DNA of 64,000 nt from positions 103,900 to 167,899 of the forward strand of contig CAZMQI010000001.1 in the NCBI GenBank assembly GCA_964568585.1, in the 5' to 3' direction. Both the position numbers and the translations under genes were made by a program. Below, one piece after another: positions 1 through 64,000 of this stretch; the stretch's first letter is position 1, and the number at the start of each line of letters is the position of its first letter. The stretch comes from an uncultured Rhodospirillales bacterium (GTDB lineage Bacteria; Pseudomonadota; Alphaproteobacteria; UBA9219; RGZA01). The notes below the pieces were generated by a model. It was not told the DNA's origin, searched no databases, and saw only the letters and a program-made list of their open reading frames with translations.

Positions 1-69
1 CACCCACAACACCTCTCCGATGGATTTTGGTTTGTTCTTTGATCGGTTCTGGGGAATAGAAAGCGACAT
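1..69 (-). CDS. cysW: Sulfate ABC transporter permease CysW, 5' end only (runs off window)
   Basis: ATG overlaps the cysT stop (TAATG); reads MSLSIPQNRSKNKPKSIGEVLWV; expected position after sbp-cysT. Confidence 0.65.
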   Translation of the reverse strand, partial: MSLSIPQNRSKNKPKSIGEVLWV

Positions 70-932
70 TAATTATCCCTCAACATGCGGGTTTGACCCC
101 ATTTCTGGAGCACATTGATGAGATACAGCATGATGAATGACACCGCCAGCATCACAATCGCCAAGGCAGTTGCACCGGCATGATCATATTGTTCCAATTT
201 TGTCATGATAAGCAGCGGCACGATTTCGGAAACCATCGGCTTGTTGCCCGCAATAAAAATAACCGATCCATATTCGCCAAGCGCACGGGCAAAAGCCATG
301 GCAAATCCGGTCATCAACGCTGGGGTGATATGCGGCAAGAATATAAGCAGGAAGATCTGCGTACGGGTCGCGCCTAAACTGGCCGCTGCTTCTTCCAGTT
401 CACGGTTCATATCTTCCAATACCGGCTGCACGGTGCGGACAACGAATGGCAGCCCCACGAAGATAAGCGCAATAGTGATACCCATCGGCGTGAAAGCAAC
501 TTTGATACCCAGATGCTCCAGATATTGTCCTATCCACCCATTGGGGGCATACAGCGATGTCAGCGCGATACCGGCAACAGCAGTAGGCAATGCAAATGGT
601 AAATCCACCATCGCATCAAAGATTTTTTTAAATGGAAAATCATAACGCACCAAAATCCACGCAACGATAAGCCCGAAAAATACATTCACCAACGCAGCAA
701 CCAATGCTGTTCCAAAACTGACGCCATAAGCATGCATCACGCGGTCATCTGTGATGGTAGTAAAGAATTCTGCCCATGACAGTTTTGCGGTTGCAAAAAA
801 CAGACCCGACAATGGCAAAAGGACTATCAGTGTCAGATATATCAGGGTAAAGCCAAGGGTCAGGCCAAAGCCAGGCAGTACGCTTGGTTTCTTGAACTGC
901 TTGAGGAACGAGGATGTTAAAACTTTGCTCAC
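69..932 (-). CDS. cysT: Sulfate ABC transporter permease CysT
   Basis: VDLPFALPTAVAG, EEAAASLGA (EAA loop), FARALGEYGSVIFIAGN. Confidence 0.95.
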   Translation of the reverse strand: MSKVLTSSFLKQFKKPSVLPGFGLTLGFTLIYLTLIVLLPLSGLFFATAKLSWAEFFTTITDDRVMHAYGVSFGTALVAALVNVFFGLIVAWILVRYDFPFKKIFDAMVDLPFALPTAVAGIALTSLYAPNGWIGQYLEHLGIKVAFTPMGITIALIFVGLPFVVRTVQPVLEDMNRELEEAAASLGATRTQIFLLIFLPHITPALMTGFAMAFARALGEYGSVIFIAGNKPMVSEIVPLLIMTKLEQYDHAGATALAIVMLAVSFIMLYLINVLQKWGQTRMLRDN

Positions 933-935
933 GGC

Positions 936-1967
936 TTACTTCTTTGAAAGCTGGTCAAACAGACCGCCATCGTTAAAATGTTTCTTCTGCACTGATTTCC
1001 AGCCACCAAAGTCCTTAATCGTCATCATCGGCACAGCTGGAAAGATATCCTTATGTTTTGCGGCAATGGCTTTATCTTGCGGGCGATAGTAATGCGCTAC
1101 CGCCAGTTCCTGCGCTTCCGGTGAATAAAGATACGTCAGATATTCCTTGGCAGCTTCTGTGGTTCCTTTTTTCTCCGCATTCCTTTGCACGACGGCAACG
1201 GGTGGCTCAGCCAAAATGCTGATGGATGGCATCACAATATCGAATTTGTCTTTACCAAGTTCATTCACGGCCAAATAGGCTTCATTTTCCCATGTCAGCA
1301 GCACATCGCCAATCCCGCGTTGAACAAAGGTAGTGGTCGAACCGCGCGCACCCGTATCAAGCACAGGTACATGCGCGAATAATTGCTTCATATAATCGGC
1401 TGCCTTGGCTTCATCACTACCGAATTTTTTGGTCGCATAGCCATAAGCAGCTAGATAATTCCATCGTGCACCGCCGGAGGTCTTTGGGTTCGGCGTGATG
1501 ACTTCCACGCCATCCTTAATCAAATCACCCCAATCTTTAATTCCCTTGGGGTTGCCCTTCTTCACCAGAAACACAATTGTCGATGTATAGGGGGAGCTGT
1601 TATGCGGCAATAAGCTCTGCCAGTTCTCTGGCAGCAAGCTGCGGTGCTGCGCCACCACATCAATATCATAGGCAAGCGCGAGCGTGACAACATCCGCTTG
1701 CAAGCCATCAATCACCGCACGTGCCTGTTTGGCCGAGCCGCCATGTGATTGGCGAATAATAACATCCCCGCCCGTGTTATCCTTCCCCATTTTTTCTTTC
1801 CAATGCTTTTGGAATAACACGTTGTATGTTTCATAAAATTCACGCGTTGGATCGTATGAAACGTTGAGCAGCGCCAGTTTATCCGCTGCATGAGCAGGCA
1901 AAGAGCTGCCCAGCCCCAATAGCAATACAAATGCAGCAATCACGGCTTTCAACATACAAATCTCCAA
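936..1967 (-). CDS. sbp: Sulfate ABC transporter substrate-binding protein
   Basis: Signal peptide; [29 protein letters not shown] motifs. Confidence 0.95.
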
Positions 1968-1979
1968 ATTTTTTTTGAT

Positions 1980-2387
1980 TTAGCAGGCCATATCGAGGAT
2001 GGAGGTGTTATCTAAAACCTCTGCCATGGCATCTCTGACTTTCTTCATGGTCTTGCGGATTGTGCATGCTCGCTCATCCTTGCAATCATCGCATTTTTGA
2101 TATGCAGACAAGCTAGCGCAACGCACCGGTGCCAACGGACCATCAATGATACGTATTAATTCGGCTACGCTGATGTCCTTGGCAGGCTTGGCAAGATAGT
2201 AACCGCCGAATACACCCCGTTTGCTTTCAACAAGGTGGTTGCGTTTTAATTCTTGTAAAATATTTTCCAGAAATTTGATGGGCACGCCTGCTTCTTTGGC
2301 GATGACCTTACTTTGAGTCATCTCCTGCTTGCTTTTTGCAAGGACCGTCAGCGCACGCAGCGCGTATTTGGCTTTCATCGACAGCAT
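1980..2387 (-). CDS. Rrf2-family transcriptional regulator
   Basis: KYALRAL, FLENIL, SKRGVFGGYYLA, IDGPLAP; C-x7-C-x2-C-x5-C cysteine cluster; heads the sulfate operon. Confidence 0.92.
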   Translation of the reverse strand: MLSMKAKYALRALTVLAKSKQEMTQSKVIAKEAGVPIKFLENILQELKRNHLVESKRGVFGGYYLAKPAKDISVAELIRIIDGPLAPVRCASLSAYQKCDDCKDERACTIRKTMKKVRDAMAEVLDNTSILDMAC

Positions 2388-2483
2388 AATAAAGGCCTCT
2401 CCAGCACCAATGGGTAAACACTGGTTCTAAGCCATATATCATACCGAGTAAATAGAGTTTATAAAACCCTACCGTTTATTGAA

Positions 2484-2732
2484 TTACGCCGCTTGCTTGA
2501 GGCATTGGAACAAATCATCCTTCAACTTCAAGCGTTGCTTTTTCAAGCCTTCCGTATATTCATCGCTCGCATTCTCTACACCGGTTTCGATGCGTAAAAT
2601 GTCCTTGTTCACCTGATTGTATTCTTCAAACAATTTTGCAAAATGTCCGTTCGTTGTTTTGAGCGTATGAATGGCCTGTTTGAATTCAGGGAATTCGCTG
2701 GCAAAATCATGGGCTTCGGTAATCATGGTCAT
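2484..2732 (-). CDS. YdcH/DUF465-family small coiled-coil protein
   Basis: HDFASEFPEF...HFAKLFEEY...LKKQRLKLKD; GAAGGAG RBS upstream. Confidence 0.85.
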   Translation of the reverse strand: MTMITEAHDFASEFPEFKQAIHTLKTTNGHFAKLFEEYNQVNKDILRIETGVENASDEYTEGLKKQRLKLKDDLFQCLKQAA

Positions 2733-2833
2733 ACTCCTTCATTAATATATGCCCGCATCCTACAATTTTTTCAGTTACACCGCCCCATGGCAAACTGCCG
2801 CAGGCGGCGTTTATTGATAAATCGCCTATTTTT

Positions 2834-2863
2834 TTGACAAATGCCCTTAAAAAAGCATAGTCT
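2834..2863 (+). promoter_or_regulatory. Putative sigma70 promoter for trhO (possibly leaderless mRNA)
   Basis: TTGACA 2834-2839, 18-nt spacer, TAGTCT 2858-2863, ATG at 2871. Confidence 0.45.
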
Positions 2864-2870
2864 GCGGCCC

Positions 2871-3770
2871 ATGAATACCAATGTGAATTACACCGTTGCT
2901 GCCCTGTACCGTTTCACACCGATTGCCGATGCGCCTGCGCTTCGCATGACGTTGAAGCATGCCTTTGCGGAACTCGGAATTTGTGGCTCACTCCTCATTG
3001 CACCCGAAGGCATCAACGGCACACTCGCCGGTAGCGAACAGGCTGTGGATGCGATGCTTGAATTACTGAACCAGACAACCGGATTGCCACGCGAGAACGT
3101 GAAATTCTCCACCTCCCCATTCAAACCATTCGACCGTTTGAAAGTGCGTTTGAAAAAAGAAATCATTACCTTCAATCAACCATCCGCCAATCCACATGAA
3201 CGCGTTGGCCAATATGTTGAAGCAAAAGACTGGAACGCGCTAATCAATGATCCCAGCGTGACGGTGCTGGATACACGCAATGCCTATGAAACAATGGTAG
3301 GTGTGTTTGAAGGCGCAATGGATCCAAAGATAGACCAGTTCACCGATTTTGCAGAATTCGTAAAGAATACACTTGATCCAAACAAGCACAGCAAGATTGC
3401 GATGTATTGCACCGGCGGTATTCGCTGTGAAAAGGCATCCGCCTATATGCTCGCGCAAGGCTTTCCGGAAGTGTACCACCTTAAAGGCGGCATCCTGAAA
3501 TATCTGGAAGAAATCCCACAAGGCGAAAGCAAGTGGAACGGTGAATGTTATGTATTTGACCGCCGCATGGCGGTTGGTCACGGCCTTTCCACTGGCGCAC
3601 ATGCGATGTGCTTTTCGTGCGGCTATGCGCTGAATGAAGCAGATCAAAAGCATCCGCACTATGAAGCAGGCGTTTCATGTCATCATTGCTACGCCACCAC
3701 CAGCGAAGCCGATAAAGCACGCTTCCGCATGCGTCATATGCAAATGACCGCACAAAAACGAGCCAGCTAA
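2871..3770 (+). CDS. trhO: Rhodanese-domain tRNA uridine(34) hydroxylase (YceA/TrhO family)
   Basis: EGINGT, DTRNAYE, MYCTGGIRCEK, HLKGGILKY, CYVFDRR; start moved to 2871 because the 2841 ATG lies inside the promoter. Confidence 0.9.
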   Translation: MNTNVNYTVAALYRFTPIADAPALRMTLKHAFAELGICGSLLIAPEGINGTLAGSEQAVDAMLELLNQTTGLPRENVKFSTSPFKPFDRLKVRLKKEIITFNQPSANPHERVGQYVEAKDWNALINDPSVTVLDTRNAYETMVGVFEGAMDPKIDQFTDFAEFVKNTLDPNKHSKIAMYCTGGIRCEKASAYMLAQGFPEVYHLKGGILKYLEEIPQGESKWNGECYVFDRRMAVGHGLSTGAHAMCFSCGYALNEADQKHPHYEAGVSCHHCYATTSEADKARFRMRHMQMTAQKRAS

Positions 3771-4274
3771 ATGGCGAACGCCACAAAAACTATCAAAAAC
3801 GTACAAAGCCGCGCGAAGCAAAAGCAGAAACCATCCCTGCTCCTACGTATGTTTGTGTTGTTTGCCATTGCAATGGTCAGTGCCACCGCATGGCGTGTAC
3901 TTGAAGACAAGTATATCGTTGAACAAAAACAAATTCGCGCTGAAGAAAAACAGAAAATGCAGGAAGCGCTTGGCTGGGGTAGCGAATTACGTATCGAGAA
4001 GAAAAACGACAATATCGCGCGTATCCGTTTCCTACTGCGTGATAAAAGCCGCCAACCGATTAAAGGCGCAGAAGTTAGCCTGACCTTATCGCATGTAAAT
4101 GATGCCGGCGGCGTGATGGCGCAAAGCTCCCTCACTCTACCGCTCAGCATGGTGGAGCCTGGCGTTTATCGTGGCCAAGCAAAGCTGCCATTGCCGGGGG
4201 ATTGGGACGCATCCATCAACGCGCAAATTGGAGAAAATAGTTACCAGACGAGCGAACGCGTTAGCCTCCCATAA
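3771..4274 (+). CDS. Membrane-anchored FixH/YtkA-like Ig-fold protein
   Basis: One N-terminal TM segment; LRDKSRQPIKGAEV, EPGVYRGQAKLPLPGDWD. Confidence 0.7.
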   Translation: MANATKTIKNVQSRAKQKQKPSLLLRMFVLFAIAMVSATAWRVLEDKYIVEQKQIRAEEKQKMQEALGWGSELRIEKKNDNIARIRFLLRDKSRQPIKGAEVSLTLSHVNDAGGVMAQSSLTLPLSMVEPGVYRGQAKLPLPGDWDASINAQIGENSYQTSERVSLP

Positions 4275-4364
4275 CATCCACATTCCCCCCGTATATATAG
4301 TTGGCGAATCCACTTTTTTTCGGGAAAAAACACCCACCACTCATTACACTCAGAGGAAAATGTA

Positions 4365-5747
4365 ATGGGAGTAGTCGTGGCCGTTTCTAAAAATGTTCTT
4401 GAGCTCGTAGGCAATACACCGTTGGTCAAAGTAAACCATCTGGATTGCGGGCCATGCGAATTATATCTCAAGCTTGAAAGCCATAACCCCGGTGGGTCGA
4501 TTAAAGACCGCATCGCGCTTTCCATGATTAGCGCGGCAGAAAAAGATGGCAGCCTGAAGCCCGGCGGCACATTGGTGGAAGCCACCGCTGGCAATACTGG
4601 CCTTGGACTTGCGCTGGTTGCAAGCCAGAAGGGTTACAAACTCATCCTCGTCATCCCTGATAAAATGAGTCAGGAAAAAATCTTCCATCTAAAAGCGCTT
4701 GGCGCGGAAGTCGTGATTACCAGAACCGATGTTGGAAAAGGCCATCCTGAATATTACCACGATATGGCCGAACGCATCGCCAAAGAACGCGGCGGGTTCT
4801 ATGTGAACCAGTTTGAAAACCCATATAATCCGGTAACGCATGAACAAAGTACTGGCCCTGAAATATGGGAACAGATGGACCATAGGGTTGATGCTGTGGT
4901 GTGTGGTGTGGGGTCTGGCGGCACGCTGACAGGGCTTGGGCGTTATTTCAAACGCATCGCACCAGATTGCGAAATGGTATTGGCGGACCCCAAAGGCTCC
5001 GTACTTGCGCCATTCATCAATGAAGGCGTAATGATTGAAGCTGGCAGTTGGCTGGTGGAAGGCATTGGTGAAGATTTCATTCCAAAAAACTGCGATCTCA
5101 GCCTTGTCAAAAAAGCCTACACGATTTCCGATACCGAAAGCATCGCAACTGCCCGTGATGTATTAAAGATGGAAGGCATCATCTGCGGTTCTTCATCTGG
5201 CACATTGGTTGCAGCGGCGCTGCGTTATTGCCGCGCACAAAAAACGCCGAAACGCGTGGTCAGCTTTATCTGCGATAGCGGCAACAAATACCTTTCCAAA
5301 ATCTATAATGAATACTGGCTTGATGATCATGGCTTGGTGATCAAGAAAAAAGCGCATGATTTGCGTGATTTAATTACCCGCCCCCATACCGGCAAAAACG
5401 CCATCACCATCATGCCGGAAGACACATTACAAGCCGCCTACCGCAAGATGCGTATGTATGACGTATCGCAATTACCGGTAATGGATAGGGGCAAGCTAGT
5501 CGGCATCGTCAATGAAACCGATATTTTATTGGCCATTACCGGCAACCCTAAAGGGTTCGGCATTGAAGTATCCCAAGCCATGACCAAAAACCTGCACACC
5601 ATTCAAATGGACAAGTCGATGGAAGATTTGCTGCCCATTTTTGAACGCGGTATGGTCGCTATTATTATGGATAAGCACGAATTCCTCGGCATCATTACAC
5701 CGATTGATTTGCTTCAATATCTTCGTAAACGCACAGGTGTAGCATGA
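4365..5747 (+). CDS. cbs: Cystathionine beta-synthase (PLP enzyme with C-terminal CBS pair)
   Basis: NPGGSIKDR, EATAGNTG, GSGGT, EGIG; C-terminal CBS domains; overlaps the lyase gene. Confidence 0.9.
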   Translation: MGVVVAVSKNVLELVGNTPLVKVNHLDCGPCELYLKLESHNPGGSIKDRIALSMISAAEKDGSLKPGGTLVEATAGNTGLGLALVASQKGYKLILVIPDKMSQEKIFHLKALGAEVVITRTDVGKGHPEYYHDMAERIAKERGGFYVNQFENPYNPVTHEQSTGPEIWEQMDHRVDAVVCGVGSGGTLTGLGRYFKRIAPDCEMVLADPKGSVLAPFINEGVMIEAGSWLVEGIGEDFIPKNCDLSLVKKAYTISDTESIATARDVLKMEGIICGSSSGTLVAAALRYCRAQKTPKRVVSFICDSGNKYLSKIYNEYWLDDHGLVIKKKAHDLRDLITRPHTGKNAITIMPEDTLQAAYRKMRMYDVSQLPVMDRGKLVGIVNETDILLAITGNPKGFGIEVSQAMTKNLHTIQMDKSMEDLLPIFERGMVAIIMDKHEFLGIITPIDLLQYLRKRTGVA

Positions 5748-6925
5748 CCCAAGGTAACAATCTTAAGCGTGATAACAAAAATTGGGGTTTTGATACCCGT
5801 GCCATCCATGCCGAACAACATGCGGATGAAACAACAGGCGCTGTCATCACGCCTATCTATGCGACATCAACCTATGCACAAACGGCTCCGGGCGAACATA
5901 AGGGCTTTGATTACGGACGCAGCCATAATCCCACCCGCTTTGCCTATGAACGCGCGGTCACCAATTTGGAAGGTGGTAGTGCCGGTTTTGCATTTGCATC
6001 AGGCATGGCGGCATCATCCACCGTGCTGGAATTACTTGAAGCAGGCTCGCACGTTATTGCAATGAATGATTTATATGGCGGCACGTACCGCTTATTCGAG
6101 CGCGTACGTAAACATTCCGCCAAGCTTGAATTCAGCTATGTCGATTTAACAGTGCCAGGTGAATTGGAAAAAGCCATTCGCCCGAACACGCGCATGATAT
6201 GGGTTGAAACACCAACCAACCCGCTGCTCAAGCTGGTTGATTTAAAAGCCGTAGCCGCGATTGCCAAGAAACACAAATTAATCGCGGTTGCGGATAACAC
6301 CTTCGCGAGCCCATATGTGCAGCAACCGCTCAGCCTTGGCTTCGATGTGGTAGTACATTCCGCAACAAAATACCTCAGCGGGCATTCCGATATCATCGGC
6401 GGCATTGCGGTTGCAGGAAACAATCCCGAAATCGCCGAACGTCTTGGCTTCTTGCAGAATGCAACAGGCGCGATTTCCGGTCCGTTTGACAGTTTCCTCG
6501 CGCATCGCGGATTAAAGACACTTGGCCTGCGTATGGAGCGGCATTGCCGGAATGCGATGGCAATTGCCACCTTCCTTTCAAACCACCGCGGCATTGAACG
6601 CGTAATATATCCTGGCTTACCCAGCCATCCGCAACACGCCTTAGCCAAACAGCAAATGAGTAATTATGGCGGCATGGTTTCTGCCATCCTGAATGGCGGC
6701 GAAGCCGCAGCCAAGAAGATGCTCTCGAACTGCCATGTATTCACGCTGGCCGAAAGTCTTGGCGGCATTGAAAGCCTGATTGAACACCCTGCCATCATGA
6801 CCCATGCCAGCATTCCGGCCGATGTGCGGAAGAAGCACGGGATTGAAGACGGCCTTATCCGCCTTTCGGTTGGCATAGAAAACGAAGCCGACCTCATCAA
6901 AGATTTGGAAAGCGCATTGGCGTAA
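5744..6925 (+). CDS. Cystathionine gamma-lyase/synthase (Cys/Met PLP family)
   Basis: YGRSHNPTR, ETPTNPLL, HSATKYLSGHSD, AESLGGIESL, IRLSVGIE. Confidence 0.92.
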   Translation: MTQGNNLKRDNKNWGFDTRAIHAEQHADETTGAVITPIYATSTYAQTAPGEHKGFDYGRSHNPTRFAYERAVTNLEGGSAGFAFASGMAASSTVLELLEAGSHVIAMNDLYGGTYRLFERVRKHSAKLEFSYVDLTVPGELEKAIRPNTRMIWVETPTNPLLKLVDLKAVAAIAKKHKLIAVADNTFASPYVQQPLSLGFDVVVHSATKYLSGHSDIIGGIAVAGNNPEIAERLGFLQNATGAISGPFDSFLAHRGLKTLGLRMERHCRNAMAIATFLSNHRGIERVIYPGLPSHPQHALAKQQMSNYGGMVSAILNGGEAAAKKMLSNCHVFTLAESLGGIESLIEHPAIMTHASIPADVRKKHGIEDGLIRLSVGIENEADLIKDLESALA

Positions 6926-7081
6926 CCACGTCTAATTAGGACACCCACTGTCTTCATATACAACATTCATGCAATGCTAGAAGTCATTGTTTTATAAGAG
7001 GATGATTTTTTATTTATTTAGGTTATTATTACCAGTGGGCACTATAACCGATATGAAACAACCATATATAAGGAATATCGT

Positions 7082-7303
7082 TTGGAAGACTTTGTAGTAA
7101 AAGACAGCAACGGCACCGTGTTGGTAGATGGCGATAGCGTGACACTTATCAAAGACCTGCCTGTAAAAGGAACATCCGTAACGCTTAAACGCGGCACGCT
7201 CGTCAAAGGCATCCGCCTGACCGATAATGATGAATTAGTGGAATGCAACGTACAAAAAGTAAAAGGGCTAGTTCTCAAGACCTGCTTTTTGAAAAAAGCT
7301 TAA
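7082..7303 (+). CDS. PhnA/YjdM C-terminal domain protein
   Basis: VKDSNG..L.DGDSVTLIKDLPVKG...LKRGT; TTG start after AAGGAA. Confidence 0.85.
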   Translation: MEDFVVKDSNGTVLVDGDSVTLIKDLPVKGTSVTLKRGTLVKGIRLTDNDELVECNVQKVKGLVLKTCFLKKA

Positions 7304-8418
7304 ACGGTTTCGATAATTGAATGCGGGTTTTGAAAACCTGCTTTGCACTCATTCGGCAACAATTTCATTTTGGTGAACTCCGGATCAATCCAGACCAGCC
7401 GTTGATCACTGCCGATATAACCCTTTAATGTGTCATCCCACACCATGCCTTTGAACGGTGCATCAATCGATTTAAGGACCTTATCGTTCACCAAATCGAT
7501 AAGCACGATATTCCCCGCAAGCGGATTGGTCACAACGGCGCGCGTATGATCATCATTCAATGTCACACTCAATATTTCGCCTTTAATCTGGCGCCCCAAA
7601 TCCTTACCCCAATTCAGCACACGCAACGGCTGAACGCCATCAACGCTGATATAGACATACCCGCTATTATTGGGGTCGGCAGTACGCATATCCGCTGTTC
7701 CCATCTGGCGCAACGGGCCTGATAGCGCGATAATTTTCCCGTGTTTGGTTACTTGAAAATGGCCAATTACTTGCTGGGGGTCATCAATGGTCAACTCTCT
7801 CACGATATCGCCCTTACCCGCAATATCTACAAAAGTGATGGATGATTTTGCAACCCGCAACCCCTTGCGTGGATCGCCACGCTCATCTGCTTTTATGCCG
7901 GAGGCAGCAATCGCCAATGTGTTATCGGCAACACGGTGACAATCATGAAGGCCACCGGGCGTCACATAAATCTCTTCGCCCGGCTGATAGGTTTCAGGAT
8001 CATAAGCAGCATAATATCCCTTGCCTGTGTCGAGCGAAACGCGGGCAAGATAGAATGCACCCTTTTCTTTAATGTAACTGCCATGCCCATAAAACCAATT
8101 ATTACCCGCACTGCTGATTGGTGTAACAATTTCAGTATCAAAATCCACTATGGCTGCATGTGCGCCCCACTTTTCCATCCCAAGGTAACGTGATGGATAT
8201 TTTGGATGACGGATGAACGTATGCGCTGGAAAGCCAAGCTCGATTTCTTTGGTTGTCTGTGTTGTCAGATTTGCAAATACAGCTTTGTTTGAAGACCCGA
8301 CGACAATACGTTCTTGTGCTGCGGCACGCGCCGCAAATACATGAAGCGGATTGATGGCCGAACCGGCAGCACAAATCGCCATGACGTATTTTAGAAAATC
8401 GCGCCGCGAATAATCCAT
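7300..8418 (-). CDS. Tat-exported DUF1513-like beta-propeller protein, paralogue 2 (372 aa)
   Basis: Start MDYSRRDFLK twin-arginine signal; WFYGHG motif; colinear with 8465..9583. Confidence 0.75.
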   Translation of the reverse strand: MDYSRRDFLKYVMAICAAGSAINPLHVFAARAAAQERIVVGSSNKAVFANLTTQTTKEIELGFPAHTFIRHPKYPSRYLGMEKWGAHAAIVDFDTEIVTPISSAGNNWFYGHGSYIKEKGAFYLARVSLDTGKGYYAAYDPETYQPGEEIYVTPGGLHDCHRVADNTLAIAASGIKADERGDPRKGLRVAKSSITFVDIAGKGDIVRELTIDDPQQVIGHFQVTKHGKIIALSGPLRQMGTADMRTADPNNSGYVYISVDGVQPLRVLNWGKDLGRQIKGEILSVTLNDDHTRAVVTNPLAGNIVLIDLVNDKVLKSIDAPFKGMVWDDTLKGYIGSDQRLVWIDPEFTKMKLLPNECKAGFQNPHSIIETV

Positions 8419-8464
8419 ATATAAAAAGCTCGTGCCGAAGAAATCTGTTTTTGAAAAGCTGTAC

Positions 8465-9583
8465 TTAGACTGTTTCGAAAATTGAATGAGAACTGCTGAA
8501 CCCCGGCTTGCATTCAATAGGCAGGCGGGTCATTTTTTTGAAGTCAGGATCAATCCAGACCAAATTCCGTTCAGATCCGATATACCCTTTTAACGTTGGG
8601 TCCCAGACAATTCCTCTAAATGGCGCATCAATTGACCTGATAACTTTATCATTCACGATATCAAGTAACATCACATTTCCTGCAAGCGGATTGGTCACCG
8701 CCGCCCGCGTGTGGTCATCATTCAAGGCAATGCTTAATATCTCGCCCTTGATTTGACGGTTTAATTGATATCCCCAATCCAGCAACTTAAGCGGCTCTTT
8801 TCCATCCTTGCTGATATAGATATAGCCACTATTGTCCTTGCTGGCGGTACGCATGTCATTGCCCTTAAACTGGCGCACGGGGCTAGTCAGCGCAATGATT
8901 TTTCCATGCTTAGTCACTTCAAAATGACCAATAATCTGTTCCTTATCATCAATCGTCAATTCTCGGGTAACCTTCCCCGAACCGATGATATCAACAAATG
9001 TAAGGGCCGATTTTGCAACACGATTGCCCTTACGGGGGTCACCATAATCATCAGCTTTCATACCGGAACTGGTCACGGCAAACGTATTATCTGCCATACG
9101 GTGACATTCATGAAGCCCCCCGGGCGTTGTCAGAATTGCTTCGCCCGGCTCGAAGGTTTCATGATCATACGCGACCATATAGCCCTTACCTGTGTCCAAG
9201 GAAACACGTGACACATAGAATGCTTTCTTTTCTGCTACATAGCGGCCATGCCCATAGAAATGATTTTTTCCGCCACTCGAGAGTTGTTTCACTTCTTCGG
9301 TATCAAAATCCACCACGGCAGCATGCGGTCCCCATTTTTCCATAGCCAAATAACGCATTGGATATTTTGGGTGACGCAACAAGCTATGCGCCAGAAACCC
9401 GATTTCAATATGCTTGGCAGTTTGCTTTGTAAGATTGGCACACACCGCTTTGGAGAGTGAACCAACCACCAGAAATTCTTGTGAAGACGCCGTTGCTGCA
9501 ACCACGCGAAGTGGATCTATGGCCACGCCGGTGGCCGAAAGTGCCATGACATATTTCAGAAAATCGCGCCGTGAATGCTCCAT
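8465..9583 (-). CDS. Tat-exported DUF1513-like beta-propeller protein, paralogue 1 (372 aa)
   Basis: MEHSRRDFLK twin-arginine signal; HFYGHG, PGGLHECH, IGHF motifs. Confidence 0.75.
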   Translation of the reverse strand: MEHSRRDFLKYVMALSATGVAIDPLRVVAATASSQEFLVVGSLSKAVCANLTKQTAKHIEIGFLAHSLLRHPKYPMRYLAMEKWGPHAAVVDFDTEEVKQLSSGGKNHFYGHGRYVAEKKAFYVSRVSLDTGKGYMVAYDHETFEPGEAILTTPGGLHECHRMADNTFAVTSSGMKADDYGDPRKGNRVAKSALTFVDIIGSGKVTRELTIDDKEQIIGHFEVTKHGKIIALTSPVRQFKGNDMRTASKDNSGYIYISKDGKEPLKLLDWGYQLNRQIKGEILSIALNDDHTRAAVTNPLAGNVMLLDIVNDKVIRSIDAPFRGIVWDPTLKGYIGSERNLVWIDPDFKKMTRLPIECKPGFSSSHSIFETV

Positions 9584-9644
9584 ACAATCATCATATTTTC
9601 AAATAGTTAACAAATTATTTGATAAACATCATGCCTGAAAAGCT

Positions 9645-10298
9645 TCATTTTACCGTTATTTCAGCCATCACTTCGTTGCGACGCATGAACGGCAACGTCC
9701 AAGGCGGGTTGAAAAACGCGTATTGAACCGATGACAGGGTATTTAAGCTCTTCGTAACCATGAATTTTTTTAGAATATCGGTTTGTGTTTGCAAAACCTC
9801 GTTAGTCGCAAAACCTGAAAAACGTAACACCGCAAATCGCTTGGATGGCAATTCTTTTATCTTCACCATTGCATTATTTGGTTTTGGCAATGTCTGCAAC
9901 GTATATTCGCTTGGCATCACAAACTGCACCACCCATTTATTATCGCTGCCGCTTTGCAGCACAGGCGCTGTCATCGCAATCGGCTGGGATTTTTTTTGCT
10001 CAGCTTGTTGAATGACAGGCGCCGTCATCGCAACTTGTTGCGAGGGCCCATTATTACCGAAAATGAAATCTGCAATCAGACGAAAACCTTGCTTAATTGC
10101 TTCCTGACGCTCGCCACTCACTTCAACTTCAGCGACAATCGCGGGTGCATAATCACGGATTTCGATGTTATCGTGTTTTTCTACGACGGTGTATTTTGCT
10201 TGCTCAACATTAGTCACAGCGCTATCCCATACAAAAAAAGCAACGACCGCAACAACAACTAAACCCAAGATTATTTTACCTGTCATTTTAACATCCAT
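9645..10298 (-). CDS. SOUL-family heme-binding protein
   Basis: EIRDY, GFRLIADFIFGNN, two AMTAPV motifs, FVMP, PPWTLPFMRRNEV. Confidence 0.93.
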   Translation of the reverse strand: MDVKMTGKIILGLVVVAVVAFFVWDSAVTNVEQAKYTVVEKHDNIEIRDYAPAIVAEVEVSGERQEAIKQGFRLIADFIFGNNGPSQQVAMTAPVIQQAEQKKSQPIAMTAPVLQSGSDNKWVVQFVMPSEYTLQTLPKPNNAMVKIKELPSKRFAVLRFSGFATNEVLQTQTDILKKFMVTKSLNTLSSVQYAFFNPPWTLPFMRRNEVMAEITVK

Positions 10299-10379
10299 AC
10301 GTGTTGGTTTATCGCGCCATCCTTAAATAGGCCTAAAAAACCTTTTTGCCAGCGTCAAAAGCATTGTTACCATTAAATA

Positions 10380-10408
10380 TTGACAAAAAACGTGTTTCTA
10401 ATGAAAAT
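10380..10408 (+). promoter_or_regulatory. Putative sigma70 promoter of SAM-II leader 1
   Basis: TTGACA 10380-10385, 17-nt spacer, GAAAAT 10403-10408. Confidence 0.55.
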
Positions 10409-10432
10409 GATGTTGGTTCGTGAAAACGTCCC

Positions 10433-10480
10433 CGTAGGATTTGAGGGTCAGCTTGCAACTACGCTAAAAATGCTAAAGCG
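10433..10480 (+). ncRNA. SAM-II (SAM-alpha) riboswitch aptamer, copy 1
   Basis: P1 CGTAG/CTACG enclosing GATTTG...GCTTGCA, followed by AAATGCTAAAGC; matches SAM-II consensus as recalled; homologous to copy at 59977. Confidence 0.8.
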
Positions 10481-10667
10481 CTACGGCGAGGAAAGACGTG
10501 AAGTCCTCGAATAGCATGAGTTACCATGCTATGCGCTGTAGTCCCCGGTTGAGGCGGATTTCATTTGTCTGCGCCCAGCTGTACCACAAGGACTAGTCAG
10601 CGCAGCTTATGTTCACCAACATACTCTGCATCGGGTTCAAGAAGGCGCCGCAATGCGCTTGGTTTTT
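10481..10667 (+). ncRNA. Structured extension of SAM-II leader 1 (three-way junction, further stems, terminator-like hairpin)
   Basis: CTACGGCG/CGCTGTAG closing stem with inner hairpins GAGGA/TCCTC and ATAGCATG/CATGCTAT; CTGCGC/GCGCAG stem; AGGCGC/GCGCTT followed by GGTTTTT; same order of elements in copy 2. Confidence 0.6.
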
Positions 10668-10680
10668 ATGCAGGTTACGT

Positions 10681-13227
10681 ATGATGATTACTCTTCAACC
10701 ACTTACACTTCAGATAACGGGGCCACAGCCCCGCCTGCGCGCACAACTCCAAGCCGCATGGCCGCGCAAGGTACATAGCGCGCGACGTTCCCGCGCTATT
10801 AATAGCATCACCAAACACATCAAAGATGCGCTGCCCGGGGATTACAAAGGCGATGTAAGCGTGTTTTTAAGCAACGAAGTTGAAGAAGCACACATCCCAT
10901 CTCAAGGATTTATCTATCATCTCAATCAACAAAATATTTTAACGCGGCAAACCATCCACGAAGCGGATAACGCTGCGCTGCTGTATATCCATTATGAAAC
11001 AGCGTTGGCAATGGATGAACTAGATGATGATTGTGAAGAAACAGTGCCCCAATCACGCATCGAACAAATCAAGCAATGGCAAAAAGAAACGGTGAAAGCA
11101 GTATTCCAATGCATGGCGGATACCGCCCTCAGCATGGCGGCTCAAACCGCATTGCGTGGCACGATGGCAGGGCTGAACAAGCTTGGCGCATTACTTGCCA
11201 AAGCCAGCAGCGCAGCGACCAAAGGAAATCCAGTTGCTAAACAAACCACACAAAAAGCGGTAACGCGTGATATCGCCAGCACGCTATCGGATCTACGCAG
11301 CAATTTGAATGTTGCAAGCACCAACAGCGTGAAACCGCCGACCAAAGCACAGCTCGCCATCCGCCAACAATTGAACAAGCTGAATAAGATTACACCGCCA
11401 CTGCAAAAAGCTGTTACGAAGGTCGCGCAACCGGTCAAAGCTGCGCCAAACCTAAAAACTGCACCGCTTTTGAAAACGGTTTTAAAAACAGCAAGCACCA
11501 CAAAAACGGTGCCAATTCAAAAAACACAGATTAAAACAGCCGCCGCACCTATTAAAGCTGCACTGTTTGCCACGCTTGCAAAACCAGAAGTGAAATTAAA
11601 CCGCGACATTAAAATCGCGCCACGCGTGAGTATCATCCCCGCGCGTGTGATAACGCGAATTGCAGAACGCACAGCTGTGCCGAGCGTTGCAGTAACACCA
11701 ACACGCTTTACATCGCATATAACCAAAGTTATCACGCAAAAAACGACCCAGCAGCAGACAACGCAGCCAGGCATTGTGGTTCCTGCCCGTATTACCACGC
11801 AGATTGCACGACCCACCGCGCGGTTCCAGATTAACCGCACCGTTATTCCAACGCTGCGTATCACGCCAACCGTCATCGCAATATATATCGCGGCTAACCC
11901 TATTGGGATTACTGTGCCACCTGCACGTACTACTCAAAAAACAGCGCAGCCTGAAAAAGCAACGCAACCTGCGGCACAGGAAACCGCTATTCTTAAAACC
12001 ACTGCTCCTAAAACGATTGCTGCTAAAGCAACGAACCCAACAACCACCGCGCCATTACAAGGCAGACCACAAGCACAACTGCAACGTATCGCAAGGCAAC
12101 CCGCGCAATACTCAGCCATCGCAACGTCAATACCAACCCATCGCAACCCGCCACGCAGTTTTAGTCACATTGCGCTTGTGCCCTCCACCATTAGCCGTGT
12201 GCATATACAACCGCGCTTTGATACTAGCAGCATAGCTGCGCCTGTCAGCACACCGCAACAAACCTATACAACTGCGCCAAGCACTCCGGTTGCACCACCG
12301 CCTTCTTTTAGTGCGCCGACGATTGAACAACCAAGAAGCGAGCCGTCACACATCGCCGCGCAGCCGCCTGCACAACCACCGGTACAACAAACTGCATTAC
12401 CAACTGAAACAAAGCCAACTGAAGTGGCTGCTGCGCCGCCAACGCCAATTACCACCACTGCGCCACCAGACAAACGTGGTGACGTGACTTCTCCAGAACA
12501 CAAACAAGAACCAAAACTGCTGGACACCCAAGGAACAGCTCCTGAACCTACAAAACCTGTAGTAAAGCCTGTTGCTCCACAAAAGGTTGATGGCACGCAA
12601 AAAGAACCGCTGACCTCACCAACTAATAACCCTATCCCACCAGTTGTGCGCGTTGGCCAGCAAGAACAGCAGAAACCAGCTATTGAAGACCAACCGACTG
12701 GTGGTGCGTTACCGCTCAACAACCCTAAAAACGGGAACCCAACTACACAGGATAACAAGCCGCCAATCGCCCCTCCTGTTCCCAATGAACCACCCACGCC
12801 ATTACCACTACCGCTACCAATACAACCACCAAAACCCGATAGAATTATTGCAGAGCCGCAAGAGCCATCAAATGTGCTTCCGTTCCAGCCAGCTAATCCT
12901 GATAAAGTAGGAAGAGCTGAGCCAGAACCCTTTAAAGAAAAACAGAATGCAGAAGTTGTTAGCTTAGAAGAAAAAAGATTAGAAAAATCCAAAAGCCTTC
13001 CACGATCACGCGTCGCTGAACGTGTTGAGGATCCACACGGCCTAATAATTAAAGTTAGCGGCGGCACCGGCACATACAAAGAATTTGTCGGATACATTGA
13101 ATACAATCACATCCCATTGCTTGCCCAACCTGAAGGAAAGCCACCGTCATCACCACCTGAACGTCCTAAAGCGCAGAAATCAGGTCAAAGCAAACTAGGA
13201 AAAGTGCTGGAAGGACCTTGCGGATAA
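10681..13227 (+). CDS. Hypothetical protein with globular N-terminus and long Pro/Thr/Ala/Gln-rich low-complexity region (848 aa)
   Basis: 2.5-kb open frame; start placed after the leader hairpin (track start 10609 lies inside the RNA leader); no family recognised. Confidence 0.7.
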   Translation: MMITLQPLTLQITGPQPRLRAQLQAAWPRKVHSARRSRAINSITKHIKDALPGDYKGDVSVFLSNEVEEAHIPSQGFIYHLNQQNILTRQTIHEADNAALLYIHYETALAMDELDDDCEETVPQSRIEQIKQWQKETVKAVFQCMADTALSMAAQTALRGTMAGLNKLGALLAKASSAATKGNPVAKQTTQKAVTRDIASTLSDLRSNLNVASTNSVKPPTKAQLAIRQQLNKLNKITPPLQKAVTKVAQPVKAAPNLKTAPLLKTVLKTASTTKTVPIQKTQIKTAAAPIKAALFATLAKPEVKLNRDIKIAPRVSIIPARVITRIAERTAVPSVAVTPTRFTSHITKVITQKTTQQQTTQPGIVVPARITTQIARPTARFQINRTVIPTLRITPTVIAIYIAANPIGITVPPARTTQKTAQPEKATQPAAQETAILKTTAPKTIAAKATNPTTTAPLQGRPQAQLQRIARQPAQYSAIATSIPTHRNPPRSFSHIALVPSTISRVHIQPRFDTSSIAAPVSTPQQTYTTAPSTPVAPPPSFSAPTIEQPRSEPSHIAAQPPAQPPVQQTALPTETKPTEVAAAPPTPITTTAPPDKRGDVTSPEHKQEPKLLDTQGTAPEPTKPVVKPVAPQKVDGTQKEPLTSPTNNPIPPVVRVGQQEQQKPAIEDQPTGGALPLNNPKNGNPTTQDNKPPIAPPVPNEPPTPLPLPLPIQPPKPDRIIAEPQEPSNVLPFQPANPDKVGRAEPEPFKEKQNAEVVSLEEKRLEKSKSLPRSRVAERVEDPHGLIIKVSGGTGTYKEFVGYIEYNHIPLLAQPEGKPPSSPPERPKAQKSGQSKLGKVLEGPCG

Positions 13228-13232
13228 CCATC

Positions 13233-14507
13233 ATGGCGCAACTACACATCCTTCATTTAAATGATACTAATCGCCGTGCATTTGATGCATTAACGCGCCC
13301 AGAAATCGATATCGATGAATGTATCCGCTTAACCGAACCTGCCAGCGATACAGTGGTGGATGATTTTATCAAGGCACATAAAGAGCTTTTTCTGAAACCG
13401 CAACGCGCCATCCGAACCAATGGCGAAGTTGTAAAATTATATTCAGTTGATGATACGGTTGACATCACAACAATCCGGCATGCACAAGACGGTTCAGCGG
13501 AACACGCGGCCTATGTAAAAAAAGCACGAACAGTTATCAGTGCAGATATCAAAGGCAATGAATTAATCTTGGGAACGGATCCCATACACGAACTTGGTGT
13601 GTTATTTCGTTCTGATGATGGCAAGCCATGGTCAATCGCAACCACGCGCACTATCCCGAAAATCGATTACATCAAAGATCTGCTTAATCACCCGCAAATT
13701 GAAGGGCTGGATACACTACTTGGCATGCATACTTATGAAAAAAATGGCCAGCAGACAAAAGTATTAATCCGTTACTACAACTTTAAACCACCTGTTGGCG
13801 TTCAAGCTTTGCCAATGTTCATTCGTCATGTTGATGGCCGTGTAGAAACTCTTTATACGCCGGAAGATTTTTTTCGCGATAAATTTCTTCCTGAAGACAG
13901 GCTCACACAACATCTTGAGGGCCTATATGGCAATCAAATCGAACGAAAATTATTAATGCTCAGCGATTTAGCAGAATGTGAGCCATTGGTAGAAGAGAAG
14001 CGTCATTTCGTTATCTATAAAACCAAACGAACCGCATATGATAACAAGAACATTTCAGGATTGTTCTTACAAACCGATGCTAATGACAGCCCAGTCATTG
14101 CACGGGATGATGCAACAGCACTTGATAAATTATTCAAATGGATTGATACACAGCCCGCAGCCACTCATATTCCATATGTAGAGGCATGGACCGAGCAAGG
14201 ATTTAAGACAACTAAAACAAATGCAGGCGTCAAGGTTGAATTCAGCGATAGCAGTTATCTGATAGATACTGGAACCAAACTATCCCTTCACGGCGATGCG
14301 AAGGAAGATTATCTGCGCGTCATGTTGCAGCATGCCAAAGAAAACTGGGGTGGCGCATTCAAAATCGAAAGCGGCACAGATGCAGAAATACAATTACTGG
14401 AAAGACTTGCCGTTGAAATGAAGGTTACGCTCATCAAGCCTCTTGGCTCGCCATCAAGGCCAACGCACCGCAGCACGCGCGCAGCCGCGCCACGCGCAGC
14501 CGCATAA
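13233..14507 (+). CDS. Hypothetical protein with possible C-terminal LPD7-like domain
   Basis: ATG 5 nt after upstream stop; C-terminal VMLQHAKENWGGAFKIESGTDAEIQLLERLAVEMKV resembles LPD7. Confidence 0.65.
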   Translation: MAQLHILHLNDTNRRAFDALTRPEIDIDECIRLTEPASDTVVDDFIKAHKELFLKPQRAIRTNGEVVKLYSVDDTVDITTIRHAQDGSAEHAAYVKKARTVISADIKGNELILGTDPIHELGVLFRSDDGKPWSIATTRTIPKIDYIKDLLNHPQIEGLDTLLGMHTYEKNGQQTKVLIRYYNFKPPVGVQALPMFIRHVDGRVETLYTPEDFFRDKFLPEDRLTQHLEGLYGNQIERKLLMLSDLAECEPLVEEKRHFVIYKTKRTAYDNKNISGLFLQTDANDSPVIARDDATALDKLFKWIDTQPAATHIPYVEAWTEQGFKTTKTNAGVKVEFSDSSYLIDTGTKLSLHGDAKEDYLRVMLQHAKENWGGAFKIESGTDAEIQLLERLAVEMKVTLIKPLGSPSRPTHRSTRAAAPRAAA

Positions 14508-14509
14508 CA

Positions 14510-16354
14510 CTACATACTGCCCATCAGTTTTTCGAGGGTTGCTTCATGTGCGGCAATATCGTCTTCCAGCTTGCTGTGTGCTTGGGTCAGACGTTTTAAT
14601 TCCGCCGCATGTTCGGGCTTGGCAAAGAAATCTGCCATTTCGCCTTCCAAATCCTGTTTTCGCTTTTGCAATTCTGCGATTTTCTTCATTTCTTCTTCGG
14701 CTTTTTGCTCGGCATCCGAAACCGCTGCAATCGCCTCATTATCATTCTTTGGTTTGCGTGCATCCTGCTTTAATTTATCGCGCTCCATTTTGCGCTGGCG
14801 GATGACCTGTTTGGAATAAGCATCCAAATCATCATCGAATGCGGTTACTTTACCATCTGCTACCAGCCATAGCTGGTCGGCCACGTTCTTCACCAAATGT
14901 GCGTCATGGCTTACTAAAATAACAGCGCCTTCATAATTATTGATTGCCTGCTGCAGAGCTTGGCGTGCATCAATATCCAAATGGTTGGTCGGTTCATCGA
15001 GCAACATGATGTGTGGCGCATCAAAACTCATCAGGCAGAACAGCAAGCGTGCTTTCTCACCACCTGATAATCCGCCGACTTTCGTATCGGCCTTGTGTCT
15101 ATCGAAGCCAAAGCGCGCAAGCATGGAACGCACCTGCACCTCCGTCTTGTCCTTCATTGCCATGGCCATCGTTTCAACAGGCGTAACGGTGACATCTAAT
15201 TCATCAGTCTGGAACTGCGCGAAATAGCCGATTTTTAGCTTACCCGACTTATGCAATTCACCCTGCAATGGCGATAAGCGTTCCGAAAGGATTTTGACCA
15301 GGGTCGATTTACCGTTGCCGTTCGCGCCCAGCAAGGCGATGCGGTCTTCCATATCAATACGCAAATCCAGCTTTTTAAGAATGGGTTTGCCGGGAGCATA
15401 GCCAGCATCCACTTGTTCCAACCGGATGATGGGTGATTTAAGCGGTTTGGGTTCGGGGAATGTGAAGGCGGTCACGCGGTCTGCAATCACGGCATCCACA
15501 ATGTCCATCTTCTCGATCGCTTTTAATCGGCTTTGCGCCTGACGTGCTTTGCTTGCCTTCGCGCGGAAACGTTCGACAAACTTCATCATCTGATCTTTTT
15601 GTGCGGTCTGCTTTTCATGCATCGCTTGCTGGTTCATCATGCGCTCGGCTCGGCGGCGCTCGAAACTGTCATAATTGCCGGTATAAGCGTGCAACGTCTT
15701 GTTTTCCAAATGCAGGATATGCGTGACCGTTTTATTCAGAATATCGCGATCGTGGCTGATGATGATCAGCGTTTGCTGATACCGCATCAGGAAGTTTTCG
15801 AGCCATACCATGGATTCAAAATCCAAATGGTTGGTCGGTTCATCGAGCATCAAGACATTCGGTTGGCAGAATAATACAGCCGCCAATGCGACGCGGGCAC
15901 GCCAACCGCCAGAGAATGAGGAGATGGGATTTTGCTGGGCTTCATCACTGAACCCCAACCCTGCCAAAATGGTTGCGGCCCGCGACGGGGCATCATAGGC
16001 GCTGATGTCATTCAAGCGGTCAAAGATGTATGAAATGCGTTCCGGGTCTTCGCAGGTTTCGGATTCCTTCATCAACGCCGCGCGTTCGGTGTCCGCATTA
16101 AGTACGACATCCAAAATTGACGTGCCATCGTCCGGAATATCCTGGCGCACCCAACCAACACTGGTGCCTTTGATAAACGAAATTTCGCCGCCATCAGGTT
16201 GTAATTCACCGGCGATGAGTTTGAACAGGGTGGATTTACCGGCACCATTCGGCCCGACCAAGCCAACGCGATGCCCTGCCGGTATATTTACCGAGACATT
16301 TTCTAAAAGTGCGCGTCCGCCAATGCGGTAGGTCAAGTCGTGTATTGAAAGCAT
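14510..16354 (-). CDS. ABC-F family ATPase (YheS-like ribosome-associated factor)
   Basis: Two ABC cassettes (GPNGAGKST, GANGNGKST; FSGGW, LSGGEK; DEPTNHLD twice); no TM segments. Confidence 0.93.
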   Translation of the reverse strand: MLSIHDLTYRIGGRALLENVSVNIPAGHRVGLVGPNGAGKSTLFKLIAGELQPDGGEISFIKGTSVGWVRQDIPDDGTSILDVVLNADTERAALMKESETCEDPERISYIFDRLNDISAYDAPSRAATILAGLGFSDEAQQNPISSFSGGWRARVALAAVLFCQPNVLMLDEPTNHLDFESMVWLENFLMRYQQTLIIISHDRDILNKTVTHILHLENKTLHAYTGNYDSFERRRAERMMNQQAMHEKQTAQKDQMMKFVERFRAKASKARQAQSRLKAIEKMDIVDAVIADRVTAFTFPEPKPLKSPIIRLEQVDAGYAPGKPILKKLDLRIDMEDRIALLGANGNGKSTLVKILSERLSPLQGELHKSGKLKIGYFAQFQTDELDVTVTPVETMAMAMKDKTEVQVRSMLARFGFDRHKADTKVGGLSGGEKARLLFCLMSFDAPHIMLLDEPTNHLDIDARQALQQAINNYEGAVILVSHDAHLVKNVADQLWLVADGKVTAFDDDLDAYSKQVIRQRKMERDKLKQDARKPKNDNEAIAAVSDAEQKAEEEMKKIAELQKRKQDLEGEMADFFAKPEHAAELKRLTQAHSKLEDDIAAHEATLEKLMGSM

Positions 16355-16426
16355 GCCGCTTTTTACAGGGCTTTTTGGAAAGTGCAACAGCTTTGATGCT
16401 GATTTATGGCAAAAATAGGCGCTGCT

Positions 16427-18298
16427 CTACTTCTCGACCTGTTTCATCGCCAAAATGCGGTCTACACGGAACAGCCGCGGCTCGTCACGCTTGGTGCAAT
16501 GGGCGCGCATGCCTTGGTAAGACTGGCCTTGATAACGCGCCTCCCCCACCGTTGATGGAATCACGATGCGCGTTGTTTGTGCATCATTCGCCTTTAGATA
16601 GGTGATTTCGATGCGGCCTTTTTCGCTAATCACTTTGCGAATGAATGCGACCTTCTGCGCCACGCCATCATCCAAGGTTGGCTGCTGTAATGCTCTGCCA
16701 TTAAAGAAATCGGAAATACGTTCGTCGGTGCGGATATTATGCGTGCGGATTTGCGTTTTTAAAATGATGCCTTCAAACGAAGTACAGCGGCTGAGTGCGA
16801 CATACATCTGCCCTGCTGCGAACGTACCCGTCCCAATATCAATCACCACATGGTCGAATGTCTTGCCTTGGCTTTTATGAATGGTAATTGCCCATGCCAA
16901 ACGGAACGGGTATTGCGTGAAGATACCAACGGGAACGGACACCAAGGCACCATCTTCAAGGCCTGTGCGATAGACTTCCCAGCTATGGCGGCGCACATCG
17001 ACCACTTTTCTGGTATCCGCCAAACGCACCAATAGGTATTCATCACCTTCGGCATCATGCTTCACGGCTTCAATAATGCCGATGCTGCCATTGACCCAGC
17101 GGCGCTCGCTATCATTATTCAGCATCATGATTTGTGCGCCAGTTTTATAGGTCAAATCAGGCGCAGTTGGAAAATATTCCTTACCGAATTCACCTTCGGT
17201 ATCTGCTTTGCTTTTATGAATACGCCCCGACAGCGCTTGCAGATGGGCATTGTTGATTTCATCAGCCTTTGCGTTGGTGGTGGTAAGGGTGATAAACCGC
17301 CCCTCCTTCGCATCTGGTTCCTTTTTGCCAAAGCGGGAGTTGAGATGCTTGATATCCACATCCTTCACCGAATTATTGCGGATTTTATTCAACAAATCGA
17401 CAAAGGCTTGATCCTTCTGGCGGTATACTTTTTGCAATTCGATGATTTCAGGCGGAGATTCCTGCAACGCATGCGCGCTGAAAAAATACGGCGTTGTGTA
17501 ATGCGTTTCGAAAATCGGCATTTCTTCGCGGCTTACCACCGGCGGCAACTGATACAAATCGCCGATGAAAATCATCTGCACACCACCGAACGGCATGCCT
17601 TCATGCGGTCCATACAGCTTTAAAAACTCATCCATACAATCCAGCATATCGGCGCGCAGCATCGATACTTCATCGACGATGATGGTTTTTAATTTTTTAT
17701 AAATCTTGCTGTCGCGCGGCTTGGTTTTACGTGCACGAATACTTTGCGGCGTGACATCCACATAGAAATTAAAAAAACTGTGGATTGTCTGGCCTTTTAC
17801 ATTTAACGCAGCAACGCCAGTTGGCGCAAGTACCACGGGCTTTTTATCAGTCACCGCGCAAAAATACGAAAGCAGCGTCGACTTACCAGTCCCCGCCTTT
17901 CCTGTGATGAACAGGTTTTTATCGGTATCTTCCATCACCGATAAGGCTTCTTCGAAGCGGGCATTCAGTTCGGGTGAAAACGATACGTCACTGCCTGTTG
18001 ATACAGTGGCCTTGACGCGCGTCAATGCCTTGGTCTCGCTTTTTGATTTGCGTTTTGCAGCGGCAGAGCTTGGCATGAATTCCGGCGCAGGTGAAATTTT
18101 CCTGCCATCTTCGTCCAAAAGCCCCAGTATTCTTAAATGTGCCGCAATTGCGCCCGCAGTGCGCCCATGATGTTTTGCAATGGCATTTATCGATGGTTTA
18201 TGAATGAACGCGTCGTATAAACGGCGTTCCTCATCCACGCTCCATGCCGATCCCTTTCTTGCGATATCTGGGCGTTCATTATCAGGGTTTTTCAACAT
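16427..18298 (-). CDS. PIF1-like SF1B helicase with N-terminal HTH and C-terminal WYL domain
   Basis: GKAGTGKS, APTGVAA, DEVSM, GDLYQLPPV, AITIHKSQG, YVALSR; N-term WSVDEERRL...HGRTAGAI; C-term ITY...TTRIVIP...RLFRVDRI. Confidence 0.85.
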   Translation of the reverse strand: MLKNPDNERPDIARKGSAWSVDEERRLYDAFIHKPSINAIAKHHGRTAGAIAAHLRILGLLDEDGRKISPAPEFMPSSAAAKRKSKSETKALTRVKATVSTGSDVSFSPELNARFEEALSVMEDTDKNLFITGKAGTGKSTLLSYFCAVTDKKPVVLAPTGVAALNVKGQTIHSFFNFYVDVTPQSIRARKTKPRDSKIYKKLKTIIVDEVSMLRADMLDCMDEFLKLYGPHEGMPFGGVQMIFIGDLYQLPPVVSREEMPIFETHYTTPYFFSAHALQESPPEIIELQKVYRQKDQAFVDLLNKIRNNSVKDVDIKHLNSRFGKKEPDAKEGRFITLTTTNAKADEINNAHLQALSGRIHKSKADTEGEFGKEYFPTAPDLTYKTGAQIMMLNNDSERRWVNGSIGIIEAVKHDAEGDEYLLVRLADTRKVVDVRRHSWEVYRTGLEDGALVSVPVGIFTQYPFRLAWAITIHKSQGKTFDHVVIDIGTGTFAAGQMYVALSRCTSFEGIILKTQIRTHNIRTDERISDFFNGRALQQPTLDDGVAQKVAFIRKVISEKGRIEITYLKANDAQTTRIVIPSTVGEARYQGQSYQGMRAHCTKRDEPRLFRVDRILAMKQVEK

Positions 18299-18355
18299 AA
18301 CTTCTTTCTTAAAGCGTTGTTTACGCCAATACAAATTATTTGCTAAAACTATGCC

Positions 18356-19627
18356 ATGCCACTAAGTTTCGAAACATCTCCAGACAACATTGCCAATGGG
18401 CGCATGCGCCGTAAAACGCTGATTAGAATGCGTTGGCTGGCGATTTGCGGGCAAATCGGCGCATTGGTGCTGGCGTACTTTGTATTTGATGTGAAGATGG
18501 ACTTGCTGGCACCATGCCTTGTCATTCTTACCTCCATCATTTTCAACTGCATCGCAATCACGCGCGTGCGCGGTAAACCCTATTTACATAATAAGGGCGC
18601 AACCTTCGCACTGGGCTTTGATACCATACAGCTATCGGCCCTGTTATTTGTCACAGGCGGGTTTACAAATCCATTCATTGTGTTGATGCTTGCGCCCATC
18701 ACCATCGCGGCCACCGTCTTATCAGGGCGCAGTGTATTCACTTTATTAATCATCTCATTGCTTTCTTATTGCGCGATGCACTTTGCATTGCCCTTGCCTT
18801 GGCCGCAGCCGCAACAATTCTCTTTCCTATATCTTGGCGGGTGCGCTGTAGCCGTCTTTATATCCGGGGCCTTCTTGGTATTATATGTTCGTAGGGTTGC
18901 ACGTGAAGCCCGTCGTCTATCTGAAGCATTGAATGCAAGCCGTTTGGCACTTGAATACGAACAAAAAATATCAGCCTTTGGTGCATTGGCAGCAGCCGTA
19001 GCGCATGAATTAGGCAGCCCATTGAGTACTATCGCTATCGTAAGCAGCGAACTGGCGCATGGGCTGAAGGCGACACCGTTTAGTGAAGATATTGAATTGC
19101 TGCAAAGCCAGACTAATCGATGCAGTGCTATTCTATCCGACTTCTCAAAGCATAATGTTCTATCTGACCGTTCATTCGATACATTACCGTTGCGGAATTT
19201 TGTATTGCATGTATTGCAACCATACAGGCGTGATACAATCTCAATCGAAATCATCGCCGATGGCAAAGGCAATGAACCCGAATGGCCATTAAACCCCGGG
19301 CTAATGCATGGCGTCGGCAATATTCTTCACAACGCTTGTCAGTTCGCAAAAACCTTAGTTCGCATCACCATTCACTGGAACGACAATGCAGTGACCATGA
19401 GAATTGAGGATGATGGAAAAGGTTTTCCAGATGGAATCTTACCGCGCCTTGGCAACGCGTATGTCAGCGAACGGCGGGATGGCACCCATGGCATGGGCCT
19501 CGGCCTATTTATCGCCAAAACCCTGTTAGAACGCAGTGGCGCCACAGTACAGTTTGCTAATGCGGCACCGGATAGTGACATGGGCGGCGCAAAAATAACC
19601 CTTTCATGGGGATTTATCCCGAACTAA
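18356..19627 (+). CDS. regB: RegB/PrrB/ActS redox-sensing histidine kinase
   Basis: TLIRMRWLAI, GGFTNPF quinone motif, AHELGSPL H-box, redox Cys in NRCSAIL, GMGLGLFI. Confidence 0.92.
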   Translation: MPLSFETSPDNIANGRMRRKTLIRMRWLAICGQIGALVLAYFVFDVKMDLLAPCLVILTSIIFNCIAITRVRGKPYLHNKGATFALGFDTIQLSALLFVTGGFTNPFIVLMLAPITIAATVLSGRSVFTLLIISLLSYCAMHFALPLPWPQPQQFSFLYLGGCAVAVFISGAFLVLYVRRVAREARRLSEALNASRLALEYEQKISAFGALAAAVAHELGSPLSTIAIVSSELAHGLKATPFSEDIELLQSQTNRCSAILSDFSKHNVLSDRSFDTLPLRNFVLHVLQPYRRDTISIEIIADGKGNEPEWPLNPGLMHGVGNILHNACQFAKTLVRITIHWNDNAVTMRIEDDGKGFPDGILPRLGNAYVSERRDGTHGMGLGLFIAKTLLERSGATVQFANAAPDSDMGGAKITLSWGFIPN

Positions 19628-19637
19628 TCTGCACATC

Positions 19638-20198
19638 ATGAGCGAACCAGTAAAACAACTATTAATTGTCGATGATGATGCGCCACTACGTAACCGCTTG
19701 GCCAAAGCGATGGAACGCAAAGGCTTTGCGGTCATTGCCGCTGAATCAGTGAAAGATGCCATAGCTGCAGCAACCAAAACCCCGCCGAATTATGCCGTAG
19801 TGGACCTTCGCCTGACCGATGGCTATGGTCTTGTGGTGGTGGAAGCCTTGCGTAAACTAAATCCATCCATGCGTATCGTTATTTTGACGGCATATGGAAA
19901 TATCGCATCCGCGGTGACCAGCATGAAACTGGGCGCCGTTGATTATCTTGCCAAGCCGACCGATGCCGATGTGATTGAAAACGCACTGCTGACCGAAAAA
20001 GTAGATGGTTTGCCGCCCCCGCCTGAACAAATCATGTCAGCTGAACGGGTGCGCTGGGAACATATCGCACGCGTGTTTGAACAATGCGACCGCAACATAT
20101 CGGAGACAGCACGCCGTCTCAACATGCACCGCCGTACCTTACAGCGCATTCTTGCCAAGCATGCCCCAAAGGAACACATCGAAATGGATGATGCATAG
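19638..20198 (+). CDS. regA: RegA/PrrA/ActR response regulator
   Basis: Receiver domain plus RVRWEHI...NISETARRLNMHRRTLQRILAK. Confidence 0.96.
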   Translation: MSEPVKQLLIVDDDAPLRNRLAKAMERKGFAVIAAESVKDAIAAATKTPPNYAVVDLRLTDGYGLVVVEALRKLNPSMRIVILTAYGNIASAVTSMKLGAVDYLAKPTDADVIENALLTEKVDGLPPPPEQIMSAERVRWEHIARVFEQCDRNISETARRLNMHRRTLQRILAKHAPKEHIEMDDA

Positions 20199-20204
20199 GG
20201 TTTA

Positions 20205-20233
20205 TTGACCCTTTTCCTGATTGCATCTATCGT
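20205..20233 (+). promoter_or_regulatory. Putative sigma70 promoter, probably leaderless transcript of the O-antigen-ligase gene
   Basis: TTGACC, 17-nt spacer, TATCGT; ATG at 20240 with no SD. Confidence 0.5.
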
Positions 20234-20239
20234 TGCCCG

Positions 20240-21625
20240 ATGTCCGCTTCACCAAAACTTCCTGCACCCACCCTGAGTAATATTGCATTTGCCTGCTATG
20301 TGCTGTGCATTACTTTGTTGCCGATAGGCTTTGGCGGTAACCGCGATGTTCCGTTTGGTATGGCACAGTTAGGCTTGGCACTCTGTGCGCTTCTGTTGGT
20401 TACCGAACAAACCTTATTAAAAGCATGCTACTGGCCAAAGCGCATCATCTGGGCTTTCAGATTATTTGCGCTTGCCATTGCATGGGGATTTTTACAAACG
20501 CAAAGCTTTATGCCCAGCGATTGGCATCATCCGTTATGGCAGGAATCCGCTAAAGCATTAAAGACACAACTGGAAGGAAGCATTGCCTTGTGGCGCGACG
20601 AAGCATTCTTCAGCATCAATCGCATCATCACCTACATCGCCGCCGGTTTGTTGGGTTATGTATTTGCACAGGACACAGCGAGAGCAAAACTTATGCTGCA
20701 AGCACTGTGGTATTCAGGCATTGCGCTATGCATATACGGCTATTTCAATGTCATGACTGATAGCATCAAGGTATTATGGGTTGATAAGCAGCAATATGAA
20801 CATGATTTAACATCCACGTTCATGAGCAAGAACCACTTCGCGATTTATGCAGCATTGGTATTATTGTGTGGCTGCGCCCTGCTCTATCAATCATGGCGCA
20901 ATGCGTTGCGCGAAACGCGCGAAAAACTTGTTATCAAGACGTTCATGAACTGGGCAGTGAAAGCCTACATCCCGTTCTTTTTAGTACTTTATGTATTTGG
21001 GGCCATCCTGCTGTCACATAGCCGCGCGGCGTTACTGCTTAGCATGCTTGGCATATCAGTATTTTTTATCTGCTACCAGCTATACGCCAAGCAATGGGGC
21101 CGTGCCATTATACTATTTCTTATCTCTGCTGGCTGCTGTGCAGCGGTCATATCCATTGCCGTGGAATCATCGCAGCATTTTGCAAGTTTGTTTACCGATC
21201 AATCCTCTGCCGACCGGATGAGCGTATATAATATATGCATCGCTGCGATTGGCGATAACCCTTGGCTTGGCTATGGGCTTGGGTCATTTCAGGCCGTATT
21301 TAGAATGTATAATAATAGCGTTAGCGCCTCCTTCAATCATGCCCATAGCGATATTTTGGAAAGCCTTGTTGATTTAGGATTGCCGGCAGGATTGATGCTG
21401 TGGGGTGCGATGGCGTTGCTCATTAGCGGCTTGCTGCGCGGTATTTTCAAACGGCGCCGCAACGGGATTTATCCGGTACTCGGCCTTGCAACAACTCTTA
21501 TGGTGCTATTGCACAGTGGCGTGGATTTCAGCCTGCAAATTCCGGGGGTCGCGATGCCATTTGCGATGCTGCTGGGCGCCAGCCTCGCGCAAAGCTGGGG
21601 CTCAAGCGATAAAACAGAAGCTTAA
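20240..21625 (+). CDS. O-antigen ligase / Wzy_C family membrane protein
   Basis: Many TM segments; SHSRAA, PWLGYGLGSF, HAHSD, HSGVDFSLQIP. Confidence 0.88.
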   Translation: MSASPKLPAPTLSNIAFACYVLCITLLPIGFGGNRDVPFGMAQLGLALCALLLVTEQTLLKACYWPKRIIWAFRLFALAIAWGFLQTQSFMPSDWHHPLWQESAKALKTQLEGSIALWRDEAFFSINRIITYIAAGLLGYVFAQDTARAKLMLQALWYSGIALCIYGYFNVMTDSIKVLWVDKQQYEHDLTSTFMSKNHFAIYAALVLLCGCALLYQSWRNALRETREKLVIKTFMNWAVKAYIPFFLVLYVFGAILLSHSRAALLLSMLGISVFFICYQLYAKQWGRAIILFLISAGCCAAVISIAVESSQHFASLFTDQSSADRMSVYNICIAAIGDNPWLGYGLGSFQAVFRMYNNSVSASFNHAHSDILESLVDLGLPAGLMLWGAMALLISGLLRGIFKRRRNGIYPVLGLATTLMVLLHSGVDFSLQIPGVAMPFAMLLGASLAQSWGSSDKTEA

Positions 21626-22197
21626 TGCTTACGCGTCTTATTCAGGCGCGCCAATAATTCAGGATCGCCTTCAATCGCCATATCAAATACATGATGAAGA
21701 TGATGCCGTGCAATCACATTGTACATATTATCCCAGTTTTCACGATATGATCTGCGCCACATATCGACTTCACGGGCCTTATCTGCATTGGTATGTAAAT
21801 CAGCATAATCACGCCACATCAAAATACGCTCCATCCCGCCGGCATTATCAGGCTGTGCGATTTTGTCAGCAAAACGCAGGGCATCGAATGCGCCTGCGCG
21901 GTCACCAATCGCGTTTTTACGCAAGAATGACAAACGCATCCACGCATATGGCTCAATCGGATTTTGGATGAGCAAGGCTTCCTGCTGCTTCAGCAGATTG
22001 GCATAGCTCTGCACTTTCTGTGCAAAGGGTAACGCATCACTTTGATTGAGGGTAATAGCCAATTGTTCATTGGCAGCCATGGTTGGCCTGAAATCGAAGA
22101 ACAGATTGATGCTGGCAAACCAACACAACGCCGCAGCGAGCACCAGCAAAGAGCCCCATCTTCCAATCGACTTAAATGGTGCTGAACCCGTGGTCAT
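21622..22197 (-). CDS. Hypothetical membrane-anchored helical (TPR-like) protein in polysaccharide locus
   Basis: N-terminal TM; LIQNPIEPYAWMRL; starts 8 nt after the Wzc-like stop. Confidence 0.7.
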   Translation of the reverse strand: MTTGSAPFKSIGRWGSLLVLAAALCWFASINLFFDFRPTMAANEQLAITLNQSDALPFAQKVQSYANLLKQQEALLIQNPIEPYAWMRLSFLRKNAIGDRAGAFDALRFADKIAQPDNAGGMERILMWRDYADLHTNADKAREVDMWRRSYRENWDNMYNVIARHHLHHVFDMAIEGDPELLARLNKTRKH

Positions 22198-22205
22198 CGC
22201 ATGCG

Positions 22206-24359
22206 CTAGTTAGTGTAATAATCTTTATACTTGCCGTAATAATAACCGTAATCGCCATAGCCATACTCTTTTTGCTCTTCCAAATTAACTTGGTTAAGCA
22301 CAACGCCGGCAATCTTAACATTATAATCGGTAAGGCGTTTGATGCCTTGCTTGATCACTTCGCGCGGGGTTGACGCCCAACGAACGAGATAAAGCGTTGT
22401 ATCAACCAGCTTCGATACCACCGCACTATCCGAAACTGCGATAACTGGCGGTGTATCGACAACGACAATATCATATTGTTCACGAGCAACAGCAAGCAAC
22501 CGTTCCATTTGTTTGGATGCCAACAAATCATGCGGGTTTGGCGTCTTGGATTTTGCAATTACCACATCCATACCGCTAATGTCACGCTGCACAGCTTCAT
22601 TTAATTGCACTTCACCAGTTAATATTCTGGCCAAGTCAGGCTTAGTCTTATCAAGCCCCAATACACTATGTACGCGTGGGCGACGCATGTCGGCGTCTAT
22701 CAGCAATACACGCGCCCCTGACTTCGCCATGACGCGGGCAAAGCAAAGCGAAAAGATGGTTTTTCCTTCACCAGGAAGCGAACTGGTCACCATAATCACA
22801 CGCGGTGGCGTATCCACATTCGAGAAGTGGACGGCAGTACGGACGCCACGAATGGATTCAGCATAAACTGAAAGTGGTTTTTCAAGAACATAATCGGTCG
22901 GCAATTGGTCACCGCTTTCAATCAATGGCACAATACCAAGCCCCGCAACACCCAATGCGGTTTCCATTACATTTAAATCGCGGTAACCGCGTTCCATATA
23001 TTCAAGGATCAGTGCCAGACCAAAGCCAAGCATGGTACCCAACACCAAACTAAGCGCGAAGAAAATAACAGGATCCGGGAAGTATGGGCGCAATGCCACT
23101 TCGCCTTTTGCCACAATACGTGCATCCGCCATCTGTAAATCTTGCTGTTCTGCAATCTGTTTAAAGCGTGCAAGAAAGCTTTCATAAAGGGTTTTATTGG
23201 CATCGGCTTCACGGCGTAGCTGGCGCAAAGTTACCATCGCCTGATCACCCTCCCCTGTCTGGTTTTTAAGGGCCGTAACACCATCTTCAAGACTTTTCAC
23301 CTTGCTGCGAGCGATATCCAAATCGCTGTCCGCACCACTTAGAATCTTTTGGGTTTCTTCTTCCACTTTGGCAGTAATGTCGCGCAACTCATTGTGAACA
23401 TTAATCATTGTCGGATGGCGTGCGCCATAACGCGCGGACAAATCTGCTTCTTTACGACGCACTTCTGCAAGTTGACGCTTCAGCTCCTGAATGAGCGGCG
23501 ATGACATTACGACCGAGGCGGTTTTGCCGTTTTCCTTTAAATTAGCGATGGTCTTCTGCCGCGCTTCTGCCTGTGAAAGCTCTGCTCGTGCCGAAATCAG
23601 CTGGGTACTGATATCGGTCAATTGCTTTTGCGTAATGGTTTCCTCATCCGCGCCGACAAGATTGTGCGCTTGACGGAAATCTTCGACAGCCTTTTCACTA
23701 ATACGCAGTTCATCACGAAGCCCCTCCAAACGCTTTCCAAGCCATTCATTGGCGCGCTGGCTTGTATCAAACTTCACTTCCAATTGATCGACCAGATACT
23801 GGTCAGCAAATGCATTGGTGATATTGGCAGCACGCTGTGCATCCGTATCACGGTAGCGAATGGAAATACTGTAAGAGCGGCCATCATTTTCAACTTCAAG
23901 ATTTTTCTTGAGTTTATTTGCAATCATGGTGCGCTCGGTACTTTCGCTGCGCTCCTTCTCTTCATCGCTCTTCTTCCATGGAAGAAGTTTAGCAAACCAG
24001 CTAAGACCACGCAGATTGGGATTAAAATCCGGATCTTCATTCAACTTTAATTGCTTTTGTACACGGTCAATCACAGCTCTGGAGCTGATGATATCAATTT
24101 CGGTACGCACCGCTGATGTATCCAGCGATACGTTCGAAACGACCGCTTCCATATTGGTGACACGGGTTTTACGACTGTCCATCATCACGATGGCTTCGCT
24201 TACATAACGTGGCTTGGCAACAAATGCGAATAGCATGGCCAGAATAACTGTGGCCAGAATAACGCGGCCAATCAGCAAAGCATTGCGTTTAACGAAGTAC
24301 CAAATTTTAAGCAATTCACCAGATGATATAAAATCGTCTTGTTCTTGTTCCGTGGACAT
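22206..24359 (-). CDS. Wzc/GumC-like polysaccharide co-polymerase tyrosine autokinase
   Basis: Two TMs flanking coiled coil; SSLPGEGKT Walker A, IDADMRRP, VDTPPV; C-terminal Tyr cluster YGYGDYGYYYGKYKDYY. Confidence 0.93.
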   Translation of the reverse strand: MSTEQEQDDFISSGELLKIWYFVKRNALLIGRVILATVILAMLFAFVAKPRYVSEAIVMMDSRKTRVTNMEAVVSNVSLDTSAVRTEIDIISSRAVIDRVQKQLKLNEDPDFNPNLRGLSWFAKLLPWKKSDEEKERSESTERTMIANKLKKNLEVENDGRSYSISIRYRDTDAQRAANITNAFADQYLVDQLEVKFDTSQRANEWLGKRLEGLRDELRISEKAVEDFRQAHNLVGADEETITQKQLTDISTQLISARAELSQAEARQKTIANLKENGKTASVVMSSPLIQELKRQLAEVRRKEADLSARYGARHPTMINVHNELRDITAKVEEETQKILSGADSDLDIARSKVKSLEDGVTALKNQTGEGDQAMVTLRQLRREADANKTLYESFLARFKQIAEQQDLQMADARIVAKGEVALRPYFPDPVIFFALSLVLGTMLGFGLALILEYMERGYRDLNVMETALGVAGLGIVPLIESGDQLPTDYVLEKPLSVYAESIRGVRTAVHFSNVDTPPRVIMVTSSLPGEGKTIFSLCFARVMAKSGARVLLIDADMRRPRVHSVLGLDKTKPDLARILTGEVQLNEAVQRDISGMDVVIAKSKTPNPHDLLASKQMERLLAVAREQYDIVVVDTPPVIAVSDSAVVSKLVDTTLYLVRWASTPREVIKQGIKRLTDYNVKIAGVVLNQVNLEEQKEYGYGDYGYYYGKYKDYYTN

Positions 24360-24464
24360 GCGGGGCTTTCTAAATTTTAACCTTCAAGATAAGGGCAATT
24401 TATATAGGTTCCCAAAAGCCCACGCCACTTAAAAGAGACGGGCATTTCGTTCAATCAATAATCA

Positions 24465-25586
24465 TTACTTTTTTGGCGCATTTTCGCGCATAGCCTGCGT
24501 AACAAAAGCATTAAAATCATAGCGAAACCGTCCAACTTCAAACCGTTCCGCATTACGGCGAATAGTTTGCTTATCAAAGGACTGTGCTATCGCTTCAAAT
24601 CGCTTCACGCCGTCGATTAATGACTCTGTCGTTTGGTTCTGGAAAAAGACACCCGTGTGGCCATCGCTCACTGTTTCCAATGCACCGCCCTTGCCAAATG
24701 CAATCACAGGCGTGCCACATCCTTGCGCTTCTACTGGAACAATTCCGAAATCTTCTTCAGCTGCGAATACAAATGCTTTGGCACGCTGCATGTAATCAAT
24801 GACTACAGAGCGTGGTTGATGGCCAAGAAATTCAATATACGGTCCTGCAACAGCTCTGGCCGCTTCCATTTCAGGCCCATCGCCCATGACAACCAACCGC
24901 TTACCAGGCATGCGCGCAAACGCTTCTACAATCAGCGGGATTTTTTTATACGGCACAAAGCGCGATACTGTTAGGTAGAATTCTTCCTTTGGTTTGTTGC
25001 CAATCACAAATTCGTCCAATTGCACGGGCGGATAAATGACATTCGCCTCACGCGCATAGCATTTCTTGATGCGCTTGGCGATAAAACTGGAATTGGCGAT
25101 GAAGTGATCCACCCCATTCACCGTGCGACAATCCCACATCCTCATATAATGTAAAATGATACGCGCGATCATACTTTTAATACCCGTCGCCATCTTTGCT
25201 TCACGCAAATACACATGCTGCAAATCCCACGCATAACGAATGGGGCTATGAACGTAAGAGATATGCACTTGATCAGGGCCAGTGATTACGCCTTTGGCTA
25301 CGGCGTGCGATGAACTGATGACAAGGTCATAGCCGGACACATCAAACTGCTCTATGGCTAATGGCATAAGAGGTAAATACGAACGGTAATGCTTTTGTGC
25401 AAACGGAAGATTTTGAATGAAACTGGTAAAACAACGCGACCCATTCAATAGTTTAGCATCTTCAACATTCAAAAAATTGACCAGTGTAAAAACATCCGCG
25501 CCAGGATACATGAGCAATAGCTGCTCGAGCACAGCTTCTGCGCCCGCCTTGGTCACAAGCCAATCATGAATAATGGCGATTTTCAT
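24465..25586 (-). CDS. GT4 glycosyltransferase (WbaZ/RfbU-like)
   Basis: MKIAIIHDWL..AGAE, EEDFGIVPVEAQGCGTPVIA. Confidence 0.92.
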   Translation of the reverse strand: MKIAIIHDWLVTKAGAEAVLEQLLLMYPGADVFTLVNFLNVEDAKLLNGSRCFTSFIQNLPFAQKHYRSYLPLMPLAIEQFDVSGYDLVISSSHAVAKGVITGPDQVHISYVHSPIRYAWDLQHVYLREAKMATGIKSMIARIILHYMRMWDCRTVNGVDHFIANSSFIAKRIKKCYAREANVIYPPVQLDEFVIGNKPKEEFYLTVSRFVPYKKIPLIVEAFARMPGKRLVVMGDGPEMEAARAVAGPYIEFLGHQPRSVVIDYMQRAKAFVFAAEEDFGIVPVEAQGCGTPVIAFGKGGALETVSDGHTGVFFQNQTTESLIDGVKRFEAIAQSFDKQTIRRNAERFEVGRFRYDFNAFVTQAMRENAPKK

Positions 25587-25730
25587 AACAACGTCCAACG
25601 CACAAAGATAAAATAAGAGCTACAAGTTCCAGTTAGGTCCGTCTTTCATAGCACAATGAAATATGCTACGCCTATGCGTAAAGTTGGTCTTTACGATCCT
25701 TTTATACCTTGCCGTTCCGAAAGTAATTCA

Positions 25731-26810
25731 ATGCGATTGATTGTTGATGCACGAATGATAAATGCAAGCGGCATTGGCATCTATTTGCAAAATGTGCTTC
25801 GCCGCATCATAACATCAAACAAAGACTGGACATTTATTGTTTTGGGGAAGCCATCCGAACTGGCTTCATTCCCTTGGCTTAATACCCCACAAATTTCCGT
25901 ACATCCTTTTCTAGCCCCCATCTATTCATTACAAGAACAATGGTGGTGGCTATTCAATCGCGTTAAAGGGGATGTGCTGTGGGTTCCGCACTACAACATC
26001 CCGTTATTATATTCTGGCAAATTGATTTCAACGGTGCATGACTTGGCACATATCGTACTGGATGATTACCGCACATCCTTCATCAAGCGTGTATATGCAT
26101 CTATACTTTTTCATGCTGTGCGTCTGCGTGCCAACACAATCATCTTTGTTTCAAACTTTACCAAAAAAGAATTCACGACACATATTGGTATACCCGCCTG
26201 CCCTACATACGTCATTCATCAAGGCGTTGATACTGCGTGGCGATTAAGCGCACCAGCACAAACCCATCTACAGCCATACATTGTATATGTCGGCAATGTG
26301 AAGCCGCATAAGAACCTGCGCCGATTACTTGCTGCATTTGAAAGCATTCAATCCAAAATCCCGCACAAGCTGATAATAATCGGTAAAAAGTCCGGGTTTA
26401 TTACTGGTGATACAACGGTTGAACACGACGCTACAAAGCTTGGAAACCGCGTGGAATTCACTGGCCATATCAGCGATGATGCCATGCGTGCATTAGTCAC
26501 CAATGCCGATTTACTTGTCATGCCATCCTATTATGAAGGGTTTGGGCTACCTGTCATCGAAGCCATGGCGGCAAGCTGCCCTGTACTCACATCATCCGCC
26601 GCATCGCTTCCCGAAGTATGCGGTGATGCTGCCGCCTATTTTGATCCCTTGAACGTTGAAGATATGGCCGGTCAGTTGCTTGTACTCCTCTTGGATAACG
26701 CAGCGCGCAATGCGTTGCGTGAAAAAGGGACACAGCAAGCCTTACGCTTTGATTGGAATAAGACAGCGGAATTAACCGGGCAAGCCATCAAGGACACAAC
26801 ATCACCATGA
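25731..26810 (+). CDS. GT4 glycosyltransferase (mannosyltransferase-like)
   Basis: SGIGIY, KPHKNL, PSYYEGFGLPVIEAMA, SLPEVCGDAA. Confidence 0.92.
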   Translation: MRLIVDARMINASGIGIYLQNVLRRIITSNKDWTFIVLGKPSELASFPWLNTPQISVHPFLAPIYSLQEQWWWLFNRVKGDVLWVPHYNIPLLYSGKLISTVHDLAHIVLDDYRTSFIKRVYASILFHAVRLRANTIIFVSNFTKKEFTTHIGIPACPTYVIHQGVDTAWRLSAPAQTHLQPYIVYVGNVKPHKNLRRLLAAFESIQSKIPHKLIIIGKKSGFITGDTTVEHDATKLGNRVEFTGHISDDAMRALVTNADLLVMPSYYEGFGLPVIEAMAASCPVLTSSAASLPEVCGDAAAYFDPLNVEDMAGQLLVLLLDNAARNALREKGTQQALRFDWNKTAELTGQAIKDTTSP

Positions 26811-28066
26811 CGCAGCTATTCAAGATTTTTCTAATAATATGCATGCTATCTGCACCATCTGTGCAAGCATCGCTACTAAAAGAAACGACCATACCAGCCA
26901 ATTTCGGTATCAATGTCCATTTTCTAACCAAAGATTTAGACAAGCACGTCGCATTGTTAAAAGAAATTGGCGTTGGCTGGGTTAGACGCGATCTTGATTG
27001 GGCGAGCGTCGAAAAAGAACAAGGCGTATATAATTTCTCATCCTATGACACGATGATTGATACACTTAATGCGGCAGGCATAAAAGTTCTGCTTATTCTG
27101 GATTATAGAAATGCATTTTATGACAGCAATCTTTCGCCATATACCCATATCGGGCGACAAGCCTTTGCGCGTTTTACGGAAGCTGCTGCAAAACGTTATA
27201 AACATAAAAACGTAGCATGGGAAATTTACAACGAACCCAATTGGGGTTTCTGGAAGCCAGTGCCGAATGTTGAACATTATATCGCGCTTGCTAAAACAGT
27301 TACGCGTACTTTGAGAAAAACTGTTCCACATCAACCTATTCTTGCTGCCGCTCTAGCTGGACCAGTAGTTGAAAAAAGCAAAAAAGAAGCCTTCTATAAT
27401 TATCTGGGCAATGTACTCGCAGATCCCGTTGCAGCAAAATGGGACGCCATAAGTATCCATCCATATCGCGCGCCGCAAAATCCGGAAAGTGTCTTTGATG
27501 AAATGCCGCGTTTACACACGGCGCTTACCAAACATTCCATCAATGCCCCAATCCTGTTTACCGAATGGGGCTATCATACAGGCGATAAGGGCGTGGATGA
27601 AGATACGCAGGCAGCATACGCGGCACGCTCCATGTTGCTCACGGCTTCAATGCATATGCCGTTTTCAATCTGGTATAGCTGGCAGGAAGCAGGAGATGAC
27701 AGCAGCGATAGCGAACAGCAATATGGTCTCATCCGTTTTAATTCGATAGATAGTGATGATACTCGAAAGCCTGCTTTTAATGCCATTCGTGATTTAGGAA
27801 ATGCACTTAACGGTTATCGCTTCGATAAAACTATCAGCAATACGAATGGTGTCTATTGTTTACGATTTAAAAAGGGACGAAGCATTGCATATGCGTTGTG
27901 GACAACAGAAAAAGAAGCCGTGAGCTATGATTTACAACTGTCACCTGGCCATTGGCAGGCAACATCATTACTGGCGGAAACCACTGGCATCGACGTAACA
28001 AATGGTCAGCCTGCATCCTTGCAACTGCAAGCAATGCCGCTTATTGTCAAGCGCGCCACCGAATAA
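26807..28066 (+). CDS. Exported clan GH-A glycoside hydrolase (GH39/GH5-like)
   Basis: Signal peptide; WEIYNEPN acid/base, SIHPY, FTEWG nucleophile. Confidence 0.8.
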   Translation: MTQLFKIFLIICMLSAPSVQASLLKETTIPANFGINVHFLTKDLDKHVALLKEIGVGWVRRDLDWASVEKEQGVYNFSSYDTMIDTLNAAGIKVLLILDYRNAFYDSNLSPYTHIGRQAFARFTEAAAKRYKHKNVAWEIYNEPNWGFWKPVPNVEHYIALAKTVTRTLRKTVPHQPILAAALAGPVVEKSKKEAFYNYLGNVLADPVAAKWDAISIHPYRAPQNPESVFDEMPRLHTALTKHSINAPILFTEWGYHTGDKGVDEDTQAAYAARSMLLTASMHMPFSIWYSWQEAGDDSSDSEQQYGLIRFNSIDSDDTRKPAFNAIRDLGNALNGYRFDKTISNTNGVYCLRFKKGRSIAYALWTTEKEAVSYDLQLSPGHWQATSLLAETTGIDVTNGQPASLQLQAMPLIVKRATE

Positions 28067-28080
28067 GTTATAACAATTGC

Positions 28081-29400
28081 ATGCTGCCGACAGAGATCAG
28101 ATCCAACAGCCCAACCCATAAAAAATCGTGGGGAACCTACGCGTTAAAGCAAGCGATTGGTTTGGCGATGGTATTGCTAATATTAAACGACATGCTTGGT
28201 GGTGCGATTAAATACTACTGCGCCAACGCGTCGTTGCTGTATTTATCCTATATCCCCATCATGTTCGCAGGGATAGTCGTCATCGGCTATTTTATGATTT
28301 ACGGCATCACCATGCACATCCACAAACGCATGGGCTTTTTCTTGCTGTTGTTTCTTTCCTATACCATTTATGCAATTTTCTCGGGCCGCCAAATTGAAGC
28401 CGTGGCATTTGGGCTATATATCTGGCTGCCGTTTTTCTTAGGCATGCTCGTTACCACTTTTGGACTGCAGTATCATTTTCAAAAAAATATTCTGTTGTGG
28501 TGGGCGATTGCAACCACTGGTGTCGTTATAAATATATTTGTCGAATTTCCGTGGACTGGCGAAAGCTACCAGGCTTTTGGACAGACACTGCAAGCCTCTC
28601 GCGACTGGACAGCCTCAGGCGTCGCACGGCTAGCAGGCTTTTCACGCGCAAGCTTTGCTGCGTCAAACCAAATCGCACTGTTTTGCGTGGTCGTTCTGAC
28701 GATGCGTATGAATATTTTTCTAAAAATCGCTATTTGGGCCATATCCGTCGTTGCAATCTACTATACAACCTCAAAAACAACATTGCTGGTAATGGCTATC
28801 GTTCCTTTGTTGATTATTATTGTCGAATTTCTTCAACAACAGGATTATGCAAAGAAAAAACCAACCAAGAATGCAGAACGGTTTGCATTGATAGTACTTA
28901 CAGGACTAGCCAGCGTCACTGTACTGCTTCCAGTTTTATTTTTGACCACACGCGCTAATGTCATAACAATAGATAGCGGAGGGTTTCTTAATATAACTTC
29001 GCTCATGGACCGCATGGCATGGATGTGGCCAACAGCATGGGATCTGGTTTTTAAAAATAGTAACCCATTAACGATGATATTCGGACGCGGAATTGGTGGT
29101 ATTGGAACTCCACAATACTTTTTTGAAGTGCTTATCAGAAATCCTGCTGATAATTTATTTGTCTATTTATATGTAACATTTGGAGCCTTTAGCCTATTCT
29201 TCATACGCCATTTAGTTATCGGGGTGCGCAATTGGCTACCCATCAACAGCAGCGAATTCCTAGTATATTACACTTTAACTGCTGTTATCTTGATAATTGG
29301 CATAACTTCGAACGTGATTGAAAGCTCCACTACTCTGCTGATAATGGGAATACTGCTGGGAAAAACAGCAAACAAGCGGCAAGACACTTTTATCCGTTAG
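28081..29400 (+). CDS. Polytopic membrane protein, probable Wzy polymerase
   Basis: About 10-12 TM segments; RLAGFSR, FGRGIGGIG, PADNLFVY; polysaccharide-cluster context. Confidence 0.65.
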   Translation: MLPTEIRSNSPTHKKSWGTYALKQAIGLAMVLLILNDMLGGAIKYYCANASLLYLSYIPIMFAGIVVIGYFMIYGITMHIHKRMGFFLLLFLSYTIYAIFSGRQIEAVAFGLYIWLPFFLGMLVTTFGLQYHFQKNILLWWAIATTGVVINIFVEFPWTGESYQAFGQTLQASRDWTASGVARLAGFSRASFAASNQIALFCVVVLTMRMNIFLKIAIWAISVVAIYYTTSKTTLLVMAIVPLLIIIVEFLQQQDYAKKKPTKNAERFALIVLTGLASVTVLLPVLFLTTRANVITIDSGGFLNITSLMDRMAWMWPTAWDLVFKNSNPLTMIFGRGIGGIGTPQYFFEVLIRNPADNLFVYLYVTFGAFSLFFIRHLVIGVRNWLPINSSEFLVYYTLTAVILIIGITSNVIESSTTLLIMGILLGKTANKRQDTFIR

Positions 29401-29466
29401 CGCCGCTATCAAACATGACAACACATTGACATCAATACTATCTGAAACGTAATTATAAAATTAAAA

Positions 29467-30792
29467 CTACCTATCAATAAAATCAAAGTTGGCTTGAGAT
29501 AATTCTTGCACATCGTTTAATCGTAAGTTGACCTGTTCACGCAGCACATCTAGTTCATCAACGAACCGTTCTATGCTTGCAATAAAATGAGGCACGTCCA
29601 AAAATACTTTGGGAGATAGTAACAGCCATTCTGGTAGCTTGAAGTGTGCAAATAATCCTTGGAATTTATCTTGATACGTAAGCGCCAGAACTGGCACACC
29701 CATTCCCAGTGATGCGATAGCAAGATGCATACGGCCTGCAATAACTCCGTCTACCTGACCTGCAATAGCTTTTAGTACAGCTGCGGATAGTTCGGTTGTT
29801 ACATGCTTGAAGTTTATTAATCCTGACTTTTCCAATTGCTCGGCAATTGGCTTAAGGCAATTATTATCGCCTTCATTACTACGGTAATCATGTGGCAGTA
29901 AAAGCCAGCTTATTTTTTTCTTACGTGAAGCAACGATGAGTGTCTCTACGCTTGCTTTAATAATCTGTTCTATCTGCTCTGCGCTCGCACTTTTAATTAA
30001 TAGGAGATGAACATTAAATATAAGGACTGAATCGCCTGCTGAACGCCGCTCTGCAATCCATGCCTGCACATCTTTTAATTCAGCATTATCGAAATCTGGC
30101 TTTAAGCAAAATGCCATATCTGCAACCAAACGTGCAGGCGCTGCTGTAAAAGATTTGAAGCGTTCCAATGAAATAATATCTCTTACATTGAAACAAACCT
30201 TTTTGTGAACATCGTCAAATACATCTTTAAGATTCTGCGAAGGCGATGCATTAAAACTAAACCCTAGAAATCCAGTGGCAATTCCTAAACGCGCCGCAAT
30301 ATCACAATAAATCAGCAAAGTGAGTGCGCTTAAAGAGTTATAATATCCATCCATTACATCTGCGCCCACGACAACAAATGCATCAGGTGCATATTTTTCT
30401 AAATCAACAGCAAATTTTTTCGGATTGATAATGTCTGGCCATATCTGCATTGGATAGCAGCCCTTCGCTCGCACAACAGCACTTGCTGCATCTGTTGCTG
30501 TCACAACTGCAATCTGTACATTGGGATTATTTTTCGTAATAATTTGAATAAACGCATCCAACATTGCCTCATCACCGCGCGATCCTGTAAGGGTGTGCGG
30601 GTCTGGAGGAACAATCAGTATTTTACGAACTGTGCCACCAAAAACAGCCCGCTGTTTGAACGCATAGGATTCAACTACTTTCTTCCATGCTTGCTTTGCA
30701 TTTTCAAACGTATACCTATCATGAATTTTCTTTACATATGGAATGCGCGCAATAATCGCATTCACTAATCGCTGCAGCGTGATTTTTTTCAT
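29467..30792 (-). CDS. Polysaccharide pyruvyl transferase family protein
   Basis: GSRGDEAM, VRDIIS, VADMAF, GRMHLAIASL..GVP...YQDKF. Confidence 0.88.
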   Translation of the reverse strand: MKKITLQRLVNAIIARIPYVKKIHDRYTFENAKQAWKKVVESYAFKQRAVFGGTVRKILIVPPDPHTLTGSRGDEAMLDAFIQIITKNNPNVQIAVVTATDAASAVVRAKGCYPMQIWPDIINPKKFAVDLEKYAPDAFVVVGADVMDGYYNSLSALTLLIYCDIAARLGIATGFLGFSFNASPSQNLKDVFDDVHKKVCFNVRDIISLERFKSFTAAPARLVADMAFCLKPDFDNAELKDVQAWIAERRSAGDSVLIFNVHLLLIKSASAEQIEQIIKASVETLIVASRKKKISWLLLPHDYRSNEGDNNCLKPIAEQLEKSGLINFKHVTTELSAAVLKAIAGQVDGVIAGRMHLAIASLGMGVPVLALTYQDKFQGLFAHFKLPEWLLLSPKVFLDVPHFIASIERFVDELDVLREQVNLRLNDVQELSQANFDFIDR

Positions 30793-30793
30793 T

Positions 30794-32260
30794 TTAGATT
30801 ATCTTGGGATTTTGGGGCTTTAAGAAATGCAAAACAGATATTGCCTGTTCTCTCGCCAAAAACAATGCACATCCCGCATAGATTCCAACAAATACGATAC
30901 CCATCACCATACCACGTATGAATGTTGCGCTAATCTGTTCTTTGAACATGTCATGTGCTGACAGAATGATAAAAAAGCTCAGCAGCGACGCGAATATAAA
31001 CGGGAAGACGCGCAACACCAATTGCACAAGATTAATTTCAAGAATGCGTGTGATGAAATAAAAATTGGGTATTGTTACAATCGTCTGGGCAATGCAGAAA
31101 TAATTGACAAATGTAAACACGTCCTCATCCTTACTGAAGATGAGCACGGGCACTAATGCGACAATCCTCATAATATTAAGATAAAACAAATGTGCAGGAC
31201 GACCCAGCGCGGAATAATACGCACCATTTAAATATTGAAGACTTTGAACCGCACCAAGCAACAAGAAAGGTCTTACCAGTTGATCAATCATCACCCATTT
31301 CTCACCGAATAAGATGGCGCAAATTTCGGGTGCCAGCGCGGCAAGCATGATGAATATAGGAAAGAGCACCACAACGCCCGCGCCAACTGTTTTAATATAT
31401 AAATCCCTGATACGGGGTTTATCATGTGCAATTCTGGCCAAAAATGTCAGCGCAACATCCGATAGAATTGATTGAAAAAGCACGATTAATACCTGCAATA
31501 ATTTAGTACTGGCGGTATATAAGCCCAACGTGGCTGTGCCGAATAAGGTTACAATCATAATATCCGCAGTACGACTTGCGGAAAATTCAAGGATACGTGT
31601 TCCAAAAATAGAACTACTGAATATTGTAATTGATTTGAATGCTGGCCATGAAACATTAAAGCTTGGCGTCCACACAGGCCGCACCCACAACCAGATAAGA
31701 TTTACAAACGTCGTCACATACATTTGCACAATCAATGCCCATACACCCCACCCTGCATAAGCAACCGCGCATGCGATGATGCCGCCAAGTGCTGTACCTG
31801 CCAGTGTTCGAAACGCCAATGGCTTGTACTTGGCATGGCGCTTATATAATGACTCTTGAAATAAAGCGGCCGTATTAAAGGGAGCGAGGATTGCAACTGC
31901 CGTAATAATTGGCGAAAGCCCCTGAACGCCTATTAAATTTTCTATAAACTGCGGATAGAGCGCAACCACAACACCAAGCACAACCGAAAGAACCATCGAT
32001 GAAAAAAACGGCAGGTTAATTTCATTGTCTTTTAAATCCGGCCGCTGAATGATAGCAATACCAAAGCCAAATTCTGTAAATATTCCCATTAATGTCAGAA
32101 CAAGATATCCAGCAGCAGCTAACCCATATTCAACCGGCGTTAGCAGGCGAGCCAAAAGAATAAACAACACAAAGGTCAGAATTTTACTGCCCCATGTTTG
32201 CACGGCAGCCCACATCAGACTCTGTAACGCTTCTGTTCTGAAACTCGGTTCTGCACTCAT
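30794..32260 (-). CDS. Wzx flippase (polysaccharide biosynthesis protein)
   Basis: LARLLTPVEYG, GWGVWAL, LFGEKW; multiple TMs. Confidence 0.9.
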   Translation of the reverse strand: MSAEPSFRTEALQSLMWAAVQTWGSKILTFVLFILLARLLTPVEYGLAAAGYLVLTLMGIFTEFGFGIAIIQRPDLKDNEINLPFFSSMVLSVVLGVVVALYPQFIENLIGVQGLSPIITAVAILAPFNTAALFQESLYKRHAKYKPLAFRTLAGTALGGIIACAVAYAGWGVWALIVQMYVTTFVNLIWLWVRPVWTPSFNVSWPAFKSITIFSSSIFGTRILEFSASRTADIMIVTLFGTATLGLYTASTKLLQVLIVLFQSILSDVALTFLARIAHDKPRIRDLYIKTVGAGVVVLFPIFIMLAALAPEICAILFGEKWVMIDQLVRPFLLLGAVQSLQYLNGAYYSALGRPAHLFYLNIMRIVALVPVLIFSKDEDVFTFVNYFCIAQTIVTIPNFYFITRILEINLVQLVLRVFPFIFASLLSFFIILSAHDMFKEQISATFIRGMVMGIVFVGIYAGCALFLAREQAISVLHFLKPQNPKII

Positions 32261-33498
32261 GGCGCGTTACCCGCCACATTTGAATTCATCTGAAGTTGTG
32301 CCACGATCTGCTTGCTCAGCTGATTTTTGTTAGCGCCGGAATAATCACTCCATGCACGCTCTATCTGCGCGCGCAGCGCAGCTTGTTTATCTGGCGAATT
32401 TTTAAGATTTACAATCGCAATTGCTGTCGCTTTTGGATTATTTAACTCAATTGCTGGGTTGATATTCAAAAACTCAAAACCGCGCAGGGATTCCTTTGTC
32501 GCGATGATAGGGCTTCCTGCCATCGCCGCTTCCAATACCTTTATCTTGATGCCGCCACCATGGACCACAGGGCTGATGACTGCCAGGCAATCACGCAGAA
32601 TATCTGAAAGCTGTTCATCCGAGACAAACCCCATGTGTTTAATATTGGGCTGCATAGCATTTTCTAAATCTGCAGTGCCCTTCCCCACCAGCATAATGGA
32701 TATATCTGGGTCCTGTGACAAAAGCGCGGGTGAAAGCTTATTAATTATCCATTCAAGTGCAGCTTTGTTTGGCGCAAACCCCGCACCTCCGACAAACACC
32801 ACATAAGGTTTGGCGGCAACTCTATCAGCCTTATCAAGCTTTCGTTCAGTAAGCGTAGGACATAATGAAATGGTGTTGGCATTTAGCCAGCTATACCATT
32901 GCTCATCCCACTGCGATAAAAACACCGTTAATGCCGCACGCTTGATAAGTATACTTTCTACAACCAATGACTTGAATGCATCATCAAATAAAAAGATTTT
33001 TGCTACGATGTTTTTGTTCAAACGGCTGGTTCCCAACAGATATAGCGGCGTTACATCATGGGCAATCAATATCGCTTTATGCTTCAATGATAATAATGCG
33101 GATGGCTGAATATTACATATCGCCAGCATATGATCGATAACGACCAAATCATAATCCATGGTCAATGCCGCCGCTATCTCTTGCTGCGCGGACTTACTGA
33201 GGAATGCATAAGATGCAAGCGGTGCAATATTACAGAATATATGCTTTAGTTTATTCTTTATGCGCGACAACCCGCCTGCTTCAGTTTGCAAATCGCCAGT
33301 ATAGATTTTAAAGTTTGGCCACGGGCTTTCTACAGGTCTTACCGCAGCACCAGCAATACCAGCCTGCACGATAATCCCGTGCAATTCGATGCTTTGAAGC
33401 TGAACCAGCTCCAGAATATGTTCGCGCAGCACATTATCCATGCCGCTGCTCGGCGCAACAGGATTTCCTACACCTATATATAGTACCTTTTTACCCAT
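32257..33498 (-). CDS. GT4-like glycosyltransferase
   Basis: FVG...PNKAALEW, GGGIKIKVLEAAMAGSPIIAT. Confidence 0.85.
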   Translation of the reverse strand: MGKKVLYIGVGNPVAPSSGMDNVLREHILELVQLQSIELHGIIVQAGIAGAAVRPVESPWPNFKIYTGDLQTEAGGLSRIKNKLKHIFCNIAPLASYAFLSKSAQQEIAAALTMDYDLVVIDHMLAICNIQPSALLSLKHKAILIAHDVTPLYLLGTSRLNKNIVAKIFLFDDAFKSLVVESILIKRAALTVFLSQWDEQWYSWLNANTISLCPTLTERKLDKADRVAAKPYVVFVGGAGFAPNKAALEWIINKLSPALLSQDPDISIMLVGKGTADLENAMQPNIKHMGFVSDEQLSDILRDCLAVISPVVHGGGIKIKVLEAAMAGSPIIATKESLRGFEFLNINPAIELNNPKATAIAIVNLKNSPDKQAALRAQIERAWSDYSGANKNQLSKQIVAQLQMNSNVAGNAP

Positions 33499-34696
33499 TA
33501 TTGCTTCTGCTCATTAAGCATTCGTTGTAGCAAGCCAGATAACGAGCAACAACGGTACGTTCACTCAATTCATCTTTCCAAGCCTGCTTTGCATCAACAG
33601 GTTGCGCCATGACACCCCTACCCTGCATGGCTTCGCTCATCTCTATTCCCAGACGCTGTGCGTTTCCTGCTGGCACGGCAATACCACGCACACCCATTTC
33701 CAGATATTCCGGCATGCCACCCATTTTTGAAATGATAAGTGGAATATGCCACGCAGCCGCCTCGGCAATCACACCGGGTAATGGCTCTGGCCATAGGGAT
33801 GGCACAATCGATACATCGACCTGTTTATAAAAATCATCCGCTTTGACAAACCCAAGCCATTCAATACTGGCTTGCGGATATGCAGCTTTTAAACGTGCTA
33901 CATATTCTTCGCGGCCTCGGCCTGCAATCAATAAACGCCAACCATCTTTTGGTAATTGAGATGTTGCTTGTAACAATACTTCGATGCCCTTTTCTTCTTC
34001 AACACGGCCAATAAATCCGAATGTAAGCGCAGCATTGGGATGGTTTGGGGTGGGTGCAATATCAGCAGTCTCGCCAATATTATAAATCACATGGCGTTTT
34101 GCACTGGGGAAGAAGCCATTTTTTATATGCTGGTTGGCAACAAACTTACTAACCCCCACCACATGGGAAACACGACGCGATGCAGCACGTTTCGGGATGC
34201 TCATACTCACACATAGCGCACAGCGCTTATCACACAACTTGCCATGGTTGAATAATGTAGCGCGCGGACAAAGCAGGGCGTAATCATGCAAGGTATGCAC
34301 AATGCTAATACCGCGCTTTGCTGCTTCATTCCATGCTGCAACCGAAAATCCAGCCAGATTATTGCTATTCAATATCTCCGGCTTTTCAATATCGAGTATG
34401 TTACCGATACGCACCGCCGCCTTCACATTCCACATATCAATCGTGTGCCACAATAAACGCTTCCACGCAGAGGGCTTGGATGAACCGGTAAACGGCCAAT
34501 AGATATTATCAATCGGCAAATAATAAACTTTAACACCATTACATATTTCAATTTTTTCTTGCTGGCTATCATGTAGTGTAATGACAACAATCTCATGTCC
34601 CGCGCGTACCAAAGCCGCCGCAAGTTTTGCAGTCACTTTTTCTGCACCACCAACGATATTTGGCGGATAAAGCGTGCTGATTATGCATAATTTCAT
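33491..34696 (-). CDS. GT4 glycosyltransferase
   Basis: YPPNIVGGAE, HTLHDY.LLCP, FIGRVEEEKG, PSLWPEP. Confidence 0.9.
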   Translation of the reverse strand: MKLCIISTLYPPNIVGGAEKVTAKLAAALVRAGHEIVVITLHDSQQEKIEICNGVKVYYLPIDNIYWPFTGSSKPSAWKRLLWHTIDMWNVKAAVRIGNILDIEKPEILNSNNLAGFSVAAWNEAAKRGISIVHTLHDYALLCPRATLFNHGKLCDKRCALCVSMSIPKRAASRRVSHVVGVSKFVANQHIKNGFFPSAKRHVIYNIGETADIAPTPNHPNAALTFGFIGRVEEEKGIEVLLQATSQLPKDGWRLLIAGRGREEYVARLKAAYPQASIEWLGFVKADDFYKQVDVSIVPSLWPEPLPGVIAEAAAWHIPLIISKMGGMPEYLEMGVRGIAVPAGNAQRLGIEMSEAMQGRGVMAQPVDAKQAWKDELSERTVVARYLACYNECLMSRSNNG

Positions 34697-34750
34697 ATGC
34701 ATCTATATACGGGAATACCTGCTTAAATAGAAGCGGGTTTTAAAGGCGAT

Positions 34751-37700
34751 TTAGCGCAGCATTCCAAGGGTTGGGAGCTTGCGTTGGCGCTTTTGCCATT
34801 CATCATCGAATAGTAAAAACTCTGGTATGGTGCGCGGTGTCTGCACACCCTTCTTCACCGTATTAGGAAGCTGCTGTGCAAGCGATAATGAATCCGAGGC
34901 CGCAGTTGGGACTGGCACAATCACAACGACGGGTGGCATAGTGATGATGTCAGACATTGCAAATGCACTGGTGTTATAGGTGTAGTTTCCACTATCTATT
35001 CCGGTCAAACCAATGCCCGTTACGGTGACTGGTTTATTTACGCCAATGCTACTATTGGCATAGGTTGCAGAGCCATAGCTGAGCGTAAGAATATCTCCCG
35101 ATACACGGTTATCGCTAAGCGTGATGACTGCGGCCGCATTACCATCATAAATTTTATTAGTGCTGTTCGCGCTAATGAGCAAGGCGCGCGGCGTAATATC
35201 GGCGCTGGTGCTCGCAGTGCTGCTGGTTACGTAATTGCCAGCCGCCGAACCAACCAGACTAATTCCAACCACACTAATCGCCTTTCCGGTTCCTACATTT
35301 TTGTCAGAGAAGTTTGCAGTATAGCTGTAACCAAGCGCATCACCCGTTATGCGGTTATCCGTGATGGTCAATGCTGCATTAGTTGAACCATTATAAACCT
35401 TATCATTACCTGTGACGCTGGCGACCAGTGTACGCGGGGTGATATTGGCATTGGCGCTTGCGGTGGTGTTGAAGCTGTAATTGCCAGCATCACCAGTCGC
35501 GATGTTAATACCCGTTACGCTGATTGCTTTTGCCGTGCCAACATTCTTGTTAGCAAAATTTGCTGTGCCATAAGTGGTATTGAATACATCGCCAGCTACG
35601 CGATTATCGTTCAGGGTAACAGATGCTGTTGTTAAACCATCATAGACTTTACTTGACCCTACCGCACCGATGGTCAATGCGCGTTTGGTAATATTCGCAG
35701 CAGCACTTGCGGTTGTATTGAATGTATAGTTCGCGGCATCACCTGTTGCAATATTCAAACCCGTTATGCTGATTGCCTTGCCGATACCAACATTTTTATC
35801 GCCAAAGTTTGCAGCGCCATAGCTGGTGGTGAACACATCACCCGCAACACGGTCATCACTGAAATTCACGCCAGCGGTTGTCAGGCCATTATATATCTTA
35901 TTCACCCCTGTTGCACTGATGGTCAGGCTGCGCTGCGTGATGTTCGCAGATGTGCTTGCCGTTGTATTGAAGCTGTAATTCGCGGCATCCCCGGTTGAGA
36001 TATTGATACCCGTAATGCTGATAGCCTTACCGGTTCCCGCATTCTTATCACTGAAGTTTCCGGTATAGCTCGTATTAAACACATCACCCGCCACGCGGTC
36101 ATCAGTCAAGGTTGCAGTTGCGGTTGTCAATCCATCATAGGTTTTGTTGTTGCCCGTCGCACTGATGGTCAGTGAGCGCTGCGTGATATCTGCGCTGGTG
36201 CTTGCGGTCGTGGCATAGCTGTAATTGCCACTATCGGTTCCAGTCAGATTAATGCCGGTTACGCTAACAGTTTTAGCAGTGCCCACGTTCTTGTTAGCAA
36301 AGCTTCCGGTATAGTTGATTGTAAATACATCACCTGCAACGCGGTTATCACCAAAATTCACAGATGCCGTCGTCAGGCCATTATAAACTTTATTCACACC
36401 GGTTGCGCTGATGGTCAATGCGCGTTGCGTAATATCCGCAGATGTCGATGCGGTTGTATTAAAGCTGTAATTCGCGGCATCACCGGTTGAGATATTGATG
36501 CCTGTGATACTGATTGACTTACCAGTGCCTGCATTCTTATCGCCAAAGTTTCCGGTATAGGTGGTATTGAATACATCACCCGCCACGCGGTCATCGGTCA
36601 AGGTTGCAGTCGCAGTGGTTAAACCGTCATAGACCTTGTTGATACCAGTAGCAGAAATCGTCAATGTGCGCTGTAAAATCGTTGCCGATGCACTTGCGGT
36701 TGTATTGAAGGTATAGTTACCGCTATCGGTATCGGTTACAGTGATACCGGTTACGCCGATGGTCTTGCCGATACCAACATTTTTATCGCCAAAGCTTGCA
36801 CCAGTATAAGCGGTGGTCAACACGTCGCCTGCAACACGGTTATCACCCAGCGTTACGGTCGCACCCGTCAATCCGTTATACACACGATCAGTGCCCGTTG
36901 CCGTCACCGTCAACGGGCGCTGCGTAATCGTCAAACCAGTTGGTGCTGCCAAATAAGTGATGTTGTAATTGCCTGCAAGACCGGATGTGAAGTTTGCACC
37001 ATTCGCCGAAAGTGTCCAAGGCGTTGCGCGATAATTATAATTACCGGATGAAGAAAGTGTTGCATCGGTTGTCAACGCCAAGGTCGCAGCATCCGTACTA
37101 TAGAACGAACCGCTGGCAAGCGTATAGGCGCTGGTGCTCGGCGCATTGCCATATACTCTGGTTTGGTCACTTACCTGTACCGTAATTTGGCGTTGACCAA
37201 CGGTCAGCCCAGTTGGCGATACGTAATTGAACCCATAACCAAGATTGGATATGAATGTGCTACCATTATTAGTGATGGTAAAGCTGGTGCCGGCATTATC
37301 ACCCTGAACATAACTGGTTGAAAAATTACCAACTCCACCTACCGAGCCTTGCGATGTATCAAGAGCATTCAAATAACCAGATGTTTGCAACGTATAACCT
37401 GTTGGCGGTATAATCGCGTCACCATAATTGTAAGATTGGGGATCAATTTGTACGTCAAGCAATGGTGTATATGAATATAGCAACCCGTTACCCGTAGAAA
37501 GCGTTGGGCATACACCGCCATAGGTGCACGTGTAACGATTAAATGCGTTACTCATGGTTTCTTCACCGGTTGCGTCTGTCGGGTTGGCACTGTACACCAA
37601 CCAACGTCCGCCTGCGCCGGTCGTCAACGGATTTGCACCAGCGGTATTAATGAAATTACGGCCCGCTGACAGAATGATGGCATTTGCCGATGTATTGGTG

Positions 37701-40700
37701 GTGGCAATCGTTTGGGTCAACAACACATCACGTACAGCTTGGACAAGAATGGGGTCAGCACTTGTTAGAGCAACCGTGCTTGCAAAGTCATTACCCGTAA
37801 TAAATGATACAGGGTCACTCCACGATGCTGTGGAATTGGTGAGTGCGCCAGCGGTTGTGCTACCAAATACCAACGAACCCCAACCATTCACAACGCGGCC
37901 CATTTCAGTAGTACTGAAATTAAGTCCGGAAGTGGTTAATGCATCTGCCGCAGCTGTACCGATATTCACGGCACGGCCAGCGGTTGGAGCAAACGTAAGC
38001 GTACCTGTACCAATCATATTAGCACTTAATGTTACGTTGTCTGCGGTAATGGTCACGTTGCCAAGCGGCGCTGTGCCGCCAGTAATCCCTGAGAATGTAA
38101 CCGTACCTGTCCCCGCACTGACGTTGAGATTTTCACTGACACCGCCAGCAGTTCCATTGATCGTGCTTCCGAATGCAATCGCAGCGTTGGTTGAAGTAAT
38201 ATTTACAGTTGCGGCTTCAGCAATTACAAGCGCGTTACTGAATGTCATAGTACCCGTGCTGGTGATATCACTTGCAAGGGCAGTGCTGGTATTATTTGAA
38301 ATGGTGATGGTGGTAGTCGTGTTAATTGGCCGAGCAATAGTTAGTGTTGCAAAACCCTGCAAGTTAATTGCACCGAAGGTCGCGCCTTGACGGATGAGAT
38401 TTGTGCTATTCAACGTTAAACTTGGGCGCGTCCCATTAATGCCTGAAAGCAGGGTAAGGTTACCCGTACCCACCGAAATGGTACCAAGCATATTCATGTT
38501 ACCAGTACCACCCACAGCGCCGTTGGCAGCCTGCATGCTGATTGCTGTTGCAGCGCCGCCCGTGATGGTACGTGTTGCACTGATATTTAAATCACGATTG
38601 GATATCAGTGCGATTGCGCCGGAGCTTGTCAAGTTGCGATTGACGGTAAAATCCAAAAACCCGCTTATGGTAATCGCACCAAGCGTTGCGCCTTGTTGTG
38701 TGAAATTGCTTGTCGTCATCGTATAAGATGGGCGCGTACCGTTAATACCGGATGTAAGCGTAAGCGCGCCTGATCCGACCGAAAGATTACCATTAATGGT
38801 AAGATTACCTGTTCCCAACACAACGTTATTGGCGGCAGTTAAACTCAGCCCACCCGCAGCGCCGGTGGTGATGGTCTGTGATACGTTCAATGTTAAATCG
38901 CGCTGTGCGCCGATGGTAATACCCGCATTTCCTGGCAGGTTCATGGCAACAGTTATATCACGCAACCCTGTAATGCTGGTTGCACCCACGGTGGCACCAA
39001 GTAATGCGAGGGAGCTGCTGTTTAACGTTAAATCAGGACGTGTACCATTAACGCCGGAAACGAGCGTCAACGCACCTGTACCAATATTGATTTTACCACC
39101 CAAGGTTAAATTACCTGTACCAGCCACCACCGCATTAGCGGCACGCATACTTACGCCGCCTGTTGCACCTGTTGTTATCACACTGCTTGCATTGGTGATG
39201 ACATCGCGTAGCGCCAGCACTGTGAAGACACCTGCGCCGCCAACGGTAATGGTTTGCGATGCACTAAGAATAAAATCGCGCTGTGGATTAATCGTAATCG
39301 CTCCGTTACTCGTCATCGCTTTTGAAACGGTTACATCCTGGAAGCCATTGATGGTTACAACGCCAACCGTCGCCGCGTTTTGAGTATAGGTTGTGTTATC
39401 AATCGTCCATGATGGGCGCGTGCCATTGATGCCAGATGTAAGCGTAAGCACGCCAGACCCAACCGAAAGATTTCCGCCAAGCGTCAAATTACCTGTACCT
39501 GCGACAACGTTGTTTGCAGCGCGCAAACTTATACCACCCGTGGCGCCCGTTGTAATCACGCTACTTGCATTGGCGGTGATATCACGCAAGGCCAATACCG
39601 TGAATACACCTGCGCCGCCAACGGTAATCGTTTGCGATGCGCTAAGAGTAAAATTACGTTGCGGATTAATGGTGATTGAGCTACTTCCCGTAACGGCTTT
39701 GGAAACAGTAACGTCTTGGAACCCGTTGATGGTAACTGTGCCCACCGTCGCAGCGTTTTGTGTATAGGTAGTATTATCCATCGTCCATGATGGGCGTGTG
39801 CCATTGATACCCGACAGCAAGGTAAGTGTACCCGAACCCACCGCGATATTTCCGCCAAGCGTCAAATTACCTGTACCTGCAACAACGTTGTTTGCAGCGG
39901 TAAGCGAGATAGAACCAGTAGTACCAGCACTAATCACACTGGTTGCGGCTGCGGTAATATCACGTAGCGCCAGAATGGTAATCGTAGATGCAGAGTTAGT
40001 TGAAAGCGTAAAACCTGAATTGAGAATAAAATCACGCTGCGGTGAAATAGTAATAGCGCCGCTTCCTGGCAAGTTCATAGCCAACGTTACGTCTTGGATG
40101 CCCGTTATGCTAACTGCACCAACGGTCGCACCCAACAAGCCAAGGCTAGTCGAATTCAAAGTAAGCGATGGTCGCGTGCCATTGATACCGGAAACAAGCG
40201 TTAATGCACCTGTACCGATATTTATCTTACCGCCCAAAGTTAAATTACCTGTACCAGCAACCACCGCATTCGCTGCACGCAAACTTACGCCGCCCGTTGC
40301 ACCTGTTGTAATCACGCTGCTTGCATTGGTTGTAATATTACGCTGTGCAAGCACTGTGAACACACCCGCTCCGCCAACCGTGATGGTTTGCGATGCACTG
40401 AGAATAAAATCACGCTGTGGATTAATCGTAATCGCGCCACTACCCGTCATTGCCTTTGAAACGGTCACGTCCTGAAAACCATTGATGGTCACAACACCAA
40501 CCGTACCTGCTAATTGGGTATAGGTTGAATTATCAATCGTCCATGATGGGCGCGTGCCATTGATACCGGAACTCAGCGTAAGCGCACCAGTACCGATAGA
40601 GATATTTCCGCCGAGTGTTAAATTGCCTGTGCCTGCGACAACATTATTAGCTGCTTGTAACGTGATAGAACCAGTGGTGCCTGCTGAAATAGTGCTGCCT

Positions 40701-43700
40701 GCGACCGACGTAATATCCCGTAATGCTAAAATGGTGATTGCTGACGCACCGGTTGTTGCCAGCGTTGCAGAGTTGTTGATGGTAAAACTTTGTTGCGGCG
40801 AAATGGTAATCACGCCGCTGCTAGTAATATTACGCGCCACCGTTACATCCAACATCCCAGTTATGCTGATAGCTCCGATTGTTGCGCCAAGCGGCGTAAG
40901 CGTTGTGGTGTTAAGTGTCAGTGATGGACGTGTGCCATTGATACCCGAAACCAGCGTTAATCCGCCAGTACCCACCGAAATATTACCGGCGATGGTCAGA
41001 TTACCAGTGCCAACGATCGAATTATTTGCAGCTTGCAGCGTCACACCGCTTACTGAATTCGATGAAACAGTTGTACCCGCACCAATGGTGATATCACGCT
41101 GCGCTAGCACTATAAAATTACTGTTTGCGGTGATTGACGCTGTACCACTGGTGATGAAGTCACGCCCAGGATTGATAGTGATGTTGCCGGTACTGGTGAT
41201 GACTGCAGTACCGCTCGCAAAGAAATCGCGCGTTGGATTGATTGCAGTAATAGCTGCACTTGATGCGACGTTCTTTGACAGCGTTATGTCTTGGAAACCG
41301 CTGAACGTCAGCGTGCCAACCGTTGCACCAAGCTGCGTAAAGGTACCTGAACTAATCACCAGATTCGGGCGCGTACCATTAATACCCGACAGCAACGTCA
41401 GTGCACCCGACCCAACCGAGATACTACCATTCAAGTTTAAATTACCTGTTGCTGCAGTTGAACCACCAGCAGCTTGCAAATTCAATGAACCCGTTGCCGT
41501 GGTCGCAATCGAACCACCTGCGGTAATGGTCAAATCACGCGCCGCTGTGATTGCAACTGCATAACCAGGATTGGTACTGGTCAACGCACCACTTGCACCC
41601 ACAATGAAATCACGTTGAGGAGCAATCGCGATAGTGCTCGCAGCGGTCAAGCTGCGGTTCAATGTTACATCCTGAAAACCTGAAATATTGATTGCGCCAA
41701 TCGATGCGCCTTGCTGCGTGAAATTTGCCGTGCTGAGTGTGAGCGATGGGCGCGTGCCATTGATACCCGATACCAATGTCAATCCGCCCGACCCGACTGA
41801 AAGATTTCCGTTGATGGTCAGATTGCCTGTACCGCCGACTACGCCATTGGCTGCACGAAGGTTCATCGTGCCGGCTGCGCCTGTCGTCAACGTCTTGGTT
41901 GCTGCAAGCGTCACATCGCGATTAGCCAATGCGGTGATGGAACCACCCGTTGAAACGTCATCGTTGATGGTGATGCTACCCGCACCAGCGATATTTGCAT
42001 TGAGGGTAATGCTACCAGAACCTGAATTGGTAATCGTGTTATTTACGATGATGTTGTTGGAAGCAGTAACGGTCAACCCGTTGGAACTGTTCCAAGCAAC
42101 CGCATCTGTGAATGTGATATTACCCGTACCACCCGCCCCTGCTGCGCTGGTGATCGTGACCGAACCGCTGGCTAGTGCATTTTGCAATGTGGTGACATTC
42201 AAATTTGATGTCGCAGCGCCCGTTGAATCAAATGGCGATGCACCAGTGATATCGCTATCCACTGCATTGCTGATAGTGATATCGGCCGGATCAAGCAACA
42301 ACATACCATTCGATGCAAATGTCGAATGCGTATTCACCGTGCCGTTGAATGCTAGCCAATCCTTGCCGGAGATTTCGATGAAGCCGCCATTACCATCAAT
42401 GCCCTTCGAGCTAACATCCGCATGGCCCTTGAACACCGACCCGTTATTCGACCATGTGATGATGCGGCCCGCATGTCCTGCATCCGAACTTGCAACCATC
42501 ATCACGTTTTTGTCGATAAACACGCGTGATGCTGTTGGCACAACGCCTGTTGGCGACAAGCCCGCGTAATATGCTGCAAAGAATGCTGCGGTTGGTGAAC
42601 CGTTGATTGCAGAATAACCGCCAGGGGTATTCCCCCATTCAATCGCGGCAGATGGTTGGTGCAACATCCCGCGATATGCACCGCCATGATAATCACCGCC
42701 CACCAGAATTTCACCAGCGCCCGCATTTCCTGAAACATCCACGCGTGAGTCATTCATCAAGGCAATACGTTTGCCGATGATGTGTACGGCACCGCCCGTT
42801 TGACCAGCCGCAAGGCCCGATGCGTTAATCAATCCATCGATAATCACATCGCTTACATCGTTGCCAGCAATTAAAACTTTGCTGCTACGTTGTGCGACCG
42901 ATTTCGCGGCAATCATTCCTTGCGATGTCACAACACTATCGACGATATTTTTACCAGCTGCAGCCGTCATCGCAACCAGCCCGCCATCAGCGTTGATTAC
43001 GCCTGTATTGCGAACCAACTGCTTGGAAACATGATCGCTCACCGCAACTTCAAGCAGACCGTCGCCATAAAAATCTACCGTTGCCGTGTCGCCTGACGCC
43101 AAATGCACGCGGCCAAGACGCGCTGTAATCACGCCGCGGTTCTCAACGCGGGGGGCAACTAAGCCAACTAACCCCGCATCTTTTGCGGTAATGGTGCCCT
43201 CGTTGATAATTTGTGCGTTGGGGTTACCGGGTTTATCAAATACCAGCTTCCCGCCTGCCATGAACTGATCGTTACGGATATCGGATGTTGTTGCAATAAG
43301 ACTGTTAACGTCAACTTGCGCGCCGCGTCCAAACACGACACCGTTTTGATTTACAATAACAATGTTACCATTTGCGCTCAGTTGACCATCAATACGGCTG
43401 GCAGCATTGCTGTTAACACGGTTAAGAGCGATTGAACCGCTACCGGGTTGTTGGAATTCGGTGCGCTCATTCGGAGCAATATCAAATCCGCGCCAATCAA
43501 TTACAGCGCGATCGGAATGTTGATTGATACGAACAGTTGATGCATTGCTGGTGATTGTTGCGTTGCCAGCACTAACAACTCCGCCCTCCGGATTTGCACG
43601 CAGGGGTATTGCGTGGGTGAAGATCAACCACGCACAAAGACATCTCAGAAATTTATTCCAACATGGCCTGCGCCATAGAGGAATATCATTCGGTTTATCC

Positions 43701-43702
43701 AC
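34751..43702 (-). CDS. Filamentous haemagglutinin-like TpsA adhesin (2983 aa) with TPS domain, beta-helical repeats, MBG-like domain and YDG repeats
   Basis: Signal peptide then NPEGG; IDWRGFDI, LNRV, NQNGVVFG TPS domain; LLLDPADITI; KVYDG-type repeats. Confidence 0.92.
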   Translation of the reverse strand: MDKPNDIPLWRRPCWNKFLRCLCAWLIFTHAIPLRANPEGGVVSAGNATITSNASTVRINQHSDRAVIDWRGFDIAPNERTEFQQPGSGSIALNRVNSNAASRIDGQLSANGNIVIVNQNGVVFGRGAQVDVNSLIATTSDIRNDQFMAGGKLVFDKPGNPNAQIINEGTITAKDAGLVGLVAPRVENRGVITARLGRVHLASGDTATVDFYGDGLLEVAVSDHVSKQLVRNTGVINADGGLVAMTAAAGKNIVDSVVTSQGMIAAKSVAQRSSKVLIAGNDVSDVIIDGLINASGLAAGQTGGAVHIIGKRIALMNDSRVDVSGNAGAGEILVGGDYHGGAYRGMLHQPSAAIEWGNTPGGYSAINGSPTAAFFAAYYAGLSPTGVVPTASRVFIDKNVMMVASSDAGHAGRIITWSNNGSVFKGHADVSSKGIDGNGGFIEISGKDWLAFNGTVNTHSTFASNGMLLLDPADITISNAVDSDITGASPFDSTGAATSNLNVTTLQNALASGSVTITSAAGAGGTGNITFTDAVAWNSSNGLTVTASNNIIVNNTITNSGSGSITLNANIAGAGSITINDDVSTGGSITALANRDVTLAATKTLTTGAAGTMNLRAANGVVGGTGNLTINGNLSVGSGGLTLVSGINGTRPSLTLSTANFTQQGASIGAINISGFQDVTLNRSLTAASTIAIAPQRDFIVGASGALTSTNPGYAVAITAARDLTITAGGSIATTATGSLNLQAAGGSTAATGNLNLNGSISVGSGALTLLSGINGTRPNLVISSGTFTQLGATVGTLTFSGFQDITLSKNVASSAAITAINPTRDFFASGTAVITSTGNITINPGRDFITSGTASITANSNFIVLAQRDITIGAGTTVSSNSVSGVTLQAANNSIVGTGNLTIAGNISVGTGGLTLVSGINGTRPSLTLNTTTLTPLGATIGAISITGMLDVTVARNITSSGVITISPQQSFTINNSATLATTGASAITILALRDITSVAGSTISAGTTGSITLQAANNVVAGTGNLTLGGNISIGTGALTLSSGINGTRPSWTIDNSTYTQLAGTVGVVTINGFQDVTVSKAMTGSGAITINPQRDFILSASQTITVGGAGVFTVLAQRNITTNASSVITTGATGGVSLRAANAVVAGTGNLTLGGKINIGTGALTLVSGINGTRPSLTLNSTSLGLLGATVGAVSITGIQDVTLAMNLPGSGAITISPQRDFILNSGFTLSTNSASTITILALRDITAAATSVISAGTTGSISLTAANNVVAGTGNLTLGGNIAVGSGTLTLLSGINGTRPSWTMDNTTYTQNAATVGTVTINGFQDVTVSKAVTGSSSITINPQRNFTLSASQTITVGGAGVFTVLALRDITANASSVITTGATGGISLRAANNVVAGTGNLTLGGNLSVGSGVLTLTSGINGTRPSWTIDNTTYTQNAATVGVVTINGFQDVTVSKAMTSNGAITINPQRDFILSASQTITVGGAGVFTVLALRDVITNASSVITTGATGGVSMRAANAVVAGTGNLTLGGKINIGTGALTLVSGVNGTRPDLTLNSSSLALLGATVGATSITGLRDITVAMNLPGNAGITIGAQRDLTLNVSQTITTGAAGGLSLTAANNVVLGTGNLTINGNLSVGSGALTLTSGINGTRPSYTMTTSNFTQQGATLGAITISGFLDFTVNRNLTSSGAIALISNRDLNISATRTITGGAATAISMQAANGAVGGTGNMNMLGTISVGTGNLTLLSGINGTRPSLTLNSTNLIRQGATFGAINLQGFATLTIARPINTTTTITISNNTSTALASDITSTGTMTFSNALVIAEAATVNITSTNAAIAFGSTINGTAGGVSENLNVSAGTGTVTFSGITGGTAPLGNVTITADNVTLSANMIGTGTLTFAPTAGRAVNIGTAAADALTTSGLNFSTTEMGRVVNGWGSLVFGSTTAGALTNSTASWSDPVSFITGNDFASTVALTSADPILVQAVRDVLLTQTIATTNTSANAIILSAGRNFINTAGANPLTTGAGGRWLVYSANPTDATGEETMSNAFNRYTCTYGGVCPTLSTGNGLLYSYTPLLDVQIDPQSYNYGDAIIPPTGYTLQTSGYLNALDTSQGSVGGVGNFSTSYVQGDNAGTSFTITNNGSTFISNLGYGFNYVSPTGLTVGQRQITVQVSDQTRVYGNAPSTSAYTLASGSFYSTDAATLALTTDATLSSSGNYNYRATPWTLSANGANFTSGLAGNYNITYLAAPTGLTITQRPLTVTATGTDRVYNGLTGATVTLGDNRVAGDVLTTAYTGASFGDKNVGIGKTIGVTGITVTDTDSGNYTFNTTASASATILQRTLTISATGINKVYDGLTTATATLTDDRVAGDVFNTTYTGNFGDKNAGTGKSISITGINISTGDAANYSFNTTASTSADITQRALTISATGVNKVYNGLTTASVNFGDNRVAGDVFTINYTGSFANKNVGTAKTVSVTGINLTGTDSGNYSYATTASTSADITQRSLTISATGNNKTYDGLTTATATLTDDRVAGDVFNTSYTGNFSDKNAGTGKAISITGINISTGDAANYSFNTTASTSANITQRSLTISATGVNKIYNGLTTAGVNFSDDRVAGDVFTTSYGAANFGDKNVGIGKAISITGLNIATGDAANYTFNTTASAAANITKRALTIGAVGSSKVYDGLTTASVTLNDNRVAGDVFNTTYGTANFANKNVGTAKAISVTGINIATGDAGNYSFNTTASANANITPRTLVASVTGNDKVYNGSTNAALTITDNRITGDALGYSYTANFSDKNVGTGKAISVVGISLVGSAAGNYVTSSTASTSADITPRALLISANSTNKIYDGNAAAVITLSDNRVSGDILTLSYGSATYANSSIGVNKPVTVTGIGLTGIDSGNYTYNTSAFAMSDIITMPPVVVIVPVPTAASDSLSLAQQLPNTVKKGVQTPRTIPEFLLFDDEWQKRQRKLPTLGMLR
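34965..36920 (-). repeat. Eight tandem YDG-type domain repeats (about 245-250 nt each)
   Basis: (K/R)xY(D/N)G...DNRVAGDV...F.DKNVG.GK...NY recurring eight times. Confidence 0.85.
38400..41900 (-). repeat. Ten degenerate repeats anchored on SGINGTRP; exact 378-nt (126-aa) period in the centre
   Basis: Motif positions 40932, 40554, 40176, 39798, 39420 and 39042 are each 378 nt apart; outer copies irregular. Confidence 0.85.
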
Positions 43703-43769
43703 AGAAAAATCCGCTCATGAAAAGGCGTTTTATTTCGACAAAACAAGCCTTTAGGATAAGCGGAAAAGG

Positions 43770-45470
43770 TTAAAATTTTTGGTTGAACTGCATCATAATT
43801 CGGGGGAAATAACGGTCATTTCCGTATAATGGTGCCAATTGGGAATGGTTAATCGGCATTGCAAAGCCTATGTTCCCGCTTTGCCCCCATTCCGTAGCAA
43901 AACGCATACCTAGCCCGGCTGAAGACGCAGAATCGTTCTTAACTTGGCCAATATCATCATTAAATACGGCTCCGTAATCAAAAAATGCATAGGGCTCAAG
44001 GTTAATTGGGCGCAATGAGCGCACCCCACCATAGCGAATTTCTAATCCGGTTTCGAAACCATGATCCCCTACTAGCTCTGAAGAATCGAAGGCCCTGCCA
44101 TACCCATCCCCCCCATAGCCAAATTCCTCGGAAGAGTACAAGGGGCCCGAGGCAATTTGCCCCGCGAATTTGGCCAAGGCAGACCAATCACCGGTAATTT
44201 CTTGCAAGCGTGCAATTGAAATTTCCGCCTTGGTAAAATCGGGCGTAGCTTCTCCGCGGGATAGATTTAATTCGCCCGGCTGGCTTGCACCCAAGGCATC
44301 AAGCCCTTGGCTCAATTTGAAACTGACGACGTTTGAACCTTGCCAATCATCCGTGCGGTCATACAAAGCCCCAAAGCGCATGACGCGAACTTGTTCGCGC
44401 GTCAACGGCGTTCCCAAAATATCGCTGGTAACATCACGGCCATCCATCGACATGATCAACGATAAATTTTCTTGACGTTGACGGATCATCTGGAACTTCA
44501 CACCAATACTGAGATTGATGGCAAGACTATCGATGTCAAGTGGCTCAAGCGTGTGTTCGGGATGCGCCCGTGTGACGCCCGCATCAATGTTCAGCATCAC
44601 ATCCGGTAACGCGACAAATGTATTGCGGATTGAACCATAGTTGAGCATGGCCGTATCTGCACTGGTCAGGCCATAAAAACTGGTTTGATTTAACGGTACG
44701 ATACTTCCGCTCAACGCTGCATTGAACTGGTGCGGCCCCAAAAAGCGCGAGCCAGAATTATCAAAGCCTGCGGACGCATCCAGTGATGTGGGTTGCGGTA
44801 TCAAGGTGAGCATACTGGCACCATCCTCGGCACCTGGAAGTGCTGATAATACTGCTCTAAAGCTCTGTCCTGGCAAGTCGTTCAAGCGCAATAATGCACT
44901 TTCCAATGTCGCTGAAGTAAGCGGTTTTTCATCCTTAATACGCTGGATATAACTACGCACAACATAGTTGCTTTCGCTTGGGTCGGTTAAGACGACTTCC
45001 TTGATGTAACCTTCGCGAACACAGATGCATACTGTGTCCCCTCTGATGGTGTCGGTATCCACCGTAGCACGCGATAGGAAATACCCCGCTTCGCGGTAAC
45101 GTATACTTACCGCATCGGCCATCTCGTAGGCTTCTTTCAGCGTGACAGATTTACCCAAACGATCCGCAAATGGCTTACCCAATTCATCCTGCGTAAATGC
45201 GGTTGCTCCTTCGAATACAACCTTGTTCAGGATAAAACGCTTTTGTTCTGCTCCGCTTGGCGCATTATTTTTTGGTGCAGGCGGCGTAGTGATTGGCGCA
45301 GGAATTTTTTTAGCAATGTCGTCGGTGCTGAGCGGAATATTGCGCTCGATGCGGGATGGATCGGCAGGCCCAGGTACACGAGGTGTCACATCGCTTTGTG
45401 CCAATGCATCGCCCGCACCAAGAATGATGATGATCAGCAATACAAAGTTATAAAAATTACGAAGATCCAT
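43770..45470 (-). CDS. ShlB/FhaC/HecB family TpsB outer-membrane transporter
   Basis: POTRA (YREAGYFLS), LLRLNDLPG, DNSGSRFLG, GRAFD loop, C-terminal Phe; upstream of TpsA. Confidence 0.9.
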   Translation of the reverse strand: MDLRNFYNFVLLIIIILGAGDALAQSDVTPRVPGPADPSRIERNIPLSTDDIAKKIPAPITTPPAPKNNAPSGAEQKRFILNKVVFEGATAFTQDELGKPFADRLGKSVTLKEAYEMADAVSIRYREAGYFLSRATVDTDTIRGDTVCICVREGYIKEVVLTDPSESNYVVRSYIQRIKDEKPLTSATLESALLRLNDLPGQSFRAVLSALPGAEDGASMLTLIPQPTSLDASAGFDNSGSRFLGPHQFNAALSGSIVPLNQTSFYGLTSADTAMLNYGSIRNTFVALPDVMLNIDAGVTRAHPEHTLEPLDIDSLAINLSIGVKFQMIRQRQENLSLIMSMDGRDVTSDILGTPLTREQVRVMRFGALYDRTDDWQGSNVVSFKLSQGLDALGASQPGELNLSRGEATPDFTKAEISIARLQEITGDWSALAKFAGQIASGPLYSSEEFGYGGDGYGRAFDSSELVGDHGFETGLEIRYGGVRSLRPINLEPYAFFDYGAVFNDDIGQVKNDSASSAGLGMRFATEWGQSGNIGFAMPINHSQLAPLYGNDRYFPRIMMQFNQKF

Positions 45471-45559
45471 TATGCACAAGAGTCGAGATTCGAGACATTA
45501 CACGCTAGAAGAGGCAATTATTGTTATCAATCAATGCAGCGCACCCGCCCTTATATGGA

Positions 45560-45616
45560 AGTGGATAACAGCGTGGATAATACAGTGGATAATTATGTGG
45601 GTAATTGTGTGGGTAA
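45560..45616. repeat. Five co-oriented DnaA-box-like motifs at exact 12-bp period
   Basis: GTGG(A/G)TAA at 45561, 45573, 45585, 45597, 45609; each 9-mer is one mismatch from TGTGGATAA. Confidence 0.7.
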
Positions 45617-45765
45617 AACCGGAAATTCCGCAGGTTTTTATGTAAAAAACTGCCGAAAAAACAAAGCAATTTATGTCTCGCTTATAAATTGATGGCCATC
45701 TCCGTATGGAGATTACCACGCCATCCCTAGCAAGGTGTCCACACTTAATGCTCAGGAGAAAACTT

Positions 45766-45975
45766 ATGACGAAGCGGGTATCGCTATTTGATGAAATGAA
45801 ACTTGCTCTGCTCTCGCCCAGCGAAATGGAAGAAGCAATTTTTTATACGGCACTGAAAGATCAACGTCTAACCAAAGACAGTATCATGCAGGCCAATGCA
45901 TATCATGGCGAAATTAAAAATTATCTCAACGCGTTGTCCGCGATGAAACACACAGGTCTCAAAAAAGCAGCCTAA
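45766..45975 (+). CDS. Small hypothetical protein (69 aa)
   Basis: AGGAG RBS before ATG 45766; ends KKAA. Confidence 0.65.
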   Translation: MTKRVSLFDEMKLALLSPSEMEEAIFYTALKDQRLTKDSIMQANAYHGEIKNYLNALSAMKHTGLKKAA

Positions 45976-46008
45976 CCCCTAACCACCCACCAAAAGAAGG
46001 AACATCAC

Positions 46009-46239
46009 ATGAATAATCCATCAGGAAGCCAAACCGTACTCGTTATTATCGCCATCATCATTCTTGGCGGCCTTGGCTATTACGTATTCAACGGTGCGGA
46101 TAACCGTACGACTGCAGAACATGTTGGCGATGCCATCAGCAATCTGCCCAATGGTGCAGACCGCGCAGCCAAAGAACTGGAAAACAAAACCCCAGCTGAA
46201 AAAATCGGCGATAAAATCAAAGACGAAGTTAATAAGTAA
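46009..46239 (+). CDS. Small single-pass membrane protein
   Basis: GAAGGA RBS; TM VLVIIAIIILGGLGYYVF; internally repeated T.AE..GD.I. Confidence 0.75.
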   Translation: MNNPSGSQTVLVIIAIIILGGLGYYVFNGADNRTTAEHVGDAISNLPNGADRAAKELENKTPAEKIGDKIKDEVNK

Positions 46240-46322
46240 AACTATGCTTCCGCCAACCGTAACTAATCTGCTTTAATGCGCGAATAGCGTTTAATGGCAC
46301 AGTTATTGTTGGCGGATTTTTT

Positions 46323-47168
46323 ATGAACAGCATCATCTCGTTTTTTACCATGCTCGCATCCTCGCTTTACCTGCAGCTCGGGCTTGCAGTTGCGAATGCA
46401 CCTTCCTACTTCAGCTCCACTCACATCATCCATAACGTCGCTTATGGGCCGAACCCGGCACAGACGATGGATATCTACATTCCCAAAGCAGCAAAAACCA
46501 AAAAACTTGATGTCGTTATATTCTTTTACGGCGGCAGGTGGACAACCGGCAAAAAAGAGGATTACCGATTTGTCGGCCAAACCTTTGCTGACGCTGATTT
46601 CATCACTATCATTCCCGATTATCAAAAATATCCCAAGGTGCGGTTTCCTGTGTTCGTCGAGGATGGCGCAAAAGCATTATCATGGGTCGTTGACCATATC
46701 GGTCAGTATAACGGCAACATCGCACGCATCAATGTTACAGGCCATTCGGCTGGCGCGCATATTGGCGCATTATTGGCAACCGATGGGCGTTATTTAAAAC
46801 GCGAAAGAAAATCGATTGCCCAAGCCATTCATCGCTTCGCCGGACTTGCAGGCCCATATTCGTTCATACCCGATACGCCTGATTTGCAAGATATGTTTGC
46901 CCCGCCACAACATTACGACCAAATCCGCGCATCAACATTCGTAACCGGCAAAGAACCACCGATGCTGTTGATGTGGGGCGATAAGGATGTGGATGTCGGC
47001 GGCTTTAATCTGGAACAACTGGATACAGCCATTCGCATCAAGCACGGGTTCGTCAAAAGCATTATCTATCCAGGCGTTGATCATATCGGCATCATCCGCC
47101 CCTTCACATGGATGCATCGCTCGCAGCTATCTGTTGTAAAAGACACCATCGCCTTCCTGAGAGAATAA
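46323..47168 (+). CDS. Alpha/beta-hydrolase (esterase/lipase)
   Basis: FFYGGRW, GHSAG nucleophile elbow, YPGVDH. Confidence 0.9.
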   Translation: MNSIISFFTMLASSLYLQLGLAVANAPSYFSSTHIIHNVAYGPNPAQTMDIYIPKAAKTKKLDVVIFFYGGRWTTGKKEDYRFVGQTFADADFITIIPDYQKYPKVRFPVFVEDGAKALSWVVDHIGQYNGNIARINVTGHSAGAHIGALLATDGRYLKRERKSIAQAIHRFAGLAGPYSFIPDTPDLQDMFAPPQHYDQIRASTFVTGKEPPMLLMWGDKDVDVGGFNLEQLDTAIRIKHGFVKSIIYPGVDHIGIIRPFTWMHRSQLSVVKDTIAFLRE

Positions 47169-47255
47169 GCATGACTTGAATAAGCGGGCCTTGACACTCT
47201 GCAACGGTGCGGCAACTCTGGACATATCATATCACTGGAGAATCTCTGAACGCAC

Positions 47256-48743
47256 ATGCCCGATTTTGACATCACGATTATTGGCGGCGGCATCAATGGC
47301 ACTGCGATTGCACGTGATGCAGCGGGACGCGGCCTTCGTGTACTTCTTGTCGAACAAAATGATTTAAGTTCCGGCACATCATGGACATCATCGAAACTTA
47401 TCCATGGTGGTCTTCGCTATCTAGAACAATACGCATTCAAATTAGTTCAAGAAGGGCTGCATGAGCGCTCCATTTTGTTGAAGATGGCGCCGCATATCAT
47501 TTGGCCAGCACGCTTTGTACTGCCACATCATTCCGGTCTGCGGCCTGCATGGCTGCTGCGTCTTGGTTTATTCATTTATGATGTGCTGGCGGGAAAAAGT
47601 TTATTGCCGGGCGCACGACGTGTTGATTTAATAAAAGATGAAGCTGGTGCGTCGTTGCAAGACCGTTATCGCATCGCCTTTGAATATTCCGATTGCTGTG
47701 TGGATGATGCGCGCTTGGTTGTATTAAATGCCGTTGATGCGGCAGGTCGTGGTGCGGATATCCGTACCCGTACACGCTTTGAAAAAGCGGAACGGCACAA
47801 TAATGAATGGCACATCTCATTAAACGCGAAAGGCCAGCACAGCACCATCACCTCACGCATCCTTATCAATGCATCTGGCCCGTGGATTGAAGAAGTGAAT
47901 GCGATGATGCCGCAAGAAATCGAACGCAGTCATGTTAAACACATCAAAGGCAGCCATATCGTGGTGCCACGCGTATTTAATCACGACAAGGCGTATATTT
48001 TCCAGAACGCAGATGGTCGCATTGTGTTTGCAATACCCTATCACACCGATTTCACATTGATTGGCACAACCGATGTGACTGTGACGGGCGATCCAGCCAA
48101 GGTTGCCATATCGGATGAGGAAATTGATTATCTCTGCAAACTAGGAAGTGACTACTTCAAAACACCTATTACTAAAAATGATGTGGTGTGGAGTTTTGCG
48201 GGTATCCGCGCGCTATACGATAACCGCTCGCTCACCGAAAAAGATTTATCGCGTGATTATTTGTTACAACTGGATGGGAACAACACCAAACCGCTTTTGC
48301 TTTCCGTGTATGGCGGGAAACTAACGGCAGCGCGGCATCTGGCGGAAGTAGCGCTGGAACGTATTGCGCCCTTCATACCTATGACAAAGTCATGGACAGC
48401 ACATTCATCCCTCCCCGGCGGTGATTTTGCATGGAATGGCTTTGCAGAACTTGTCAAACAATCACGCAACCAATGGCCATTTTTAACTGAACCCCATGCA
48501 AAGCGCTTGGTGCGCGCCTATGGCACCCGCATTTCCAAAATCATCGGCAATGCAACAACATTAGAAGAAATGGGCGAATGTTTTGGCACAGATTTAACTG
48601 CGAATGAAGTTCGCTATCTAATGAAGCATGAGTGGGCACAAACTGCAGATGATGTATTATGGCTACGCAGCAAGCTTGGCCTGCGTTTTTCGCCGCAACA
48701 AAAAGATGAATTAGCTAAATTCATGACAAGCGAGGCACGATGA
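47256..48743 (+). CDS. glpD: FAD-dependent glycerol-3-phosphate dehydrogenase
   Basis: [34 protein letters not shown]. Confidence 0.96.
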
Positions 48744-50230
48744 GCGATGTGATTTTAGCAATCGACCAAGGTACAACGTCATCACGTGCAATTGTATTTG
48801 ATAAATCCTTGATGCCGATTGCGTCCGCACAAAAAGAATTCAAACAACACTTCCCCACCCCTGGTTACGTTGAACATGATGCCGAAGAAATCTGGAAAAC
48901 GGTTGTGGAGACAGTTAAATCCGCCATTTCCAAAGCAAATGTGGATGCAAAAAACATCGCTGGCATCGGCATTACCAATCAACGCGAAACCACGGTGATA
49001 TGGGATAAAACAACCGGAAAGCCCATTCATAACGCCATTGTCTGGCAAGATCGCCGCACGGCCGATGCATGCCAAACTCTTCGCCAGCAAGGCCATGAAG
49101 CGCTGGTAAATAAAAAAACCGGTTTGCTGCTGGACCCATATTTTTCAGCAACCAAAATTGCATGGATACTTGATAATGTCTTTGGCGCGAGAGATGGCGC
49201 AAATGCCGGTAAGCTAGCGTTTGGCACCATCGACAGTTTTTTGTTGTGGCGTTTAACAGGTGGCAAGGTTCACGCAACCGATGCAACGAACGCTTCACGC
49301 ACCATGTTACTCAACATCCACACTGGAACATGGGATGATGACCTATTAAAATGTTTTAACATCCCGCGCTGCATTTTACCCGACGTGCGTGATTGCTGTG
49401 CCGATTTTGGAACCACCGCACCGGATTTATTTGGCGCAAGCATTCCCATCCTTGGCATCGCTGGTGATCAGCAAGCCGCAACGATTGGACAGGGATGTTT
49501 CAATGCAGGCATGATGAAAGCGACCTATGGCACAGGTTGCTTTGCCCTTTTAAATACAGGCACAACTGCCATTCCATCCAAAAATAAACTGCTTACCACC
49601 ATCGCTTATCAATTGGACGGCAAACGCACTTACGCATTGGAAGGCTCCATCTTCATGGCGGGTGCAACCGTGCAATGGCTTCGCGACGGCTTAAAAATCA
49701 TCAAGCAAGCGAGTGAAGCCGATGCACTAGCGGCATCTGCGAACACTGCCGAAGCGGTCTATCTTGTCCCTGCTTTCGTAGGTCTTGGCGCGCCGTGGTG
49801 GGATGCCGATGCACGTGCCAGCATTTTCGGCCTGACGCGCAATTCCGGCGCAGCGGAAATCGCACGCGCAGCATTGGAAGCCGTTGGTTATCAGACACGT
49901 GATTTATTGGAAGCCATGCATGCCGACTGGCCAAACACCAGCAACACGGTGCTGCGCGTTGATGGCGGCATGACAGGCAGCGAGCTGACCATGCAATTTT
50001 TAGCTGATATTCTAAATGCGCCCGTTGACCGTCCGGTTGTAATGGAAACAACAGCTAGAGGCGCTGCCTATCTGGCAGGACGCAAAGCGGGCTTGATGCC
50101 GGATCTGGAAACCTTCGCCGCGAATTGGCAACGCGACAAACGGTTTGAACCGAAAATGGATGCAGCCTTACGCAATCAAAAATGGGCAGGATGGCAAGAT
50201 GCCGTAATGCGTACTATTTCGAAACGCTAA
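48740..50230 (+). CDS. glpK: Glycerol kinase
   Basis: [37 protein letters not shown]; 4-nt overlap with glpD. Confidence 0.97.
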
Positions 50231-50344
50231 CTACGCGTATTATCCACTATTATTTAAGGCTAAGCCCTTAATCCACTTCATTTAAATATTGCACGGCCCT
50301 AGGATAACGCGACTTATCCTTACCCATATATATGAGCGACCAGC

Positions 50345-53300
50345 ATGCGTGCAGCCAAATTGCTTTTCCCCGTTTTGTTCGGTCTATTTGGTTTGCTCAG
50401 CGCACCATTGCTTGCTGCATATGATACGGGCGGTGCACCGTCCACTAAATCACTTGAAATCATCAAGATCACACCGGAAGGCGAAGATGTGCCTGCGGGC
50501 AAGCAAATCGTTGTGCAATTTAACCGTCCGGTTGTGCCGATTGGAAAGATGGAACGCTCATCTTCCGAAATTCCCATCATCATCGCGCCCGCATTGTCAT
50601 GCGAATGGCGCTGGATAAATACATCTGCACTTGCATGCAATCTGTCCGATAAAGAACCTTTGCAAAGCTCAACGCGCTATACCATCGAAGTTAAGCCCGG
50701 CATCAAAACCGAAGACGGCACGACGATAGAAAAAGCATACGAGCATAGCTTCATCACCGAACGTGCGGATATCCGTTACAAGGAATTCCAACAATGGAAA
50801 TCCCCCAGCCTTCCTGTCGTGCGTTTGGTATTCAACCAACCGGTTGACCAACAAAGTGTTGCCGAACATGTCTATATGCATGTTGGTGAGCCCGCAAAGC
50901 GCGTGGCTGTATTGGTTTCTGCCGATTCCGATGATCAGGATCAGCCCACATTTATGCCTATTCCCGGCGAAAAAGGCGCGTTGGCATTCAAAAAAACTGC
51001 ACCGAAAAAAAGCGATGATGATTTGCGTAAATCAGGTGGCCGTGAAGCACGCCGCATCTGGCTCGTGCAACCTGCGAATGAACTCGGGCCTGACCAACAT
51101 ATTGTTGTGAAACTGGAAGCAGGATTAATTTCCGCGCTTGGCACAGAAAAGAGCGTCGCCACAAACGAGATTGTTCAGTTGGATACCTATCCTGAATTCA
51201 AATTCCTTGGCGTTCGCTGCACCAATAATGCTGGCGAAGCATTAGTATTTGCACCCGGACAATCGACCGAAGGCAAGTGCAACCCGATGCAAGTCGTGAA
51301 CTTGGCTTTCAGCGCGCCGGTTGAACGCGACAAAATGGGCAAGATGCTGGCATTCACCCCGCCCGTGGGTGGGTGGAGACGCAGCGCCGATGAAGATACC
51401 GAGAACGAAGGCGATAGCGCGCCCGAAGTCCCCGCAATCGGTTATCAATTCCGCCAACCCCATACCAAAGATAAAACCTATGAAATCTGGCTGCCACCCG
51501 GCTTGAAGGCAGCGCAGGAATACCAAGTAAAAACACGTATTGAAACGCTTGGCTTCGTCCAACGGTTTGGGCATTGGGTGATGTCACTCTTTGGTCGTTC
51601 GGATGTGATGGATATGAAGGATATTTTTGGCCGTTCCCTTAAATCTTCGGTTGCATCCAGTTTTACCACCGATCATCGTAACCCGAATTTTGTGCTCGAT
51701 TACAGCGATGCGGTTCTGGAAAAAGGCGTGGATAGCGAAGTCCCGCTCTACATCAACAACATCACCAACTACATCATGGCCTATCGCCGTATCACCAATA
51801 CGGGCAGCGAAGCGGATTTGAAGTTCAGTAAGAATACTCCGGAAGTCAAAGATATCCAATTCGCGATACCGCTTGGCGTGCGTGATATGCTGAAGGGTAA
51901 AAGCGGTGCGATGTTCGGTTACTTAACTACCACGCCATCCTTGGGTGGAACGCCGCCGCGCTTATTTGCTGAAGTCACACCATACCAAGTGCATTTTAAA
52001 TTGGGACACTTCGCATCCTTGGCATGGGTCACAAGCCTTGCCACGGGGGAGCCGATTGTTGGCGCGAAACTAAGCCTGTATCAAGACGCCTTCACAACCT
52101 TGACGGAGTCAAAAACCCCAGATGCCAAAGGGGTTACTGACGCATCCGGCATTGCATTATTACCTGGCACCGACACGCTCGATCCTGAATTAAAAATCAG
52201 CGAAACCTATCAGGATGAAGACAAACGCTTCTTCCTAAAAGTTGAAAAAGATAACGAGATGGCATTGCTGCCCATCTCGTATCGCTTTGCGATAAATTAT
52301 TATCGTTCATCGGGCAGTGAAGATATTTGGCCATTCAACAAACAACGCTACGGTCATATGCGTGCATGGGGAACAACGGCGCAAGGCATTTACCGCGCGG
52401 GCGATACCATTCAATATAAAGTATTTTTACGCAATCAGGATAATGACCGTTTCATTCCCGCGCCTACCAAATCCTATCACCTATCGGTCATCGACCCGAT
52501 GGGCAAGATTGTTCATGATGTGAAGGACATCACCCTTTCTGCATTCGGTGGAACCGATGGTTCATTCACCGTTCCAAAGGAAGGCGCGGTTGGCTGGTAT
52601 AAATTCAAGCTCCGCGCCAGCTTCATCCCGGGAAGTGAAGATACGGCAGAAACAGCAAGTGAAGGCGAAGAAAGCAGCGAAGTTCAAGACAGTGATGACG
52701 GCAAATCATGGACGCCAATGCGCGTTTTAGTTAGCGATTTCACGCCCGCCGCGTTCAAAGTTAGCAACCAGTTGAATGGCGATTTATTCCACAGCGATGA
52801 CAAGGTGGAAGTGACGACCCATGCCGAACTCCATTCTGGTGGGGCGTACACCGATGCATCAGCGCGCATTACCGCTATCCTCGATAGCAGCACCTTCACA
52901 TCCAAAAACGAGCTTGCTAAAGCGTTCCAGTTTGACAGCTATGAAAATGAAGTAACGACGCAGCAGCTCTTCCAGAAAATCGACAAGGTGGGTGATAAGG
53001 GAGAGCTATCGCTGGATTTCTCCGCTGGCAAACCAAAAATTGTTTATGGAAAGCTGATGGTGGAAAGTGCCGTTGCGGATGATCGCGGCAAATATGTCTC
53101 TGGCCAAGCGCATGCGGATTACATCGGCGTGGATCGATTGGTTGGCTTGAAATCAACACAATGGGTTTATTCGGTCGGCAAACCCGCTACCATTCAATAC
53201 ATCGTGGTGGATGAACACGGCAATCCAATTAAAGGTACTAAGGTAGCCGTAGCCGTTGAATACAAGGTCACCAAAGCCGCGCGTGTGAAGGGCGCTGGCA

Positions 53301-56300
53301 ATGCGTACCTTTCCGAATACCATACCGAATGGGAAAGCGCCGGAAAGTGCGAAGGCACATCAGCTAACGACGCGCTCACTTGCACATTTACCCCAACAAA
53401 ATCGGGCACTTATCGCATTGTTGCAAAAATCAAAGATACGAAGGGTAATGATCACGCAACCACACTCAACACCTATGTCACGGGCAATGATTACGTGGTG
53501 TGGGATGATGAAAACGATAGCAGCCTGACCATCGTGCCGCAAAGCACCGACTACAAGGTGGGTGATACCGCGCGTTACTTGGTAAAAAATCCATACCCTG
53601 GCGCACAGGCATTGGTGACGATTGAACGTTACGGCGTGATCGAACATTTCGTACAAAAACTGGAAGGCTCCACACCCATCATCGAATTCAAGATTAAACC
53701 CGATTATCTGCCGGGCTTTTATCTCTCGGTTGTTGTCATGTCGCCGCGCGTTGAAAAACCACTTGGCGAAGGTCAGGTCGATTTGGGTAAACCCACCTTC
53801 CGCATGGGCTACATGACGGTTCCCGTCAAAGATCCGTATAAGGAGATGGTGATCACCGCCAAGACCGATAAGGATGTATATAAGCCGCGCGATAAGGTCA
53901 CCCTCACCCTTCATGCCGAACCACGCACCAAGGACAAGAAAGAACCCGTGGAGCTAACCGTGGCCGTGCTCGATGAATCCGTCTTTGATTTAATCGCTGG
54001 CGGCAAAAGTTATTTTGACCCGTATGAAGGCTTTTATAAGCTGGAAAGCCTTGATTTACGCAATTACAGCATCCTCACGCGTCTGGTTGGTCGCCAGAAG
54101 TTCGAGAAAAAAGGCGCCAATCCGGGCGGCGATGGCGGCAGTGATTTAAGCATGCGCTCGCTATTCAAATTCATCAGCTATTGGAATGGCCAACTCGTAA
54201 CCGACAAAGATGGCAATGCCACAGTCAGTTTCGATGCACCGGACAATCTGACGGGCTGGCGCGTGCTGGCAATCGCCACCACGCCATCCGACCGTTTTGG
54301 ATTGGGTGATGGAACCTTCAAGGTCAATCGCCCGACCGAAATCCGCCCCGTCATGCCGAACCAGTTGATGGAAGGTGATACCTTTAATGCAGGCTTTAGC
54401 GTCATGAACCGTACCGATAAGGAACGCACGATTGATGTACGTATTCATGTTGATGGCGCGGTCAATAATGACAAGCCGTTGGAAGATGTAACGAAGAAAA
54501 TCGTCCTTGGCCCATATAAACGCACAACGGTGTTTATGCCAGTTCAGGCTTCCATCTTGCCGCAATTCCGCGACAAACCTGTCGGCAACATGCTATTCTC
54601 TGTGAATGCAGGCGATGCGTTGGACAGTGATGGCATCGTGCATGAAGTGCATGTAAACAAGCGCCGCAGCCTTGATGTGGCCGCCAATTACGGCACAACA
54701 ACGCAAGATATGGCCGAAGAACATATCGAATTCCCCAAGGGCATTCTGACCGATACGGGAAGCGTTTCGGTTGTGGCCTCACCCACGGTCATCGGCAATA
54801 TTTCCGGTGCATTCGGATATATGCGTGATTATCCGTATCAATGCTGGGAACAAAAACTCAGTAAAGCGGTCATGGCATCGCATTACAAAAACTTGAAAGC
54901 CTATTTGCCAAACACGTTGAAATGGGATGAAAGCGCAAACTTGACGCAAGCCACGCTTGACCAAGCTGCAAGCTTCCAAGCCCAGAATGGCGGCATGGCG
55001 TATTTCATCGCGCAAGACGAATATGTCGACCCATACCTTAGCGCGTATACCGCCATCGCATTCAACTGGATGCGGAAGAGCGGGTATACGGTGCCGGAGC
55101 AAGTCGAAAACAAATTGCAAACTTACTTAAGCAATTTGCTCAAGAACAATGCTGTGCCTGACTTCTATTCCGAAGGCATGACATCCACCGTGCGTGCAGT
55201 TGCATTAGCTGCTTTGGCAGAACGCGGTAAAGCTGATTTAGCGGATTTACAGCGCTATCAACCGCATACCAAGAAGATGTCATTGTTCGGCAAAAGCTAT
55301 TTCTTGCAAGCAGCTTTGGCGATTAAAGGCGGCGAGAAATACGCACCAGACGTGGCTAAAATGATATTGGCGATGTCGAATGAAACCGGCGGCAAATACG
55401 TGTTCAGCGAAACATTGGACGATAGCTATACGCGTATTCTCGCCTCCCCGCTTCGCGAAAACTGCGCTGTGCTCGACGCATTCGTTGCATTTGGTGAACG
55501 CAAAGATGGCGAAGCATTAGTGGGCGATGTGCCGTTCAAACTGGTACGTACCATTACTGCGGGCCGCAAAAACCGCGACCATTGGGAAAACACGCAGGAG
55601 AACATGTTCTGCATGAATGCGCTCATCGACTTTGCCCGCGTCTATGAAAAGGATGCACCGCAATTCAAGGTAAAGGCTTCATTGGATGAAGAAGTCATTG
55701 GCAATGCCGTGTTCAAAGATGTGCGCGACCCAGCAGCAACGCTTGACCGCCCGATTAAACCGGGCGACCAGGGCCGCAAGGCAACCGTGAAGATTGAACG
55801 CACAGGCACGGGGCGTTTGTATTACGCAACGCGTTTGTCATACGCATTACCGATGGAAATGAGTAAGCCCGCCAATGCCGGTATCGAAATCCACCGTGAA
55901 TACAGCGTAGAACGTAACGGTAAGTGGGAATTGCTCAAAACTCCTGCTGCGGTTAAACGCGGTGAATTGGTGCGCGTTGACTTATATGTATCAGTCCCTG
56001 CTGCACGTAACTTCGTGGTGGTCGATGACGCCGTGCCGGGTGGTTTGGAACCTGTGAACCGCGATCTTGCCACCACATCCGAAGTTGATGCGAAGAAAGG
56101 TGATTTCCAAGCATCCGGCGGTTCGTTCTGGTTCAAATATTCCGACTGGATTGATTTCGCCGTTAACCGCTGGAGTTTCTATCATCAGGAAATCCGCCAT
56201 AGCAGTGTTCGCTTCTATTCCGATTATCTGGGTGCTGGCAATTACCATCTGTCCTACGCCGCGCAAGCGATTGCCACAGGAACGTTCAGTGCGTTGCCGA

Positions 56301-56392
56301 CCATGGCATCTGAAATGTACGATCCGGATGTTTATGGAAAAACCGAAGGCTTAAGTCTGACCGTCAGTGAACAAGAAGAGCCAAAGCCATAG
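50345..56392 (+). CDS. Bacterial alpha-2-macroglobulin (2015 aa)
   Basis: IYRAGD, PDNLTGWR, thioester motif YPYQCWEQ, ENTQEN, EMYDP; followed by pbpC. Confidence 0.93.
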   Translation: MRAAKLLFPVLFGLFGLLSAPLLAAYDTGGAPSTKSLEIIKITPEGEDVPAGKQIVVQFNRPVVPIGKMERSSSEIPIIIAPALSCEWRWINTSALACNLSDKEPLQSSTRYTIEVKPGIKTEDGTTIEKAYEHSFITERADIRYKEFQQWKSPSLPVVRLVFNQPVDQQSVAEHVYMHVGEPAKRVAVLVSADSDDQDQPTFMPIPGEKGALAFKKTAPKKSDDDLRKSGGREARRIWLVQPANELGPDQHIVVKLEAGLISALGTEKSVATNEIVQLDTYPEFKFLGVRCTNNAGEALVFAPGQSTEGKCNPMQVVNLAFSAPVERDKMGKMLAFTPPVGGWRRSADEDTENEGDSAPEVPAIGYQFRQPHTKDKTYEIWLPPGLKAAQEYQVKTRIETLGFVQRFGHWVMSLFGRSDVMDMKDIFGRSLKSSVASSFTTDHRNPNFVLDYSDAVLEKGVDSEVPLYINNITNYIMAYRRITNTGSEADLKFSKNTPEVKDIQFAIPLGVRDMLKGKSGAMFGYLTTTPSLGGTPPRLFAEVTPYQVHFKLGHFASLAWVTSLATGEPIVGAKLSLYQDAFTTLTESKTPDAKGVTDASGIALLPGTDTLDPELKISETYQDEDKRFFLKVEKDNEMALLPISYRFAINYYRSSGSEDIWPFNKQRYGHMRAWGTTAQGIYRAGDTIQYKVFLRNQDNDRFIPAPTKSYHLSVIDPMGKIVHDVKDITLSAFGGTDGSFTVPKEGAVGWYKFKLRASFIPGSEDTAETASEGEESSEVQDSDDGKSWTPMRVLVSDFTPAAFKVSNQLNGDLFHSDDKVEVTTHAELHSGGAYTDASARITAILDSSTFTSKNELAKAFQFDSYENEVTTQQLFQKIDKVGDKGELSLDFSAGKPKIVYGKLMVESAVADDRGKYVSGQAHADYIGVDRLVGLKSTQWVYSVGKPATIQYIVVDEHGNPIKGTKVAVAVEYKVTKAARVKGAGNAYLSEYHTEWESAGKCEGTSANDALTCTFTPTKSGTYRIVAKIKDTKGNDHATTLNTYVTGNDYVVWDDENDSSLTIVPQSTDYKVGDTARYLVKNPYPGAQALVTIERYGVIEHFVQKLEGSTPIIEFKIKPDYLPGFYLSVVVMSPRVEKPLGEGQVDLGKPTFRMGYMTVPVKDPYKEMVITAKTDKDVYKPRDKVTLTLHAEPRTKDKKEPVELTVAVLDESVFDLIAGGKSYFDPYEGFYKLESLDLRNYSILTRLVGRQKFEKKGANPGGDGGSDLSMRSLFKFISYWNGQLVTDKDGNATVSFDAPDNLTGWRVLAIATTPSDRFGLGDGTFKVNRPTEIRPVMPNQLMEGDTFNAGFSVMNRTDKERTIDVRIHVDGAVNNDKPLEDVTKKIVLGPYKRTTVFMPVQASILPQFRDKPVGNMLFSVNAGDALDSDGIVHEVHVNKRRSLDVAANYGTTTQDMAEEHIEFPKGILTDTGSVSVVASPTVIGNISGAFGYMRDYPYQCWEQKLSKAVMASHYKNLKAYLPNTLKWDESANLTQATLDQAASFQAQNGGMAYFIAQDEYVDPYLSAYTAIAFNWMRKSGYTVPEQVENKLQTYLSNLLKNNAVPDFYSEGMTSTVRAVALAALAERGKADLADLQRYQPHTKKMSLFGKSYFLQAALAIKGGEKYAPDVAKMILAMSNETGGKYVFSETLDDSYTRILASPLRENCAVLDAFVAFGERKDGEALVGDVPFKLVRTITAGRKNRDHWENTQENMFCMNALIDFARVYEKDAPQFKVKASLDEEVIGNAVFKDVRDPAATLDRPIKPGDQGRKATVKIERTGTGRLYYATRLSYALPMEMSKPANAGIEIHREYSVERNGKWELLKTPAAVKRGELVRVDLYVSVPAARNFVVVDDAVPGGLEPVNRDLATTSEVDAKKGDFQASGGSFWFKYSDWIDFAVNRWSFYHQEIRHSSVRFYSDYLGAGNYHLSYAAQAIATGTFSALPTMASEMYDPDVYGKTEGLSLTVSEQEEPKP

Positions 56393-56399
56393 GTGGCAA

Positions 56400-58583
56400 A
56401 TGAAGCTGCAACGCATCATGTCTTATGCCGTTCGTGCGCTTGCATTGTGCGTGGCGGTACTCGTCATCAAAACGGTGTGGGATGTGCAAACGCCCAGCCT
56501 ATCGCTACGTAATCTCTCGGCAGATGTTGGTCGCTTTCAAGTATTGGATCGGCGCGGCGTGCCCTTGGGTATATCCTATCAAAACACTTATAATACCGCA
56601 CAGATAGTGCCATTACATGTTATCCCCGAACCGTTGCGGCAGGCATTTGTTACATCCGAAGACAGGCATTTTTTTGAACATCACGGGGTTGATTGGAATG
56701 CGCGGGCACAGGCCATTTGGCAAAATATACGTGCGCGCAAAGCCGTACGTGGCGCCAGCACCATCACCGAACAAGTCGTACGTATCATTCACCCGCGCCC
56801 ACGCACCATTTGGTCACGCTGGGTCGAAGGGTTTGAAGCAAGCTTGTTAGAAATGCATGCCAGCAAAGGTGACATTCTGGAATTTTATTTAAATCAGGTT
56901 CCGTATGCCGCAAACCGCCGCGGCATCGCGCAAGCTGCACGTTATTATTTCAACCGCGATGTCGATACATTGACACATAAGGAAATGTTAGCACTGGCAG
57001 TATTACCCCGCGCGCCATCCGCGCTTGATTTATATAAAAGTCAGGAAATAATCGAGCCAAGCATCGCACGCCTTGCCGATGCGATGCAAAACCGCGGCGA
57101 AATTTCAAACGAAGAAGCACAGCAGTTAAAAGCTGAACCCATTGCACTGGAACAATCGGAACAGCCGCTTAATGCCACACATTTTATCAATTATATTCGT
57201 GAAACCATCCCCTACCGCGTCAGCGATAACGGGGAGCTAGTCACAACACTAGACGGTACGCTGCAAAGCCGCGCGCAAAACCTTCTGGAAGAACGGCTGA
57301 AAGCATTATCGCGCAAACATGTGCAGCATGGAGCAGCCATGGTGGTCGATCCCAATAGCGGTGAAATCCTCGCATGGGTTGTGGGCAGCGGGCCAAATAC
57401 TAAAACAGGCCAGCATATTGATGCCGTGCGCGTGCCACGCCAACCTGGCTCATCACTGAAACCTTTTCTATATGCGCTTGCGCTGGATTCAGGTTGGTCG
57501 CCAGCAACCATATTGGATGATGCCCCCATGGCGGAAGCCATTGGTTCCGGCCTGCATGATTTTCATAATTACAGCCGTACCTTTTATGGAAAGATTTCAT
57601 TACGTGAAGCATTGGGTAATTCACTCAATATTCCTGCACTGGAAACCATTGGCTTTGTAACACCCACGCGTTATCTGGATACGCTGCATGCATTGAATTT
57701 TGAAAGCCTTACCCAACCGGTTGAATTTTATAAGGAAGGTCTGGCGCTGGGAAATGGCGAAGTGTCCTTATATGAAATGATGCAGGCTTATGCTGCTTTG
57801 GCCAATCGCGGCGTATTCCGCCAGCTCACCCCATTACCGCAACCACCCTTCACGCGTGAAAGCCGCCGTGTTTATTCGGCAGAAAGCGCATCGCTGATTG
57901 GTAATATTCTATCCGATCCCTTCGCACGCAGGCGTGAATTTGGCTCGGGCAGTGTACTCAATCTGCCTGTGCAAACAGCGGTGAAAACCGGAACATCGTC
58001 CGATTATCACGATGCGTGGGTGTTTGGTTATAATTCGCGCTTTCTGGTGGGGGTATGGATTGGCAATCTGGATCAATCTCCGATGGATGGCATAACGGGT
58101 TCAACAGGACCAGCATTAGTCATGCGCGGCATATTTGCAGCGCTGAACGATGGCACACCTGCATCCCCGCTTTATATGAGCCCGAAATTGGTGCGTAAAG
58201 AAATCTGCGCGAACGGCGATGAGTTATCAAAAAACACATCATGCTATCCACATACCGAATATTTCATCGCTGGCTCGGAACCAAAAAACGAACCACGCGC
58301 AGCCATTACCAAAGGCATTAATCTGGTTCGCCCCACCGAAGGATTACAAATCGCATACGACCCGCGCATCAAACCGGAAAGCCAGGCCTTCGAATTCGTC
58401 AGCAATGGTATTCCCGATAACCACAGTGTTGAATGGCTATTAAATGGCGAGCCATTAGCAAGCACCAAAAACAGGCGGTTTTTATGGCCTGTTAAACGCG
58501 GAAAATACACACTTCAAGCGCGGGAATTTGATTCCAACAACACATTGCTTTCATCAGATTCCGTTCATTTTCACGTGAAATGA
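56400..58583 (+). CDS. pbpC: Penicillin-binding protein 1C
   Basis: EDRHF, GASTITEQ, GSSLKPF (SxxK), SLN, KTGT; downstream of alpha-2-macroglobulin. Confidence 0.92.
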   Translation: MKLQRIMSYAVRALALCVAVLVIKTVWDVQTPSLSLRNLSADVGRFQVLDRRGVPLGISYQNTYNTAQIVPLHVIPEPLRQAFVTSEDRHFFEHHGVDWNARAQAIWQNIRARKAVRGASTITEQVVRIIHPRPRTIWSRWVEGFEASLLEMHASKGDILEFYLNQVPYAANRRGIAQAARYYFNRDVDTLTHKEMLALAVLPRAPSALDLYKSQEIIEPSIARLADAMQNRGEISNEEAQQLKAEPIALEQSEQPLNATHFINYIRETIPYRVSDNGELVTTLDGTLQSRAQNLLEERLKALSRKHVQHGAAMVVDPNSGEILAWVVGSGPNTKTGQHIDAVRVPRQPGSSLKPFLYALALDSGWSPATILDDAPMAEAIGSGLHDFHNYSRTFYGKISLREALGNSLNIPALETIGFVTPTRYLDTLHALNFESLTQPVEFYKEGLALGNGEVSLYEMMQAYAALANRGVFRQLTPLPQPPFTRESRRVYSAESASLIGNILSDPFARRREFGSGSVLNLPVQTAVKTGTSSDYHDAWVFGYNSRFLVGVWIGNLDQSPMDGITGSTGPALVMRGIFAALNDGTPASPLYMSPKLVRKEICANGDELSKNTSCYPHTEYFIAGSEPKNEPRAAITKGINLVRPTEGLQIAYDPRIKPESQAFEFVSNGIPDNHSVEWLLNGEPLASTKNRRFLWPVKRGKYTLQAREFDSNNTLLSSDSVHFHVK

Positions 58584-58741
58584 TATCAGTATAAAGGATC
58601 CATAAAGATGCCATTTTAAACGGCAATCGTTTTACAAAAATAACACGCGCTCGCCTTATTTGCGTCTAATTGACAGCCCAGATTCTAAATCATCCCGATT
58701 GTTCTTATGCATCGGGGCAACATCAACAAAGGGTTCTCACC

Positions 58742-59293
58742 ATGTTCGCACTACCTCGCTTCGTTAAATACTCTGCGCTTGCATTATTGCTCAGCAGCTC
58801 CGCGATGGCACTCCCTGCTTATGCTGTTGTGAATAAAGGTGCACCCGTACCTGAAGCAACATCAACCCAACACCGTCACCGTCACGCAGGTCGCATGCAT
58901 CATGAATTCAGCATGAAAGATCGTGTTGAAGCGCGCATCAAAGATTTGCATGACGCCATTGGTGTAACACCAGACCAAGAATCCGACTGGAACGATGTGG
59001 CACAAGCCATGCGCGAAAGCGAATTTGGTGTTAGCAACCTCATCAAAGCGCGTCACAGAAACGCCGAACATTCAAATGCGATTGATGATATCAAGTCATA
59101 TCAACGGATTTCACAAGCACATGCCGATGGGATGTCGAAATTCGTAGACGCGTTTGAACCGTTCTATTCCGAACTGTCACCTGAACAAAAAGAAAAGGCT
59201 GACGCGTTCTTCCACAACTTCCAAAAACGTGGCCCTGGCATGCATAAGGCAAGCATGAAGCACGGCACAACATCCGCCGTAAAAGTTAAGTAA
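58742..59293 (+). CDS. Spy/CpxP-family (LTXXQ) periplasmic protein
   Basis: Signal peptide; VTPDQESDW, FYSELSPEQKEKAD. Confidence 0.85.
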   Translation: MFALPRFVKYSALALLLSSSAMALPAYAVVNKGAPVPEATSTQHRHRHAGRMHHEFSMKDRVEARIKDLHDAIGVTPDQESDWNDVAQAMRESEFGVSNLIKARHRNAEHSNAIDDIKSYQRISQAHADGMSKFVDAFEPFYSELSPEQKEKADAFFHNFQKRGPGMHKASMKHGTTSAVKVK

Positions 59294-59319
59294 AGCAATC
59301 AACACAAAGGAGATAGCTG

Positions 59320-59772
59320 ATGATTAACGAAAAAACTACAAAGGCTCGCTTTAAAAAGACGACACTCGCACTTGCGCTTGCCGCAGTTGTGATGTCGTCC
59401 ATGGCGATGCCTGCAATGGCGGCACCCCATGATGATCGTGGCCGTGGCCGTGATATTCACTGGAACAACGACCGCCACGACAATGGCAACCATTACGGTC
59501 AACGTAAACGTGTTGTGCGTCCAGCGCCCCATTACCGCATGCACGATGATCGTGCATGGCGCCAAGGTCGCTGGCAACGCACACGCTATAACGGACGTTA
59601 TGGTTGGTATTGGGTTGTTGGAAAAGACTATCGTTACTATAACGCACCCGTCTATCCATACCCTGTAAACCCATATGCTACGGAAGTTGTATACGCACCA
59701 CCTGTGGTCGTTGCGCCTCCTCCAGAACCGTCGGCTGGTATTAATTTCATATTCCCGCTGCACTTCCGTTAA
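59320..59772 (+). CDS. Exported His/Arg-rich and Pro/Tyr-rich small protein
   Basis: AAGGAG RBS; signal peptide ending AMA; GWYWVV, VVYAPPVVVAPPP. Confidence 0.8.
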   Translation: MINEKTTKARFKKTTLALALAAVVMSSMAMPAMAAPHDDRGRGRDIHWNNDRHDNGNHYGQRKRVVRPAPHYRMHDDRAWRQGRWQRTRYNGRYGWYWVVGKDYRYYNAPVYPYPVNPYATEVVYAPPVVVAPPPEPSAGINFIFPLHFR

Positions 59773-59799
59773 GCGGAACATACGTTAGAGTGAGCGTTG

Positions 59800-59830
59800 A
59801 AAAGGCTGCCTGGAAACAGGCAGCCTTTTT
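59800..59830 (+). terminator. Intrinsic terminator (potentially bidirectional)
   Basis: AAAAGGCTGCCTG-GAAA-CAGGCAGCCTTTTT perfect hairpin. Confidence 0.92.
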
Positions 59831-59918
59831 GCATGTATATGGAAAGTAAAAATTTACCGATGATGATTTAAGCCTTTAAACATTGAAGGTTTGGGCCTAT
59901 TAATCCCTATTAATTCAG

Positions 59919-59947
59919 TTGACAATCAATGCTTTCAACCTTAAATT
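59919..59947 (+). promoter_or_regulatory. Putative sigma70 promoter of SAM-II leader 2
   Basis: TTGACA 59919-59924, 17-nt spacer, TAAATT 59942-59947. Confidence 0.65.
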
Positions 59948-59976
59948 CAAGTCATGCTTTTTGAATAAAAAAGCAT

Positions 59977-60025
59977 CGCGGGATTTGAGGGCTTGCTTGC
60001 AACCGCGTCATCAAGTGCTAAAGCG
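59977..60025 (+). ncRNA. SAM-II (SAM-alpha) riboswitch aptamer, copy 2
   Basis: P1 CGCGG/CCGCG enclosing GATTTG...GCTTGCA, then CAAGTGCTAAAGC; P1 covaries with copy 1. Confidence 0.8.
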
Positions 60026-60262
60026 CTATAGCTGGAGGGGTTTCGTGATGCCTCTCATTTGAAAACGCAGTTTGTGAAACGCCTTTTCAAGCTCAGCTGT
60101 AGTCCCTCCAAATAACAGTTCGGGGTTTCATTCGCTCCTTCGGGTTTCATTTGCCCATGTTGTTTGTGAGATGTGATGTACAGCATGGGCGGTTCGTCTT
60201 TCCTTATAGACACAACCCCACATTCTCTAACGCGCTGTTTTGTGCGCGTTGGCAAATTTTAT
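60026..60262 (+). ncRNA. Structured extension of SAM-II leader 2
   Basis: CTATAGCTG/CAGCTGTAG closing stem; GAGGGG/CCTCTC and TTGAAAA/TTTTCAA hairpins; GCCCATGTTGT/ACAGCATGGGC stem; CTAACGCGC/GCGCGTTGG hairpin. Confidence 0.6.
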
Positions 60263-60303
60263 GTTTGTGCATCAAACGTATTTTTTAATCATGTGGAACT
60301 GTT

Positions 60304-63009
60304 ATGAGCGCACTAACCAACTTAAAAAAATCATTCAACCCGCTGAACCAGCATGGAGTATGGGCGCATAATGCGTTCAACACTGCATTGGATGATGCCG
60401 CAGGCACGATTGTAATTGCCAAAGACGGCACCATCCCGTTCATTACCAGCCAGCTCATCTCGCGTGAAGTACGTATTATTGGAAACGTTCAAATCGCCAA
60501 TGATGTTACCATCCGCCGCCAATCCGAAGTAATTGGCAGCGACCAACGCGGAACTGTTTTAAAACAATATTCGCTATTAATGGATTATTGCACCGTGCGC
60601 GACAGCACGCTGGAAGAAGGCGCAGGCTTTGCACATGGCGGTATCTCTGAAAACGCAACATGGGGCGCATGGTCATTCGCCAATATTGCGCCTGTGTTGA
60701 ATGGCACCCCTGAACACCCCATCACGGTTGAACCCGGCGCCTATATCGGTCCCGGCGTTTCCGTGCCAAAAGGCGCGCTGATTCATGCTGATAATTACTA
60801 TCTCGGAACCCCTGCGATTATTTTGCCCAGAACCGAACTTGATCAAGACACCCTTATTCCAAAGCAAGGTTGGGACAAGTTTTATGCGGGACAAGATGAC
60901 GAAGGCGATGCCATTTTCCGTCCTATCTTCTTTTCCGAAACTGATTTTGACTGGCTGAATGCGAAGACCGAACATCTACTCACCCTTGAACAAGGCAGCG
61001 ATGAATACAAAACAACTGCCAAAGCGATAGATCGCAAACTAAAACATGTATGGCGTTTGGATCGTCGCCCGCATCAGCTATCGCCATTCGGCAATTACGA
61101 TACCACCGAACTTGCCGATGTCGGCGTTGAAAGCTGGATTAATAATCAGGACCGTAATCTGGTGCATCGCCCCACCCTTGCCAACTGGCTGTGGTTCTAC
61201 CATCAAACCCAACACATCAAACAAGTTGCCTATCAGCAGGAAGCAGCCAAGCAACATGGCGATATTGTATGGCACAATGCGCCGCTGCAATCTGAAGTCC
61301 TGCATCTTGACCGCGCACAACGCATTCTGATTGCGACCAACAATCATGATATTCAAGATTTACAAAACCTGATTAAAGCGAAATTGTTCCTGCTTGGTGC
61401 GTATAAGCCAAAAGCAGACGAACACGCTGCATTGAACGATGCATTCCTGAATGCCAATATTATCATCAACAATGTGCAGCAGGCACTAACCGCCATCGCC
61501 GATGATGTGAACATCACCGTGCACCGCCAAGCAGTGATTGATCATGCATTGAAGCCTGTCAGCACCGCAGACCGCGTTGTGTTCACCGTTGATGCGCTGG
61601 AACGCACGACGCTCAGCGCACGTCTGGGTGAATTCGCAGCCATCTATGCCCATGTACCGCAAGCAAGCCAGAACATTCAACTGCGGGCAGATGCGCCACG
61701 CACCAACAGCACCATTGAAATCCCCGCATGGATTTTAGCAGTTAATGCTAACCGCACCAATTTCGTGACTTTGGCCGATGGCCCACATGTGCGTAGTTTT
61801 GCTGGCCATGTTCCGGTGATTGAAGATGGCGCAATCTTGCTTGGCAATGTTGACCTCAGTGGCGCTGTGCATCTGGATGGCGGCGTTGTACTAAAAAATG
61901 GCAGCGTATGCTCCGAACAATCCACCGCGCCTGTCACCATTCTTGGCAAATCCTATATCGAAGGTGCCATCACCCACACCGCAACCAAAGAACAAGCACC
62001 GGTTCTGGTTGATGGCCGCGTTGGCCCCATCGTCATCAAAGGCGGCCATATTCACGGCGCAGAAATTGATGCCTACACCTATAGCGAAGATGCCTTGCTG
62101 TCGGATGAAGCACTTATCAGAGGTGTTGTCGCCAAAGGCGCGATGAATATCGGCCAAAAGCATGCACGCAGCGCCAGCGAAAACGGCCAATTGGTATTCG
62201 AAGGCGGCAGCCCCAGCAAAAACGTGTTGAAAGAAGGTGGCAACGCATTGGCCGCGTATCACCAATGGTGGAATAAGCATCCCCATTTCAAGGATTTGCC
62301 ATTGGAAGAAGACGCGGTGAAGCAGCGCATTGCAGAAATCCATTCCAACGAATATGCCAACGCGCAACAAGAATTGGCCGACAAGGTTCGTGAACACGGC
62401 CCCTTATACAAAATCTCCGCCCCCCTCCAAGCCGCGATTTTCAATCTGACGCACGGTGCAGAAATCTTCGAAAAGCAAGGCGATGCACGCAATGCCGCCG
62501 AACTTCGCCTCCATATCGAAGGGATTGAATACCTGCTTGGGGCACGTGATACCCTTTCTGTTGGAGCTGCTGAACGGTTGGAAGCCAAGGGCAATCTAAG
62601 CCGCGCTGTACTTGCCTTGCAGGCTATCGGCAAGCGTGATGAAGTGATTGAGATTGCAAACTGGAACGACAGCGCATCTCCATACAGCTATACCCATGCC
62701 GATGCACTCGCTTTAGCGAAAAGCAGTCACCGCCCTATCACTGAAATCGCGCAACGCAATTTTGATCTGGCGGATGATGCACGTTTGAAAGGCGAAGCGG
62801 ATGTCAAACACGCCATGACTCCAGAGGATGCAATTAAACGCGGCCTTCGCGATACGGTGGATTACTATCCAAAACACATCACCTTGATTGCCCAGGGCAT
62901 CGACCATATCCCCACCTTGCTGGCACAAATACGCGCCGCCGCAGCAAATGTGGTGCATTTATCGCAGCAACATCGCAATATTGCAGCGACCCCCACTTTG
63001 ACCTTATAA
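60304..63009 (+). CDS. 901-aa protein with two divergent left-handed beta-helix (gamma-carbonic-anhydrase/CaiE/PaaY-like) domains
   Basis: RIIGNVQIANDVTI...GAYIGPGVSVPKGALI...LGTPA and VRSFAGHVPVIEDGAILLGNVDLSGAVHLDG...HIHGAEI, separated by helical segments. Confidence 0.7.
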   Translation: MSALTNLKKSFNPLNQHGVWAHNAFNTALDDAAGTIVIAKDGTIPFITSQLISREVRIIGNVQIANDVTIRRQSEVIGSDQRGTVLKQYSLLMDYCTVRDSTLEEGAGFAHGGISENATWGAWSFANIAPVLNGTPEHPITVEPGAYIGPGVSVPKGALIHADNYYLGTPAIILPRTELDQDTLIPKQGWDKFYAGQDDEGDAIFRPIFFSETDFDWLNAKTEHLLTLEQGSDEYKTTAKAIDRKLKHVWRLDRRPHQLSPFGNYDTTELADVGVESWINNQDRNLVHRPTLANWLWFYHQTQHIKQVAYQQEAAKQHGDIVWHNAPLQSEVLHLDRAQRILIATNNHDIQDLQNLIKAKLFLLGAYKPKADEHAALNDAFLNANIIINNVQQALTAIADDVNITVHRQAVIDHALKPVSTADRVVFTVDALERTTLSARLGEFAAIYAHVPQASQNIQLRADAPRTNSTIEIPAWILAVNANRTNFVTLADGPHVRSFAGHVPVIEDGAILLGNVDLSGAVHLDGGVVLKNGSVCSEQSTAPVTILGKSYIEGAITHTATKEQAPVLVDGRVGPIVIKGGHIHGAEIDAYTYSEDALLSDEALIRGVVAKGAMNIGQKHARSASENGQLVFEGGSPSKNVLKEGGNALAAYHQWWNKHPHFKDLPLEEDAVKQRIAEIHSNEYANAQQELADKVREHGPLYKISAPLQAAIFNLTHGAEIFEKQGDARNAAELRLHIEGIEYLLGARDTLSVGAAERLEAKGNLSRAVLALQAIGKRDEVIEIANWNDSASPYSYTHADALALAKSSHRPITEIAQRNFDLADDARLKGEADVKHAMTPEDAIKRGLRDTVDYYPKHITLIAQGIDHIPTLLAQIRAAAANVVHLSQQHRNIAATPTLTL

Positions 63010-63039
63010 CTATTACGGTATTTAAACAGGAGAAAGCAT

Positions 63040-64000
63040 ATGACCACAGTTTACGTCCTACATGAAAACGACCAATGGTTTGACCCCATTCGTAAAGTTT
63101 TGGATGAACGCGGTATCCCCCATGCCAGTATCTTTCTCGATGGCGGTAATATCGATTTAACCCAGCCACCAGCACCGGGCGTATACTTCAACAAGACCAG
63201 CGCATCGTCCTATACGCGCAACCATCCCCATGCTCCTGATTATTCAGCAGCGATTTTGACATGGCTGGAAGTAAATGGCGCACGCGTCATCAACCCATCC
63301 AGCGTATTGCGTTTGGAAATCAGCAAGGCTGACCAATATGTACGCTTGCAAAAAGCGGGCATCAATGTGCCGCGCGCCGTTGCTTGCTTTGGTAAGGCCG
63401 ACATACTCGAGAAAGCAAAAACCTTCAAAGCACCGTTCATCCTGAAGCCAAACCGTGGCGGCAAGGGTATTGGCATCCAACTCATCCAATCCCTTAAGGT
63501 TCTCGAAGATTATTTGGCACATCCCGATTACACCAGTTCCATGGATGATATTATGCTGCTGCAAGAATACATTCAGGCACCACAACCGTTCATCCACCGC
63601 CTTGAATTCATCGGCAGCAAGTTTGTCTACGCCGTGAAGGTGGATACCAGCCAAGGCTTCGAATTATGCCCAGCCGAAGCATGCCGTATCGATACACCAG
63701 CTCCTGCTGGCGAAGTATGTATGACAACATCTGCAGGCGGCCTATTTGAAATCCAGAAAGATTTCCAAGACCCGATTGTTGCTAAACTTGAAACGTTCCT
63801 TGCTGATAACTCCATCAGCGTTGCTGGCGTTGAATTCATTCGTGATGCCGCTGGCAAAACCTATGTCTACGACATCAACACCAACACCAACTACAATCCA
63901 CAAGCCGAAAAAGAAGCCGGCATTTTCGCCATTCAAAAGCTTGCCGATTATCTCGAAGCAGAACTCCGCAAAAGTGCAGAGCAGTCGCTAAAAGCTGCAT
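63040..64000 (+). CDS. RimK-like ATP-grasp ligase (at least 320 aa; stop not inside window; absent from ORF track)
   Basis: AGGAG RBS; MTTVYVLHENDQW, FILKPNRGGKGIG, LLQEYI, FELCPAEAC, YDINTNTNYN. Confidence 0.88.
   Translation, partial: MTTVYVLHENDQWFDPIRKVLDERGIPHASIFLDGGNIDLTQPPAPGVYFNKTSASSYTRNHPHAPDYSAAILTWLEVNGARVINPSSVLRLEISKADQYVRLQKAGINVPRAVACFGKADILEKAKTFKAPFILKPNRGGKGIGIQLIQSLKVLEDYLAHPDYTSSMDDIMLLQEYIQAPQPFIHRLEFIGSKFVYAVKVDTSQGFELCPAEACRIDTPAPAGEVCMTTSAGGLFEIQKDFQDPIVAKLETFLADNSISVAGVEFIRDAAGKTYVYDINTNTNYNPQAEKEAGIFAIQKLADYLEAELRKSAEQSLKAA

Follow-up and report, generated by a model that had tools for sequence, protein, structure and literature searches.

The window, that is the whole stretch of DNA analysed here (64,000 nucleotides, C1:103900-167899), comes from a genome (G000) of 2.19 Mb in 72 contigs with 48.9% G+C. 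Two leader loci lie in it, copy 1 at 10380-10680 and copy 2 at 59919-60303, which show 73% identity across their alignment; all features given below for them are on the forward (+) strand. Copy 1 is followed by a gene at 10681-13227 that encodes a Pro/Thr-rich protein of 848 residues, in which no Pfam or NCBIfam family was found. The gene after copy 2 (60304-63009) encodes 901 residues; a sub-threshold Hexapep match was all that the Pfam/NCBIfam scan returned for it, and the protein had just 6 homologue clusters among 5.8 billion protein sequences. An earlier note on this DNA had claimed a TTGACA-N17 promoter at both loci, and a predicted sigma-70-like site was indeed found at each: TTGACA, 17 nt and GAAAAT at 10380..10408 for copy 1, and TTGACA, 17 nt and TAAATT at 59919..59947 for copy 2, each agreeing with the consensus at 10 of 12 positions. 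The first helix of the aptamer, P1, starts approximately 25-30 nt past this promoter in both copies.

The aptamer core of copy 1 was placed at 10433..10479 by alignment to the SAM_alpha consensus and by pair counts. Its P1 (10433-10437/10459-10463, pair counts) encloses loop L1 (10438-10458), which holds the 5' strands of the two parts of the pseudoknot helix P2, GAGGG of P2a at 10443-10447 and GCTT of P2b at 10451-10454, and the A-rich L3 with the 3' strand of P2b ends at 10479. The core of copy 2 occupies 59977..60024, with P1 at 59977-59981/60003-60007, L1 at 59982-60002 (GAGGG at 59987-59991), and L3 and the P2b 3' strand ending at 60024. The P1 loop is 21 nt long in both copies, with GATTTGAGGG at its start, GCTTGCAA at its end and no hairpin inside, and the A-rich strand after P1 terminates in GCTAAAGCG. 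The core motifs that the loci had been said to share (GATTTGAGGG-N3-GCTTGCAA, then GCTAAAGCG and GCTGTAG-T-CCC) were thus found in both, and the conserved blocks GATTTGA and GCTTGCA in L1 and GCTAAAG in the A-rich strand were all kept. The covariation noticed in P1, CGTAG/CTACG in copy 1 against CGCGG/CCGCG in copy 2, amounts to two compensatory pairs, and these were seen again (pairs 8-35 and 9-34, with P1 100% paired) in a MAFFT alignment of 15 sequences from the genus including an out-group (A6).

No Rfam family matched anywhere in the window at gathering thresholds. With E-value reporting, copy 1 scored 32.5 bits with SAM_alpha (cut-off 36, E 1e-5) and 30.3 bits with the SAM-II long-loop family (cut-off 44), and copy 2 scored 20.7 and 30.0 bits against the same two cut-offs; the E-values of these two families ranged from 1e-5 to 9e-4 over both copies, and they were the sole credible Rfam matches in either region. 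The Rfam check suggested earlier came out in two halves: both SAM-II families match, and neither reaches its gathering threshold. In the Rfam alignments each strongly conserved consensus block was present and the 3' tail of the family was absent. A sister copy, L018, scored 40.3 bits with SAM_alpha, which is over the 36-bit cut-off. Since both window copies stay below the Rfam cut-offs, their class membership rests on the models built here, and by these models both loci carry a predicted SAM-II-type aptamer core.

What sets the two loci apart is an inserted helix, P3. Its closing stem has 7 bp, with CTAYRGC directly after GCTAAAGCG and GCTGTAG on the 3' side 61-77 nt later. In copy 1, P3 lies at 10481..10541 (closing stem 10481-10487/10535-10541) and contains two hairpins, P3a at 10488-10508, with GTGA in its loop, and P3b at 10512-10531; in copy 2 it lies at 60026..60102 (closing stem 60026-60032/60096-60102), again with two hairpins inside. 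One base after P3 comes CCC(C) or CCCTC, the complement of the loop (GA)GGG. This P2a 3' strand is CCCC at 10543..10546 in copy 1, where it pairs with the loop GGG and covaries with it across the family, and CCCTC at 60104..60108 in copy 2, where it pairs with GAGGG. Because the CCC on the 3' side of P3 pairs with the loop GGG, P3 is placed within the 3' strand of P2. The extension had no counterpart among Rfam families in either region, E-value mode included. In A6, 95.6% of cells were paired and the pairs were mostly invariant: the P3 closing stem was 100% paired (7/7 pairs), with G-U changes only plus one double change in the out-group, P2a GGG:CCC was paired in 15/15 sequences, and P2b GCTT:AAGC was invariant and paired in 15/15. 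Since neither P2a nor P2b varies within the genus, only distant relatives lend them support.

The interior of P3 was shifted by MAFFT at P3a and P3b, which precluded a column-wise count, and each interior was folded singly instead. This analysis gave two hairpins in 14/15 sequences although the sequences differ widely, which bears out the three-way junction proposed from the first inspection, with its pairing kept despite sequence change. The exception was the cysG-type copy of G001, with one hairpin and P3b missing. The P3a loop always contains GTG, mostly GTGA, and P3b is free in sequence and length. By these folds, the P3 helix has within the genus gained two putative hairpins, of which P3a keeps a GTG(A) loop and P3b is variable.

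The pairing of P3 and P2 was counted in 75 relatives that have a plain P3 hairpin (alignment A4), with P1, P2b, P3 and P2a counted as a pseudoknot. In A4, 91.4% of cells were paired, compared with 31-52% when the partners were slid, 13 of 21 pairs had double changes, and the covariation score was reached by 0/500 shuffles. The double changes fell in 6/7 pairs of P3 and 5/5 pairs of P2a; pair 27-88, for example, occurred as G-C 34 times and as A-U 25 times among the 75 sequences. P2b was invariant and paired in 74-75 of the 75, which as an invariant pair is neither support for nor an argument against its pairing. The check by our own covariance models and a search of relatives yielded both homologues and covariation, and the idea that the junction sits within the pseudoknot stem gained support from the P2a strand past the insert, which covaries with the aptamer loop. 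This placement of the insert is shared by a large subtype. P2b (GCTT:AAGC), P3 and P2a (GGG:CCC) meet at a predicted junction. The covariance model built from A4 (R2) mis-aligns the large junction and its matches stop within it, so that the R2 scores of L001 (54.9 bits) and L002 (55.1 bits) were obtained with a mis-aligned junction.

Relatives were searched first with a sequence pattern, for which the reversed pattern as a control gave 0 matches, and then with an aptamer-only model (R1). At E<=0.01, R1 matched in 53 of the 71 genomes from the order, a count that takes in the unpublished genome G060. The insert at the P3 site varies in size across these relatives. It is smallest in L010 (before metA), with a few bases, forms a plain hairpin in L009, L011, L020 and L035 and, in most members of family f2, a hairpin interrupted by an internal loop, and is multi-branched in L012, L048 and the entire genus of the window. 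The loop and the tail change together: GAGGG-CCCTC in the window, AAGGA-TCCTT in L014, and GGAGC-GCTCC or GGGC-GCCC elsewhere. Among the matches listed (at least 119 stretches, one genome per species), most alphaproteobacterial aptamers with a GCTAAAGCG tail bear a plain CCACGG-loop-CCGTGG hairpin. The gradation of the insert at one site, together with the covariation of P3 and of the interrupted P2a, fits the 'extended SAM-II subclass' that the earlier note had offered as one reading.

At the level of the class, an even sample gave 35 R2 matches of at least 60 bits in 25/150 genomes (G000 left out), and Rfam SAM_alpha was above its cut-off in 56/151 genomes of the same class sample. By manual comparison, 0 of the 35 strong R2 places were over the SAM_alpha cut-off; 11 of them had 26-33.5 bits and 24 were unlisted. 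The Rfam threshold was passed by 1 of 20 P3-type aptamers tested (L018). With 0/35 strong matches at the Rfam cut-off, a part of the alphaproteobacterial SAM-II regulon would be invisible to standard pipelines, and a dedicated model of the P3 subtype would be expected to recover these missed SAM-II members. A tandem arrangement, with the strong R2 match 100-170 nt 3' of a classical SAM_alpha match, was seen for about 10 of the 35. From these searches the P3-bearing form is a common putative SAM-II subtype of Alphaproteobacteria and is not peculiar to the loci of the window.

The genome itself contains four copies with an exact core, at C1:114337 (copy 1), C1:163881 (copy 2), C16:38736 and C20:10005, and orthologues occur in 4/4 other species of the genus, in line with the description of the two window loci as paralogous SAM-II leaders. 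A fifth, weaker copy lies on the minus strand of C20 (L004:312-428 minus); it has an L1 hairpin, a short P3 (loop with CGTGAA) and a TCC strand, and stands 24 nt before an ORF whose N-terminus is like homoserine O-acetyltransferase (MetX), as read from the translation with no family scan. The exact-core copy on C20 precedes the gene for siroheme synthase CysG (Pfam families found on the orthologue L022), and the C16 copy is followed by a short ORF and then by a 187-residue protein without a family. Across sister species each leader type stays with its own gene. Elsewhere in the order, such aptamers stand before genes for HTS/MetA (L010, L055 and L056), a Cys_Met_Meta_PP PLP enzyme (L047), a homocysteine S-methyltransferase (S-methyl_trans, L043) and CysG (L022), and 20 of 30 scanned downstream proteins had no Pfam family at E<=0.001. 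A Met/SAM gene context is thus absent for both window genes and present for sister copies (CysG, MetX-like ORF) and for relatives in the order. Judged from these neighbourhoods, the predicted leader cassette in this lineage has spread to genes without an assigned family. In this uncultured alphaproteobacterium the leader precedes metX and cysG and also large lineage-restricted genes, which suggests that the regulatory reach of SAM status is wider.

Downstream of the junction, copy 1 folds into a hairpin with the 7-nt, anticodon-loop-like loop TTCATTT at 10554..10572, followed by a segment Y at 10590..10603, by a small folded hairpin at 10608..10623, and by a terminator-like hairpin with a T-run at 10643..10670 (hairpin 10643-10660, then GGTTTTTATG). 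Y is the complement of a strand A at 10533-10546. In copy 2 the folds gave tandem hairpins with loops TTCATTC and TTCATTT at 60122..60156, a long stem at 60153..60190 whose 5' strand overlaps the second TTCAT hairpin, and a G+C-rich hairpin with a T-rich tail at 60227..60262 (hairpin 60227-60252, then CAAATTTTAT). The final hairpin described earlier is therefore present as a terminator-like G+C-rich hairpin with a T-rich tail near the start in both leaders. The element ends 11 nt before the likely ATG 10681 in copy 1, a start inferred from the orthologue in L026, and 42 nt before the start ATG 60304 in copy 2. By eye, the T-rich tail of the copy-1 type is conserved, and the terminal hairpin of copy 2 is kept in orthologues whose tails do not have the look of a clean T-run. 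TTTTATG was also considered as a conserved start codon and was rejected, with CTG found instead in L022 and L026.

The complementarity of A and Y was evaluated with RNAduplex. The A:Y duplex of copy 1 had -20.0 kcal/mol, and 8/300 dinucleotide shuffles were as low. In 8 of 14 leaders of the genus, with Y 39-47 nt past A, 11 or fewer of 300 shuffles were as low; these were both copy-1-type leaders, all four C16-type leaders and two of four cysG-type leaders. With the 14-nt probe, A:Y was not above shuffles in the three leaders of the copy-2 type, in two of the cysG type and in L023. The A:Y helix was seen in unconstrained folds and in alifold consensus structures. In the copy-2 orthologues of G002 and G003, unconstrained folding pairs A and the following bases with the long-stem region, as does an alifold consensus of all three copy-2-type sequences, and in the unconstrained fold of window copy 2 (G000) the long stem remains a local hairpin. 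In copy 1 the segment 10570-10586 resembles strand A, its 5' end overlaps the TTCAT hairpin, and it offers Y an alternative partner, forming the 'long stem' of the earlier note. As Y of copy 1 can pair with either A or 10570-10586, the region would amount to a chain of mutually exclusive helices.

The TTTCATT motif reported earlier corresponds to TTTCAT in a hairpin loop 13-19 nt past the junction, which was found in 14/14 genus leaders. The loop has 7 nt (Y-T-C-A-T-N-N) with closing pairs like G-G-T/G-C-C, and two such hairpins occur per copy-2-type leader. We take this hairpin to resemble an anticodon loop and the thrS operator. Three roles considered for it were rejected: by eye, a consistent complement in the start codon region was missing, pairing with the A-rich L3 strand had a fit in copy 2 alone, and as a genome-wide regulatory motif it found no following, because the inspected matches outside the four leaders (n=5) fell in coding sequence.

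The earlier note had also proposed that the aptamer was fused to a separate second module, which could be a second sensor, an attenuator or a released sRNA. As a separate module this was not supported: the post-junction part behaves like a platform that competes for the 3' strand of the aptamer, although the TTTCAT hairpin may still bind a protein and an sRNA may arise as a by-product. The region varies among paralogues save for the TTCAT hairpin and A:Y, and it has no Rfam match, which speaks against a second sensor; as a predicted expression platform it is best read. A rival idea is that the Y-T-C-A-T-N-N hairpin or hairpins mimic the anticodon arm of tRNA-Met, bind a protein (methionyl-tRNA synthetase or a tRNA-modifying enzyme are candidates) and integrate a second signal. 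The constant position of the hairpin 13-19 nt past A in 14/14 genus leaders, its doubling in the copy-2 type and its varying stems would suit such a module, as would a TTCAT hairpin within P3 of L012, from another family, and the finding of no other non-coding copy among 5 inspected genome matches outside the four leaders. However, loop positions 6-7 vary and seldom carry the purine that a tRNA would be expected to have at position 37. Neither the metX copy nor family f2 nor the 75 relatives with a plain P3 hairpin have the TTCAT hairpin, which may do no more than cap the A:Y helix, and on balance we consider the module unlikely.

Taken together, both loci are probably cis-acting leaders of the SAM-II class, of a P3-inserted subtype, with SAM as the ligand and an exchange of A:Y pairing. 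The aptamer would consist of P1, the pseudoknot helix P2 and the A-rich strand, which makes up the triplex region of P2b. Binding of the ligand would hold strand A, which is made of the P3 3' strand and the P2a 3' strand, in the aptamer. In the ligand-free leader, A would pair with Y 40-65 nt downstream and enclose the TTCAT-loop hairpin or hairpins, and this pairing would refold the remainder of the leader, which ends in the terminator-like hairpin just 5' of the start codon. S-adenosylmethionine is the most likely ligand, given that the strongly conserved core nucleotides of SAM_alpha are all kept and that sister copies stand before metX, metA, cysG and other Met/Cys genes; it is the conserved core and the gene context that suggest it.

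The direction of this putative switch is less clear-cut, and we lean slightly towards OFF with SAM. Sister or related aptamers precede metX, metA, cysG and the genes of a Cys/Met PLP enzyme and of a homocysteine methyltransferase, a P3-type aptamer is often the second of a tandem that starts with a classical SAM-II aptamer, and the SAM-II leaders characterised in the available parts of two papers act as repressors (PMC1273637, PMC9373788). An ON switch would be distinctly less probable, while still deserving serious weight, and the small remaining share goes to other or mixed outputs (RNA stability, sRNA release). For ON speak several features of the wiring. In family f2, a long hairpin with a T-run behind it takes strand A and the adjoining 5' bases as its 5' half, and this was the MFE structure in 6/8 examples. 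In a terminator survey of 134 leaders, a T-run was lacking in 77 and stood without an adjacent hairpin in 11; among the others the 5' strand of the hairpin was at or upstream of A in 33/46 and wholly downstream in 13/46; copy 1 fell in the at/upstream group via a long-range pair alone, and copy 2 in the downstream group. The Y of C16-type leaders overlaps the SD region, and by eye several plain-hairpin relatives have a P3 3' strand whose sequence complements the SD. Folding with the aptamer locked versus free gave inconsistent changes in the accessibility of the SD and start codon, which indicated no direction. As strand A is complementary to a repressing element, naive wiring predicts ON, and this clashes with the biosynthetic genes controlled. 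A bolder version, in which P3-bearing SAM-II would be a distinct, widespread and unannotated subclass that, through direct wiring of its 3' aptamer strand to terminator or SD-pairing segments, is ON when bound to SAM, and in which the cassette with its anticodon-arm-like hairpin, copied within this genus to sites before lineage-specific genes, would couple SAM to Met charging via a tRNA-Met-binding factor, seems improbable to us.

The main product of the loci might also be a trans-acting, riboswitch-derived sRNA of approximately 250-300 nt that ends at the terminator-like hairpin, with gene control secondary. Terminator-like hairpins do stand 11-42 nt before the start codons, and the SAM-II leaders of Sinorhizobium meliloti yield stable sRNAs according to the available part of PMC9373788, but the copy-2 orthologues are by eye without a clean T-run and every leader stays with its own downstream gene across species, so that we regard this product as decidedly unlikely. 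If the aptamer had switched to a different ligand, such as SAH or some other adenosyl compound, this would account for the non-methionine genes as well as for the ON-like wiring; many of the controlled genes have no known family, and the wiring runs directly from strand A to terminator or SD-pairing segments. Such a switch is nevertheless very unlikely, because the conserved core blocks of SAM_alpha are all unaltered, metA, metX, cysG and the gene of a Cys/Met PLP enzyme are found behind this same subtype, and a classical SAM_alpha aptamer stands immediately before ~10/35 of the strong matches in the class. A likeness by chance, or a duplicate that is decaying and without function, which could appeal to nothing but the sub-threshold Rfam scores, has next to no chance of being right in view of orthologues with compensatory changes in 4/4 sister species, family-wide covariation and 0 reversed-pattern matches.

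For a cis-acting leader with an inserted P3 within a pseudoknot strand, an architectural parallel is preQ1-II, in which an embedded extra helix brings three helices together at the ligand site or pseudoknot. The available part of PMC10907184 describes the preQ1-II riboswitch as a pseudoknot aptamer that includes a three-way junction. The likeness to the window leaders is an analogy of architecture alone, as the sequence is unrelated and the ligand is different. SAM-II itself has been described as a compact RNA, less than 70 nt long, that is made of one stem and a pseudoknot (Corbino et al. 2005, PMC1273637, available part). With SAM_alpha (RF00521, the metA motif) the window leaders share P1, the loop blocks GATTTGA/GCTTGCA, the A-rich GCTAAAG strand and the H-type pseudoknot P2, and, as far as the available part of PMC1273637 goes, a promoter just 5', a terminator-like hairpin 3' and, at sister copies, Met/SAM genes. 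In contrast to that family, the window leaders have a branched helix of 61-77 nt in the P2 3' strand and are 265-350 nt long, their scores are under the cut-off, and the two window genes have no known methionine link. The metZ/metA leaders of Sinorhizobium meliloti similarly have a SAM-II aptamer, then a terminator and a distant start codon, with a possible sRNA end (Scheuer et al. 2022, PMC9373788, available part), whereas their aptamers are classical and precede methionine genes, and an inserted junction or TTCAT hairpin goes unmentioned in that part of the paper.

In the literature consulted, no account was found of a SAM-II RNA whose P2 3' strand takes up an extra helix, and the supplementary alignments of PMC1273637 and PMC2864571 may well show such inserts; the plain P3 hairpin may already be familiar to specialists as an optional insertion. 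What appears to be new here is a structural variant of the SAM-II class, which stands out by the inserted P3 (three-way junction), by a long leader that carries the TTCAT hairpin, and by the genes under its putative control. If a helix or a three-way junction is tolerated inside a ligand-responsive pseudoknot strand, this would be an expansion site of a very small aptamer, and the P3 insertion could serve as a natural scaffold for engineering. The SAM-II long-loop family (RF01726; Weinberg et al. 2010, PMC2864571) likewise has the SAM-II core with an added hairpin, and it was the best or second-best weak match of both copies, but its hairpin is in L1 according to the available part of that paper, whereas in the window L1 is short and the insert comes after GCTAAAGCG. 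In this genome, an L1 hairpin occurs only in the fifth (metX) copy.

None of the 35 strong matches to the P3-type model (R2, at least 60 bits) in the class sample, for example G143:C1:179398-179600 and G199:C97:95554-95764, reached the cut-off of the Rfam model SAM_alpha. About 10 of these 35 form tandem riboswitches with a classical SAM_alpha aptamer, which precedes them by 100-170 nt. In other Alphaproteobacteria, aptamers with an unbranched, plain-hairpin P3 were followed, among the matches listed, by tiny ORFs with Cys-Cys-(Cys)-Arg ends (L084, L138, L164, L170 and others); these ORFs may encode leader peptides or else small peptides rich in Cys.

Several aptamers were also found close together in family f2, a group of related leaders in the order, where a single contig bears two to four of them at a spacing of 600-3000 nt (G059:C7:51271-57721; also G055:C44, G063:C136, G057:C247 and G041:C421), and each clustered aptamer precedes a short gene that matched no Pfam family. 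In many f2 leaders (e.g. L042, L043, L044 and L058), the stretch that separates the T-run from the SD contained another conserved hairpin region, around CAAGGGCTTTGCCG.

The genome of the window itself has a fifth SAM-II-like aptamer on another contig (G000:C20, about 8816-8932, minus strand; L004:312-428 minus). Its L1 holds a hairpin, and its P3 is short, with CGTGAA in the loop. An ORF starts 24 nt after this aptamer, and the N-terminus of the ORF was MetX-like as read from the translation rather than from a family scan. Equivalents of this aptamer in the sister species G001, G003 and G004 adjoin the cysG-type SAM-II leader, in divergent orientation.

The gene behind copy 2, the second SAM-II-type leader of the window, encodes 901 residues (60304-63009), and only 6 homologue clusters were found among 5.8 billion sequences, all from Alphaproteobacteria MAGs and all unnamed or "hypothetical". 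In G004, the leader L023 is likewise followed by a paralogue or orthologue of this protein. The ORF next after the copy-1 gene (13218-14507) matched LPD7, which is a domain of large polyvalent proteins, at a score below the threshold. Two tandem paralogous ORFs of 405 and 372 aa lie at 7300-9583 on the minus strand, and their RRDFLKYVMA-type N-termini look like twin-arginine signals by sequence.
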